A DNA stretch of 64,000 bases, taken from assembly GCA_963717145.1 (NCBI GenBank), contig OY970325.1, forward strand, positions 2,432,001-2,496,000, in the 5' to 3' direction. This DNA comes from an uncultured Armatimonadetes bacterium. GTDB taxonomy: Bacteria; Armatimonadota; UBA5829; DTJY01. The position numbers and the translations under genes are program-made. Shown here one piece after another: positions 1-64,000 of the stretch. The notes under the pieces were generated by a model that saw nothing but the letters and a program-made list of their open reading frames with translations, ran no database searches and was not told the origin of the DNA. The number at the start of each line of letters is the position of its first letter. Within the stretch, counting starts at the first letter, position 1.

Positions 1-756
1 GAACCGGGACATGTGCATCGACGCGATCGCACAGGCGCTCAGGAACTCGGCGGCGAAGTCGCGCGAAGACACGGCGTCCATGCTGTTCTCGGCGACCTTG
101 GAGAAGCCGAGCAGTTCGGCGACTCGCTGAGGGTCGAGCGGGAACGAGGTTCCGGCCATCGCGCCTGCTCCGAGCGGGAGGATGTCGGTCCGCCGGAAGC
201 AGTCGGCGAAGCGCTCCCGGTCGCGCTGGAACATCCACACGTATGCGAGCAGATGGTGTGCCAGCGGGATCGGCTGGGCGTGCTGAAGGTGCGTGTAGCC
301 CGGCATGATGTCGTCGAGATGCTCTTGGGCGGTCTCGACGAGGGTCTGCTGCACGCTCTGGAGTGCAGCATCGAGGGCCTTGATCTGCGCCTTGACGTAC
401 ATGCGCAGGTCGAGGGCCACCTGATCGTTCCGGCTGCGGGCGGTGTGAAGCTTGCCGGCGACGTCACCGATCCGCTCGGTGAGGAGCTTCTCGACGTTCA
501 TGTGGATGTCCTCCGCCGAAACGTCGAACTCGACCTCCCCGGCGCGGATGTCCATCTCGATCGCCTTCAGTCCGTCCACGATGGTCTGCGCATCCTCGGT
601 GGGGATGATGCCGCGCTCACCGAGCATGGTGGCGTGCGCGATACTCCCCTCGATGTCGAACTCCCAGAGCCTGGAGTCGAACCCGATGGATGCGTTGAAC
701 CGATCGACATCCTTCGACGTGGCCTTGCTGAACCGGCCACCCCACAGCTTGGACAT
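1..756 (-). CDS. argH: argininosuccinate lyase, 3' end runs off the window
   Basis: Manual translation from ATG 756: MSKLWGGRFSKATSKDVDRFNASIGFDSRLWEFDIEGSIAHATML; follows argG; absent from the ORF track because there is no stop in the window. Confidence 0.95.
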   Translation of the reverse strand, partial: MSKLWGGRFSKATSKDVDRFNASIGFDSRLWEFDIEGSIAHATMLGERGIIPTEDAQTIVDGLKAIEMDIRAGEVEFDVSAEDIHMNVEKLLTERIGDVAGKLHTARSRNDQVALDLRMYVKAQIKALDAALQSVQQTLVETAQEHLDDIMPGYTHLQHAQPIPLAHHLLAYVWMFQRDRERFADCFRRTDILPLGAGAMAGTSFPLDPQRVAELLGFSKVAENSMDAVSSRDFAAEFLSACAIASMHMSRF

Positions 757-772
757 GGCTTACCTCGCGTAT

Positions 773-875
773 CCCGTAGTGGCCGTGCCTCCGTGCCGGC
801 CTGCACCGGTCGCTGCAGTGCCACTATCCCAAACAAGATCGGTACAGGCCGGCACGGAGGCACGGCCACTACGGG
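773..875. repeat. GTAG-tagged REP-like inverted pair (family A)
   Basis: GTAGTGGCCGTGCCTCCGTGCCGGCC ... GGCCGGCACGGAGGCACGGCCACTAC; same arms at 11234-11298 and 56908-56998. Confidence 0.9.
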
Positions 876-878
876 TGG

Positions 879-2069
879 TCATCCTTTCTTCATCAGCGAC
901 CAGTACATCCGTGACTGGAGGCCGTGGATCTTGACGGCCCCGGTCATCTCGCTCTGATCGAACGTCTTAGTATCGAACGACGCCAGGTCCTCGGAGTAGA
1001 GCGCGTACTTGCTGCTCCGTCCCTCGACCTTCGCCGATCCCTTGAAGAGCTGCATCCGGACCGTGCCGGTCACCCGCTCCTGAATCTTGTCGATGAACGC
1101 CTCGAGGTCGTCCTTGAGCGGGTCGAACCAGAGGCCTGCGTATGCCAGCTCGCCCCACTTCTGGTCGACCATCGTCTTGAACTGCCGCTCGTCCTTCGTG
1201 CAGACGAGGCCTTCGAGCGCCTTGTGAGCCATGATGAGGATCACCGCGGCCGGGCACTCGTAGTTCTCGCGCACCTTGAGCCCGAGCATCCGGTCCTCCA
1301 TGACATCGACTCGCCCGACACCGTTCCGACCGGCGATCTCATGCGCCGCCTTGACGAGTTCGACCGGACCCATCGCCCTGCCGTTGATAGCGACCGGGAC
1401 GCCCTTCTCGAAGGCGATCTCGACGGTCTCCGGCTCATTCCGGCTGTCCTGAATGCTTTTCGTCCACTGGAAGATCTCCTCCGGCGGCGTGTAGTTCGGC
1501 TCTTCGAGCCGTCCGCCCTCGATCGAGCGGCCCCACAGGTTCTCGTCGATGCTCCAGATCTTCTCGACCGTCTGCGCGATCGGGACGCCGTGCTCCCTGG
1601 CGTAGTCGATCTCCTCCGTGCGGGTGTAGTTGTGCTCCCGCATCGGTGCGATGATCGGCAGGTCGGGGCACATGGTGCGCCATACGAACTCGATTCTGAA
1701 CTGGTCGTTCCCCTTGCCGGTGCATCCGTGGCAGAACGCATCCGCGCCGACCTTCTTGGCGATCTCGGCGCTCTTCAGCGGCAATCAGCGGCCGGGCGAT
1801 GGAGGTGCTGATCGGATAGCCCTGGTAGTCGCCGTTCGCCTTGACCGCCGGGAAGCAGTAGTCCGTCACGAACTCGTCTTTGGCGTCGATGGTGTAGTGC
1901 TCGGTGCCGAGGGCGTCGCCCGCTCCTCCGCCTGCTTGATGTCCTCCTCGGGCTGACCGACGTCCACCGTGACGGTGACGATATGATCGAATCCGTAGTC
2001 CTCCTTCATCATCGGTATGCAGACGGACGTGTCGAGTCCCCCGGAATATGCGAGTACGACTTTCTTCAT
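879..2069 (-). CDS. argG: argininosuccinate synthase, with two compensating indels near 1916 and 1780 (probably sequencing errors)
   Basis: [28 protein letters not shown] and [10 protein letters not shown] motifs spread over three ORF pieces. Confidence 0.93.
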
Positions 2070-2082
2070 AGCTCCCCTCCCA

Positions 2083-2118
2083 GAATGGTTAATGGCTGAT
2101 GGTTGATGGTTGATGGCA
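2083..2118. repeat. heptamer tandem array (ATGGTTG-like)
   Basis: gaatggttaatggctgatggttgatggttgatggc between argF and argG. Confidence 0.75.
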
Positions 2119-2147
2119 GACCGGCTCCCATCGAACCATGCTCTTCG

Positions 2148-3587
2148 CTACATCACCAGTGCCATGACCGCCTTCTGGGCGTGCAGGCGGTTCTCAGCCT
2201 CGTCGAAGACGACCGACTGCGGGCCGTCGATCACCTCGTCGGTGATCTCCTCGCCCCTGTGCGCGGGCAGGCAGTGCAGGACGATGCTGTCGGCCTTCGA
2301 CACGTCCACGAGCGCCTGGTTGACCTGGTATGGCCGGAAGATCGGGAGGCGCACCTCGCTCTCGGCCTCCTGGCCCATGCTCGTCCAGACATCGGTGTAT
2401 ATCGCGTCGGCGTCCCGGGCGGCTTCCATCGGATCGGTCGTGATGGTGATCGTCGCGCCGTTCTCGTCCGCCTCGCGCTTGGCTGCCGTGTGGATCACCG
2501 TGTCGGGCTCGTATCCCTCTGGGCAGCCGACCGCGAAGTTCGCGCCGAGTTTCGCCGCGAGTAGCATCAGGCTGTGGCACGTGTTGCTGCTGCCGTCGCC
2601 GATGTACGCGACCTTGAGGCCCTTGGGATCGCCCTTCTTTTCGTATATTGTGAGGAAATCGGCCAGCGCCTGGCAAGGGTGCTCCAGGTCGGAGAGGCCG
2701 TTGATCACCGGTATGTTCGCGTATTTCGCGAGATCGACGACGGTCTGGTGCGAGAACACCCGCGCCATGATGCCCTGCACCATGCGCTCGAAGTTCCGAG
2801 CCGCGTCGGGAACGCTTTCCCGAGTGCCGAGCGCGATGTCGGACGGCTGGATGTAGATCGCATGTCCGCCGAGCTGAGTCATCCCCGTCTCGAAGGTCAC
2901 CCTGGTCCGCAGCGATGGCTTCTCGAAGATCATCGCGAGCGTCTTGCCGGGCAAGATCGGATGATCGACCTGGTACTGCAGCGTTCGGCCTTTGAGCAAT
3001 CCGGCAACCTGGAAGATGGCGTATACTTCGTCCCTGGTAAGGTCGCGGATGGAAAGTAGATCGCGGCCCCGCAGAGCATCGGTCGCTACGGTCGTTACAT
3101 CTGCATGCTTTGTTTCCATCGTGTACTCTCCTTCGCCGACCGCTTTCCTGGCTGTGCCAAGATCGATACCGGCTTCCACCAGTGCTTTTCCAGCTTCGCC
3201 TCTCCCAACCCGCAGGAGTCCGAGGAGCAGGTGCTCAGTGCCTATGCAGTCACAACTCAAGCGGCGGGCCTCGTCGTAAGCCATGTCAATCACCTGTTTA
3301 CCGCGCCGACTGAGCATCCTCTCCTGACGCTCTTTCCCATCACCCAGGCGCAGGCGCCTCCACATCTCGTCCCTGAGATCCCCGGGATCGACCTCGTTCT
3401 GTTCGAGGATACGCCATGCAACCGAGTCCGGCATGTGCAGCAGTCCGAGCAGCAGGTGCTCCGTCCCAACAATGGTAGAGCGAACCAAGTCCGCCTCCTC
3501 GTCGGCGTAAATAACGGCTCGTCGTGCCTTCTCTGTAAGTCTCTGCCACATGGTTCGTCGTGCCTTCTCTGTAAGCCTCTGCCACAT
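2148..3587 (-). CDS. argF: ornithine carbamoyltransferase with an in-frame N-terminal Clp repeat (Clp_N) domain; internal start at 3119 likely
   Basis: OTC motifs FEKPSLRTRVTF, HPCQALAD, YTDVWTSMGQE, HCLP, EAENRLH; N-terminal two GTEHLLLGLL Clp repeats; ATG 3587 preceded by GGGAG. Confidence 0.9.
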   Translation of the reverse strand: MWQRLTEKARRTMWQRLTEKARRAVIYADEEADLVRSTIVGTEHLLLGLLHMPDSVAWRILEQNEVDPGDLRDEMWRRLRLGDGKERQERMLSRRGKQVIDMAYDEARRLSCDCIGTEHLLLGLLRVGRGEAGKALVEAGIDLGTARKAVGEGEYTMETKHADVTTVATDALRGRDLLSIRDLTRDEVYAIFQVAGLLKGRTLQYQVDHPILPGKTLAMIFEKPSLRTRVTFETGMTQLGGHAIYIQPSDIALGTRESVPDAARNFERMVQGIMARVFSHQTVVDLAKYANIPVINGLSDLEHPCQALADFLTIYEKKGDPKGLKVAYIGDGSSNTCHSLMLLAAKLGANFAVGCPEGYEPDTVIHTAAKREADENGATITITTDPMEAARDADAIYTDVWTSMGQEAESEVRLPIFRPYQVNQALVDVSKADSIVLHCLPAHRGEEITDEVIDGPQSVVFDEAENRLHAQKAVMALVM

Positions 3588-3590
3588 GGT
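3519..3590. repeat. 36-bp direct tandem duplication encoding TMWQRLTEKARR
   Basis: 3519-3554 and 3555-3590 are identical except for one synonymous site (3540 vs 3576). Confidence 0.95.
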
Positions 3591-3602
3591 ATTCACTCCC
3601 CA

Positions 3603-3688
3603 GAATGGTCAATGGGGAATGGTTGATGGTTGATGACAACCAGTCACCCATCCCCCATGAACCATAAACCATCGACCATTTCCCATCC
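3603..3688. repeat. inverted heptamer arrays (ATGGTTG / CAACCAT-like)
   Basis: aatggtc-aatgggg-aatggttg-atggttg followed by complementary accat-containing heptamers. Confidence 0.75.
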
Positions 3689-3690
3689 GG

Positions 3691-4185
3691 CTACGTCGTC
3701 GGCATGCATGCCGCGCCGGCGCCGCTGCCGTTAGACTGGCCGAACGGGAGGCGGCCTGCCTGCAGATTGCGAAGCTGGCTCAGGATCGCGCTCGGATCGG
3801 CGCCCAGCCGGTTGAGCACGCCGGCTGCAAGTCCGCCGGTCTCTCGTGACAGGCCGAGGAGCAGATGCTCGGTGCCTATCCATTCGTCACTAAGCCGTCT
3901 GCCCTCAGCAAATGCGTGGTCAATGACCTGCTTCGCATCGACAGTCAACTGAATGTCGTCGCCAAGGTGGTCGCAGCCACGGGACACAGATTTCATCAGC
4001 TCCGACTTAACCGTGCCGAGGTCGATGCCAAGACGCTCGAGCAGACTCGCGGCAACACAGTCGTCCTCGCGGATGAGCGCAAGGAGCAGGTGTTCCGGCC
4101 CAACGTGATTGTAGCCCAGCTTTTCGGCTTCCTGCTGGGCCAGGAAGATCGCCTTCCTGGCATGCTGAGTGAGTTGTCTCCACAT
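3691..4185 (-). CDS. stand-alone Clp N-terminal (Clp_N repeat) domain protein, 164 aa, no AAA+ module
   Basis: MWRQLTQHARKAIFLAQQEA, GPEHLLLAL, GTEHLLLGL; RBS CAGGAGG before ATG 4185. Confidence 0.9.
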   Translation of the reverse strand: MWRQLTQHARKAIFLAQQEAEKLGYNHVGPEHLLLALIREDDCVAASLLERLGIDLGTVKSELMKSVSRGCDHLGDDIQLTVDAKQVIDHAFAEGRRLSDEWIGTEHLLLGLSRETGGLAAGVLNRLGADPSAILSQLRNLQAGRLPFGQSNGSGAGAACMPTT

Positions 4186-4201
4186 ACTAATGCCTCCTGG
4201 T

Positions 4202-4233
4202 AAACTCGAAATTCGAAACTCGAAATCCGAAAT
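4202..4233. repeat. heptamer tandem array (TCGAAAY-like)
   Basis: aaactcgaaattcgaaactcgaaatccgaaat between argD and the Clp_N gene. Confidence 0.75.
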
Positions 4234-5444
4234 CAGTCCAAGACTCCATTCACAATCCGGACGGCAGTGTCCACGTCTTCTCTGGTCACAATTAGCGGCG
4301 GGAGGAATCGGATGATGCTCGCACCGATCGCATTCACGATGAGCCCATCCCTCAGACACCTCGCAGCAATCTCCGAGGCATCGCTTCGGTTCGTCTCCAT
4401 GGCCACCATCAAACCGACTCCCCTGATCTCCTTGATATCGTCTCGCTTGTCCTTTAGACGCATGAGCGCGTCGCGAAAGTATGCGCCCACTTCGGCGGCA
4501 TTATCCACGAGGCGCTCGTCCTCGATGGCCTGCAGGGTCGCGAGTGCAGCCGCACACGCCAGCGGATTCCCTCCAAACGTCGAGGCGTGATTCCCCGGTT
4601 CGAATGCCGACGCGACTTTGTCGGTCGCGAGGCATGCGCCTATCGGAAATCCACCGCCGAGTGTCTTCGCCAGGCTCATGATGTCCGGCTTGATCCCATA
4701 GTGCTCGAAGCCGAACCACTTGCCGGTGCGTCCGAGACCTGTCTGCACCTCGTCAAGTATCAGCAGCAGGCCCCGGGCATCGCAGATCTGCCGGATCGAT
4801 CTCAGGTACTCCGTCGAGGCCGGATGCACCCCACTCTCACCCTGGATCGGCTCGAGCATAATCGCGCACGTGCTCGGACCGATCGCGGCTTCGAGCGCGG
4901 GGAGATCGTTGTAAGGCACGTACTTGAAGCCCGGCATCAGGGGCTCGAAATCCTTGTGATATTTCGGCTGGCCGGTAGCGGTCACCGTCGCGAGCGTTCG
5001 TCCATGGAACGACGCCTCCGCGGTGATGATCTCGAACCGCTCGGGGCCGTGGTGGAGCTTCGACCACTTGCGCGCGAGCTTGATGGCGGCTTCGTTCGCC
5101 TCGGCGCCGCTGTTGCAGAAGAACGCCTTGCCCATGCCGGACAGCCCGACCAGTTTCTTCGCGAGGGTCGGCCCCTGGGGCGTGAAGTAGAGGTTGCAGA
5201 CGTGCATCAGAGTGCCCGCCTGCTCCTGAATAGCGCCGACTACCGCCGGATGAGCGTGGCCCAAGCCGTTCACTGCGATCCCGGCGAGGAAGTCGAGGTA
5301 CTCCCTGCCCTCGGAGTCCCAGACCTTCATCCCCCGGCCTCGGACGAGCACCACCGGCTGACGTCCGTAGGTGTGCATGATGTAATCCGAATCCATCTGC
5401 ATCACCGTCTGTGTGTCAACCTCGGGTTTCGATATCACCGCCAT
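4233..5444 (-). CDS. argD: acetylornithine aminotransferase
   Basis: DFLAGIAVNGLGH, NSGAEANEAAIK, SFHGRT, DEVQTG, AKTLGGG; arg operon context. Confidence 0.95.
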   Translation of the reverse strand: MAVISKPEVDTQTVMQMDSDYIMHTYGRQPVVLVRGRGMKVWDSEGREYLDFLAGIAVNGLGHAHPAVVGAIQEQAGTLMHVCNLYFTPQGPTLAKKLVGLSGMGKAFFCNSGAEANEAAIKLARKWSKLHHGPERFEIITAEASFHGRTLATVTATGQPKYHKDFEPLMPGFKYVPYNDLPALEAAIGPSTCAIMLEPIQGESGVHPASTEYLRSIRQICDARGLLLILDEVQTGLGRTGKWFGFEHYGIKPDIMSLAKTLGGGFPIGACLATDKVASAFEPGNHASTFGGNPLACAAALATLQAIEDERLVDNAAEVGAYFRDALMRLKDKRDDIKEIRGVGLMVAMETNRSDASEIAARCLRDGLIVNAIGASIIRFLPPLIVTREDVDTAVRIVNGVLD

Positions 5445-5469
5445 TTGTCCTCTCCTGCCAGATCATCGT

Positions 5470-5538
5470 GTGGGGGCGAACCATTGGCTGCCGGTGGCCA
5501 CCTCGTTGCACGTTCGGTAGCCAATGCTTCGCCCCTAC
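5470..5538. repeat. GTAG-type REP-like inverted pair (family D)
   Basis: GTGGGGGCGAACCATTGGCTG ... TAGCCAATGCTTCGCCCCTAC; sister copy at 19738-19807. Confidence 0.85.
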
Positions 5539-5630
5539 AGCATAGAAACGAAAAGAGACAGAGTCGTGCCTCTGCCTCTACAGTACGCTGAATCGCCGTA
5601 TTCCATTGTCATGCAGATCGGCTTTTTCAT
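5535..5630 (-). CDS. candidate 31-aa leader peptide MKKPICMTMEYGDSAYCRGRGTTLSLFVSML
   Basis: Lies between the internal promoter and argD; its only two Arg codons (AGA) fall in the terminator 5' arm; RBS is weak. Confidence 0.35.
   Translation of the reverse strand: MKKPICMTMEYGDSAYCRGRGTTLSLFVSML
5546..5579 (-). terminator. intrinsic terminator/attenuator upstream of argD
   Basis: AGAGGCAGAG-GCACGA-CUCUGUCUCU, a 10-bp stem with one G-U pair, followed by UUUCGUUU. Confidence 0.75.
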
Positions 5631-5662
5631 GTCCATCCGCCCTGACACTTGGTTGTTGATCT

Positions 5663-5691
5663 ATTCTACAGACCCCACGAGAAAATGTCAA
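5663..5691 (-). promoter_or_regulatory. sigma70-type internal promoter for argD onward
   Basis: TTGACA-17 nt-TAGAAT. Confidence 0.75.
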
Positions 5692-5696
5692 CCATT

Positions 5697-5778
5697 TGGA
5701 GTGCGGTGGCTCGACACCGCTTTGTTCTTCGGCGGCTTGACGCCGTCCGCGAAAGCGGTGTCGAGCCACCGCACTCCA
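5697..5778. repeat. GGAG-tagged REP-like inverted pair (family B)
   Basis: 27-nt perfect inverted arms TGGAGTGCGGTGGCTCGACACCGCTTT; single hairpin copy at 9234-9263. Confidence 0.9.
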
Positions 5779-5780
5779 GA

Positions 5781-6638
5781 TCATGCAATCATGGTGCCGA
5801 TGCCCTTGTCCGTGAACACCTCGATCAGAAGCGCATGAGGGATCGTGCCGTCGATGATGTGCGCCCGCTCGACCCCGCCGTCACGCGCCGTGACGCACGC
5901 CTCGACCTTCGGGATCATGCCCGAATCAACCGCGCCCGACCGGATCAGGCCGTGCGCCTGCTTGACGGTGAGCTGCGAAATCAGGCTCGACTTGTCGCTG
6001 AAATCCTTATAGATGCCGAGAACGTCGGTCAGCACAATCAGTTTTGACGCGACGAGAGCCGCCGCGAGTTTCCCCGCCGCGTGATCGGCATTGATGTTGT
6101 ACGTCTTACCGTCGCGACCGACCGCCACGGATGAGATAACGGGGATGTATCCCTCCCGGATCAGGGTCTGGATGAGGTCGGTGTTGATCTCCACCACGTC
6201 TCCTACGAATCCGAGATCGCCGCCCTCCGAGACCATCTTCTCCGCGACGAAAAGGTCGCCGTCCTTGCCGCTCAACCCGACGGCCTTACCGCCCTGCCGA
6301 TTGATCAGCGCCACGATGCCTTTGTTCGTCTTGCCGGTCAGGACCATCTCGACGATCTCCATCGTCTCCTCGTCGGTGACGCGCAGACCGCCAACAAAGG
6401 CGGGCTCCTTGCCGACCTTCTTCATCATCTCGCTGATCTCCGGCCCGCCGCCGTGAACGAGCACAGGCTGCATGCCGACATAGCGCATGAGCACGATATC
6501 GCGCATAACGCTTTCCTTGAGTTCGGGGTTGACCATGGCGTTGCCACCGTACTTGATGACGATGGTCTGCCCGGAGTACCGCCGTATGTATGGCAGCGCC
6601 TGAACCAGTATCTTGGCGTCCTCGATTGCCTTTTCCAC
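5781..6638 (-). CDS. argB: acetylglutamate kinase
   Basis: QALPYI, VIKYGGNAM, VHGGGPEI, GLRVTD, NINAD, GMIPK; GTG start after GGGAGG. Confidence 0.95.
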   Translation of the reverse strand: MEKAIEDAKILVQALPYIRRYSGQTIVIKYGGNAMVNPELKESVMRDIVLMRYVGMQPVLVHGGGPEISEMMKKVGKEPAFVGGLRVTDEETMEIVEMVLTGKTNKGIVALINRQGGKAVGLSGKDGDLFVAEKMVSEGGDLGFVGDVVEINTDLIQTLIREGYIPVISSVAVGRDGKTYNINADHAAGKLAAALVASKLIVLTDVLGIYKDFSDKSSLISQLTVKQAHGLIRSGAVDSGMIPKVEACVTARDGGVERAHIIDGTIPHALLIEVFTDKGIGTMIA

Positions 6639-6652
6639 TAGAACCTCCCGGA

Positions 6653-6762
6653 GAACACAGATGACACAGATGGCAGATGATGGAACAGATGGAAGGGGAA
6701 CTGGGATTTCAACACCCATGAACTATCCTTATCATCCCTCTCCATCCGTGTCATCTGTGTTC
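6653..6762. repeat. inverted nonamer-type array (ACACAGATG)
   Basis: gaacacagatgacacagatgg ... ccatccgtgtcatctgtgttc, 21-nt arms with 1 mismatch. Confidence 0.75.
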
Positions 6763-6769
6763 TTTTGCC

Positions 6770-7975
6770 TTACGTATGGTACTCCGCGTTGATGCGGATG
6801 TAGTCGTATGAGAAATCGCAGGTCCAGACGGTCGCGGATCCCTGCCCACTTCCGATTCTGAGCAGGACGGCGACCTCCCGATTGGTCAGGTATTCGTGTG
6901 CCTGCTGCTCCGAAAAGTCCGTCGGCTCGCCGTTCTCGATGAGCGCGATCGGCCCGAAGCTGAGCTTCACGTCGGCCGGATCGAAGTCGACGCCTGCCCT
7001 TCCGGCGGCGGCTAGCACCCTGCCCCAGTTCGGATCCTTGCCGAACATGGCCGTCTTCACGAGGGGCGAGTTGGCGATCGTCTTGGCCACCGACCGAGCA
7101 TCCTCGAAGGAACGAGCGCCTTCGACCTTGATCTCGATAAACTTCGTCGCCCCTTCGCCGTCCGATGCGATCTGTTTGGCCAGCGACGTGGTGACGAAGT
7201 CGAGCGCCTCCTGGAAGGCATCGAGTTCGGCGGTCCCCTGCCCAAACTGCGGGTAGCCGGCTGCTCCGTTCGCCAGGATGATGACGCTGTCGTTCGTGCT
7301 GCTGTCACCATCGACGGTCAGGCAGTTGAACGACGTCTCGACCGACTTCGACAGGCACGACTGCAGCAGGTCGGGCGCGAGGGCGGCATCCGTCGTGATG
7401 AACGCGAGCATCGTCGCCATGTTCGGGCAGATCATGCCCGCGCCCTTGGCGATCCCGCCGATGCGGATGACCTTCCCCCCGAGAGTGAATTCGACGCAAG
7501 CCGTCTTGGGCCGAGTATCGGTGGTCATGATCGCACGAGCGGCGAGTGGGCCGCCCCCGTCGCTCAGAGTCTCGCGTGCCTGCTTGATTCCGGCCAGAAT
7601 CTTGTCCATCGGAAGCCGTTTGCCGATGATACCCGTCGATGCGACGAGAACATCCTCCTCAGTCACCTCGAGGAGCCCGGCAGCCTCATTCGCCGTCCGC
7701 AATGCATCCTGGTGGCCGGCCTCTCCCGTGCAGGCATTCGCATTCCCGCTGTTGACGACGATCGCCCGCGCGGTCGCCCTGGGAAGCCTGAGAGAGTCGA
7801 TCTGCACCGACGCGGCCTTGACCACGTTCGTCGTAAAGACGCCCGCCGCCGATGCCTGGCGCTCCGAAACGATGAGCGCGAGGTCCTCTCCCTGCTCCTT
7901 GATCCCGGCTCGGACTCCCGACGCCAGGAATCCCGCGGGCGCGGTGACTGTACCTTCTATCTCTTTGAAACTCAT
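6770..7975 (-). CDS. argJ: ornithine acetyltransferase / N-acetylglutamate synthase
   Basis: NSGNANACTG, ASTGIIG, IMTTDT, KGAGMICPNMATML, DGEGATK, YIRINAEYHT. Confidence 0.96.
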   Translation of the reverse strand: MSFKEIEGTVTAPAGFLASGVRAGIKEQGEDLALIVSERQASAAGVFTTNVVKAASVQIDSLRLPRATARAIVVNSGNANACTGEAGHQDALRTANEAAGLLEVTEEDVLVASTGIIGKRLPMDKILAGIKQARETLSDGGGPLAARAIMTTDTRPKTACVEFTLGGKVIRIGGIAKGAGMICPNMATMLAFITTDAALAPDLLQSCLSKSVETSFNCLTVDGDSSTNDSVIILANGAAGYPQFGQGTAELDAFQEALDFVTTSLAKQIASDGEGATKFIEIKVEGARSFEDARSVAKTIANSPLVKTAMFGKDPNWGRVLAAAGRAGVDFDPADVKLSFGPIALIENGEPTDFSEQQAHEYLTNREVAVLLRIGSGQGSATVWTCDFSYDYIRINAEYHT

Positions 7976-8001
7976 AGCGGTGTCCTCTGGTTTTCGCCAC
8001 G

Positions 8002-8031
8002 ATGATAGCATTACGGGCAACCGTTTGGCAA
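8002..8031 (-). promoter_or_regulatory. candidate sigma70 promoter of the arg operon
   Basis: TTGCCA-18 nt-TATCAT with extended TG. Confidence 0.5.
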
Positions 8032-8037
8032 ACCTTT

Positions 8038-8122
8038 GGAGTGCGGAAGCGGGAGGGCGAGGCTCCGTCCGAGCCGGGATACATGGCTCGGACGGAGCCT
8101 CGCCCTCCCGCTTCCGCACTCC
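8038..8122. repeat. 38-bp perfect inverted repeat, composite REP (family C core inside family B ends)
   Basis: GGAGTGCGGAAGCGGGAGGGCGAGGCTCCGTCCGAGCC, 9-nt loop, then the exact reverse complement. Confidence 0.92.
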
Positions 8123-8192
8123 GAAACACAAAAGGCCGGAGCAAGATGCCCCGGCCCGGAAAAGTGACGAGTGATGGCTATCCGAGCGCGGT

Positions 8193-9005
8193 CTAAGACC
8201 TACGAGCGGCGACGAGCCAATTGGTGTATCGGGAACCGAGCAGATTGTCTATGCCGACTCCACCTCGGGATGAGGACGAGTGGATGAACATGCCGTTGCC
8301 CATGTATATGCCCGCATGGTCGACCGCGCCACCCTTGCAGCAGAAGTAGAGCCGATCGCCGGCCTGAAGCTGGCTGAACGACACAGCCGTCCCAACGTTC
8401 GCCTGGTCCCGCGCGACTCTCGGCAGGCTGACACCGTGGCTGGCGAAGACGGCTTTGACGAACCCGGAGCAGTCCAGGCCACTGAATGAATAGCCGCCCC
8501 AAACATACGGGATGCCGAGGTATTTGATCGCGGTGTTGACGACCTGACTGCCCGATGCGCTCGACGCGGTCTGCGTGCCGACAACCTGGTAGTCGAGCAG
8601 GCTCACCGATTTCTTCGCGATCCATCCGGTGCTCCCGTTGGACATCAGGACGCCGTACCAGGCGCTGTTTTCGCCGACAATGGCGATATAGGTGTCCTTC
8701 GAGCACGTGTAGTACGTGCGGCCCTTCGAACTCGGGACTGACTCGATGTCCGCCTTGGCGGAGATGATAACGCCGACCCGGCCGATGGGCGCTTCTTTGC
8801 CTGAGGCCTTGGTCTGAGTCTCCGCTCGGTACTGCTGCGTGGAGGCGTTCGCTCTGGTTGCGCCCGTCGTCTCGTGATTCAAGCGCATTTCCGCGCTCTT
8901 CGACGGCGACGCATCGAGAGTTATGGTGAGAGTCTGTTCTGCAACCGCACAGGATCCGAGGATGGCAAGAAGCGCCAACCCCGGTAGTATCAACCTTCGC
9001 AACAT
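8193..9005 (-). CDS. secreted SH3-like + NlpC/P60 peptidoglycan endopeptidase
   Basis: Signal peptide; WYGVLMSNGSTGWI; YLGIPYVWGG, DCSGFV, HAGIY, FIHS catalytic motifs. Confidence 0.9.
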   Translation of the reverse strand: MLRRLILPGLALLAILGSCAVAEQTLTITLDASPSKSAEMRLNHETTGATRANASTQQYRAETQTKASGKEAPIGRVGVIISAKADIESVPSSKGRTYYTCSKDTYIAIVGENSAWYGVLMSNGSTGWIAKKSVSLLDYQVVGTQTASSASGSQVVNTAIKYLGIPYVWGGYSFSGLDCSGFVKAVFASHGVSLPRVARDQANVGTAVSFSQLQAGDRLYFCCKGGAVDHAGIYMGNGMFIHSSSSRGGVGIDNLLGSRYTNWLVAARRS

Positions 9006-9233
9006 TAAGTGCCCCCAGGAACCGGTATCTTTGGGTATATTCCCAAACAGAGGCAAGCGCTAACCATCTGAGCATGCCTCTGTATGATTATCGGCTCGGT
9101 AACGGCAAGAACCGTATACCTCGGCAACAATATCCGGCAGATATGCCTGGTGCGCCCTCTTGCGGCGCTGAAAAACGTCCAGGCCTGCCAATCTATAGAC
9201 GACGGAATCGGCCCCGCATGTTCCGTGCGGTCC

Positions 9234-9263
9234 TGGAGTGCGGTGTCGAGCCACCGCACTCCA
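9234..9263. repeat. single family-B REP hairpin just after the rpsI stop
   Basis: TGGAGTGCGGTGTCGAGCCACCGCACTCCA. Confidence 0.8.
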
Positions 9264-9269
9264 AAACGA

Positions 9270-9665
9270 TTAGCGCTTTGAGAACTGGAACGCGCGCCGT
9301 GCTCTCTTGCGGCCGTATTTCTTGCGCTCCTTGACTCGCGGGTCTCTGGTCAGGAAACCGAGACGGCGCAGAACGGTGCGATACTCGGGATCGGCCTCGA
9401 TGAGCGCCTTGGAGATCCCGTGGCGAATCGCGCCGGCCTGGCCGGATATGCCACCGCCCAAGACGTCGGCTCGGACGTCGAACCTGCCGGAAGCCTCGAC
9501 TGCCTCCATCGGCTGAACGATCAGCATCTCGAGCGTCTTGCGCCCGAGATACGCCTCAGCAGTCCGACCGTTGACGGTGATCGCGCCGGTGCCCGGCGAC
9601 AGCCATATCTTCGCGGTGGCGTTCTTCCTGTGACCCGTAGCGTAGTATCTTGCGTCTTTTGCCAC
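9270..9665 (-). CDS. rpsI: 30S ribosomal protein S9
   Basis: [25 protein letters not shown]. Confidence 0.98.
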
Positions 9666-9678
9666 TAAGATGTTCCTC

Positions 9679-10107
9679 CTAAATCTCCAGAGCCTCGGGC
9701 TGCTGCGCCTCGTGGGGATGCTCGGCGCCTCTGTAAACCCTCAGCTTCTTAAGCATGAGCGCCCCCAATGTGTTGTGCGGGAGCATACCCTTCACAACCT
9801 TCATGAGCAGCTTTTCAGGCTTGTCTGCCAGCATTCGGCCGTAGGTGGTGCTTCGGATGCCGCCCGGATACTGGGTATGCCAGTAGATCGGCGCGTCGGG
9901 CTTGCTGCGGCCGGTCATGACGACCTTGTCTGCGTTGATGATGATGACATGGTCCCCGGTGTCGATGTGCGGCGTGAAAATCGGCTTGTGCTTGCCGCGC
10001 AGTATCTTCGCGACTTGTGAGGCAAGGCGACCCATCGACTTCCCCTCAGCGTCGACGACATACCATTTCCGCACGATATCCTTTGGTTTTGCCGTGTATG
10101 TCCTCAT
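9679..10107 (-). CDS. rplM: 50S ribosomal protein L13
   Basis: [29 protein letters not shown]. Confidence 0.98.
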
Positions 10108-10120
10108 GTTGCTACTCTCC

Positions 10121-10855
10121 CTAGTACTCCACATTGGTCAGGCACAATCCCTGTGGCGGGGCGCTCACACCGGCCGCCTGCCGGTCGCACGCATCGAGGA
10201 TGACTGATATCTCCTCGACGCGGCGCTTGCCCTGCCCGACCTCGACGATTGTGCCGATGATCGCTCTCGCCATGCCTGTCAGAAATGCATTCGCCTTGAT
10301 GACGAACAGAATCTGCTCTCTGTCCCTGCAGACCGTAATGCCTGCTAAGTGCCTGATCGTGCTTCCACCGCGCCGATAAGGCATCCCGAACGAGGCGAAA
10401 TCCCTCGTGCCCTCGAAATATCCGCTCGCTGCGGCCATCGCCTGCATATCGAGCGGCTGAACTATGTGCCAAGCATACCGCCCCATGATCGCGCACGGCT
10501 CCGGCGTGTTGAGCACCGTATAGACGTAGGTCCTCAGTTTCGCCGAGCGCCTCGCATGGAAGCTCTCGGGCGCTTCCTCGCAGCGCTTGATCCGAATGTC
10601 CGGTGACAGCCGGCCGTTCATTACGGTAACAAGGTTCGCGGTCGGGATCGATCCGGGCGCGCGGAGGTTCACCACTTGCCCGGTCGCATGTACTCCGGCG
10701 TCGGTCCGACCGGCTCCGACGACCTGAATCGGTCCTCCGAAGACCGCCTCCGCGGCGGCTTCGAGTTCCCCCTGCACCGTGCGCTTCGACGGCTGCTTCT
10801 GGAATCCGTAGAAGTCAGTGCCGTCATACCCGATGGTCGCCTTCACGTTGCGCAC
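10121..10855 (-). CDS. truA: tRNA pseudouridine(38-40) synthase
   Basis: [29 protein letters not shown]. Confidence 0.96.
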
Positions 10856-11211
10856 TAGTCGGCGGCCAACTCCAGCTTGACCATCGGAGCGGCATCGCCT
10901 CTCCGGAAGCCGATCTTAGTGATCCGGGTGTATCCTCCCGGCTTGGCGGAAAACTTGGGCGCGATAGTATCGAACAGAACCTTCACGAGATCCTCGTCGT
11001 TCAGCACGCGGCGAGCCTGCCTGCGAGAGTGCAGGTCGTTTGTCCTCGCGATGGTGATAATCTTCTCGGCGATGCTGCGCACATCCTTGGCCCTGGTTTC
11101 AGTGGTGCGAATCTCGCCCCGTTCGATGAGGGCGCGCACGAGTCCTTTGAGAAGGGCTCTCCGCTGATCACTCGGCAGACCGAATTTTCTCCCTGCTACT
11201 CTATGTCGCAT
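10855..11211 (-). CDS. rplQ: 50S ribosomal protein L17
   Basis: MRHR, GGYTRI, RRGDAAPM. Confidence 0.98.
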   Translation of the reverse strand: MRHRVAGRKFGLPSDQRRALLKGLVRALIERGEIRTTETRAKDVRSIAEKIITIARTNDLHSRRQARRVLNDEDLVKVLFDTIAPKFSAKPGGYTRITKIGFRRGDAAPMVKLELAAD

Positions 11212-11233
11212 TCGTCGTCACTTCACCTTTCAG

Positions 11234-11298
11234 GTAGTGGCCGTGCCTCCGTGCCGGCCAGGTCACCCCGACGGCCGGCACTGAGGCACGGCCACTAC
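11234..11298. repeat. family A REP-like inverted pair
   Basis: Same arms as 773-875. Confidence 0.9.
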
Positions 11299-11309
11299 AG
11301 ATAGCTCAA

Positions 11310-12395
11310 TCATTCGGCCTCTGCCGAGATCTCTTCCTCTGCGACCTCGTCCTCTGCCTCATCCTCGCCCTCGTCCTCGATCTCGTTCTCTTCCGACTCA
11401 GGCGCTCCTTCGACGACTTCAGGAGGGACCGCACCCTCTTCGCCGACCTTCTTGAGGCTCAAGCCGAGTTGCGCGAGCTTATCCTTGACCTCATTCAACG
11501 ACTTGCGGCCGAAGTTGCGGATGTTCATCAGATCCTGCTCGCTGATCTGCACAAGCTCGCCGATGGTCAGGATGTTGGCCTTCTTCAGGCAGTTATAGGT
11601 TCGCACGGAGAAATCGAGTTCTTCGATCCTGGCATCCGGCGCTCTGATCTCGGACTCCTCGCCGAAGAGATCATCGCCCTCATAGGCAGTCGGGCCTCTC
11701 CCACCGGCAAAGTCGGTGAACATCCGAACGTGCCTGTCGAGCGTTCTGGCAGCCTCGCCGAGCGCCTCGATCGGCTGCATCGTGCCGTTCGTCCAGATCT
11801 CGAGAACGAGTCGTTCGAAATCCGACCTGTGGCCGACCCGCGTCGGTTCGACGATGTAGTTGGCCCTGCTTACCGGAGTGAACGCAGCCCCGACCGGAAT
11901 GACGCCGATGATCGGCTTGACCTTCTCCTGTTTGTCCGGCAGCACATATCCCTTGCCAAGCTCGACGGTCATTTCCATGGAGAGCGAAGCCGACTCGTCG
12001 CTGATCGTGGCGACGTAGGCCTCCGGATTCGCGACCTCGACGCCGGCTGGAGTGCGGATGTCCGCCCCTGTGACTTCGCCGGCGCCCTTCACGTCGATCC
12101 AGATCGTCTTCGGTTCTCTGGAAGACCCGTCATGCTCCATCTTGACGTGAATGCTCTTCAGGTTCAGAAGAAGCTCCGTGGTGTCTTCCTTCACGCCCGG
12201 GATCGTCGAGAACTCGTGCAGCACGCCATCGATCTTCACCGAAGTAATGGCAGCCCCGGTTATCGAGGACAGCAGTATGCGGCGAAGTGCATTGCCCAGC
12301 GTGACGCCGAACCCTCTCTCCAGCGGCTCGATGTCGAACTTGCCATATGTTTCTGCCTGTTCCAGTGCCTTGATGCCAGGCGCAATCTGTTCCAT
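11310..12395 (-). CDS. rpoA: RNA polymerase alpha subunit with acidic C-terminal tail
   Basis: EPLERGFGVTLGNALRRILLSS, SVRTYNCLK, RNFGRKS. Confidence 0.98.
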   Translation of the reverse strand: MEQIAPGIKALEQAETYGKFDIEPLERGFGVTLGNALRRILLSSITGAAITSVKIDGVLHEFSTIPGVKEDTTELLLNLKSIHVKMEHDGSSREPKTIWIDVKGAGEVTGADIRTPAGVEVANPEAYVATISDESASLSMEMTVELGKGYVLPDKQEKVKPIIGVIPVGAAFTPVSRANYIVEPTRVGHRSDFERLVLEIWTNGTMQPIEALGEAARTLDRHVRMFTDFAGGRGPTAYEGDDLFGEESEIRAPDARIEELDFSVRTYNCLKKANILTIGELVQISEQDLMNIRNFGRKSLNEVKDKLAQLGLSLKKVGEEGAVPPEVVEGAPESEENEIEDEGEDEAEDEVAEEEISAEAE

Positions 12396-12454
12396 AGTGT
12401 TATCTCCAATCCCCAGAAACTGGGACTACCGTTACTCATTCCTCGAACACGCAT

Positions 12455-12518
12455 GTAGCCCAGATCCCTGCGGGGCCTCGAACCTGGACTCGCCAACGGG
12501 CGCAATGCCCGGGACTAC
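12455..12518. repeat. degenerate GTAG...CTAC-bounded element
   Basis: Starts GTAGCCC and ends GGGACTAC; a further GGGACTAC end lies at about 12422-12429. Confidence 0.4.
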
Positions 12519-12525
12519 GGCTAGG

Positions 12526-13155
12526 CTATCTGGAGTAGAACTCCACTATGAGAGTCTCCCGTACGTCCGTATCGATCTCATCGCGAGTGGGAATGCGAAG
12601 AACCGAACCTCTCCTGGCCTCAGGGTTGATCTCGAGCCACGATGGGCTCCGTGAACCGGCTGACGATTGGAGCGACTCCATGATCGGATGAAGATTCTTG
12701 CTCGACTCTTTGACCTCGATCACATCTCCCGGCTTGAGGATATACGAAGCAGTGTTGACCTTCCGTCCATTCACCTGGAAATGGGCGTGGCTGACCAACT
12801 CGCGAGCCTGCCGACGTGAGCATGCGAACCCGAGTCTGTAGACGGCGTTGTCCAAACGCAGTTCCAGCAACTGGAGCACTACCTCGCCGGTGATCCCGGT
12901 CTGGCGCATGGCTTCCTTCATATAACCGCGGAACTGCCCCTCGATGACACCATAGATTCGGCGCAGTTTCTGCTTCTCACGGAGCTGAACGCCATACTCC
13001 TTGATCTTCCTCTGGACGACCTGTCCGTGCTGACCGGGAGCGTAGCTCCTCCGCTCGAAGGAGCACTTCCTGGTGTAGCATCTCTCGCCCTTGAGGAAGA
13101 GCTTCGCGCCCTCTCGCCGACAGAGCCTGCATACGGATTCTGCTATTACAACCAT
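12526..13155 (-). CDS. rpsD: 30S ribosomal protein S4 (Cys/Zn form)
   Basis: CRLCRREG, PGQHG, QLREKQK, LIVEFYSR. Confidence 0.98.
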   Translation of the reverse strand: MVVIAESVCRLCRREGAKLFLKGERCYTRKCSFERRSYAPGQHGQVVQRKIKEYGVQLREKQKLRRIYGVIEGQFRGYMKEAMRQTGITGEVVLQLLELRLDNAVYRLGFACSRRQARELVSHAHFQVNGRKVNTASYILKPGDVIEVKESSKNLHPIMESLQSSAGSRSPSWLEINPEARRGSVLRIPTRDEIDTDVRETLIVEFYSR

Positions 13156-13175
13156 GTCTTCTACTCTCCTCAGCC

Positions 13176-13568
13176 CTATACTCTACGTCTCTTCGGCGGG
13201 CGGCAACCATTGTGCGGGATGGGCGTAACGTCCTTGATTGTGCTGACATCGAGACCCACGGCCTGGAGCGACCTGATGGCGGTCTCCCGACCGGAACCCG
13301 GACCCTTGACGTAAACGTCGACTCTCTTCAAGCCATGCTCCATAGCCTTGCGCGCAGCGGACTCGGCGGCCAACTGAGCCGCGAATGGAGTCCCCTTCCG
13401 GGAGCCTTTGAAGCCGACGGTCCCCGCACTCGCCCACGATATCACGTCGCCTTTCGCATCTGCTATCGCCACAACGGTATTGTTGAAAGTGGACTTGATA
13501 TGGGCGATGCCCTGGACGATATTCTTCTTCTCTTTTTGCTTGCCTCTCGCCGATACTTTCTTAGCCAA
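13176..13568 (-). CDS. rpsK: 30S ribosomal protein S11
   Basis: [26 protein letters not shown]. Confidence 0.98.
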
Positions 13569-13580
13569 TCGGAATCCTCC

Positions 13581-13952
13581 TTATTTCTTTCGCCTGATGC
13601 CGACGGTCCGTCTCGGGCCTTTTCGGGTACGAGCGTTCGTACTGGTCCTCTGGCCTCGGACGGGCAGCCCACGACGGTGTCGCAAGCCTCGGTACGATCC
13701 GATTTCCATCAGACGGCGGATATTGAGCGATACCTGGCGCTTGAGGTCGCCTTCCACGCGGAAATCGCGGTCGATCGTCTCCCTCAGTTTGTTGATCTCG
13801 GCTTCGGTCAGGTCGCGCACCCGAGTCGCGGGGGCAATACCCGTACCGGTCAGGATCTTCCTGCTGCTGGTAAGACCGATGCCGAAGATATACGTCAGTG
13901 CTGTTTCGATGTTCTTGTCACGAGGGAGATCGACTCCCGCAATTCTAGCCAA
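13581..13952 (-). CDS. rpsM: 30S ribosomal protein S13
   Basis: [19 protein letters not shown]. Confidence 0.98.
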
Positions 13953-13967
13953 GGGTTGTGCCTCCGT

Positions 13968-14081
13968 TTAGCCTTGTCGCTGCTTATGCTTCGGTTTGTC
14001 GCAAATGACCCGCACGACGCCCTCGCGGCGGATCACCTTACACTTATCACAGATCTTCTTTACAGATGCTCGAACTTTCAA
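13968..14081 (-). CDS. rpmJ: 50S ribosomal protein L36 (37 aa, TTG start; below the ORF-track size cutoff)
   Basis: Manual translation [37 protein letters not shown]. Confidence 0.97.
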
Positions 14082-14123
14082 CTTGACTGCCTCCGGATCT
14101 GCACGACGCCGTGCCAACCCTTG

Positions 14124-14152
14124 ATTATATCTGAAAACTCACGCTTTTGCAA
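14124..14152 (-). promoter_or_regulatory. sigma70 promoter for the rpmJ-alpha operon
   Basis: TTGCAA-17 nt-TATAAT. Confidence 0.75.
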
Positions 14153-14180
14153 GTACTCCGCCCGATCGGCTTATCCGCCA

Positions 14181-14948
14181 CTAGGCCGGTGTCTCTCCAT
14201 CCTGGAGAGTCAGGATGTCCGGGCCGGACTTCGTCACCGCCACGGTGTGCTCGAAATGAGCCGACAACCTTCGATCGCGCGTCACGACGGTCCATCTATC
14301 GGGCAGCCCCTCGACCTGATGTCCTCCGAGGTTCACCATCGGCTCGATGGCAAGGGTCATCCCCGCTTCGAGTCGCGGCCCCCGTCCGGGACGCCCGAAG
14401 TTCGGGACCTGCGGGTCCTCATGCAGGTCTCGCCCGATCCCATGACCGACGAGATCGCGAACTACCGAGTAGCCGTGAGACTCGGCGTACTGCTGAATCG
14501 CGTTCGAGATATCCGTCAGCCTGTTCCCTACTCTGGCCTGCCGAATGCCGCTGAAGAGCGACCCTCGGGCGACTTTCAGCAGCCTCGCGGCCTCCGAAGA
14601 GACATCTCCGATGGGGATCGTGATCGCCGAATCGCCGTGATAGCCGTCGACGATCGCCCCAAGGTCTACTCCGATGATATCGCCTTCGTTGAGCACTTTC
14701 GGACCTGGAATGCCGTGGACGACTTCCTCGTTCACGGCCACACAGAGCACTGTAGGGTAGCCTCTGTAACCTTTGAACGATGGAATCGCTCCGCTGCTCT
14801 CCAGGAACTCCTCGGCCAACCTGTCCAGATCGGCTGTGGTCGTCTTGCCCGGCACGATCGATTCCCTGATCGCCACCAACGCGGCTGCCACAACGCTCCC
14901 CGCGGCCCGCATCTTCTCGATTTCCGCGTTGCTCTTCAGTATGATCAT
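14181..14948 (-). CDS. map: methionine aminopeptidase
   Basis: VNEEVVHGIP, GHGIG, IEPMVN, SAHFEHT. Confidence 0.97.
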   Translation of the reverse strand: MIILKSNAEIEKMRAAGSVVAAALVAIRESIVPGKTTTADLDRLAEEFLESSGAIPSFKGYRGYPTVLCVAVNEEVVHGIPGPKVLNEGDIIGVDLGAIVDGYHGDSAITIPIGDVSSEAARLLKVARGSLFSGIRQARVGNRLTDISNAIQQYAESHGYSVVRDLVGHGIGRDLHEDPQVPNFGRPGRGPRLEAGMTLAIEPMVNLGGHQVEGLPDRWTVVTRDRRLSAHFEHTVAVTKSGPDILTLQDGETPA

Positions 14949-14963
14949 GCCGGCGACCAGCCG

Positions 14964-15039
14964 GGAATGGTTGATGTCTGATGGCTGATGGTTGATGGGG
15001 ATGCCATCAACCATTGACCATCAACCATCAACCATTCCC
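14964..15039. repeat. inverted heptamer arrays overlapping the adk 3' end
   Basis: ATGGTTG-like heptamers then CCATCAA-like heptamers; they supply the final adk codons GMVDG*. Confidence 0.8.
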
Positions 15040-15659
15040 AGCTTCTCCCTAACCAGGCCGAATATCTCCTCTACGCTTCCCGTGGCAGGTATCCTGATCA
15101 GGACACCTGCTCGGTCGTAGTAATCTATCAAAGGCGCTGTCTGTGCGCGGTAGACCTCGAGCCTGCGCTCTATGGCTTCAGGCTGGTCGTCCGCCCGGGT
15201 GATCAGCTCACCCTCGCATTTTCCGCACGTTTTCGAATCGGTCGCCCCATAGGTGGCGCCGCACGATCCGCAGACCCGTCGCCCGCTCAGTCGTCGAACG
15301 AGTTCCTCGTCCGGCACTTCGAAGCTCATGACGGCGTCCAGGCAGTCCCCGCTCTCGGAGAGCGCCTTGTCGAGCGCCTCGGCCTGGGCGACGGTCCGAG
15401 GAAAGCCGTCCAGCATGAAGCCTTTCTTGTACTCCGGCTGCCGGAGACATTCCGATACGATACCGATGACGACCTGGTCCGGGACGAGTTCGCCCTTTGT
15501 CATATATGATTCGGCACGGCGGCCAAGCTCGGTGCCCTGCTTGACCGCCTCGCGCAGCATATCTCCCGTCGAGATATGCGGTATGTCGTATTCCTTCTGG
15601 ATCAGGGAGGCCTGCGTACCCTTCCCTGCGCCCGGCGGGCCCAAAAGCACCAGTTTCAT
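15021..15659 (-). CDS. adk: adenylate kinase (Zn-type LID)
   Basis: GPPGAGKGTQ, LDGFPRT, CGSC...CGKC. Confidence 0.97.
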   Translation of the reverse strand: MKLVLLGPPGAGKGTQASLIQKEYDIPHISTGDMLREAVKQGTELGRRAESYMTKGELVPDQVVIGIVSECLRQPEYKKGFMLDGFPRTVAQAEALDKALSESGDCLDAVMSFEVPDEELVRRLSGRRVCGSCGATYGATDSKTCGKCEGELITRADDQPEAIERRLEVYRAQTAPLIDYYDRAGVLIRIPATGSVEEIFGLVREKLGMVDG

Positions 15660-15661
15660 GG

Positions 15662-16939
15662 TTACTTGATGAACCCCTCGTAGTGCCTCATCAGCAGGTG
15701 AGCTTCGATGGCCTGCATGGTCTCCAGAGCTACGCCCACGACGATCAGCAGCGACGTGCCTCCGACGAGATAGAAGGTCTGCACTCCGGTGATCGCCGGC
15801 GACCAGTACTGCATCAAGGCAATCGCTGCCAGGAAGACCGCGCCGGCAAGCGTGATCCGTGACATGACGCGATCCAGAAACTCCAGCGTCGGCTTGCCGG
15901 GCCTGATGCCCGGGATGAAGCTTCCGTATTTCTTCAGGTTATCCGCTACCTCGCTGACGTTGAACGTTACAGCGGTGTAGAAGTACGTGAAGAAGATGAT
16001 CAACGCGGCATAGAAAATCGCCGCAAATGCATTGTCCGCCGGATTCGACCACTTGGCGAACCCTTGGAAGAACTGACCGAACTTGCCCGTACCCGCGAAC
16101 GGTGCGATCGTCTGCGGCAGGAGCTGCAGAGAGATCGCGAAGATGATCGGGATGACTCCCGCGGAGTTCACCCTGAGCGGCAGGAACGATGTCGACCCAC
16201 CGTAGACCTTGTGGCCGACAACCCGTTTCACGTGTTGAATGGGTATCTTGCGCTGTGCCTGCTGGATGATAACGATGCCGACCACCGTTCCGAGGAACAG
16301 AATCCCCATGCCAATGACTCGGATAGGCGCGTAGGCGCCTCCCGACATCAGTTCCCATGTGCTCAGGATCTGCGGCGGAAGGCTGGCGACAATGCCGGCG
16401 AAAATGAGCATCGAGACGCCGTTTCCGATGCCCTTGTCCGTAATCTGCTCGCCGACCCACATCAGGAACGCAGTCCCGGCGGTCAGAGTCAGCACGATCT
16501 GCAGGAATGTCAGTGTGTTGACGTTGAGGACGCCTGTGCTCATCAGGTACTTGTTCATACCGATTGCCTGGAACGCCGCGAGGAAGCCGGTGAGATACCT
16601 GGTATACTGCGATATCTTCTTGCGCCCGTGTTCGCCTTCCTTTACCAATGCTTCGAGGCTCGGGACGGCTATTGTCAGGAGCTGCATGATAATCGACGCG
16701 TTGATGTACGGAGCGATACCCATCGCGAAGACGGTATACTTCTTGAGCGCTCCGCCCGAGAACACGTCAAGCATTCCCAAGACGCCGCCACCAGCGAACA
16801 GCTCGGCCATCTTCGCCTTATCGATACCCGGTACAGGAATGTGCAGCCCGACCACGAAGATCGCAAACATCCCAAAAACGAATAGGATGCGCTTTCTCAG
16901 GTCAGGAAGCTTGAACGCTGCTATCAGTGATGCCAGCAT
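15662..16939 (-). CDS. secY: preprotein translocase SecY
   Basis: GIAPYINASII, GIGNGVS, IPGIRPG, GGTSLLIVVGV. Confidence 0.98.
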   Translation of the reverse strand: MLASLIAAFKLPDLRKRILFVFGMFAIFVVGLHIPVPGIDKAKMAELFAGGGVLGMLDVFSGGALKKYTVFAMGIAPYINASIIMQLLTIAVPSLEALVKEGEHGRKKISQYTRYLTGFLAAFQAIGMNKYLMSTGVLNVNTLTFLQIVLTLTAGTAFLMWVGEQITDKGIGNGVSMLIFAGIVASLPPQILSTWELMSGGAYAPIRVIGMGILFLGTVVGIVIIQQAQRKIPIQHVKRVVGHKVYGGSTSFLPLRVNSAGVIPIIFAISLQLLPQTIAPFAGTGKFGQFFQGFAKWSNPADNAFAAIFYAALIIFFTYFYTAVTFNVSEVADNLKKYGSFIPGIRPGKPTLEFLDRVMSRITLAGAVFLAAIALMQYWSPAITGVQTFYLVGGTSLLIVVGVALETMQAIEAHLLMRHYEGFIK

Positions 16940-16942
16940 GTC

Positions 16943-17377
16943 TTACAGTACCTCCGTCGTACCACCCTTGGCCTTGATCTTCTCTTCGGCACTCTGACTA
17001 AAATGGTGCGCGCGCACTGTGACTGCGCGATCGATGTCGCCGCGCCCAAGCACTCGCAACCCCGACCGAAGCTCGTGGATGATGCCCTTCTCCAGCAGGA
17101 GCTGAGGGGTGATGATCTCATCTTCGAGCTTGGCCAAAGTCTCAATGTTGACTATGGCATATTCTTTCTTGAATATGTTGTTGAAGCCGCGAGTGTGAGG
17201 GACCCGGCGATGAAGGGGCGTCTGTCCGCCTTCAAAACCGGCTCGAACCTTGTTCCGTGCCTTCTGGCCCTTGTGGCCCTTGCCGGCGGTCTTGCCCGTG
17301 CCCGAGCCTATCCCTCGCCCCACTCGCTTTCGCTCTCGTACAGATCCCTCCGCGGGTCTGAGTTCACTGAGTTTCAC
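16943..17377 (-). CDS. rplO: 50S ribosomal protein L15
   Basis: [17 protein letters not shown]. Confidence 0.98.
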
Positions 17378-17401
17378 AATCTGCCTCCTGGCTGGCTAGC
17401 T

Positions 17402-17432
17402 GTTGGGGAGGGAGTTGAACTCCCTCCCCAAC
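17402..17432. repeat. REP-like hairpin (family G)
   Basis: GTTGGGGAGGGAGTTGAACTCCCTCCCCAAC; near-identical core at 42308-42338. Confidence 0.8.
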
Positions 17433-17441
17433 GGTTACTGG

Positions 17442-17618
17442 TCAATCTACCTGCTCGACTTCCACCAGATGAGTGACCTTCCGGATCATCCCGCGGATCT
17501 GCGGGTTGTCCGGCTGGACCTTGGAGGAATTGAGCTTGCCCAGACCGAGCGCCTTGACGGTCAGTTTCTGGGTCTTTTCGAATCCTATCGTGCTCTTTCT
17601 CAGAGTGATCTTAAGCAT
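17442..17618 (-). CDS. rpmD: 50S ribosomal protein L30
   Basis: [27 protein letters not shown]. Confidence 0.96.
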
Positions 17619-18214
17619 TCTCCTGACCCTCCGCCGCGACGACCGCAGTCTCCTCGCCCTCGGCTTCGGGCGCCCGGGACTCCGCTGGCCGCGGCCATGG
17701 TCCTCAGAACACCCTTGGGGAGCATATCCTCGATGGACTTCCCTCTGAGCCGGGCGACGTCTTCGGCCCTCTTCAACTGGCGCAACCCGTCCATGGTGGC
17801 ATGTGCCGTGTTGATCGCGTTGGACGAGCCCAGCGACTTGCCGAGCACATCGCGAACTCCCGCGCACTCGAGGATCGCTCTGACCGAACCGCCGGCGACG
17901 ACTCCCGTGCCGGGAGCGGCGGGCTTCATCAGGACCAGAGATGCTCCTGCGGTGCCCTGAACCTGGTGGGGAATGGTCGAACCGACGAACGGTACCTCGT
18001 AGAGGTTCTTCTTCGCATCCTCCATGCTCTTTCGCACCGCATCCGGAACGCTTCGAGCCTTGCCGAGCCCGATCCCGACGTGTCCGTTGTGGTCGCCGAC
18101 GACTGAGAGCACGCTCCAACTGAGGGTGCGTCCACCCTTGTGGGTCTTCTGCACCTTGTTGGTTCGTATGACGCGCTCTTCGAGGTCGAGCAAATCTGCT
18201 TTGATCTTCGGCAT
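17600..18214 (-). CDS. rpsE: 30S ribosomal protein S5 (extreme C-terminus probably frameshifted by an indel)
   Basis: [27 protein letters not shown]. Confidence 0.96.
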
Positions 18215-18230
18215 AGAAATCCTCCTAGAA

Positions 18231-18292
18231 CCGTAGGGGAGACCTTCCACGGTCTCCCGTGTCGGGCGGGCATTGAAGCACCGCCCCTACGG
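18231..18292. repeat. GTAGGG...CCCTAC REP-like pair
   Basis: CCGTAGGGGAGACC ... CCGCCCCTACGG. Confidence 0.7.
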
Positions 18293-18307
18293 AATATATC
18301 TGCTTCC

Positions 18308-18667
18308 CTAGAACTCCAGACCGCCGGATCGGGCGGCTTCGGCGAGGGTTTTCACTCTGCCGTGGAAGATATATCCGCCACGGTCGAATACCACTTGCTT
18401 GATGCCCTTTTCCTGGGCGCGCTTCGCTACCAGTTCGCCGACAGCCTTGGCCGCTTCAACGTTTCCGCCGCTCTTGATCTGCCCTTTGACTTCAGGATCC
18501 AGAGTCGAGGCGGCGACCAGCGTCTTGCCTTCTTTGTCATCCACGATCTGAGCGTAGATGTTGGTGAGGCTGCGGTAGACGTTAAGCCGCGGTCTCTCGG
18601 GGCTGCCGACCACTTTCTTGCGGACACGCGAGTGTCTGGACTGGCGCAATTCTTCTCTACTAGCCAT
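18308..18667 (-). CDS. rplR: 50S ribosomal protein L18
   Basis: [17 protein letters not shown]. Confidence 0.98.
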
Positions 18668-18687
18668 TGATTCTCAGCCTCCCAAGC

Positions 18688-19242
18688 TTACGTCTTGCCG
18701 CTCTTACCGACCTTGCGGCGCACAGTCTCGGTCGAGTATCTGATTCCCTTGCCCTTGTACGGCTCGGGCTTTCGGATAGCTCTGATCTCGGCGGCCTGTT
18801 GACCAACGACCTGCTTGTCGATGCCACGGACCTTGACCAGAGGCAGTCTGGTGTTCACTTCCTGGGCCACCTCGAATTCGATCCCCGGGCGCGGCGTTAC
18901 GTCGACGGGATGGGAGTATCCGACCTGAATATTCAGGTTCAGACCAGCCATCTGCGCGCGGTAACCTACGCCGTGAATCTCGAGTGTCTTCTCATAGCCC
19001 TTGGTGACGCCCTCGACCATGTTAGAGACGATAGTTCGTGTCAACCCGTGAAGGGATCGGTGCGTCTTTCCATCCGACGGCCGCTCGACGAGGACGTTGC
19101 CGCCCTCGACTTTGACGATCATCTCGGGATGGATGCTCTTCGTCAGCGTACCCTTCGGTCCCTTAACGGTGACCGAGCCGTCGCTGATCTGCACGTCTAC
19201 CCCGCCGGGAATAGGAATCGGCATCTTGCCTATTCTCGACAT
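18688..19242 (-). CDS. rplF: 50S ribosomal protein L6
   Basis: MSRIGK, PEPYKGKGIRY. Confidence 0.98.
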   Translation of the reverse strand: MSRIGKMPIPIPGGVDVQISDGSVTVKGPKGTLTKSIHPEMIVKVEGGNVLVERPSDGKTHRSLHGLTRTIVSNMVEGVTKGYEKTLEIHGVGYRAQMAGLNLNIQVGYSHPVDVTPRPGIEFEVAQEVNTRLPLVKVRGIDKQVVGQQAAEIRAIRKPEPYKGKGIRYSTETVRRKVGKSGKT

Positions 19243-19254
19243 AGCTAAATCCTC

Positions 19255-19653
19255 CTACCACACATAGCACAGTATCTCGCCACCCACGTGAAGCCTTCGC
19301 GCCTCACGGTCGGTGATCACACCCCTGGAGGTGCTGATAATTGCGATCCCGAGGCCGCCGAGAACTCGTGGGAGATCTCCGCGCTTCGAGTAGACGCGCA
19401 GACCCGGCCTGCTCACCCGCTTCAGATTGGTGATAACCTTTTCCTTGTGCGGGCCGTACTTCAGGGCGATCTTCGCTCGGCTCTGTGCCTTGTCTTTGAC
19501 CAGTTCGTGAGTCTTGATGAACCCCTCCGACTGAAGAATCTTGATGATCTCCACGATCAGACGGGATGCAGGCACTTCGACTTGGTCGTGACCTGCTGAA
19601 TTCGCGTTGCGGATCCTGGTCAACAAATCCGCTACCGGGTCTGTAACTGCCAT
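19255..19653 (-). CDS. rpsH: 30S ribosomal protein S8
   Basis: [30 protein letters not shown]. Confidence 0.98.
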
Positions 19654-19737
19654 GTATAGTCCTCCATGCGCCTGGGCGCCAGGTCCGTCTCGAAAGACGT
19701 CCACGCCCGGTTCGCTCCCCCCACCGTTGGGGTCCCC

Positions 19738-19807
19738 GTAGGGGCGAAGCATTGGCTGCTGCCGGCCGACGATCTCGCTCTATCGGCAGCCAATGCTTCG
19801 CCCCTAC
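19738..19807. repeat. family D REP-like inverted pair
   Basis: GTAGGGGCGAAGCATTGGCTGC ... GCAGCCAATGCTTCGCCCCTAC. Confidence 0.9.
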
Positions 19808-19814
19808 AGAAGGT

Positions 19815-20000
19815 TTACCAGCTCGACTTGGTCACGCCGGGGACGAATCCCTGGTGAGCCAATTCTCTGAAACAAATCCTGCAGATGCCAAATTTCCGGA
19901 TGAATCCGCGAGGCCTGCCGCAGAGCCTGCAGCGGTTGTACTTGCGGACCTTGAACTTCGGCGTCTTATTGGCTTTTTCTATGAGTGCTTGCTTTGCCAA
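19815..20000 (-). CDS. rpsN: 30S ribosomal protein S14, short Zn-binding type
   Basis: 61 aa; [16 protein letters not shown]. Confidence 0.97.
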
Positions 20001-20020
20001 CTGGCCTAATCTCCTCGCTG

Positions 20021-22102
20021 TTATTCTTCAGCTTTTTCTTTCTTACGCTGGTCTATGATCAACTGTGCCTGGTGTGCAGGCACCTGCTCGTAGTGTGACG
20101 GATCGACCTTGAATGTGCCGCGCCCTCTCGCGATCGAGCGCAGATCGATGGCGTATCTCTGCATCTCCGACTGGGGAACGGTGCCTCGGATGAGCTGCTT
20201 CCCATCCCCGATCTGTTCCATGCCCAATATCCGGCCTCTCTTGCCGTTCAGGTCGCCGATCACGTCGCCCATGTATTCTTCCGGCACGACTACTTCGACG
20301 GTCACAATCGGTTCGAGCAGCACTGGATTGGCCTTCTCGGCGGCGGCCTGGAAGGCGATGATTCCTGCCATCTTGAACGCCATTTCCGAGGAGTCCACTG
20401 TATGGAACGAGCCATCATACACGATGGCGCGGATATCTACGACAGGGAAGCCGGCGAGAATGCCTCTGTCCATCGCTTCCCTGATGCCTTTTTCGACGGC
20501 GGGTATGTACTGCCTCGGGATAGACCCGCCTACGACCTGGTCGACGTACTCGAAGCCCTCGCTGCGCTCTCTCGGCTGCAGCTCGACCCACGCGTCACCG
20601 TACTGCCCTCGGCCGCCGGTCTGCTTCTTGTGCTTCCCCTGGGCCTTGGCGCCGGTCATGATCGTCTCACGATACGGGATCTTCGGCATGGCGGTGTCGA
20701 CTTCGACGCCGAACTTGCTCTTCAGGCGATCGACAATGATATCGACATGAGTTTCTCCCATGCCGGAAACCAATGTCTCGCCGGTCTCCACCTCGCGCCG
20801 GTACTGGAACGTCGGATCTTCGTCCGCCAGCTTGACGAGGCCCGGACCGAGCTTGTCCTCATCGGTCTTCGTCTTGGCGAAGATCGCGACCGAGTAGATC
20901 GGCGCAGGAAACTCGATCGGCGGGTACACGATCGGCTTGCTTCGATCGCAGAGCGTATCTCCGGTCGATGTATCTGCCAGCTTGGCCACGGCGCCGATGT
21001 CGCCTGCATGAACCTCTGGGGTAGCTTCCTGGTTCTTGCCTCGCAGGAAATAGACCTGGCCGATGCGCTCGTCTGCGCCCCTGGTGGAGTTGAAGACGTG
21101 CGAATCGGACTTGAGCACCCCCGAGTATACCTTGAAATATGTCAGCTTGCCGACATACGGGTCGGCCAGTGTCTTGAATACGAGCGCAGAGAACGGCTCG
21201 GTGTCGGCCGCCTTGCGTTCTTCCTTCGCTTCCGACTGCGGGTTCGTTCCCTCAGCCGCGGGCACGTCGGCCGGCGATGGGAAGTCGCGGACGATGCAGT
21301 CGAGCGCTCCCGAGATGCCGATGTTCCTGACGGCCGATCCACAGAGTATGGGCACGACTTTGCCGGCCTTGACGCCGAGCATCAGACCGTGTGCGACCTC
21401 ATCATTGGTCAGCCCTTCGCCCTCGAGATACTTGTTCAGCAGGTCATCATCGTTCTCAGCGGCGGCTTCCACCAGCGCCTCACGGTACCGCGCGACGACG
21501 TCGGCCATGGCGCCGGGTATCTCGCCGACTGTCGGCTGCTTGCCGGTCCCGGTGACGGCCTTCATAGCGACGAGGTCTACGTATCCTTCAAAACTGTCTT
21601 GCGAGCCGATCGGCACCCAGATGGGAACCACTCGGTTGCCGAAACGGACCTTCAGGGCCTCGGCGACTGCAAAGAAGTCGGCGTTCTCTCTCTCCATCTT
21701 ATTGACGAAGATGCCCCTGGCGATCCCGATCTCATTGGCGATATCCCACGCCGACTCGGAGCCTACTTCTATGCCGGATACCGCGCAAACGACCAGCATC
21801 GCACCCTCGACGACTCGGAGCGCGCCCTTCACGTCACCGACGAAGTCCGTGTATCCCGGCGTGTCGATCAGGTTGATCTTCGAATTCTTCCACTCACACG
21901 GCGCGAGTGCGGCGTTGATGCTGATCTTGCGCTTGATCTCGTCCTGGTCATAGTCGGAGGTCGTGGTACCGTCATCAACCTTGCCCAGCCTGTCGATGGC
22001 GCCGGCGTTGAACATCAACGCCTCGGTAAGAGAGGTCTTGCCACAGCCGCCATGGCCGGCCAGTGCTATATTGCGTATGGATTCAGCGGTGTATGCTTTC
22101 AC
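20021..22102 (-). CDS. elongation factor G paralogue (EF-G2-like)
   Basis: 693 aa with all EF-G domains; divergent G1 GHGGCGKT and switch [24 protein letters not shown]. Confidence 0.92.
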
Positions 22103-22118
22103 CTGGATAGACCCCTTC

Positions 22119-22661
22119 CTAGCGCTCGCGGAACGGCATGCCCATTGCCTTCAGAAGGCCGCGGGCCTCCTCGTCGGTTCTGGCTGTCGTGGTTATGATG
22201 ATGTCCATGCCTCGGACCTTGTCGATCTTGTCGTAGTCGATCTCAGGGAAGATCAACTGCTCTTTGAGGCCCATCGCGAAATTCCCCCGGCCGTCGAATG
22301 AACTCGGGGAAACTCCCCCGAAGTCGCGGACTCTCGGCAGCGTCACGTTGAACAACTTGTCGAGGAATTCGTACATGCGGGTGCCGCGCAGGGTCACCTT
22401 GGCGCCGATGCGCATCCCGGTCCGAATCTTGAAGTTCGCAATGGACTTCTTGGCCTTCGTGATGACGGGCTTCTGGCCGGAGATGGTCGTCATGTCGCGG
22501 ACGGCGCCATCCAGCACCTTCGGGTCCTGGACCGCCTGGCCGACACCCATATTGATGACCACCCGGTCTACCCTGGGCACCTGCATGACGCTGTCATAGT
22601 TGAACTGCTTCATGAGCGCGGGTACCACTTCGTCTCTAAATTTGTCTTTAAGTCGAGCCAC
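22119..22661 (-). CDS. rplE: 50S ribosomal protein L5
   Basis: [21 protein letters not shown]. Confidence 0.98.
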
Positions 22662-22674
22662 TTGTCATGCCCCC

Positions 22675-23016
22675 TCAGGTCTCGTCGATATACTCGTGGC
22701 AGTGCTTGCACGTGCGGACGTGCTTGTCCTCGACGCTCTCACTGCCGACGCGGGAAGGTTCGCCGCAACGCGGACAGATCAGCATAACCTTGCCGATCGC
22801 CAACGGCGCAGGCTTGGTGATGCGACCGGTCTGCATCTGCGGAGTCGCCCTCGTCCTGCTGCTCTGCCTGGGCTTCTGGTGCTTGGTCACCATATTCATG
22901 CCTTCTACGATGACCTCGCCCTTGGTCGGGAGCGTCTGGAGGACTTTCCCTTTGCCGCCCTTGTCTTTGCCGGCGAGCACCACTACCTGGTCGCCTTTTT
23001 TGATTCTCATTTTCAT
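22675..23016 (-). CDS. rplX: 50S ribosomal protein L24
   Basis: IKKGDQVVVLAGKDKG. Confidence 0.97.
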   Translation of the reverse strand: MKMRIKKGDQVVVLAGKDKGGKGKVLQTLPTKGEVIVEGMNMVTKHQKPRQSSRTRATPQMQTGRITKPAPLAIGKVMLICPRCGEPSRVGSESVEDKHVRTCKHCHEYIDET

Positions 23017-23030
23017 GTCGATTGCCTCAC

Positions 23031-23399
23031 CTACAGTACCTCGGGCGCGAGGGATATGATCTTCATGAAGTTCTTCTCTCGCAGTTCCCTCGCGACGGGG
23101 CCGAATATTCGGGTGCCCCTGGGCTCACCGGCCGGGTTGATGACCACAGCCGCATTGTCATCGAAGCGCAGTGTGGAGCCATCGTTCCTGCGGACAGGCT
23201 TCTTGGTGCGCACTACGACCGCCTTCACGACGTCGCCCTTCTTGACCGCCGCTCCGGGTGTAGCCGATTTCACTGCCCCGACGATGATATCGCCCACGTC
23301 GGCAAACTGGTTGTTGGAGCCCTTCATGACGCGGATGCACATAATCTCACGTGCACCCGAGTTGTCGGCTGCTTTCAAGCGTGTATACGGCTGTATCAT
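23031..23399 (-). CDS. rplN: 50S ribosomal protein L14
   Basis: [25 protein letters not shown]. Confidence 0.98.
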
Positions 23400-23441
23400 T
23401 ATTCGATACCCTTCTTACTATAAAAGACTTTCGATGTCCAG

Positions 23442-23467
23442 GGCCGGCACTGAGGCACGGCTTCTAC
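23442..23467. repeat. single family A REP arm whose GTAG overlaps the rpsQ stop codon
   Basis: ggccggcactgaggcacggcttctac. Confidence 0.7.
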
Positions 23468-23724
23468 TTGGCCTTCTCGACGACGCGCACGACTCTCCAG
23501 CGCTTCTCGCGACTGATCGGACGGGTCTCCATGATCTCGACGAGATCGCCCATGCCGATTTCGTTGCTCTCATCGTGCGCCTTGAGCTTCTTGGTCCGCC
23601 TCATGATCCGACCATATAGCGCATGGCGAATCCTCGATTCCACGGCGACGATGACGGTCTGATCCATCTTGTCGCTGATGACTCGGCCGCTGCGGACCTT
23701 GCGTCTGCTTCTGGCTTCCTCCAT
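23464..23724 (-). CDS. rpsQ: 30S ribosomal protein S17
   Basis: SDKMDQT, AHDE, ETRPISR. Confidence 0.98.
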
Positions 23725-23727
23725 GGG

Positions 23728-23949
23728 TTAACCTTGTCCTTTCGCCGCTTCGAGTTCTTTCTCTCGAATAATAGTCAGGATCCGGGCGATATTCTTGCGA
23801 GCCACAGAGAGCCTCTGGGGATTCTCGAGCTGCTTCATCGCGGATTCCCGCCGGGCAATGAAGAGGGTTTTCCTCTCATCCTGAAGCATCCGCTCCAGTT
23901 CCACGCCGGAAGCCTGTCGAAGCTGGTCTCTATGCTGAGCTACCTTCAT
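23728..23949 (-). CDS. rpmC: 50S ribosomal protein L29
   Basis: [14 protein letters not shown]; position after rplP. Confidence 0.93.
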
Positions 23950-24370
23950 GAACCTCACCCAACTCCTTCTTCGTCACGAACTTCGTTGCGATAGGGAGCT
24001 TATGGGCAGCCAGTCTCATAGCTTCCTTGGCAAGCTCCTCATTGACTCCGGCCATCTCGAACAGCATTCGGCCGGGCTTTATGACGGCGACCCACACTTC
24101 GGGAGCGCCCTTACCGGATCCCATTCGGGTCTCAGCCGGCTTCTTGGAGACCGACTTGTCCGGGAAGATGCGGATCCAGATCTGGCCGCCCCTCTTGACG
24201 TGCCTCGTCATCGCAATTCGTGCTGCTTCTATCTGATTGCTGGTCATCCAGCAATGTTCGAGCGCCTGCAGACCGAAATCGCCGAAGTCGATATTCGTCC
24301 CGCCCTTGGCCTTGCCGGCGCGCGATCCACGATGCATCTTGCGATGCTTGACCTTCTTTGGCATCAACAT
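23930..24370 (-). CDS. rplP: 50S ribosomal protein L16
   Basis: [15 protein letters not shown]. Confidence 0.98.
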
Positions 24371-24372
24371 GG

Positions 24373-25209
24373 CTAACCAGCACCCCCCGTTCGATCTCCG
24401 CCGCCGCGACCGCCACGGCCTCCGCCGCCGCCACGACCGCCACCGCCACGGCCTCCTCCACCTCCGGGGCCGCGACCGCCGCCGCCGCCACCAGGTCCGC
24501 CACGGCGCTCACCTCTCGGGTAGCGCGGTGGCATGGCCTCGCCCTCGGGAGCCGTTGCCGTCACGTTCATGTCGGCTTTCTGGCCGGGCAGGATGTCGCC
24601 TCGGTAGATCCAGACTTTGATGCCGATGTTGCCGTACGTCGTCGCTGCCTCGGCGAATCCGTAATCTATATCTGCGCGCAGTGTGTGAAGCGGAATCTTG
24701 CCCTGCTTATCGCCCTCTTTGCGCGCGATTTCCGCCCCGCCGAGTCGACCGGAACACAGCACCTTGATGCCCTTCGCCCCCATGCGCATGGTGCGCTGGA
24801 TGGACTGGCGCATGGCTCTCCGGAACGCGATTCTCTTCTCGATCTGGCTCGCGATACTCTCCGCCACAAGCTGCCCGTCGAGTTCCGGCCGGCGGACCTC
24901 CTGTACGTTGACATGGACCTGCTTGCCGGTCATCCTCTCGAGGAAAAGTCTCAGATCGTCGACTCCCTTGCCTCCGCGGCCGATGATGATGCCGGGCCGG
25001 GCGGTGTGGAGCGTGATCTTGACTCGGTTCGCCGCGCGCTCTATCTCGATCCTCGCGATTGCGGCGGCGAAAAGCTTCTTCTTGATATACCGGCGCAGCT
25101 TGACGTCCTCGACCAGCGCATCCGCGTAACCCTTGTCCGCGTACCACTTGCTATCCCAGTCTCGGATGACGCCGATTCGGAATCCTATTGGATGGATCTT
25201 CTGACCCAT
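24373..25209 (-). CDS. rpsC: 30S ribosomal protein S3 with Gly/Arg-rich tail
   Basis: [22 protein letters not shown]. Confidence 0.98.
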
Positions 25210-25221
25210 GCTAACTCTCCT

Positions 25222-25764
25222 TTACTCCTCAACCGCCTCGGGAGTTGTCTCTCCCTGGGTCGCCGGGGTCTCAGCCGTCTCCTCGGCCTTCGTCGCTTTC
25301 TCCGGAGCAGCCTTCGCAGCTCGCTTCGGTGCGGCGGCCTTCGGGGCGGCGGCGACCTCGGTCTTCGCGCGGGCCGGCTTACGACCCTTGCCCTTGCCCT
25401 TGGCCTTCGGAGCGACTTCTTTTCTCAACGCCTCGTCTTCGGAGACGACCACCGTGATGTGGCTCGTTCTCTTAAGGATGTGGAACGCGGTGCCCCTCGC
25501 TCGCGGCTGAATGCGCTTGAGGGATGGTCCCTGATCGACCATTGCGCCCGACAGCCGCAGGATGTCGCGATCCAGGCTGTAGTTGTTCACAGCATTGGCG
25601 ACAGCCGACTCCAAGACCCGCTCGATGTACCGCGCGGCCCTGTTGGGTATGAATTTCAGCGTCGCGAGCGCATCGTTCGCGCTCTTCCCGCGTACTGCGT
25701 CCAGCACGAATCGTGCTTTCCTCGGCGGTACCCGCAGGTAACGACCGACTGCTTTAGCCTCCAT
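25222..25764 (-). CDS. rplV: 50S ribosomal protein L22 with Lys/Ala then Glu-rich tail
   Basis: SAVANA, PRARG, KRTSHITV. Confidence 0.97.
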   Translation of the reverse strand: MEAKAVGRYLRVPPRKARFVLDAVRGKSANDALATLKFIPNRAARYIERVLESAVANAVNNYSLDRDILRLSGAMVDQGPSLKRIQPRARGTAFHILKRTSHITVVVSEDEALRKEVAPKAKGKGKGRKPARAKTEVAAAPKAAAPKRAAKAAPEKATKAEETAETPATQGETTPEAVEE

Positions 25765-25797
25765 TGCATCCTCCAAACCTATGAAGACAGACGGGAC

Positions 25798-26082
25798 CTA
25801 CCTCACAGAGGTCGATCTCTCCGTGTGTCCGCCATGCCCTCTGAACGTCCTGGTTACTGCAAACTCGCCGAGCTTGTGCCCCACCATGTTCTCGGTAATG
25901 AACACGGGCACGTGCTTGCGACCGTCGTGTACCGCGATGGTGTGACCTATCATCATCGGAAAGATCGTCGATCGTCGGGACCATGACTTGATGATCCGCT
26001 TCTCGCCTCTGGCGTTCATATCTTCGATCTTCTGTAGCAACTTCGGCTCAGCGTAGGGTCCCTTTTTTAGTGATCTACCCAC
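25798..26082 (-). CDS. rpsS: 30S ribosomal protein S19
   Basis: RSLKKGP, WSRRSTI, GHKLGEF. Confidence 0.98.
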
Positions 26083-26094
26083 TCAGCATCCTCC

Positions 26095-26919
26095 CTACTG
26101 TCGTTTCTTGACGATGAACTTATCGGTCGTCTTGTTGCGCCTGGTCTTGCGACCCTGGGCAATCTTGCCCCACGGTGTCATCGGACTCTTGCGGCCTACG
26201 GGCGACTTGCCCTCTCCACCACCGTGCGGATGGTCCCTCGGGTTCATGACAACGCCACGAACCGTCGGCCGGATCCCGAGATGTCGTGATCGACCGGCCT
26301 TGCCGAGCGAGATGTTCTCGTGATCGACGTTGCCGACCTGGCCGATGGTGGCTTTGCATGTCTGCAAGACCAGCCGCATTTCACTGGAGGGCAGTCTGAT
26401 CAGGCAGTACTTGCCTTCCTTGGCCATGAGCTGCGCCCCGACGCCGGCGCTTCGTACCATCTGGCCGCCCTTGCCGGGTCTCAGCTCGATGTTGTGAATA
26501 ATCGTACCGGTTGGAATATTGCTCAACGGCAGTACGTTGCCTGGCTTGATGTCCGCGGTTTCGCCGGAGATAACGTTATCGCCCACCTGGAGGCCGAGCG
26601 GCGCGAGGATATACCTCTTCTCGCCGTCGGCGTAATGCAGGAGCGCGATCCTGGCTGACCGGTTGGGATCATACTCGATCGTGGCAACCTTTGCCGGTAT
26701 GTCCGCTTTGTCTCGCTTGAAGTCGATAATCCTATAGAGGCGCTTGTGTCCCCCACCCTTGTGACGACAGGTGACGCGCCCGCTGGCATTCCGCCCGCCT
26801 GTCCTCTTTATGGGTTTTGTTAGCGACTTCTCCGGTTCGCTGGCCGTTAGCTCATCGAAGGCCGAAACCGTGGCGAATCTTCTACCCGGCGAAGTCGGTT
26901 TGAACTTCTTGATTGCCAC
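26095..26919 (-). CDS. rplB: 50S ribosomal protein L2
   Basis: [21 protein letters not shown]. Confidence 0.98.
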
Positions 26920-26924
26920 TAGTG

Positions 26925-27215
26925 TCACATCCCTTCGAATATGTCGAGTTTCTGTCCGGGCTTCAATGTAACGATGGCTTTCTTCCAATTGGAAGTCCGG
27001 CCCTGAGGATAGCGGCCTACCCTCTTTGTCTTGCCTCGGACGTTGAGAGTGTTGACCTTCTCAACACTCACGCTGAAGATCTGCTCGACTGCCTGAGCGA
27101 TCTCAATCTTGTTTGCATCTTTGTTGACCCGGAACGTATACTTCCCGTGCTCCGCGGTTTCAACGCTTTTCTCTGTCACCAGAGGCTGCTCGATGATCTC
27201 GTATGGGCTCTTCAT
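26925..27215 (-). CDS. rplW: 50S ribosomal protein L23
   Basis: [21 protein letters not shown]. Confidence 0.98.
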
Positions 27216-27838
27216 TTCGCGTGAACCTCCTGGATCTTGGTCAATGCAGCCTTCGTGAGGACTACCTGGTCGGCGTTCAGGAGATCATAGGTCGAGACCG
27301 ACGGCGCAATCCGCGTCTGCACCCAGGGTATGTTCCTGACCGACTTCACGACGATCTCATTCGGCTCACTTAGAATCAGCAGGACCTTTCCCGTCGCACC
27401 GATCTTGACAAGAATCTCGGCCATTCTCTTCGTGCTGATGGCATCGATCTGTAGTTCGTTCATCACGATGAGCGCCTTATCTCCCGCCTTGGACGAGAAT
27501 GCCGACCGAAGCGCGAGCCTTCGCATCTTCTTCGGCAGGTCTACGTCGTGAGTCCGAGGATGCGGACCCAACACGACTCCGCCGTGCCGGAAATGCGGGG
27601 CACGGGTGCTGCCCTGCCTGGCTCGACCGGTGCCTTTCTGGCGATACGGCTTGGCTCCTCCGCCACTCACTTCTGCGCGGGTCAACGTGTCGTGCGTGCC
27701 CCGGCGGAGCTTCGCGAGGTGTGCGATGACGGCCTGATGCATGATCGGCCCGTTTATCTCTACCTCGAACAGCTCCGGCTTAAGAACGGCCGTGCTAACC
27801 TTTGCTCCCTCAGCGTCCAGTACATCTACCCTGGGCAT
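27212..27838 (-). CDS. rplD: 50S ribosomal protein L4
   Basis: [14 protein letters not shown]. Confidence 0.98.
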
Positions 27839-27866
27839 GGCTTTCCTCCGTATTACATACGAGACA

Positions 27867-27923
27867 GTAGCCGCAGGCTTCACGCCTGCATGTGCGTGGC
27901 GCAGGCATGAAGCCTGCGACTAC
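27867..27923. repeat. GTAG REP-like pair (family F)
   Basis: GTAGCCGCAGGCTTCACGCCTGC ... GCAGGCATGAAGCCTGCGACTAC. Confidence 0.85.
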
Positions 27924-27929
27924 TATCCA

Positions 27930-28547
27930 CTACATCTTGCTTATGATTACCAGGCCGCCGTTTGCGCCGGGTACTGCGCCCTTGATGAGCAACAGATTCT
28001 TGTCGGTATCCGCTCGGACCACGGTCAGTCCCTGAGTCGTGACCCGCTCGCCGCCCATGCGGCCTGGACGCTTCACACCCTTGAACGTTCGAGCTGCATC
28101 CGTCGCGCCGCCGGACTGCGGCTTGCGGTGGACCATCGAGCCATGTGTCATGTCGCCACCGTGGAAATGCCACCGCTTGACGGCGCCGGCGAAGCCTTTG
28201 CCCTTCGAAGTGCCGGTCACGCTGACCTTGTCCCCGACGGCGAAGACATCCACCTTAACTTCCTGACCCAACTGCATGTCGCCGACATCGTCCGTGCGGA
28301 ACTCTCGCAGACAGCGCTTCGGAGCTACTCCGGCCTTCTTCAAATGTCCCGCGGCCGGCTTGTTAAGCCGCTTCTCTTTGATGTCGCCGAAGCCGACCTG
28401 CACGGCGGTGTAGCCGTCGGTCTTCTCGGTGCGTATCTGTGTAACTACGACGGGGCCTGCCTCGATGACGGTCACAGGAACGACGCTGCCGTCCTCATTG
28501 AAGACATGGGTCATCCCGACCTTCTTGCCGACTATGGAATTGACCAT
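27930..28547 (-). CDS. rplC: 50S ribosomal protein L3
   Basis: GKKVGMT, SKGKGFAG, KGAVPG. Confidence 0.98.
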   Translation of the reverse strand: MVNSIVGKKVGMTHVFNEDGSVVPVTVIEAGPVVVTQIRTEKTDGYTAVQVGFGDIKEKRLNKPAAGHLKKAGVAPKRCLREFRTDDVGDMQLGQEVKVDVFAVGDKVSVTGTSKGKGFAGAVKRWHFHGGDMTHGSMVHRKPQSGGATDAARTFKGVKRPGRMGGERVTTQGLTVVRADTDKNLLLIKGAVPGANGGLVIISKM

Positions 28548-28670
28548 TTGCTTACTCCTCTATCCCACGCGGATACGGCAGACGACGCCTGCTTGCTCCG
28601 CACTAACCCGAATCGCCGCAGCCACTCTGAGCAGAGCGCAGAATGACCGCGCGGTCCTGCCCGATTCCGG

Positions 28671-28979
28671 CTAGAGCTTGATCTCGATGTCTACGCCACT
28701 CGGCAGATCCAGCCTCATCAGCGCGTCGATGGTCTTCGGACCCGGCTCAAGAATATCGATGAGCCGCTTGTGTGTCCTCATCTCGAAGTGCTCCATCGAT
28801 TCCTTGTCGATGTTCGGCGCTCTGTTCACACAAAAGATGTCCTTCTCGGTCGGCAGTAGCACTGGCCCTGAGATCCGGGCGCCTGTCCGGCGCGCGGTCT
28901 CGACGATCCGCTCTGCAGACTGATCCAGAATCCGATGGTCAAACGCTTTCAGCCGAATCCTGACCTTTTCTCTACGCAT
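28671..28979 (-). CDS. rpsJ: 30S ribosomal protein S10
   Basis: [27 protein letters not shown]. Confidence 0.98.
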
Positions 28980-29002
28980 ATAACGGTCCTCCGATAGTAA
29001 CC

Positions 29003-30205
<1,203 letters not shown>

Positions 30206-30258
30206 CTCTTATGCCTCCTTAAAAGCACCTATTACTCCCAGAGGACGCGAACTCGACA

Positions 30259-30287
30259 ATGATACCACATTAGCGAGAGATTGGAAA
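30259..30287 (-). promoter_or_regulatory. possible internal tuf promoter
   Basis: TTTCCA-17 nt-TATCAT with extended TG. Confidence 0.4.
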
Positions 30288-30340
30288 GGCCTCGACAGCA
30301 TAAGCCCTAGCTTGCCGTCTTTCGGCCGTCCTGAACTCTC

Positions 30341-32928
<2,588 letters not shown>

Positions 32929-33300
32929 TTACTTGGGCCGCTTGGCGCCGTACTTGGAGCGGCTGGTCTTTCGATCGCGTGTCCCAGCCGTATCCAGGGT
33001 GCCGCGCACGATATGGTAACGTACACCTGGCAGATCTTTCACTCTACCGCCGCGCACCAGCACGACTGAGTGCTCCTGCAGGTTGTGGCCGATACCGGGT
33101 ATGTACGCGGTGACCTCGATGCCGTTGGTAAGCCTGACCTTCGCTACTTTTCGCAACGCAGAGTTCGGCTTCTTGGGCGGGAGAGTCTTGACCACAAGGC
33201 ACACTCCGCGCTTCTGCGGAGTCCCCTTGAGAGCAGGCGCTGCCGCTCTCTTCTTGACTTTCTGCCGCCCTTTTCGCACCAACTGATTGATTGTCGGCAT
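32929..33300 (-). CDS. rpsL: 30S ribosomal protein S12
   Basis: [29 protein letters not shown]. Confidence 0.99.
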
Positions 33301-33328
33301 AGCGTTCCTTCCTTTGTGCTTTCCCTAT

Positions 33329-33545
33329 ACAACAAAAGTGCCCCTCGAACGCACTCTAGGGGCACTAAGACATACTATCGCTGTCATTGGTTATTGCAAC
33401 AGTCTGTATGCGGAGGTGGTATTTCCTCTCGTCGCCCCCTTTATGAAACGCGGCCCAACTCGGGTTTTCAGGCAGGCACCCAACAGACTTACCTGCCTGC
33501 AGGGTAGACCAGTCGCCCTCGTCACCGCGAAAGTGCGTTCGAACC
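33329..33545 (-). ncRNA. structured 5' leader of the str operon with terminator and antiterminator
   Basis: 9-bp stem 33337-33366 plus U-tract; 11-nt perfect complement between 33532-33542 and 33345-33355; 10-bp stem 33469-33499. Confidence 0.65.
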
Positions 33546-33550
33546 TACAC

Positions 33551-33579
33551 AGTATACTGAATGACTCCGCTTTTGTCAA
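33551..33579 (-). promoter_or_regulatory. sigma70 promoter of the str operon
   Basis: TTGACA-17 nt-TATACT. Confidence 0.8.
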
Positions 33580-33655
33580 GACGGGCATTCTGTTCTTTTT
33601 CGTGAAAAGTTGGTCACCTCACCTTAACAGCAGTCTGTGACCAAACAAACTCATC

Positions 33656-42162
<8,507 letters not shown>

Positions 42163-42192
42163 CTATCCCTCCTCAGTCAGGCACGAAGTCTT

Positions 42193-42221
42193 ATTCTAGC
42201 AGTATCCGAGGAGTTTGTCAA
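42193..42221 (-). promoter_or_regulatory. sigma70 promoter of rpoBC
   Basis: TTGACA-17 nt-TAGAAT with extended TG. Confidence 0.8.
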
Positions 42222-42270
42222 ACTTTGGAGGAAAAGCGAGAAGTTTTTTTCGGGGAGGCGTGATCGTCCG

Positions 42271-42421
42271 CCGCAGCCCCCTCAGTTGTTGGGGCCGGAC
42301 CTTAGTTGTTGGGGCGGGAGTTCAACTCCCGCCCCAACAACTGAGGGGCAACAACTAAGGGGGCTGCGGTCGGTAATCTGAGATGCTTCGGCAGCATGAT
42401 AAGGGGCGCTGCCGAAGCATC
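42271..42421. repeat. compound palindromes between rplL and rpoB
   Basis: Family G core 42308-42338 inside duplicated AGTTGTTGGGG arms; separate 14-bp inverted repeat 42382-42421. Confidence 0.8.
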
Positions 42422-42441
42422 GGACTGGCTCAGGCCGGCCG

Positions 42442-42819
42442 CTACTTGATCTCGACTGAGGCGCCCTCGGCCTCGAGCTTGGCCTTGATCGCCTCCGCGT
42501 CTTCCTTGTTGAGGCCCTGCTTGACCGGCTGCGGAGCTGACTCGACAAGGTCCTTGGCTTCCTTGAGTCCGAGGCTGGTAAGCTCGCGCACGACCTTGAT
42601 GACCTGAATCTTCTTCTCGCCGGCCCCGGTCAGGATGACGTCGAACGAGGTCTGCTCCTCCACTTCCTCGGCGGGAGCAGCGCCCGCCGCGGGACCTGCG
42701 GCCATGGGAGCGACTGCGCTCACGCCATACTTCTCCTGGAGAGCCTTCACGAGTTCGTTCAGCTCCAGGACCGTCAAACCATCGATGGTGTCTATGATCT
42801 TCTCAACTTTGTCTGCCAT
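42442..42819 (-). CDS. rplL: 50S ribosomal protein L7/L12
   Basis: [21 protein letters not shown]. Confidence 0.98.
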
Positions 42820-42875
42820 TGCTTATGTTTCCTCCAGATGTGAAATGTGTAGTGCTCGCCCACAATCGGGCCTAT

Positions 42876-43403
42876 CTAAGCGGTCTTCTTTTCGGCTACG
42901 CCCTGCAGCGTGTAAACCAGGTTGGAGACCACGCCCTGCAATGTGCCCACGAGTCCCGTGATCGGCGACTGCACGGATCCAACCAGCATGGCGATCAACT
43001 GATCGCGCGGCGGAACCTTCGACAGGGCCGTAACGTCAGTCGGGCCGTAGAACCGGCCGTCCAGATATCCACCCTTGATGCTCAGGGTCTTGTGGTCCTT
43101 CATGAAGTCCACGATGGTCTTGGCCGGGGCGATCGGATCGTCATGTACGAATGCTATGGCGGTCGGGCCTGCCATAGTGCCGATGAGGTCCGGATCGTCG
43201 ATGCCCTCCGCCGCGCGCTTGAGCAGGGTGTTCTTGACGACCTTGTACTCGGCGCCGACAGCTCCCAGGTTGCGTCGGAGCAACGATATGGCACTCACGC
43301 TGAGGCCTCGATAGTCGGTGAGGTACATGGCCGTCGAACTCTCGATATCCGCTTTCAGTTCGCTGACCCGCTCCACCTTGTCTTCTCTTGGCAATTCACT
43401 CAC
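42876..43403 (-). CDS. rplJ: 50S ribosomal protein L10
   Basis: DYRGLSV, VVKNTL, GPTAIAF. Confidence 0.97.
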   Translation of the reverse strand: MSELPREDKVERVSELKADIESSTAMYLTDYRGLSVSAISLLRRNLGAVGAEYKVVKNTLLKRAAEGIDDPDLIGTMAGPTAIAFVHDDPIAPAKTIVDFMKDHKTLSIKGGYLDGRFYGPTDVTALSKVPPRDQLIAMLVGSVQSPITGLVGTLQGVVSNLVYTLQGVAEKKTA

Positions 43404-43428
43404 CTCCCTTTGTGCCTAAGCTCTCGGT

Positions 43429-43499
43429 GATGTCATTCTGAGCGAAGCGAAGAATCTCTCTCCTCGCCCGAGATTCTTCGCTTCGCTCAGAATGACATC
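43429..43499. repeat. GTCA-type REP-like 30-bp perfect inverted repeat
   Basis: GATGTCATTCTGAGCGAAGCGAAGAATCTC followed by its exact reverse complement. Confidence 0.9.
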
Positions 43500-43509
43500 T
43501 ACCAGACAA

Positions 43510-43660
43510 ATGAAAAAGGGACCTCCGTAGACACCGGGGATCCCTTGAAAAAGCTGATCTGCCGACAGACACATCTCTGTCGGTATGCTCCCGAGCCTCG
43601 GCGGGCGGGTTCTCTGAACCCCTTAAGTCCCGAAGGACACCTGCTGTCTACGGCATATTC
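43510..43660 (-). ncRNA. L10 leader (ribosomal protein autoregulatory RNA) with terminator
   Basis: CCGUAGACAGCAGG ... UUAA ... CCGCCGAGG, GUCUACGG complement, and GGGA...UCCC-UUUUU upstream of rplJ. Confidence 0.85.
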
Positions 43661-43680
43661 CTTATGCAGTTACGCCGGAT

Positions 43681-43710
43681 ATGCTACCACACTCCGGCCG
43701 GATCTGTCAA
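43681..43710 (-). promoter_or_regulatory. promoter of rplJL
   Basis: TTGACA-18 nt-TAGCAT with extended TG; hairpin 43711-43748 abuts the -35 box. Confidence 0.65.
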
Positions 43711-43755
43711 CGTCCGAACCTGTCCGATCGGCCGGACGGGTTCGGACGAGACTGG

Positions 43756-45381
43756 TTACAGTGCGATTCCGACTCCCGATCCTGCTGTTGATCGCTCCGG
43801 CACTATGGTCGGGGTCAGGAAGATCAGAAGCTCCCTGTCCTCAGTGCTCTTGGTAACGCTCCTGAACAGAGGGCCAATGAGCGGAAGGTCTCCGAGCAGC
43901 GGGATCTTGGTGACGCCGTTGTTCTCGGTCTTACGGATGATTCCGCCGACGACGATCGTCTCGCCATTCATGACGCGCCGGGTGGTGGTCAAGGACTGCT
44001 GGTTCACGGCGGGCAACTGACTGCTCCCGTCCGGGGCGCTGAACATTTCACCCTGATCGGATACCTGTGGCTGAAGGGTGACGGTGATCGATTCGTCGCC
44101 GTTGATCCTGGGCAGCACCATCAGCATGCTCGAGATGCTCAGCATGTTCACTGTCTGAGTCGTCTGCGTATTACCGGTTCCATAGTAGCCGGACGAGGTC
44201 CAGTACGGTATCTGTTTCTGTATCTGTATCGTCGCAGGCTGATTGTTCAAAGTAGAGATAATCGGCGCATTGACCAGCTTAGCCTTGTTCTGGAGAACCT
44301 GGGTCCTGAGATTGGCCATGACGTTGCCATTTGCGTAGCCGAAGACCACGTTGCCGCCAGGGTTGAAGTGGGTCTCGAATACCTGGCCAAGCCGCTGGAT
44401 GCTCCAGTCGATGCCGAGGTTGGACGATTCGCTGGTGTTGATCTCGACGAACTCGGCTTTGATGCTGACCTGCCTCGGCGCGATATCCAGCTTCTTGATA
44501 AGCTCGTGCAGTTCTTCGATTCCTTCCGGCGTGCCCTTGACCAGCAGAGAGTTGTCAGCGGGATACGGCATCAGATAATCGATGCCTTCCGGCATGAGGC
44601 TCTGTGTGTTATTCGGCTGGTTCGGCTGGTTCGGATTCGTCGGGTTCGGACTTGGTGGGTTCCGCGGGTTGAACGGAGGCGGACCCTGCGCTGCTTCCCC
44701 GGATAACGTCGGCGCCCTGCCGGCCTCTCCGGTATCCCCGCCGGCCATGTCGATGAGCGGCGGAGTGCTGTCATACCGCGTGTTCATCGATGCGCCCGGC
44801 ATGTGGACGACGGGCTGAGCCGCCGCGTTGATGATGTCGAGGGCTTGCTCGGGCTTGTATGCGCCCAGCAGCCACATCATGTCCACGGGGCTGGTGTTGT
44901 GCAGCTTCAGAGAGTCGAATTTGACATCACGTCGCGCCTCTCTTGCCAGACTGCCTGCCCGGTCGAACGAGTTCGCTCCGCCATCAGTGAGCATCGGAGT
45001 CTGGTGGACGGCGCTGGATGCCTTGGGGGATTCCACCTTCGGCGAGCCGCCGACGATGTACGTTCCATCGGGCTCGCGACTCCACGTGCATCCAGCGCTC
45101 TCCACAATGTATCTGAGCGCTGTGTCAAGCGTGACATTGGTCAATGTCGCGGACACCCTGCTGCGTAGCTTGGCATCGTCTGCGATGACGATGTTCTGTC
45201 CGCTGTCTTTGGCAAGCATCCGAACGACCATAGTCAGCTCGATATCGGCAACGTCGAGCGATATGGTTCCCCCGGTAGCTTTCTGGGCCAGTGCCGTGCA
45301 GGCGATCGCCAAAACGAGGCTGAGCACGGTCACAAGCAGCGCGACTTTACCTAGTCGCTGTATGCTCATCGAATCCATCAA
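43756..45381 (-). CDS. secretin (PilQ/GspD family)
   Basis: Signal peptide, N0-like domain, LIKKLDIAPRQVSIKAEFVE, GETIVVGGI, KIPLLGDLPLIGPLFRS, ELLIFLTPTIV. Confidence 0.92.
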   Translation of the reverse strand: MMDSMSIQRLGKVALLVTVLSLVLAIACTALAQKATGGTISLDVADIELTMVVRMLAKDSGQNIVIADDAKLRSRVSATLTNVTLDTALRYIVESAGCTWSREPDGTYIVGGSPKVESPKASSAVHQTPMLTDGGANSFDRAGSLAREARRDVKFDSLKLHNTSPVDMMWLLGAYKPEQALDIINAAAQPVVHMPGASMNTRYDSTPPLIDMAGGDTGEAGRAPTLSGEAAQGPPPFNPRNPPSPNPTNPNQPNQPNNTQSLMPEGIDYLMPYPADNSLLVKGTPEGIEELHELIKKLDIAPRQVSIKAEFVEINTSESSNLGIDWSIQRLGQVFETHFNPGGNVVFGYANGNVMANLRTQVLQNKAKLVNAPIISTLNNQPATIQIQKQIPYWTSSGYYGTGNTQTTQTVNMLSISSMLMVLPRINGDESITVTLQPQVSDQGEMFSAPDGSSQLPAVNQQSLTTTRRVMNGETIVVGGIIRKTENNGVTKIPLLGDLPLIGPLFRSVTKSTEDRELLIFLTPTIVPERSTAGSGVGIAL

Positions 45382-45436
45382 AGTTTCCTCCCCCGGACAC
45401 TAACTCGATTATGTGAAAGAGTGCCTGATATCGGTA

Positions 45437-46186
45437 CTACCATCTGCGGCCGCCGCCGCCGCCATAGCCGCCGCTCATGCCGCCGCCATAGCCACCCATG
45501 CCGCTGCTCATGCCGCCACCATAGCCGCCCATGCCGCCACCATAGCCACCCATGCCGCCGCCCATGCCGCCGCCATAGCCACCCATGCCGCCACCACCAT
45601 AGCCACCGCCGCCATAGCCGCCCATGCCGCCGCCCATCATGCCGCCGCCCATGCCGCCCATCATGCCCATGCCACCGCCCATGCCGCCATAGCCGCCGCC
45701 CATACCGCCGCTCATGCCGCCCTGGTACTGAGCGCCGAAGATCGCTCCGATCTCATTCACGTCGGCATAGTTTATGCGGATCTTCTCAAGCGATGTGCTT
45801 CTTGCGATTTCGGTGTTATCGGAGGACACCAGATCATTGGACGTCGCTGCCACGGCCTGGACTTCCTTCTTGGGGCCGATCATGTACGTATTATTCTCGC
45901 GGCGCATCGTAAGGCCCGCGCTTCGAAGAACTACCTGCAGAGCCTGATCGAACGGAACATCTGCAAGGTTCACGTTCACTACACCGGAAATGGCTCCCTC
46001 AAAAGCATAGTTTAGACCTGCCTCACGGAACAGCATATCTATTGCGGTCTTGACCGGCGTGTCCTGCAGGCTGATCGTAATGACTTTGTCAGCGGCGGAA
46101 CTCTGCTGCGCGACCGCTATTCCTCCGCTTGCCGTAAGCAATACGGCAAGGGTGATCAGAATCAGTGCACTCTGTTTCACTTTCAT
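45437..46186 (-). CDS. exported secretin-N (STN/N0-like) domain protein with Gly/Met/Tyr low-complexity tail
   Basis: Signal peptide; ITISLQDTPVKTAIDMLF, VNVNLADVPFDQALQVVL; then GGYGGGMG-like repeats. Confidence 0.75.
   Translation of the reverse strand: MKVKQSALILITLAVLLTASGGIAVAQQSSAADKVITISLQDTPVKTAIDMLFREAGLNYAFEGAISGVVNVNLADVPFDQALQVVLRSAGLTMRRENNTYMIGPKKEVQAVAATSNDLVSSDNTEIARSTSLEKIRINYADVNEIGAIFGAQYQGGMSGGMGGGYGGMGGGMGMMGGMGGGMMGGGMGGYGGGGYGGGGMGGYGGGMGGGMGGYGGGMGGYGGGMSSGMGGYGGGMSGGYGGGGGRRW
45446..45720. repeat. coding low-complexity tandem repeats (GCCGCCCAT / GCCATAGCC)
   Basis: Encode the Gly/Met/Tyr tail of the minus-strand gene. Confidence 0.9.
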
Positions 46187-46287
46187 TCCAGACTCTCCTT
46201 AAAGGCAGGTGCGCCTGCACACTGTCAGTAGTATGACGACGAAACTCGACCCTATGTTCACGGGCTTCGTTCGCCACGCAAGTATTC

Positions 46288-47097
46288 TTAGAGACCCGGC
46301 GGCGGCGGCGTCTCTTCCGGAATCTGGTTCGAACCACCGGGTCGGGGACGCGGTCTTCCGCCCGCGTTCGGAGGTGGAGGCTCGTTGCCCATGTTGCCCG
46401 AGGCGCCCTGATCCTGTGCTCCCGGAGAGCCCGCCAGATTGACGCGTATATACATCGGATGCTTCGTGTCGAGCGTGGCGAGTGTGAGCCCGCTTGGCTC
46501 GATGCTCTCCACTCGGACACGCTCATCAGGAATGATGTCTCCGGGTCTGACGACGATTGTCTTTCCGCCGCTTTCGAGAATCGCCTTGACGGTGGGGCCC
46601 CACATGATGCCTGCGACGCGCCTCATCGGCTGAGGCGGTAGAACTTCATCGGGCTCGAAGCCGGGAAGCCCGCCGTCGTTCCTCTCGACTCTGGCCGGTG
46701 CAAGGCGTATATGACTTACACCCGGCAGTATCGCGATCAGCGCATCGTTCTTCTTCGGTGGGCCCGAGTAGCCCATGAAAGGGTCCTTTCGGTAAGCCAG
46801 CATCGGCGGAACCTTGCCTGCAGCCAGTACAGCAGCGGAAGGCTGCGAGGGTGTTGCCTGTCCGGCGCCACCCTGTGCTTGCGGCCCGGCTGGTGGCGTG
46901 GCCTGAGACATATCCGGGGCGGTTGCCTGGGACATATCAGGGGTGGCCGTGTAGCTTCCCTGACTGCTGCCCCCACCGCCGATGATGCCGAACTGCTTCA
47001 GGTAGAAAAGGACCACCAGCACGAGTACGATCGCGGCAACGGCGCCGACAATCGGTGTATTCTTCTTATCGGATAGAAATGCTTTGAACTTATCCAT
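46288..47097 (-). CDS. membrane-anchored Pro-rich protein in the PilP/GspC position
   Basis: One N-terminal TM helix; RKDPF motif; KAILE...IVVRPGD beta-domain pattern; follows the pilO-like gene. Confidence 0.55.
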   Translation of the reverse strand: MDKFKAFLSDKKNTPIVGAVAAIVLVLVVLFYLKQFGIIGGGGSSQGSYTATPDMSQATAPDMSQATPPAGPQAQGGAGQATPSQPSAAVLAAGKVPPMLAYRKDPFMGYSGPPKKNDALIAILPGVSHIRLAPARVERNDGGLPGFEPDEVLPPQPMRRVAGIMWGPTVKAILESGGKTIVVRPGDIIPDERVRVESIEPSGLTLATLDTKHPMYIRVNLAGSPGAQDQGASGNMGNEPPPPNAGGRPRPRPGGSNQIPEETPPPPGL

Positions 47098-47116
47098 CAG
47101 TGGTTCCTAGTCTATT

Positions 47117-47797
47117 CTACTGTACGGACCCCTGGCTCGCACCAGAGGAGTTGCTCGCAACTGCAGCACCGGAACTCATCTGGAACTCCGGCCCGGCTGT
47201 TCCGCTCGGCACGAGGTATACAGTAACGCCATATTCGCCGGTCATGAACGGACTGACGCCGGAGATCTTCACTGGTGTCAACTGCACCAATCGGTTGAAG
47301 TTGTTCCACCTGCGAATGTGACTCATGATGGTATGGAAATCACCCATCACCTGGAAGGTGCCGATGTCGATCGATACCACGCTGGTGCTGATCGCGTTCG
47401 GATCGGTCGGGGCTGCGGGAACCTGGACGCCGCTGAGTAGTCGCACGCCTGTCTTACGCGGCCAGCTCTGGAGCATCGGGCCGAGCACTTCCGCCTGCTC
47501 CTTCCACAGGGCGATCATGCCTTGCGGACGATCCGCAAATGTGATCGCAGGCATCTTGGCCCGCATGAACCGAGAGTACGAGGTCACCTGCCTGTTGAAC
47601 TCGTCCTTGACCTGAACCAGCTTCCTCTGATCGCTCTGCAAACGGTTGGCAACTTCAGTCGCCGCCTGGAGTTCGGTCTCGACTACGGCGATCCGCTCGT
47701 TCGCTGGTTTGATAACAAGGAAGAAGAGGCCCGCCACGACAAGGGCGCAGGCGGCGCATCCGATTATAATGACATGTATCTTTCTAAGCTTTGACAT
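47117..47797 (-). CDS. PilO-like pilus assembly protein
   Basis: TM helix plus coiled coil; GDFHTIMSHI...NRLV ferredoxin-like end; follows the pilN-like gene. Confidence 0.7.
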   Translation of the reverse strand: MSKLRKIHVIIIGCAACALVVAGLFFLVIKPANERIAVVETELQAATEVANRLQSDQRKLVQVKDEFNRQVTSYSRFMRAKMPAITFADRPQGMIALWKEQAEVLGPMLQSWPRKTGVRLLSGVQVPAAPTDPNAISTSVVSIDIGTFQVMGDFHTIMSHIRRWNNFNRLVQLTPVKISGVSPFMTGEYGVTVYLVPSGTAGPEFQMSSGAAVASNSSGASQGSVQ

Positions 47798-47824
47798 TTT
47801 TCCTAACCTACCTGCCGACGGCGA

Positions 47825-48529
47825 TTATTGGTTCGGGTTCAAACCAGGCGGCGGCGGAGTCTCAACCGGTATCTGAGAGTTTGGCGAACCGGGAGCCCCT
47901 ACAGGGGACGACGGCGAGCTGTAACTGCCCGAACTCGACCCGCTCGATCCACTGCCTCCCAGCGACGCGGGCATCGTCGGCGGATCGATAGGGCTGACCA
48001 GCGTGCATGTCACGCTGAAGTCGAAACCTGCGGCCGGGTTGCTCGGGTAGCCCGGTACAGCGGAAATCTTGACGTCGCTGAAAAGATGCCGAGCGCGATA
48101 GATATTGAGCAGATACCGTCCGCAGTCGCCCAGGCTATTTGCGTGAGCCTGTATCGTCAACTGGTTGTTGGCCGGCTCGATCGATCGGTAGAGTACCCGC
48201 TCATAGGTGTACTTGGCGAGTTCCTCGTACAGCGCGGGAAACTTGACGTTGTAGGCCATGACGGCGTTGAAGTAGTCCATCCGGTCCTTGATCGGCGGGA
48301 TCTTCGCTTCCTCGGCCTTGATGGTATTCTCGAGCGCCAGCACCTGATCCTTTCGCTGGTTCATGATGGCAAGCTGCGACTTCAAGTCGGCTTCCCTCTT
48401 GCCGAGCGTGTACCACCAGGCTACCATGCTGCCAAATACCACCATGAAGATCATGGCGAAGAGCAGAGCAGTCTGACGCACTTTGCGTCTTTCGTATATA
48501 TATGGTGGAAGGAGATTGATCTTGAGCAC
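47825..48529 (-). CDS. pilN: PilN-like pilus assembly protein
   Basis: N-terminal INLLP PilM-binding motif, TM helix, coiled coil. Confidence 0.82.
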   Translation of the reverse strand: MLKINLLPPYIYERRKVRQTALLFAMIFMVVFGSMVAWWYTLGKREADLKSQLAIMNQRKDQVLALENTIKAEEAKIPPIKDRMDYFNAVMAYNVKFPALYEELAKYTYERVLYRSIEPANNQLTIQAHANSLGDCGRYLLNIYRARHLFSDVKISAVPGYPSNPAAGFDFSVTCTLVSPIDPPTMPASLGGSGSSGSSSGSYSSPSSPVGAPGSPNSQIPVETPPPPGLNPNQ

Positions 48530-48535
48530 GGCGCG

Positions 48536-50052
48536 CTATTCTCCTATCATATCCCTGATCGCCAGGCCTATGCTGACCGGGAAGACGGCCGCTACCTCGT
48601 GCAGATAGCCCTCGGAAACGCCACGCGAGGATACGCCGATTGACGTCATCGGGTTCGCGACGACCGTAGGGATGCCCAGTTGCGATTCGAAGAACTTATC
48701 AAGGTCGGGGATCTTGGCTGTACCCCCGCAGATGATCACCTTATCGGGCTGGGTCTGGTAGCGACTCATGAAATACTCTATGGAGCGCCTGACTTCCGCG
48801 ACCAGGTCGTGCAGAACGGGCGCGATTGCATCGAATACCTGCTCATCCGCGAAAGCCGCCAGCTCGATCTCAGCGGCTTCGCCGGCTCCGCGGGTTGATC
48901 GTCCACAACCGACGCCGGCTTGGACGACATTATCAGGTCGGAAACATCGCCGACGTCTCCGGAAAGGTCGAGGCTCGGAGCTGCGGCGGCGACACCCGGC
49001 GCGGGCTCATCGTCCATGCCAAGGTCAAAGGGCAGCGCGGAGCCGGTACTGCTCGAACCGATATCGATATCAAAGGCCGGGTCCGTAGACGCGGGCGCGA
49101 CAGGTGACGCGGGCTCGCCTGCGCCCCTCGATGTGAACCCCAGCCCGGGGATGAAATCCATGTTGTCGTCGGCCTCCGCTGCTTGCGGGGAACTCGACAG
49201 ATTGATCGTTGGCGCGCCGTAGCCATCACCGAGATCGATCGCTTCCGGCTGGCCGAAGCCGAGATCGGCGTTATAGTGATCCGCCCGCTCCATCATGACT
49301 CTCGCCTGCTCGCGCTTCAACTGCTCGGCCTGGTCAAGCGTGATCTGCAATGAGTCGCTGAGCGCGCGGGTGATCGCCTTGCCGGCGATGGGAAGACTTC
49401 GCGGGAATGCGAGTAGCCCATTCTGAAATACGCTGATGTCGGTCAAGTCGTTACCGATGTTGACCAGCGCCACCGTCTGGGTATCTTCACCCATCGTGGA
49501 GGAATCGATGACTGAGCGGGATGCCGCGAGCGGCTCGACGTCTATTGCCACGGGATCGAGACCCGCCGCAAAGAGCGTTTCGACGTGGCGATTGACGAGG
49601 TCCTGCTGAGCGACTGCGAGGAGGACTTCCATGTTCTGGTCGTCCTGAGCGTCAGTTGGCTTCTCGATCGCGGCGAAGTCCATGACGACTTCATTCGCAG
49701 AGAAGGGAACGTGCCGCTCGATCTCCCATTTCATCGTCTCGGCCAGTTCCTTCTTGGTCATCTTCGGCACTTCGATGATGCGGACGACGACAGACGACTG
49801 GCCGGACACAGAAGAGACGCATCGCTTGGTCTGGATACCGCTTTCGGAAAGCAACTGGCGTATGGCGCGTCCGAGACCCTGTGGGTCCATGATGACATCA
49901 TCGGCTACTGTGCCTTCGGGTGTCGGACACACTCCCAGTGCGGTAATCTGCGGGCCGGTTTTCCCTGATCTCGCCTCTACAACTTTTATCAAACTGGAGC
50001 CGATGTCGAGACCGACAGTTGGCGCGCCCCCGGATTTCTTCTTGAATCCCAT
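48536..50052 (-). CDS. pilM: type IV pilus assembly protein PilM with long acidic insertion (one indel near 48850-48900)
   Basis: VGLDIGSSLIKVVE, WEIERHVPF, VLLAVA; in the next frame EVRRSIEYF, ICGGTA, IGLAIR. Confidence 0.9.
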
Positions 50053-50146
50053 TAATAACTCCGTCAACTGCAACCTGCGATCGCTCCCTCGGTGCAACTG
50101 CCCTGCCGGTATACGTAACCGACGGGATACCATTCGCAGGCATTAG

Positions 50147-50176
50147 ATATTATCACTTCCCGGTGGGGTTTGTCAA
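50147..50176 (-). promoter_or_regulatory. candidate promoter of the pilM-secretin unit
   Basis: TTGACA-18 nt-TAATAT with extended TG. Confidence 0.55.
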
Positions 50177-50243
50177 CGATCTCGGCAAGAAGGAAGCTCA
50201 TTGGAGAGACCATCGCCTCAACCCTCCAGCGGTGTTTCTGCGA

Positions 50244-53200
50244 CTAGTTGAACTCCTTTGCATAGAATCTGGGACATATAGCCTCATAGTAGACGTCGGT
50301 GTTACCCGACCGGGTGCTCGTCCAGAACACCCACAGCTTGCTGAAGAAGGGATCGGAGTCCCTTATGGCACACACCTGCCCCTCGTTGGCGACCTCACTT
50401 GTGAGGTTGCCGAAGGAGTTGCCGTGCGCATCGAGTTCCTCGGTGAGCCGCACAGTGAGGGCCAGCGGCTCGTCATAATCGTTGCCCGCCGCGTCCGGAT
50501 ACGTGACCATGAACGTCTTGCCCTCATCGACACCCGTGAAATAGAGCCGCCCCTTCGCCCAGTCGATCTCCACCGGCCCGGCGGGCTCATCCGGCGACTT
50601 GCTGTCGTTCGGATCCTTGGCAAACTGGATGTCAGCGCCGGCGTTCTTCGCTATCCGGCCGGTCAACTGCATGGTATAGCGGAACGACTTGTAGTAGATG
50701 CTCGTCCCCTTCGTCACCGTTGACGGTCGTCGCCACAGCACCCAGAGGCGATCCACCGTTGCATTGCCGCCCGTCCATGGGGTCGGGAACCAGAAATCTC
50801 CGGGGACCACGCTATACCTCGGGTTGAAACCGCCGTCGAAGAGCGAGTACGGACTGGTGTCGGCCGCTTGATCGGTCGTGAGACGATATGCCCGAGGTCT
50901 GTACGTCGCCGTAACGACGGCGCTCGGGCCCGGGTCGCGGAGGAACTTGACCGTCCCGGCCTCGGTATCGACGATCACCGTGCGGAACAGCGTCTTGAGT
51001 GCCGCTTCCCCGATAGCGCCCCCGGTGTATGTGAAAATCCGCGCGCGTGTCTGCGGGTCGCGAGTATTCGCATAATCAACGTCGCTCGAATCCCTGTTGA
51101 TCCTAAGCGGTGTGGCAAAACTCGGTCCGCTGACCCAGACCTCGAATTCGTCGGTGTCGGGCTCCCAGTCAACGTGCCTGCTGCTGAAGATCGCGGATGC
51201 CGGATCGCGAGTAAGCATCTCTCCGTCGATGAGGGGCATGCTCACCAGGTCCAACTCCACCGTCCCGTTTGTTATAGCTTTCATGTCAGGCTCATAGCGG
51301 CTCAGATAGATATCCGCATTCTTGTGGTACTGCGAATACGCCGAGTAGACGACTTCCAGTGCGTCTATCGGGTCTCCGTCCGCGTCGAGCGCCCGCCTCG
51401 GGATGATGGACGGTTCGGCGGCGGACACTAGCCCTCTCGGAAGCGACAGCCTGCCGTCGTTCGACCAGGAGTCTTCCTCGCCGAATGGCTTGCCGGGGAG
51501 AGGATTCGCATTATAGTAGATACGCCAATTGCTGTTATTACCGCCATACCAGAAGGTCCACAAGGTGCGCTGACCTTCGATGGTCGTGGCCGCGCCTTTG
51601 ACGCCGTACTTCGGCATGGTCCAGTCACGGGTGCTCGAGAAGGCGCTCCCGGTTGGGTTGCCCTGCGCGTCGAGCAGCCAGTAGAACGACTTGTACTCGT
51701 GGGCCTTTGTTTCGGGCGCGGACGCGGTTGCCGGTACCGACCGGACAGCCTCGCCGCCGAAGAACAGCCACGTCGGCAGAGGGCTGTTTGTCGAATCCAT
51801 CGCCGGATCGTGCGCGATCGACGGACTGCTGAACTTCACCGAACTCGCCATAACGGTTCCCGGCCCGCCATTGAAGAAGCTGGCGAGGGCAGCCGGAGTC
51901 GAGGACGGGATTGGAGTAGTGACCGGCGCCCACCACTGAGTGTAACTGCTGGGCTGATTGAGGTTCCAGCCGCTGTTCTGAATCATGCTGGAGTTATACA
52001 GATACCATGACGTGCTTGCCGCCCCTCGCGAACTCGACCAGAACATGTGGAGATTGCCGGCGAGATCCTTGTAGGCAGCCGGAGTCACATCTCCGGCCGA
52101 CAAGTTCGGCGCCGGTATATCGACTTGTGGCGCTGCACCCGGGAGGTAGCCATCCGTGAGCCGGTTCTCGGTCACGGTGATCTTGGCCTCCATCAGCGGG
52201 TTGCCGATCGATTCATTGGGCTCATAGATATCATTGCCGTTCATATCATCGAACAGAGTGAGTGTCCGGGAATACGTGCCGACCGGCGTGCCCACCGGGA
52301 CTGCCACGCTGAAGAATGGTTTCGGCGGAAGCACCGAGCCGTACATGCTCTTCGGCATGTCCGGAATCCTCAGGACCGTTGGCAGCGCCTGTTCCACAGT
52401 AGACTTGTGCAACGTCCGAGAACTCAGACCCATGATAGGCTGGACATCGTTGAGGAACGGCTGATCGAGCGCGCTCACGACAGCGGCGGCCGGTATGTAG
52501 GAGCCGTAGGGACGCCATATATGGCCTGCAGTATCGTACCAGACGCTGCCCTCTGCTATATCGCTGAACAGGTCGAGAGTATACAGATCACCGTTCTGCT
52601 GCCTTGCGCGTCTCGCCAACTGCACGTTGAGCAGATTGACGTTTCCCTGATTGTAGGCCGTGAACGGCTTGAACCACTGATCGAAGAACCCCCGCGCCGT
52701 CCCCGCGCCCGGCAGATGCGCGTTGTCACCGAGTACGTTGTAGAACACCCCCGGCAGCGCGGCGCCACCGGTCAGGCCGAAGCCGTGCGGAACCGCGCCG
52801 ATATCGAAAGTCTTTTCGCCGACCTCCACGCGATAGTCGGGTGGGACATGGACCTGAGTGTTGAATTCACGATACGCCTCAGCCCTGGCGCCCGTGACGC
52901 TCTGCTGGTAGAGGACCGACGAGCCGAGTGAACCCGGTCGGTTGAGCCGCCCGTCGCCGTTCGAATCGATGAAGGCGTACACCCTTCCGGTGTATCCCGT
53001 GGCGCTCAGTACCGTGTCACTGGTGTTGTACGGCATCGGCATGTTGGGCGGTTGGAACCGTGGAACGGAGATGACCTCCCCCATGGGAGTGGCCTGAACG
53101 TTCCATGGAGTAGCCACATCCGGGACTACAGTCGCCCCTCCGGGCCTCAGCGTGGACTCCTCCAAGGTCGGATCGAGCCGGCTCTCCGCCATGGTGAAAT

Positions 53201-56200
53201 TCACCTGGCGACCACGGATGTCCGGATAGTCCAGACTCGTATTCGCCCCGAACAGCGGGGGTCGAACCTCCCATGGGAGAGCCGTGGAACTGCCGGCGAC
53301 GTGCCAGATCTGGTTCTCGCCGCCCGTCCATTCCAGGTCGTTGCGCTCGACTCTGAACTTCGAGAGCCTGTTGCCCGTGAGACTCAGAAGGCTTCGATCG
53401 CAGGGAAGGATCAGGCGCTCGTCGGAGTTGGTGCCGTGCGCCACCAGGTCGCCCGACGCTCCACGCACCCAGGGCCGGTTGCCACGGTTTCCGTTGTCGT
53501 GGACCGGAGAGCCCATGTCATCTTTGGCGCGGTCCGTCTTATATGTCAGCGGCAAGGTGCCGGGGTCCACACCGACGAGGTGTTGTACGCCACTCGGGTC
53601 AACGTATGCGAGACCGAGCGGATTGTTGATGGATATCCGCTGCGGCTGGAACTTGGCGTGATCGTATACCGGTGGCAGATTCGGGTCCACGGGATCCGGT
53701 TTCGTCGGAAGCGTGCCGTCTTTTAGGAGTTCGGGGGCCACGCAATCGCCCGCAGTCCCGCCCTTGTTTATGCTGCCGGTCTTTGTGCTCGGCAACTCCT
53801 GGACGCTGATCGTGATCCGGCTGCCCGGCGCCTGTGCGCTGCTGCTCGAGGACGTCCCGAGCACGTATGCGTACTTGGCGTAGAACACCGGCTTGCCGGT
53901 CTTAGTGTCCAGGAACGAGCCCTTCTCAGTCATCGTGAGAGCTGTGGACTGATCGCTCTGATCCCCCGGGCCACGGCTCTTGATGGTGAGCCTGAGCGTG
54001 CTGTCAGTCTCGAGCGTGAACTTGTCGCCAAGCTTGCCCTTCACCCATTTGGTGTCCGGATCAGTTGATGCGGGATCATTCGGATCGAGACAGCTCCAGG
54101 CGATGACATAGCAGGTCTCGCCCCACTCGTACGGGAACGACAGGCGATGGTTGTGCTGCGGCTGATATGTGGGCGGGCCCTCCACTTCGGCGCGCGAAAC
54201 CTTGTGCAGGTCGGCATCCGCGATGATGCTGGTTGGAAGCTCTATGCCTGTCTTCACGGCGTCGAACTCGGCTCGGCGGAAGATGTCGACCTCGACCTGC
54301 GACAGGATGTCACTTTCACTCGACTCATCGTCTCCCGGTGGCCCGTCCGGATCGATGTCGTAGTTCCAGCCCTCTGCGCCGCCGCCCGGGCCGCCGGTGG
54401 TTCGGGTAGAGAAAGCCCAGGTGATGCCGGACATGTCGCCCACGAATATCCTGTCCTCGGCGATTGCGGGAGAAGATACCACAGCGCCCAGTAGGCCGTA
54501 CTTCCAAAGCTTCGTGCCATAGCGAAGGTTTATGCCGTGCAGTGTGCCGCCCTGATTGCCTACAAACGCCATCGGCGTTCCTGCGGAGGTCACCTGCACG
54601 CCCGCGGGGCTCGAGTAGATCTCGCTGACAAGATCGGGGAAGCCATCGGCCCATCCAGTAATGGGCCTGCCGGCCAGCGCATCCAGGCCGATCAAGGAGC
54701 CATCCGACGATCCGATCGCCATCGTGTTGTCATCGAACATGAGAGGCGACGACCACAGGAACGAGCCTCGGGCCTCCTCGCCCAACGCGGGATCGGGATA
54801 TACCCATTCCTGGGCGCCTGTGTTCTTGTTCAGGCAGACGATGTGTCCGGCCGTATCCGAGGTTACGGTAGTGGGAGGCACAAATGCGTCGCTTCCGATG
54901 CCGAAGTAGAGTTTGTCGCCATAGACCGCGATGGTGCTCGATATCTGGCCGAGTACATCAGGCGGAGTGGTGACGGGGTCTGCAGGCGGCGTCGGGTAGA
55001 TCCATTTTTCGGTACATGTGTTGCCTCGGTCGGTCACCGCATATACGCGGCCGTCCGCCGACCCGATATAGATCGTGTTGCCGTCGACCGTCGGAGATGC
55101 CTCGATGCGTCCGATGGGACCCCTCTTCTTCGCGTCCAGGTCATTCGGGTCCGGATAGACCCAGACCGGATCGTGGTTGTTCGGACTGCTGACGTCAAAG
55201 CAGTAGAGCCTGCCACTGGTGCTCCCAATGTAGACTCTCTCTCCGTTGGAACTGACGGCCGGCGACGACATGTCGAACACGCCGAGGTGCGCGGGAACGA
55301 CCTTGATCGCGTCGGCGGCCACCCATCTCTCGCCAACCGATGGATCATTCACGGAGGTAACATTCGACAACTCGACCTTCACCTTGAGGTTGTCGGCGTT
55401 GGTCTTGTACTTGCCCAGGAATGCCCAGGTTCCGCCACTGGCCTGCTGGCTGATCGTGACGTCAACCGGAGTCTCCGCACCGACGGTGATGGTGTACTTA
55501 GCATCGGAGACAAAGACCTCGGCGGTGGTCGACGGCGGGATCCATGCGTAGATCGAGTACTCGTCTTTGTTCTTGACGGTTATGCCATCCCACGTAGCCG
55601 TTCCGCCGGAGTTGGCCTTCACCTGCTTGAAGTCATCGCCCTGAAATCCCGGGTGAAAACCGTTGACCCAGCCTGGAGCAGTGGGGTCGTCGTCGATATA
55701 GCCGGGACCCTGCCAGACAATGCGCGACGAGTCAGGCATATTGATGGGCCTGGACGTCGTGCGGATCACGTACAGCTGGCCGTCCAGCGCAGGACAATAC
55801 GCAACTTTGATCCCACCGATATCCCCGGTCACAGGAGAGGCGGAGAACCCGCCGGCAATCCAGTTATCGGTGTTGAACGGGAAATTCCACTGCGCGAACC
55901 CTCGGTCGTCCTTCCCTACGGTGGCAGCATCGTCTTCCGACGCAACGCCGTACACCGCCCCGACACGCTTCGCTCCCGACTGGATGACCTTCTTCGTGGT
56001 CCCGATGGGACTGCCGTTCTCGTCGATCAGCGGGACATCGGTGGTCACCGTCTGGAGCGGCCGGTTCTCGGTCACGCACGTGATCACGAGATCGTCCCAG
56101 TTCTGGGCGACGGGGTCCTCACCTGTCGTATGGGCCGGGGAGGAAAGCACGCTGCCGAGATCCTGCCTGAGAGTGACTCCGTCCGCAATCACGATCCCGT

Positions 56201-56894
56201 CCGCGCCGGCACTGGTCAGAGACACCCTGATGTACTGGTCGTCGCGCACCATGAATGCACTGCTCGACAGCACCATCCAACTGCCGCCGGACGTCTGATC
56301 GACAGTGAAAACCTGCGACGACACGACAGCACCAGCAGGGTAAGGGTCGCTCAGGATCTCCACCGTATAGCGCGCATTCGTTGCCTGCTTCTTCTGACCG
56401 GGATACTGGTCCGCATAGGTCTGTGACGGGAACCAGACGTACACGTAATACGCCACCAGCGCGCCCTTCTGCCCCTCTATCTCCGGAGTACCCGGATTGT
56501 CCGCCAGCGGGAAGCTCCAGGTGGCCGTAGCGCCGGAGCCTGGTTGCGCCCACCAGAAGTCTCCCTGGTACGCATTCGGACCGATCGTAGAATCGGCTGG
56601 GGTCCATGCACCCGTCGTGACGAAGAGTGGACGGCCTTGGTAATCCGTATCCTGCCTAAGCCGGGGGGGGTCCAGATCGTTGTTGAGGAAATCGTTGTCG
56701 ACCGCACTGACCCCGTTCTCAGGAGCGGGGAAGACCCATATCGGCGCCGGGTCAGTTCCCGCAAGCGCTCCGTCCTCCGCCCTGCCCGTCCGAGCCGTGT
56801 CGTGGCGATACATCGGCCAGATGCTGGCCTGTACGACCACCGCTACGGTGAGCAGCAGCATGACTATCAAGAATGCTTTGAGTCGTATCTTCAT
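50244..56894 (-). CDS. giant (about 2216 aa) secreted protein with PQQ/BamB-like propeller repeats and two golvesin-like beta-sandwich modules; PilY1-like adhesin candidate
   Basis: Signal peptide MKIRLKAFLIVMLLLTVAVVVQA; WPMYRHDTARTG; repeated SSPA...YIGS.DG.VY...W motifs; two ATW...Y.W.P...A.YT...Q..GG.W...AD modules. Confidence 0.75.
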   Translation of the reverse strand: MKIRLKAFLIVMLLLTVAVVVQASIWPMYRHDTARTGRAEDGALAGTDPAPIWVFPAPENGVSAVDNDFLNNDLDPPRLRQDTDYQGRPLFVTTGAWTPADSTIGPNAYQGDFWWAQPGSGATATWSFPLADNPGTPEIEGQKGALVAYYVYVWFPSQTYADQYPGQKKQATNARYTVEILSDPYPAGAVVSSQVFTVDQTSGGSWMVLSSSAFMVRDDQYIRVSLTSAGADGIVIADGVTLRQDLGSVLSSPAHTTGEDPVAQNWDDLVITCVTENRPLQTVTTDVPLIDENGSPIGTTKKVIQSGAKRVGAVYGVASEDDAATVGKDDRGFAQWNFPFNTDNWIAGGFSASPVTGDIGGIKVAYCPALDGQLYVIRTTSRPINMPDSSRIVWQGPGYIDDDPTAPGWVNGFHPGFQGDDFKQVKANSGGTATWDGITVKNKDEYSIYAWIPPSTTAEVFVSDAKYTITVGAETPVDVTISQQASGGTWAFLGKYKTNADNLKVKVELSNVTSVNDPSVGERWVAADAIKVVPAHLGVFDMSSPAVSSNGERVYIGSTSGRLYCFDVSSPNNHDPVWVYPDPNDLDAKKRGPIGRIEASPTVDGNTIYIGSADGRVYAVTDRGNTCTEKWIYPTPPADPVTTPPDVLGQISSTIAVYGDKLYFGIGSDAFVPPTTVTSDTAGHIVCLNKNTGAQEWVYPDPALGEEARGSFLWSSPLMFDDNTMAIGSSDGSLIGLDALAGRPITGWADGFPDLVSEIYSSPAGVQVTSAGTPMAFVGNQGGTLHGINLRYGTKLWKYGLLGAVVSSPAIAEDRIFVGDMSGITWAFSTRTTGGPGGGAEGWNYDIDPDGPPGDDESSESDILSQVEVDIFRRAEFDAVKTGIELPTSIIADADLHKVSRAEVEGPPTYQPQHNHRLSFPYEWGETCYVIAWSCLDPNDPASTDPDTKWVKGKLGDKFTLETDSTLRLTIKSRGPGDQSDQSTALTMTEKGSFLDTKTGKPVFYAKYAYVLGTSSSSSAQAPGSRITISVQELPSTKTGSINKGGTAGDCVAPELLKDGTLPTKPDPVDPNLPPVYDHAKFQPQRISINNPLGLAYVDPSGVQHLVGVDPGTLPLTYKTDRAKDDMGSPVHDNGNRGNRPWVRGASGDLVAHGTNSDERLILPCDRSLLSLTGNRLSKFRVERNDLEWTGGENQIWHVAGSSTALPWEVRPPLFGANTSLDYPDIRGRQVNFTMAESRLDPTLEESTLRPGGATVVPDVATPWNVQATPMGEVISVPRFQPPNMPMPYNTSDTVLSATGYTGRVYAFIDSNGDGRLNRPGSLGSSVLYQQSVTGARAEAYREFNTQVHVPPDYRVEVGEKTFDIGAVPHGFGLTGGAALPGVFYNVLGDNAHLPGAGTARGFFDQWFKPFTAYNQGNVNLLNVQLARRARQQNGDLYTLDLFSDIAEGSVWYDTAGHIWRPYGSYIPAAAVVSALDQPFLNDVQPIMGLSSRTLHKSTVEQALPTVLRIPDMPKSMYGSVLPPKPFFSVAVPVGTPVGTYSRTLTLFDDMNGNDIYEPNESIGNPLMEAKITVTENRLTDGYLPGAAPQVDIPAPNLSAGDVTPAAYKDLAGNLHMFWSSSRGAASTSWYLYNSSMIQNSGWNLNQPSSYTQWWAPVTTPIPSSTPAALASFFNGGPGTVMASSVKFSSPSIAHDPAMDSTNSPLPTWLFFGGEAVRSVPATASAPETKAHEYKSFYWLLDAQGNPTGSAFSSTRDWTMPKYGVKGAATTIEGQRTLWTFWYGGNNSNWRIYYNANPLPGKPFGEEDSWSNDGRLSLPRGLVSAAEPSIIPRRALDADGDPIDALEVVYSAYSQYHKNADIYLSRYEPDMKAITNGTVELDLVSMPLIDGEMLTRDPASAIFSSRHVDWEPDTDEFEVWVSGPSFATPLRINRDSSDVDYANTRDPQTRARIFTYTGGAIGEAALKTLFRTVIVDTEAGTVKFLRDPGPSAVVTATYRPRAYRLTTDQAADTSPYSLFDGGFNPRYSVVPGDFWFPTPWTGGNATVDRLWVLWRRPSTVTKGTSIYYKSFRYTMQLTGRIAKNAGADIQFAKDPNDSKSPDEPAGPVEIDWAKGRLYFTGVDEGKTFMVTYPDAAGNDYDEPLALTVRLTEELDAHGNSFGNLTSEVANEGQVCAIRDSDPFFSKLWVFWTSTRSGNTDVYYEAICPRFYAKEFN

Positions 56895-56907
56895 TTCGGA
56901 TACACCT

Positions 56908-57034
56908 TGTAGTGGCCGTGCCTCTGTGCCGGCCATATCGCCGTCCGGAGACACCTGCCACATGATCCACTGGCCGGCACGGAGGCACGGCCACTACACT
57001 TCACTGGAGCCGGCACGGGAGCACGGCCATCACA
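56908..57034. repeat. family A REP pair plus a third degenerate arm
   Basis: Arms at 56908-56935 and 56971-56998; degenerate copy at 57009-57034. Confidence 0.88.
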
Positions 57035-57038
57035 CGTC

Positions 57039-60000
57039 CTACTGAAGCAGTCTTTCCGCGCTTGCCGGCTGCTCCAGAAGAGAATACTGATCTTGTCCGG
57101 CCGAGATCTGTCTGCGCCCAATCTGCAGGCGGTTGTAGGATCGCAATACCATGGTGAGATCGCTGTTCAACTCGAATATCTCGCCCTTCGTCTGCGAGCC
57201 CAGACTCGATGCCTTGCTCGTCACGAGCAGGTTCCCACTCGGGAGAAGCTGAGCATATGACACCTGAATCGGCCTGGGGTGCTGCGCGACCAGGTAGCTG
57301 GCCGAATCAACCGGAGTCGGCGAACCAACGTCGAACTGCATGCAGTGGAGTCCATTCGCATCACCGATGATGTCCGTGAATGTCGTCTTGCTCTTGGACA
57401 CGCGGGTGAAGAAAGTCGGGTTGATCAGCCTTACTGTCGGCGTCGGTTCCGTTTTTGGATCTACCGGTCTGCCGTCGGATCTGTCCGCAAACCGCCGGAC
57501 ACCGTTGGGACGGATCAGCCCACCGAGGTAAGCGGGATCACTCGGAGACGCACCCACGGGCAAGTACATGTGGTCCAGGGTCACTATCGCGCCACCCGAG
57601 GTCTCGAGCCTGCTCGATTCGGGCACCAGGTTGTCGACCACGCAGATGACTTCGTCGTAGCCGTCCTCAGGGTTGAAATACTGTCGGGCGCTGATGTAAT
57701 GATACCGCTTGCCCTGCTGCAGGGTCCGACTGCTCCATCGCAGTATGGGCGGCCCGTATCGACCGATGGCCGAATTGAAGACGGAATCCACCTCGATGAC
57801 TCGGTAGTTTCCGCTATCGGTGATCAGGAAGCGATAGGCCATGGTACCGGAAGTCGGATCCATGACCGCTTTCATCCATACGTCGGTTGGCGCATTGAGC
57901 TTGTACTCCAGCGGCGAACCCGGCGGTAGGATGGGTATCCTAGGCTGTAAGGTCACTGGATCCACATCCGGGTCAAGGAATCCGGTGATCTCCACGAGCG
58001 CGTTACCGGCTCTGTCGATCAGGACTACGCGGTTGTTCCCGGTGTCGGCGACCAGTATGTTGCTGGTCCCTATACGCCGGGCCACAGCCGGCTTGTTGAA
58101 GGCAATCTTGGTGGCCGCATATGCGGGCGTAGGGGTGGGCGGCCCTTGCAGGCGAGTGCCCGTATATGAGGTCGTGCCATCGCAGGACCAGACGACGCGG
58201 CCGGCCACATCCATCTCCAGGACGCGGCGGCTGTCGGCCACCAGGGTAAGCCCGTTGCACAGGACGGCAAGCCCCTCGGGTGAACTGATGGCGATATTCC
58301 CATGAGAGCCCGCGACCGTCGAGAGGATCGGCCCACCGAGCCCGGGTTGGGCCACTTGGGGAGCCGGCGGGTTGGGATCCGGCCATATCCACCTGTAGCT
58401 GTCGGGATCCGCCGGTGCAGGCTGTCCATCCGCTGTATTCTCAGCGATGTACTGCACGTCGATCGCGTGCAGTCTGCCGTCGTTGGCCCCAACCCCGAAG
58501 TACAACGTGCTTCCCATCAGCATCGGTGATGACGTAATCGCCCCTTCGGGGATCTTCATATACCAGGCCAGGTTGTTCCAGGAATCGTCGGTGAACTGGT
58601 AGCCGCTGGGCGGCGGGAAGGCCTGATGGATCTGTTCGACTCGGGTACCCGGCCCGGACTCGGTCGGCGGGAAGAACCGCACGACCAGGTCTTGGGAAGA
58701 ACTCAGCGGGTCGAGGAAGTTCTCCATCGTGATGCGGCCCTTGTCGTAGTCGATCTTGAAAGCTACCCGGCGGCGGGACGTATCCGTACCCTCAGCCGCT
58801 CCGCTTACGGCGATCGGGTCTCGGCCGGGGTTCATGCTGTCGTATTGCAGCACCTCGACCGGACGGCGGGAGTCGATCGGCCCCCCGACGCTGATGCGGA
58901 AGACCGGATCGGCGTGGAATGCCAAGATGCATCCTCCGCTGCCGCTGTTGACCGCGTAGTAGACCATGTCGTTCCCGACTGCGGGCGAGCCTACTATCGT
59001 TGCTTGCCCTCCAATCAGGTTCATTGGACCGGGATCGCCCAGATACCAGCGCCACTTGGTGGTGATGCCCCACCCGTCTTCGATGACCGAGTAGAACGAG
59101 CCGTTCTCCGTGCCGTAGTAAAGCGCATCACTCGGAGCCGCGGCCGGAGTCGACGTAACGCCTGCGCCGGTTGGAGCCCCGGCGGTGACGATCTGGTTCT
59201 TCACATCGATCCGCTGGCGATACATCGGCGGAGGAATGGGAGTCCCGATACCGCTGGTGTCGATCTCATAGTCGGCGATCACGGATGAGCCGATCGGCAC
59301 GGGGGTCGCGACCTGGAATGTGCCTATGTCGGGCGGCGCGCAGACCGTCGCAGCTACCGGCTGGAGGCCACCGTTGGGCAGAGTAATGTACAACTGATAG
59401 GTAGGTGGATCGCCGGCACTGGCCGGCTCCTTGATGGGCATCTGGCTGTACTTCCGGATTCGATACCGGTTGACACCGCCCGGCGCCGCAGTCAGCACCT
59501 CGTTGAAAACCTTGATCGGGAAGCTGTAGATGCATCCGTTGGCGCTGTTCGGCTTGCCCCGCGAGGCCAGGTAGACCAACTGGTCCACCGACCCGGTAAT
59601 CGGGTTGCGGAAGTATCCTACCGTCGGCGAGTTCAGCGTCGGCGGAAGGTTCGGAATGGGACTGTACGGCCATCTCCACAAAGAGCCGCCGAGCAGGTCG
59701 TTACACTGCAGCCAGCCCATGCCATCTCCCACGTAGACAACACCATCGAAGTAGGTCGGCGCGGGGATGTTTATCTTACCAGGCTCGTCCTGCGGGTATG
59801 GGTTAACCGTCATGATCAGTGGAGTGCCACCGGTCAAGGGAGCGCCGGTCGTCGCTTCGAAGGCCAGGATCTTGCCGCTCATCGTGGCAACGAACACCGC
59901 CGGGATGGCCTTGCCCTTGCCGATCGTGACGTACGCCACTGTCGGAGAAGATGCAGGGCTATCGCACGGGAACATCCATACCTCGTCCCACGCCGTTCCC

Positions 60001-61270
60001 TGGGAGTAGTCCCTCAACTGCTTGGCGGGAGGATCCGAAGCGACATAATCGTCCGGGTCGCCGTCTTGAACGTACGCGCCACTGCTGCTCCGCATCGGGA
60101 GATCCTGAGCGGGCGACAAGTCGAATGCGTGAAGAAAACCGCCGGCATCGACGTAGAAAACCATGTCGTTCAGTATCGCGGGCGATGAACCGGTCGGGAG
60201 CTTCGCGGACGGCATGTCGAAGTTCCACTTGAGGGACAGAGGCGCGCCGACCTCATCGTAGGAGTAGCCGGTATGTCTGGCATCCTTGTGGAACGAGGTA
60301 TGCTCGCCGCCCCACGAAACAATATTCGACGCCGCCTTCAAATCCTCCGACGGGGCGAGCCCAGCGAGGCCGGGCGGACAGAAGCGAGGATTGCCGTTGG
60401 AACCAAAGGTACTGATCGCGTATCCGATACTCTCAGCCGATGCGACGATGTGGCCGCTGCCGTACTGGGAGGCTATCATCACGGGATTGGCGAGGCCTGC
60501 TCCAGTCCCGATCACCGTCATGAAATACATGTCACCATAGGTGGCGTACCCCACACTCCGACTTCCGGCGAAATGTGGACCCCTGCCGGCCACCTCATTG
60601 GAATCGGTCCGAGCTTGTGGAGTTCGTCCCAGGAGAGATCATACGGACGGTGTACCAGCGGGTGTACGAGGTTCGGAGCGCCCGCCCATCCGCCGCTCCC
60701 ATTGCCGAACACCAAGTCGGGCGTAATGAAGCCGCCGAGCGTCACTCCGCCGGTGGTGCAGTTCTCGACCCAAAGCATTCCTCCGGCATCGACCAGCTTG
60801 CGTAGTTTCTCCCGGTAGTGCCGGCCAAGAGCATAGTTGCCGAGCAGCACGCTGTCTCCCAGACCGACATACAGGACGTCGAACTGGGATAACTCCTTGA
60901 ATCCGGCGTCTATCTTCACTTCCCAGTAGCATCCCATGTCTTTGTTGACCTGGTCACCGAGGTTGTATGCCGTGCCACCCACTCCGGACCAGCGCACCCG
61001 GATCTCGTCGCTCACACGGGACGGCGACACCGGATTGACAAAATCCCAGCCCTGTGGCTTGACATCCGTCCGCTGGTTGAGCACGTGAAAGACGTAGGGC
61101 GCGGGCGCCGGAGTCAAGTAGGCGCCGCTCGCGTTGGGAAAGATCAACACTCCGGCCTTGATCTCCTTGCGGTGGCTCGAATATGTGAAACTCGCCGAGT
61201 CAGCGATACCGACCGCCACGACGGTCAGGAGCGCCGCGAGTATCAGGATGCATATTATCCGGTTGATCAT
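57039..61270 (-). CDS. large (about 1400 aa) secreted protein with an N-terminal DUF4159-like domain, PQQ-like repeats and NHL-like repeats; indel near 60590
   Basis: Signal peptide at 61270; REKLRKLVDAGGMLWVE; SSPAIL, TSTPA, SSPML repeats; LVADTGNNRVV and ITDSGNYRVIE; two ORFs overlap at 60518-60593. Confidence 0.7.
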
Positions 61271-61354
61271 AGTCATCACCAAAGTCGAGCCGGGCGTGCC
61301 CGGCGTGCCTCTCACTTAGTTAAACGATTCCCAGCCCACTCTTGTTCCCTCGTT

Positions 61355-61449
61355 GGAGGGCGAGGCTACGCTGTAGGGGCGTGCCTTGTGCCGCCCGACG
61401 GAGTTGCGGGCGGCACAAGGCACGCCCCTACAGCGGAGCCTCGCCCTCC
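61355..61449. repeat. nested REP: GTAGGGGCG pair inside GGAGGGCGAGGC (family C) arms
   Basis: Outer arms 61355-61372 and 61432-61449; inner 24-nt perfect arms 61373-61396 and 61408-61431. Confidence 0.88.
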
Positions 61450-61453
61450 CACA

Positions 61454-64000
61454 CTACGTCGGCTTGCCGGTGTAGAGGATCTGCGGGCTCACCGGTAGCT
61501 TGGGCGCGATCGGGAGCGGCCTGCCATACTCGTCCGTCCTGAGCGCGGTATACACAGTCCCGGCCTGCAGGACCGGATGGGAAAGCAGGTCGTCGTATAT
61601 GATCGTCAACCCCTTGCGCCTCTTATAGTCCGTATCGTTCGGATCGAGCGACGGCCGGTAGTCCTTCGTGGACTCAGCGGAACTCCCGTGATGGTCCGGG
61701 ATCCAGCCCCATTTTTCCATCCATGCGCTCGCGTCGCCAACGGAAGCCGGCATGTTCTCACTGATCGCGCCGTACACCGTGACTCGCACATCGAGCGGCT
61801 GACCGTAGTACGGCCACCTCTCCTCGATCCCAACGGCTGAGGCACTGCGACGCGTACTGCCTTCGACGTCGTCGGGGTCGGGATTGAACCACTCGCCCGG
61901 GATCACGAAGAACGACTTGTTCTGGGCATACATGATCGCTTCGATGCGGATGTCCATCGGCTGTATGGCCGCGCGGGATACGTAGTAGTCCTGCGGCGCC
62001 ATCGGAAGGCTCTGGCTCTGATCGAGTTGGAAGCCTATCCTGTTCTCCGCACCGGGAATCACATTGAAATTGTACGCACCGTTCGGAGTCGGCCAGAGGC
62101 CGAATACCTGGTGCTCCCAGCTTTCGTACTGCTGGATGGCGTATCGGTTCGGCCACACGACCGGATCGCCGAGCGCATAGATGTATGATGTCGGCAACGG
62201 CAGGTTGAACTGATAGAACGAGTAGAACGAGTTCCCGGCCAACTCCGTGTCGGTCGGCGGCCAGTTGACGAGCATGTTCACGTAGCTCGCGCCACCTGGA
62301 GCGGCTGTATGCCGAACGAACAACTCCACGGACCGGTTGTACATAGTCGGGTCCTCGCCGAACGCGAAGTTGAACCAGAACGCGGATGTGGACGACACGT
62401 CGAAGAAGCCCGATCCCGGTCCGGGGAACGGCACTTCCTTGAGCGGGGCGAAGAACTTGGTCGTGTTCACGCAGACGTAGTCATCGGCCAGCAGCGCGAT
62501 CGAGCAATTGGGATCCGCAACGGTGGGAGTCTTCGGGTCGCGATACTTGAGGATGTTGCCATCGACATAGATCGTGCGTCCCGATACGACTGTGAGTCTC
62601 CCCAGATTGGATTCTGTGTCCAGGCTGCCATCCTTCCTTCGCGGGCATGGCGGAAGCATTCCTTTGATGTGGACATTCCCCTCGGCGAAGAGGACGCCAT
62701 TCTTCGGATAGGGCATGATGATCTGCTCGCCGCTCGCGGGCAGAGGATTCCCGTTCATGTCCTTCCAGATATACCGGGCGCTCTCATCTCTGGTGATGAT
62801 CATATCGGGACCATCGGCCGGGCCGATGTGCTTGGGATCCGAATCATCGAGATCGTAGGGGAACAGCTCGACCGTTATGCCGGGCGGATCGTAGTACGGC
62901 CCGTGCCAGTACTGGGACGACCCCGGCTGAGTCCAGTCGGCGCGCATGGTATACCCGACGCTCTCGGTCTGAACGTCGCGGCTGTTGTCGATGTAGATGC
63001 CGTCGCCCCAGCCCCAGTAGCCGGTGTTGTACCATGTGACGACTCCGCTGCCGTCGGTGTAACTTCGCCACTCGCCGGAGTTCCGAGTGAGTTCACGGTA
63101 TCGGCTCAACCGTCCGGCGACACCGACCGAGTCGAGGTTCGGCGGCTCGAGACGCAGGATCTCTCTCGGCCGGCCATAGATGTCTCCGCCCTGATTGCCG
63201 TCTCGATACCAACCGAGTTCGCGATCGGATACGAGAAGTGCCGGCGTAGTCAAACCCGGAGCTGTATTGAAAATCGGCTGGTTGCTCGCATTGACCGCGT
63301 TGCTTTCCTCCGCCTGGAAATCGGCGTATCCGGGCGTGCTGACTATCACTTCTGTGGCGATCGATAGCTTCGGGTCGCCCATCGAGTCCTCATGGCGGAT
63401 ATCGCCTGCCACCTCGACGCCCTGACCTCTGAGCGGATCGAGCCAGATGATGTTGCGGCCATGCCAGATCAGATCGCCGTTCACGCGGATCGGCGCTCCG
63501 TAGACCTTTTTGTTGCTCTGTGCGTCTGTCTTGAGTTCACCGAACTCCGTGATATAGTTGGGAGCGCCAAGTGTCGCGGCCGTCGGAACGCGGTCTTTGT
63601 TCGTGATGAACCGCGCGTAGTCCGTGATGGCGACCGGCTTGTAGGCGACGAGTTCCTTGCGAAGCCTGATCGGCTGCTTGTTCTGGTAAGTCGTCGGATC
63701 GTTCACATCGACTACGCCCATGCGGCCGACCGTGTCGATCCTGATGAACTTCGACATCGGGTCATCCGGCCTGGGCTGGTAGGATACCTTGAGGAGGAAC
63801 CGTCCCTTGCCATATGTATAGCGGCTGTAGCCCTGCATGAGCCACGTGTAATCGGGATCGCTGGGGTCCGGAAGCTGATTGGCCGCCGGAGCAGGGCCTA
63901 CGCCTTCCAGGTTCTTCACCAGTTCGGGATACTCCGGCACGGGACGCCAGTCGGCGCCGTCATCGCTGTACGTAAGTTGATGGTCGGCGTACCGGATGCC
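61454..64000 (-). CDS. large PilX-like / pilus-associated protein; 5' end lies beyond the window
   Basis: Frame open to 64000 (GIRYADHQLTYSDDGADWRP), resembling the helix after a PilX AEAG motif; later NGVLFAEGNVHIKG and IYVDGNI beta-rich motifs. Confidence 0.55.
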   Translation of the reverse strand, partial: GIRYADHQLTYSDDGADWRPVPEYPELVKNLEGVGPAPAANQLPDPSDPDYTWLMQGYSRYTYGKGRFLLKVSYQPRPDDPMSKFIRIDTVGRMGVVDVNDPTTYQNKQPIRLRKELVAYKPVAITDYARFITNKDRVPTAATLGAPNYITEFGELKTDAQSNKKVYGAPIRVNGDLIWHGRNIIWLDPLRGQGVEVAGDIRHEDSMGDPKLSIATEVIVSTPGYADFQAEESNAVNASNQPIFNTAPGLTTPALLVSDRELGWYRDGNQGGDIYGRPREILRLEPPNLDSVGVAGRLSRYRELTRNSGEWRSYTDGSGVVTWYNTGYWGWGDGIYIDNSRDVQTESVGYTMRADWTQPGSSQYWHGPYYDPPGITVELFPYDLDDSDPKHIGPADGPDMIITRDESARYIWKDMNGNPLPASGEQIIMPYPKNGVLFAEGNVHIKGMLPPCPRRKDGSLDTESNLGRLTVVSGRTIYVDGNILKYRDPKTPTVADPNCSIALLADDYVCVNTTKFFAPLKEVPFPGPGSGFFDVSSTSAFWFNFAFGEDPTMYNRSVELFVRHTAAPGGASYVNMLVNWPPTDTELAGNSFYSFYQFNLPLPTSYIYALGDPVVWPNRYAIQQYESWEHQVFGLWPTPNGAYNFNVIPGAENRIGFQLDQSQSLPMAPQDYYVSRAAIQPMDIRIEAIMYAQNKSFFVIPGEWFNPDPDDVEGSTRRSASAVGIEERWPYYGQPLDVRVTVYGAISENMPASVGDASAWMEKWGWIPDHHGSSAESTKDYRPSLDPNDTDYKRRKGLTIIYDDLLSHPVLQAGTVYTALRTDEYGRPLPIAPKLPVSPQILYTGKPT

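Follow-up and report, generated by a model that had tools for sequence, protein, structure and literature searches.

A stand-alone Clp_N gene and a Clp_N-ornithine carbamoyltransferase fusion in the arginine operon of an Armatimonadota bacterium

The window analysed here, a 64,000-nucleotide stretch of contig OY970325.1 from an uncultured, soil-type Armatimonadetes bacterium, contains an arginine operon with the order argJ-argB-argD-clpN1-clpN2::argF-argG-argH, in which two adjacent minus-strand genes encode ClpC-type N-terminal (Clp_N) domains. The upstream neighbour of the pair, argD (4233-5444, minus strand), is identified as acetylornithine aminotransferase by Pfam (Aminotran_3, 2.3e-130) and synteny. 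The downstream neighbour, the argininosuccinate synthase gene argG (879-2069, minus strand), was recognized by Pfam on three ORF pieces, and DNA alignment with the closest relative reveals two compensating 1-nt indels in argG as assembled. The first gene of the pair, clpN1 (3691-4185, minus strand), extends from an ATG at 4185, preceded by AGGAGG, to a TAG stop at 3693-3691, and encodes a stand-alone protein of 164 aa consisting of one Clp_N double repeat and a conserved C-terminal tail (LRNLQAG-R/T-LPFG). The second gene, clpN2::argF (2148-3587, minus strand), runs from an ATG at 3587 to a TAG at 2150-2148 and encodes 479 aa from this first ATG or 467 aa from a second ATG at 3551, with an alternative GTG start at 3596 in the ORF listing yielding 482 aa. 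Its product comprises a Clp_N domain (3132-3551, minus strand; residues 13 to ~152) that is colinear with the N-terminal domain (NTD) of ClpC1/ClpC, a poorly conserved linker of variable length (3066-3131, minus strand) and an ornithine carbamoyltransferase (OTC) catalytic part (2157-3065, minus strand), within which OTCace_N spans 2640-3065 and OTCace 2157-2624. No stop codon interrupts the reading frame between Clp_N and OTC.

ORF calls and Pfam thus agree with the first-pass annotation of this DNA, which had described a free-standing Clp_N gene and a Clp_N::ArgF ORF between argD and argG, neither of them with an AAA+ module. The only Pfam family in ClpN1 is Clp_N (102.5 bits, cut-off 20.7), matched in two stretches, and the fusion protein combines a likewise two-stretch Clp_N match (75.9 bits, same cut-off) with OTCace_N (2.2e-46) and OTCace (9.3e-62). 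No AAA+ family of Pfam or NCBIfam reaches its cut-off in either protein, the ClpB, ClpK and ClpG models scoring 25-53 bits against cut-offs of 1232-1900 by matching the N-domain alone, and Pfam detects no DNA-binding family in either product.

The spacer between the two genes (3588-3690, minus strand) holds an inverted pair of CCATNNN heptad arrays, located at 3602-3629 (minus) and 3648-3689 (plus), followed by the ribosome-binding site of the fusion gene. Arrays of this kind lie 5' of both the fusion and argG, and were considered as a putative arg-specific regulatory element, a candidate rejected on the basis of their 190 copies genome-wide. An Rfam scan of positions 1-9500 identified no riboswitch or leader, returning only sub-threshold miRNA-like matches on long hairpins, and the canonical ArgR domains (PF02863, PF01316) were not found in the 98%-complete, single-contig genome. 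The start of the fusion gene carries a 36-bp tandem duplication (3519-3590, minus strand; period 36, 2.0 copies and 97% matches in TRF) that repeats the first 12 fusion codons (MWQRLTEKARR plus one), and that is specific to this record, being missing from the other 26 rows of the alignment of fusions (A1).

Directly ahead of the OTC part, the linker presents AAGGAGAG (3133-3126) followed, after six nucleotides, by an in-frame ATG (3119-3117) that could serve as the start of an OTC-only product. Similar Shine-Dalgarno-preceded starts occur inside the linker in nine of 17 loci examined (from a set of 22), at non-homologous positions; an internal start shared between loci, from which OTC alone could be translated, was not found in these 17 of the 22 linkers. 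Both the alignment of 27 fusions and dN/dS estimates characterize the linker as a fast-evolving segment of variable length, which argues against a fixed allosteric interface.

The OTC part scores well above the equivalog cut-offs for this enzyme (TIGR00658, 409.7 bits against 280.85; NF001986, 421.6 against 306). The motifs defined for OTC as SxRT, HPxQ (carbamoyl phosphate), SMG loop (ornithine) and HCLP (PMC8517447) appear here as SLRTR, HPCQ, SMG and HCLP, and are invariant or nearly so across the 27 aligned fusions. The protein therefore resembles canonical anabolic OTC (ArgF, TIGR00658) in its complete catalytic part, its motifs and its arg-operon location, but differs from it by an N-terminal extension of ~170 aa, solved OTC chains measuring 301-340 aa without one. 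Among solved structures, the best relative (1pvv/1a1s, E 4e-114) comes from Pyrococcus furiosus, whose OTC forms a dodecamer to which channelling of carbamoyl phosphate has been attributed; for the fusion, a trimeric OTC oligomer is expected. No OTC other than the fusion protein is encoded in this genome.

Clp_N domains in the genome are confined to ClpC, ClpB, ClpN1 and the fusion. The fused Clp_N and the NTD of the ClpC encoded in this genome share 47% identity and the phylum-typical N-terminus MWQRFTERARR, and residues 1-138 of the fused domain match the same span of PDB ClpC1 NTD chains (phmmer, E 3e-23), ClpC2 chains giving weaker matches (8ad9, 8.7e-14; 9p2p, 7e-9). Judging from these comparisons, the ClpC NTD of this phylum has diverged paralogues in both the fused Clp_N and ClpN1. 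The fused domain evolves much faster than that NTD, which is near-invariant in the phylum. The tree of Clp_N domains has low resolution, with eight of 49 inner branches starred, and places the fused domain of genome G004 and the inner fused domain of G230 beside the ClpC NTDs with weak support.

Mutation of ClpC residues T7, E32 and E106 has been reported to affect the pArg1/2 pockets for phospho-arginine (PMC12583610). These positions, numbered after B. subtilis/S. aureus ClpC, correspond here to T6, E31 and E106, which are retained in 21, 20 and 21 of 22 fused domains, respectively, and positions equivalent to ClpC T7, E32, K85 and E106 are largely kept in fused Clp_N. A further position, T81, is kept in just 12 of the 22 and is a serine in the window's own fusion. 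In the eight ClpN1 orthologues aligned (A2), T6, E31, T81 and E106 are all invariant. The TEH motifs are also a signature of the Clp_N fold, which makes this conservation weak evidence for a ligand.

Comparison with related genomes shows that the fusion is widespread in the phylum. Full-length fusion matches were obtained in 16 of 41 relatives, and 43 of the 150 best matches listed in a search of 301 genomes of the phylum contain the fusion. The relatives that carry names belong to the Armatimonadota. Thirty-eight of the 43 fusions are free of stops and five contain one TAA (G005, G010, G014, G215 and G251), which frame inspection places upstream of the true start in G005, G010 and G215 (loci L007, L006 and L112). 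A search for proteins combining Clp_N with OTCace_N and OTCace, as proposed in the first-pass annotation, found all three in 119 of the 120 top-ranking protein clusters. The premise that OTCs normally lack a Clp_N domain is true in general but does not apply to this phylum, in which fusions are common. A scan of genome contigs, from which near relatives were left out, returned mostly plain OTCs. Databases label the fusion proteins as plain OTC, and a 321-aa NCBI protein falls in the same 90% cluster as a 472-aa form, so that public annotation partly hides the fusion. A putative fusion from a second phylum (L031, in a Bacillaceae-labelled MAG) was discarded as mere adjacency, a complete 864-aa clpB gene coming after argF there. 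A further N-terminal OTC module was noticed in family f29 (L107), its translation resembling, by eye, the N-terminal part of PilB/GspE-type ATPases; precomputed PF00437 matches exist on proteins P0220, P0224 and P0232, whose kinship to L107 is not established.

The arrangement is also conserved in its genomic context. The argD-clpN-argF synteny was recovered, the Clp_N-ArgF unit being flanked by argD and argG in 26/26 loci showing both flanks (35 examined), and fusion, fission and duplication variants all map to the argD/argF junction. A diverged Clp_N suspected in the 850-nt argD-argF gap of G023 was rejected, the gap holding an unrelated 263-aa gene. Clp_N copies per OTC range from 0 to 3 across the phylum, either fused or separate, and fused and unfused OTCs are interspersed in the OTC tree, requiring at least 5-6 changes and indicating that the Clp_N module is dispensable in many lineages. 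Among four pairs of fusions, dN/dS amounts to 0.03-0.13 for Clp_N, 0.05-0.06 for OTC and 0.24-0.34 for the linker; purifying selection on the fused Clp_N is thus about as strong as on OTC.

These results bear on whether the fusion might be an artefact or a decaying remnant, arising from a lost stop codon (as the first-pass annotation had allowed), an assembly error or a neutral relic. Local assembly problems do exist nearby, in the form of the two argG indels and the record-specific 36-bp duplication; at most 0.06 of the sampled words was present in any public run, and no RNA runs were listed. The fusion is, however, conserved without stops in at least eight families, and the low dN/dS of its Clp_N domain, together with this conservation in relatives, refutes both a lost stop codon and an artefactual origin of the fusion as such. 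Uninterrupted fusions in many related genomes likewise rule out that the in-frame junction arose by accident in the assembly of this record, which leaves the broader notion of artefact or relic scarcely credible. The gene pair is real, vertically inherited and under selection.

The genome also encodes the arginine kinase system to which ClpC NTDs are connected. A PF00217 match identifies McsB (164.5 bits, G000:C1:4439200-4439802) next to clpC, the NTD of which lies at 4438282-4438656, so that mcsB and clpC, sought elsewhere in the genome, are both present and adjacent. McsB was detected in 38 of 43 fusion genomes versus 157 of 301 genomes overall, and, within the window's family, in 8/8 fused genomes versus 0/3 unfused ones (G002, G003, G008), counts that overstate independence because the genomes are related by kinship. 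No PF00217 match was obtained, even at E 0.001, in five fusion genomes that are 89-98% complete (G037, G193, G120, G109 and G302), and none was seen in G072, which is fused, or in G041, which has separate tandem Clp_N domains. In family f10, McsB is found in 0/17 genomes, yet two fusions occur; among the rows listed, the McsB-rich families f8 (26/27), f13 (31/31) and f20 (5/5) provide OTC-length matches only.

ClpC-type N-domains are receptors of the phospho-arginine (pArg) degradation tag. The ClpC/ClpC1 NTD (PF02861), through which the ClpCP protease receives pArg and adaptors, belongs to the same fold family as the domains described here and, like them, has both Clp repeats. ClpC, however, has an AAA+ module, an M-domain and a ClpP-binding part, whereas ClpN1 and the fusion do without them, the domain being instead joined to a metabolic enzyme or free-standing. 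An architectural parallel is found in mycobacterial ClpC2, a pArg sensor that combines a Clp_N-like domain with a DNA-binding domain (PMC13345244). The same source describes mycobacterial/actinobacterial ClpC2 as a pArg-responsive repressor and antibiotic sponge, whose effector domain behaves differently once a ligand is bound in the pocket (PMC13345244). Like the fusion, ClpC2 is a ClpC-NTD paralogue lacking an ATPase and joined to an unrelated effector domain. The repressor architecture of ClpC2 nevertheless does not extend to the fusion, which contains no DNA-binding family and has the reverse domain order: Clp_N is C-terminal to a DNA-binding effector in ClpC2 and N-terminal to OTC here, in a different phylum. 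ClpC2 moreover retains one pocket, whereas both appear conserved in the Clp_N domains studied here. Carbamoyltransferases governed by a non-catalytic partner are known from the aspartate carbamoyltransferase PyrB-PyrI holoenzyme and from yeast OTC, which is inhibited by arginase binding; the likeness of the fusion to these is putative, and neither PyrI nor arginase is homologous to Clp_N.

Taken together, we favour, as a tentative reading that is quite possible though short of probable, that Clp_N is a tethered pArg-binding module linking OTC to the McsB/ClpC arginine-phosphorylation system. The Clp_N modules would keep the role of the ClpC N-domain, using their conserved pockets to bind pArg as the free compound or on proteins that McsB has marked; as attachments to the OTC oligomer, they would couple the enzyme to McsB and ClpC. 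Such coupling might come about if the modules sense pArg and alter the activity or assembly of OTC, or if they retain pArg or pArg-proteins at the enzyme or keep them off it, and ClpN1 would supply extra copies of the binding unit in trans. The first-pass annotation had suggested an arginine- or pArg-responsive control module. Its pArg half is compatible with the retention of the T7/E32/E106 equivalents, the adjacent mcsB and clpC and the incidence of McsB in fusion genomes, while nothing was found in support of free arginine as the ligand.

A more specific form of this link involves N-phosphonoacetyl-L-ornithine (PALO), the classic bisubstrate-analogue inhibitor of OTC (PMC8517447). By chemical reasoning, free pArg (ornithine-N-delta-C(=NH)-NH-PO3) is nearly isosteric with PALO (ornithine-N-delta-C(=O)-CH2-PO3). 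On that basis, pArg released by ClpCP breakdown of McsB-marked proteins might inhibit OTC, and the fused and neighbouring Clp_N domains would act as a guard, trapping pArg at the enzyme, or as a sensor reporting it. We regard this extension as improbable, although it would explain why, in this set, OTC alone among metabolic enzymes has Clp_N; a full-text literature search found no paper linking phospho-arginine to OTC inhibition.

The same domain could instead be a docking handle, binding ClpC (via its M-domain or AAA1), McsB or an adaptor, so that OTC is delivered to ClpCP or protected from it, or the Clp_N copies could be decoys that tune ClpC, their abundance adjusting ClpC activity when the arg operon is expressed. 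Resting ClpC has been described as having its NTD pockets in contact with the M-domains, and MecA, McsA/McsB and MdfA as binding at the NTD (PMC12583610), and the mycobacterial ClpC2 sponge offers a precedent (PMC13345244). ClpC is encoded in the genome, the fused domain remains close to the phylum's near-invariant ClpC NTD, and the G004 and inner G230 domains fall beside ClpC NTDs in the tree, if weakly. A decoy, however, has no evident need of fusion to one given enzyme, and the Clp_N module has been lost repeatedly while ClpC NTD matches are seen in relatives throughout, and we hold docking to be rather unlikely. Sensing of another metabolite (free arginine, argininosuccinate, citrulline or carbamoyl phosphate), which would place OTC under PyrI-like end-product or substrate control, agrees with the strict confinement of the Clp_N modules to the arg operon and with the persistence of fusions in McsB-less genomes. 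The failure to find a canonical ArgR domain additionally implies that some other arginine control is needed. We know of no Clp_N domain that binds arginine, argininosuccinate, citrulline or carbamoyl phosphate, and the variable linker and copy number of one to three suit a binding tether more than an allosteric switch. As pArg has also been reported to activate ClpC via the NTD when non-phosphorylated arginine did not (PMC12583610), a metabolite sensor seems to us distinctly unlikely.

Lastly, Clp_N could be a structural or chaperone-like accessory, its hydrophobic groove binding unfolded segments or another enzyme such as a carbamoyl-phosphate supplier, and aiding folding, higher-order assembly or channelling with no ligand signalling. 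The groove of ClpC/ClpB NTDs is described as binding unfolded substrates (PMC12583610). The additional N-terminal module of the f29 OTC and the dodecamer of the closest solved OTC, with the channelling attributed to it, also fit such a role. An accessory, for which no partner was identified, would leave the kept pocket residues and the co-occurrence with McsB unexplained, and it appears doubtful to us.

Our full-text literature search found no paper on a Clp_N-OTC protein, in line with the first-pass statement that no Clp_N-ArgF system had been described. Recombinant proteins allow the question to be tested directly, and the Armatimonadota have cultured members. Bacterial OTC is usually viewed as unregulated at the protein level. 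If the proposed link is true, OTC would have gained a regulatory appendage, and the pArg system would, within the literature searched, be seen for the first time to act directly on metabolism; if the guard or sensor form also held, it would reveal that protein arginine phosphorylation communicates directly with arginine biosynthesis, in a way not previously recognized.

The arginine operon is on the minus strand, where argJ (6770-8131) is followed by argB (5781-6719), argD (4233-5444), clpN1 (3691-4185), clpN2::argF (2148-3587), argG (879-2069) and argH (1-756, the start of the gene). The clpN1 gene begins at ATG 4185, preceded by AGGAGG, and encodes a 164-aa protein whose only Pfam content is the Clp_N double repeat (102.5 bits against a cut-off of 20.7). 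The adjacent fusion ORF runs from ATG 3587 to a TAG at 2150-2148 (479 codons; alternative predicted start at GTG 3596) and comprises, from N- to C-terminus, Clp_N (75.9 bits, in two stretches), a poorly conserved linker of about 20 residues, OTCace_N (2.2e-46) and OTCace (9.3e-62). The ornithine carbamoyltransferase (OTC) part scores above the cut-off of the NCBIfam equivalog TIGR00658 (409.7 versus 280.85 bits), and its nearest solved structures are the OTC chains 1pvv/1a1s (E 4e-114). Profile searches of both proteins revealed no AAA+ module, and the first-pass annotation, which had described the two genes at these positions as devoid of one, was correct on both counts. Clp_N in this genome is confined to ClpC, ClpB and these two products, and the fusion is the sole OTC, the next carbamoyltransferase match being only 29% identical.

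Proteins combining Clp_N with OTCace_N/OTCace, argD-clpN-argF synteny in relatives, and mcsB and clpC elsewhere in the genome had all been proposed as checks in the first-pass annotation, and all were found. Among 41 close relatives, 16 contain uninterrupted full-length matches to the fusion; a further match, in genome G001, is interrupted by a frame break, and G032 carries a fusion whose linker is longer. Of 301 phylum genomes sampled, 246 contain an OTC-level match, and 43 of the 150 matches listed (247 in total) cover both domains. Thirty-eight of these 43 are stop-free and five (G005, G010, G014, G215 and G251) contain one TAA, which a frame check placed upstream of the true start in G005, G010 and G215 (loci L007, L006 and L112, respectively). 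Clp_N and both OTC domains occur together in 119 of the best 120 clusters from the protein collection, the named ones deriving from Armatimonadetes/Armatimonadota, Chthonomonadetes, 'bacterium HR16' and an Armatimonas MAG. The fusion is independent of assembly flaws in this record. Codon analysis of four pairs put dN/dS at 0.03-0.13 in Clp_N and 0.05-0.06 in OTC, against 0.24-0.34 in the linker; selection therefore maintains the Clp_N domain and the enzyme with equal strength. A full-length tblastn match to argF-clpB in a Bacillaceae-labelled MAG (L031, 5974-9963) proved to be argF followed by a complete clpB, an adjacency and not a fusion.

As assembled, argG differs from the closest relative by two 1-nt indels about 130 nt apart, a deletion near 1910 and an insertion near 1778. 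Between them some 43 well-conserved codons are out of frame and run into a TGA (1866-1868), which reflects either an error in the consensus or a gene that became a pseudogene very recently. A 36-bp tandem duplication (3519-3590, minus strand; 2.0 copies, 97% matches) makes the initial 12 codons of the fusion occur twice; the 26 relatives in the alignment all lack it, and translation may truly begin at either ATG 3587 or ATG 3551. No public sequencing run contained more than 0.06 of the words sampled. The argD stop and the clpN1 ribosome-binding site are separated by a 7-nt tandem repeat (AAATTCG-like, 4.6 copies, 4202-4233). Arrays of CCATNNN heptads, present in the window at 2082-2116, 3602-3629, 3648-3689 and 15004-15038, are a dispersed repeat family: arrays of at least four heptads number 190 in the 5.37-Mb genome versus none in three 2-Mb shuffles, often as inverted pairs with 10-60 bp between them and often ending right before a ribosome-binding site. 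Long, near-perfect hairpins in the arg intergenic gaps (777-871, 5693-5782, 6651-6764 and 8038-8122), which give sub-threshold 'miRNA' matches in Rfam on both strands, look like REP-type palindromes, and the last of them makes the argJ ORF seem longer than it really is.

The N-terminal domain (NTD) of ClpC is almost invariant in the phylum and starts with MWQRFTERARR, and the fused domains start likewise. The fused domain in the window is 47% identical to the ClpC NTD of its own genome and 42% to ClpN1, and solved ClpC1 NTDs align to it position by position (E 3e-23). In a poorly resolved domain tree, ClpN1 proteins form one clade (support 99) and the fused domains fall on long branches, a few of them beside ClpC. 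According to one study (PMC12583610), mutations at ClpC T7, E32 and E106 affect both phospho-arginine (pArg) pockets, and another describes a pocket Thr of ClpC2 as required for pArg binding (PMC13345244). The corresponding T6, E31 and E106 are kept in 21, 20 and 21 of 22 fused domains, K85 in 17 and T81 in only 12, the window having Ser at the latter position. All eight ClpN1 orthologues retain T6, E31, T81 and E106, seven retain K85, and they share the C-terminal tail LRNLQAG(R/T)LPFG. The extra residues that the 36-bp duplication would place before helix 1 of the fused domain could contact pocket 1.

Across the phylum, the module takes several forms. The family of the window's genome combines free ClpN1 with ClpN::ArgF, several families have the fusion without free ClpN1, and others place two or three Clp_N domains ahead of ArgF (674-739 aa; about 830 aa in L109). 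G041 carries a tandem Clp_N gene separate from argF, G008 has free ClpN1 only, and family f29 includes fused, separate and remnant states among close kin. At one f29 locus (L107, in G207), an additional module of about 110 aa separates Clp_N from the catalytic part of OTC and, judging from its translation, seems to resemble the N-terminal portion of PilB/GspE-type ATPases; precomputed PF00437 matches fall on other proteins (P0220, P0224 and P0232). The Clp_N-ArgF unit sits between argD and argG in all 26 loci showing both flanks; in the remaining nine of the 35 loci examined, argD or argG either fell beyond the retrieved sequence or could not be located. At loci without Clp_N, argD usually abuts argF, or else an unrelated gene occupies the gap. 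In a quick tree of 48 OTC rows, fused and unfused enzymes are interspersed and the starred branches require at least 5-6 changes, a pattern consistent with an ancient association that has repeatedly been lost or split. Since Clp_N varies or is missing across the phylum, the module is accessory and not part of catalysis.

In the window's genome, mcsB, which encodes the arginine kinase, adjoins clpC, and there is one low-molecular-weight phosphatase gene, which may or may not encode YwlE. McsB (PF00217) is present in 157 of the 301 phylum genomes and in 38 of the 43 with fusions among the matches listed, counts that are suggestive only, because the genomes are kin. Within the window's family, it occurs in all eight fused genomes and in none of the three unfused ones (G002, G003 and G008; 88, 99 and 100% complete). 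Five fusion genomes gave no PF00217 match even at E 0.001, and neither did G072 (fused) or G041. McsB is found in none of the 17 genomes of family f10, which nevertheless includes two fusions, and the McsB-rich families f8, f13 and f20 show only OTC-length hits among the matches listed. In mycobacteria, which have no known McsB homologue, pArg occurs and ClpC1 binds it (PMC9604228), and a missing PF00217 match therefore does not settle the matter.

The nearest described system is mycobacterial ClpC2 (PMC13345244), a Clp_N-like pArg sensor joined to a DNA-binding domain. Here, in contrast, an enzyme serves as effector, the domains come in the opposite order, and by sequence the fused domain lies closer to ClpC1 NTDs than to ClpC2. 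Full-text literature searches returned no description linking Clp_N, McsB or phosphoarginine to OTC, argF or arginine biosynthesis, Armatimonadetes fusions included, in agreement with the first-pass annotation, which knew of no such system. Databases name these fusion proteins plainly as ornithine carbamoyltransferase, and at least one NCBI entry starts at an internal Met: the 321-aa P0236 shares a 90% cluster (cluster 4; locus L094) with the 472-aa fusion P0058 from other gene callers, both apparently on the same 70446-base contig. Some fusions are therefore hidden in public annotation.

These results reveal a ClpC-NTD paralogue under selection, tethered to the sole OTC via a flexible linker, with a second Clp_N copy encoded beside it and a copy number that varies across the phylum. 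With linker and copy number this variable, a binding tether would be a better fit than a rigid domain acting allosterically. Clp_N might conceivably act as a docking or decoy module towards ClpC, McsB or adaptors, an unlikely option. A sensor for a different pathway metabolite appears more doubtful still; it gains some interest from the genome (a single contig, 98% complete), in which the ArgR domains PF02863 and PF01316 have no match, control genomes being positive, and where the arg operon must be transcriptionally controlled by some other means. A structural or chaperone-like accessory role seems equally improbable.

N-phosphonoacetyl-L-ornithine (PALO) is the bisubstrate-analogue inhibitor of OTC (PMC8517447), and by our own chemical reasoning free pArg is nearly isosteric with it. 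The boldest idea to start from this resemblance, a long shot, is that the modules would guard the enzyme against pArg released by ClpCP, or inform it thereof. Full-text searches found no link between pArg and OTC. The reading that we favour, if tentatively, is that the Clp_N modules would retain the pArg binding of the ClpC NTD and may couple OTC to the McsB/ClpC system.
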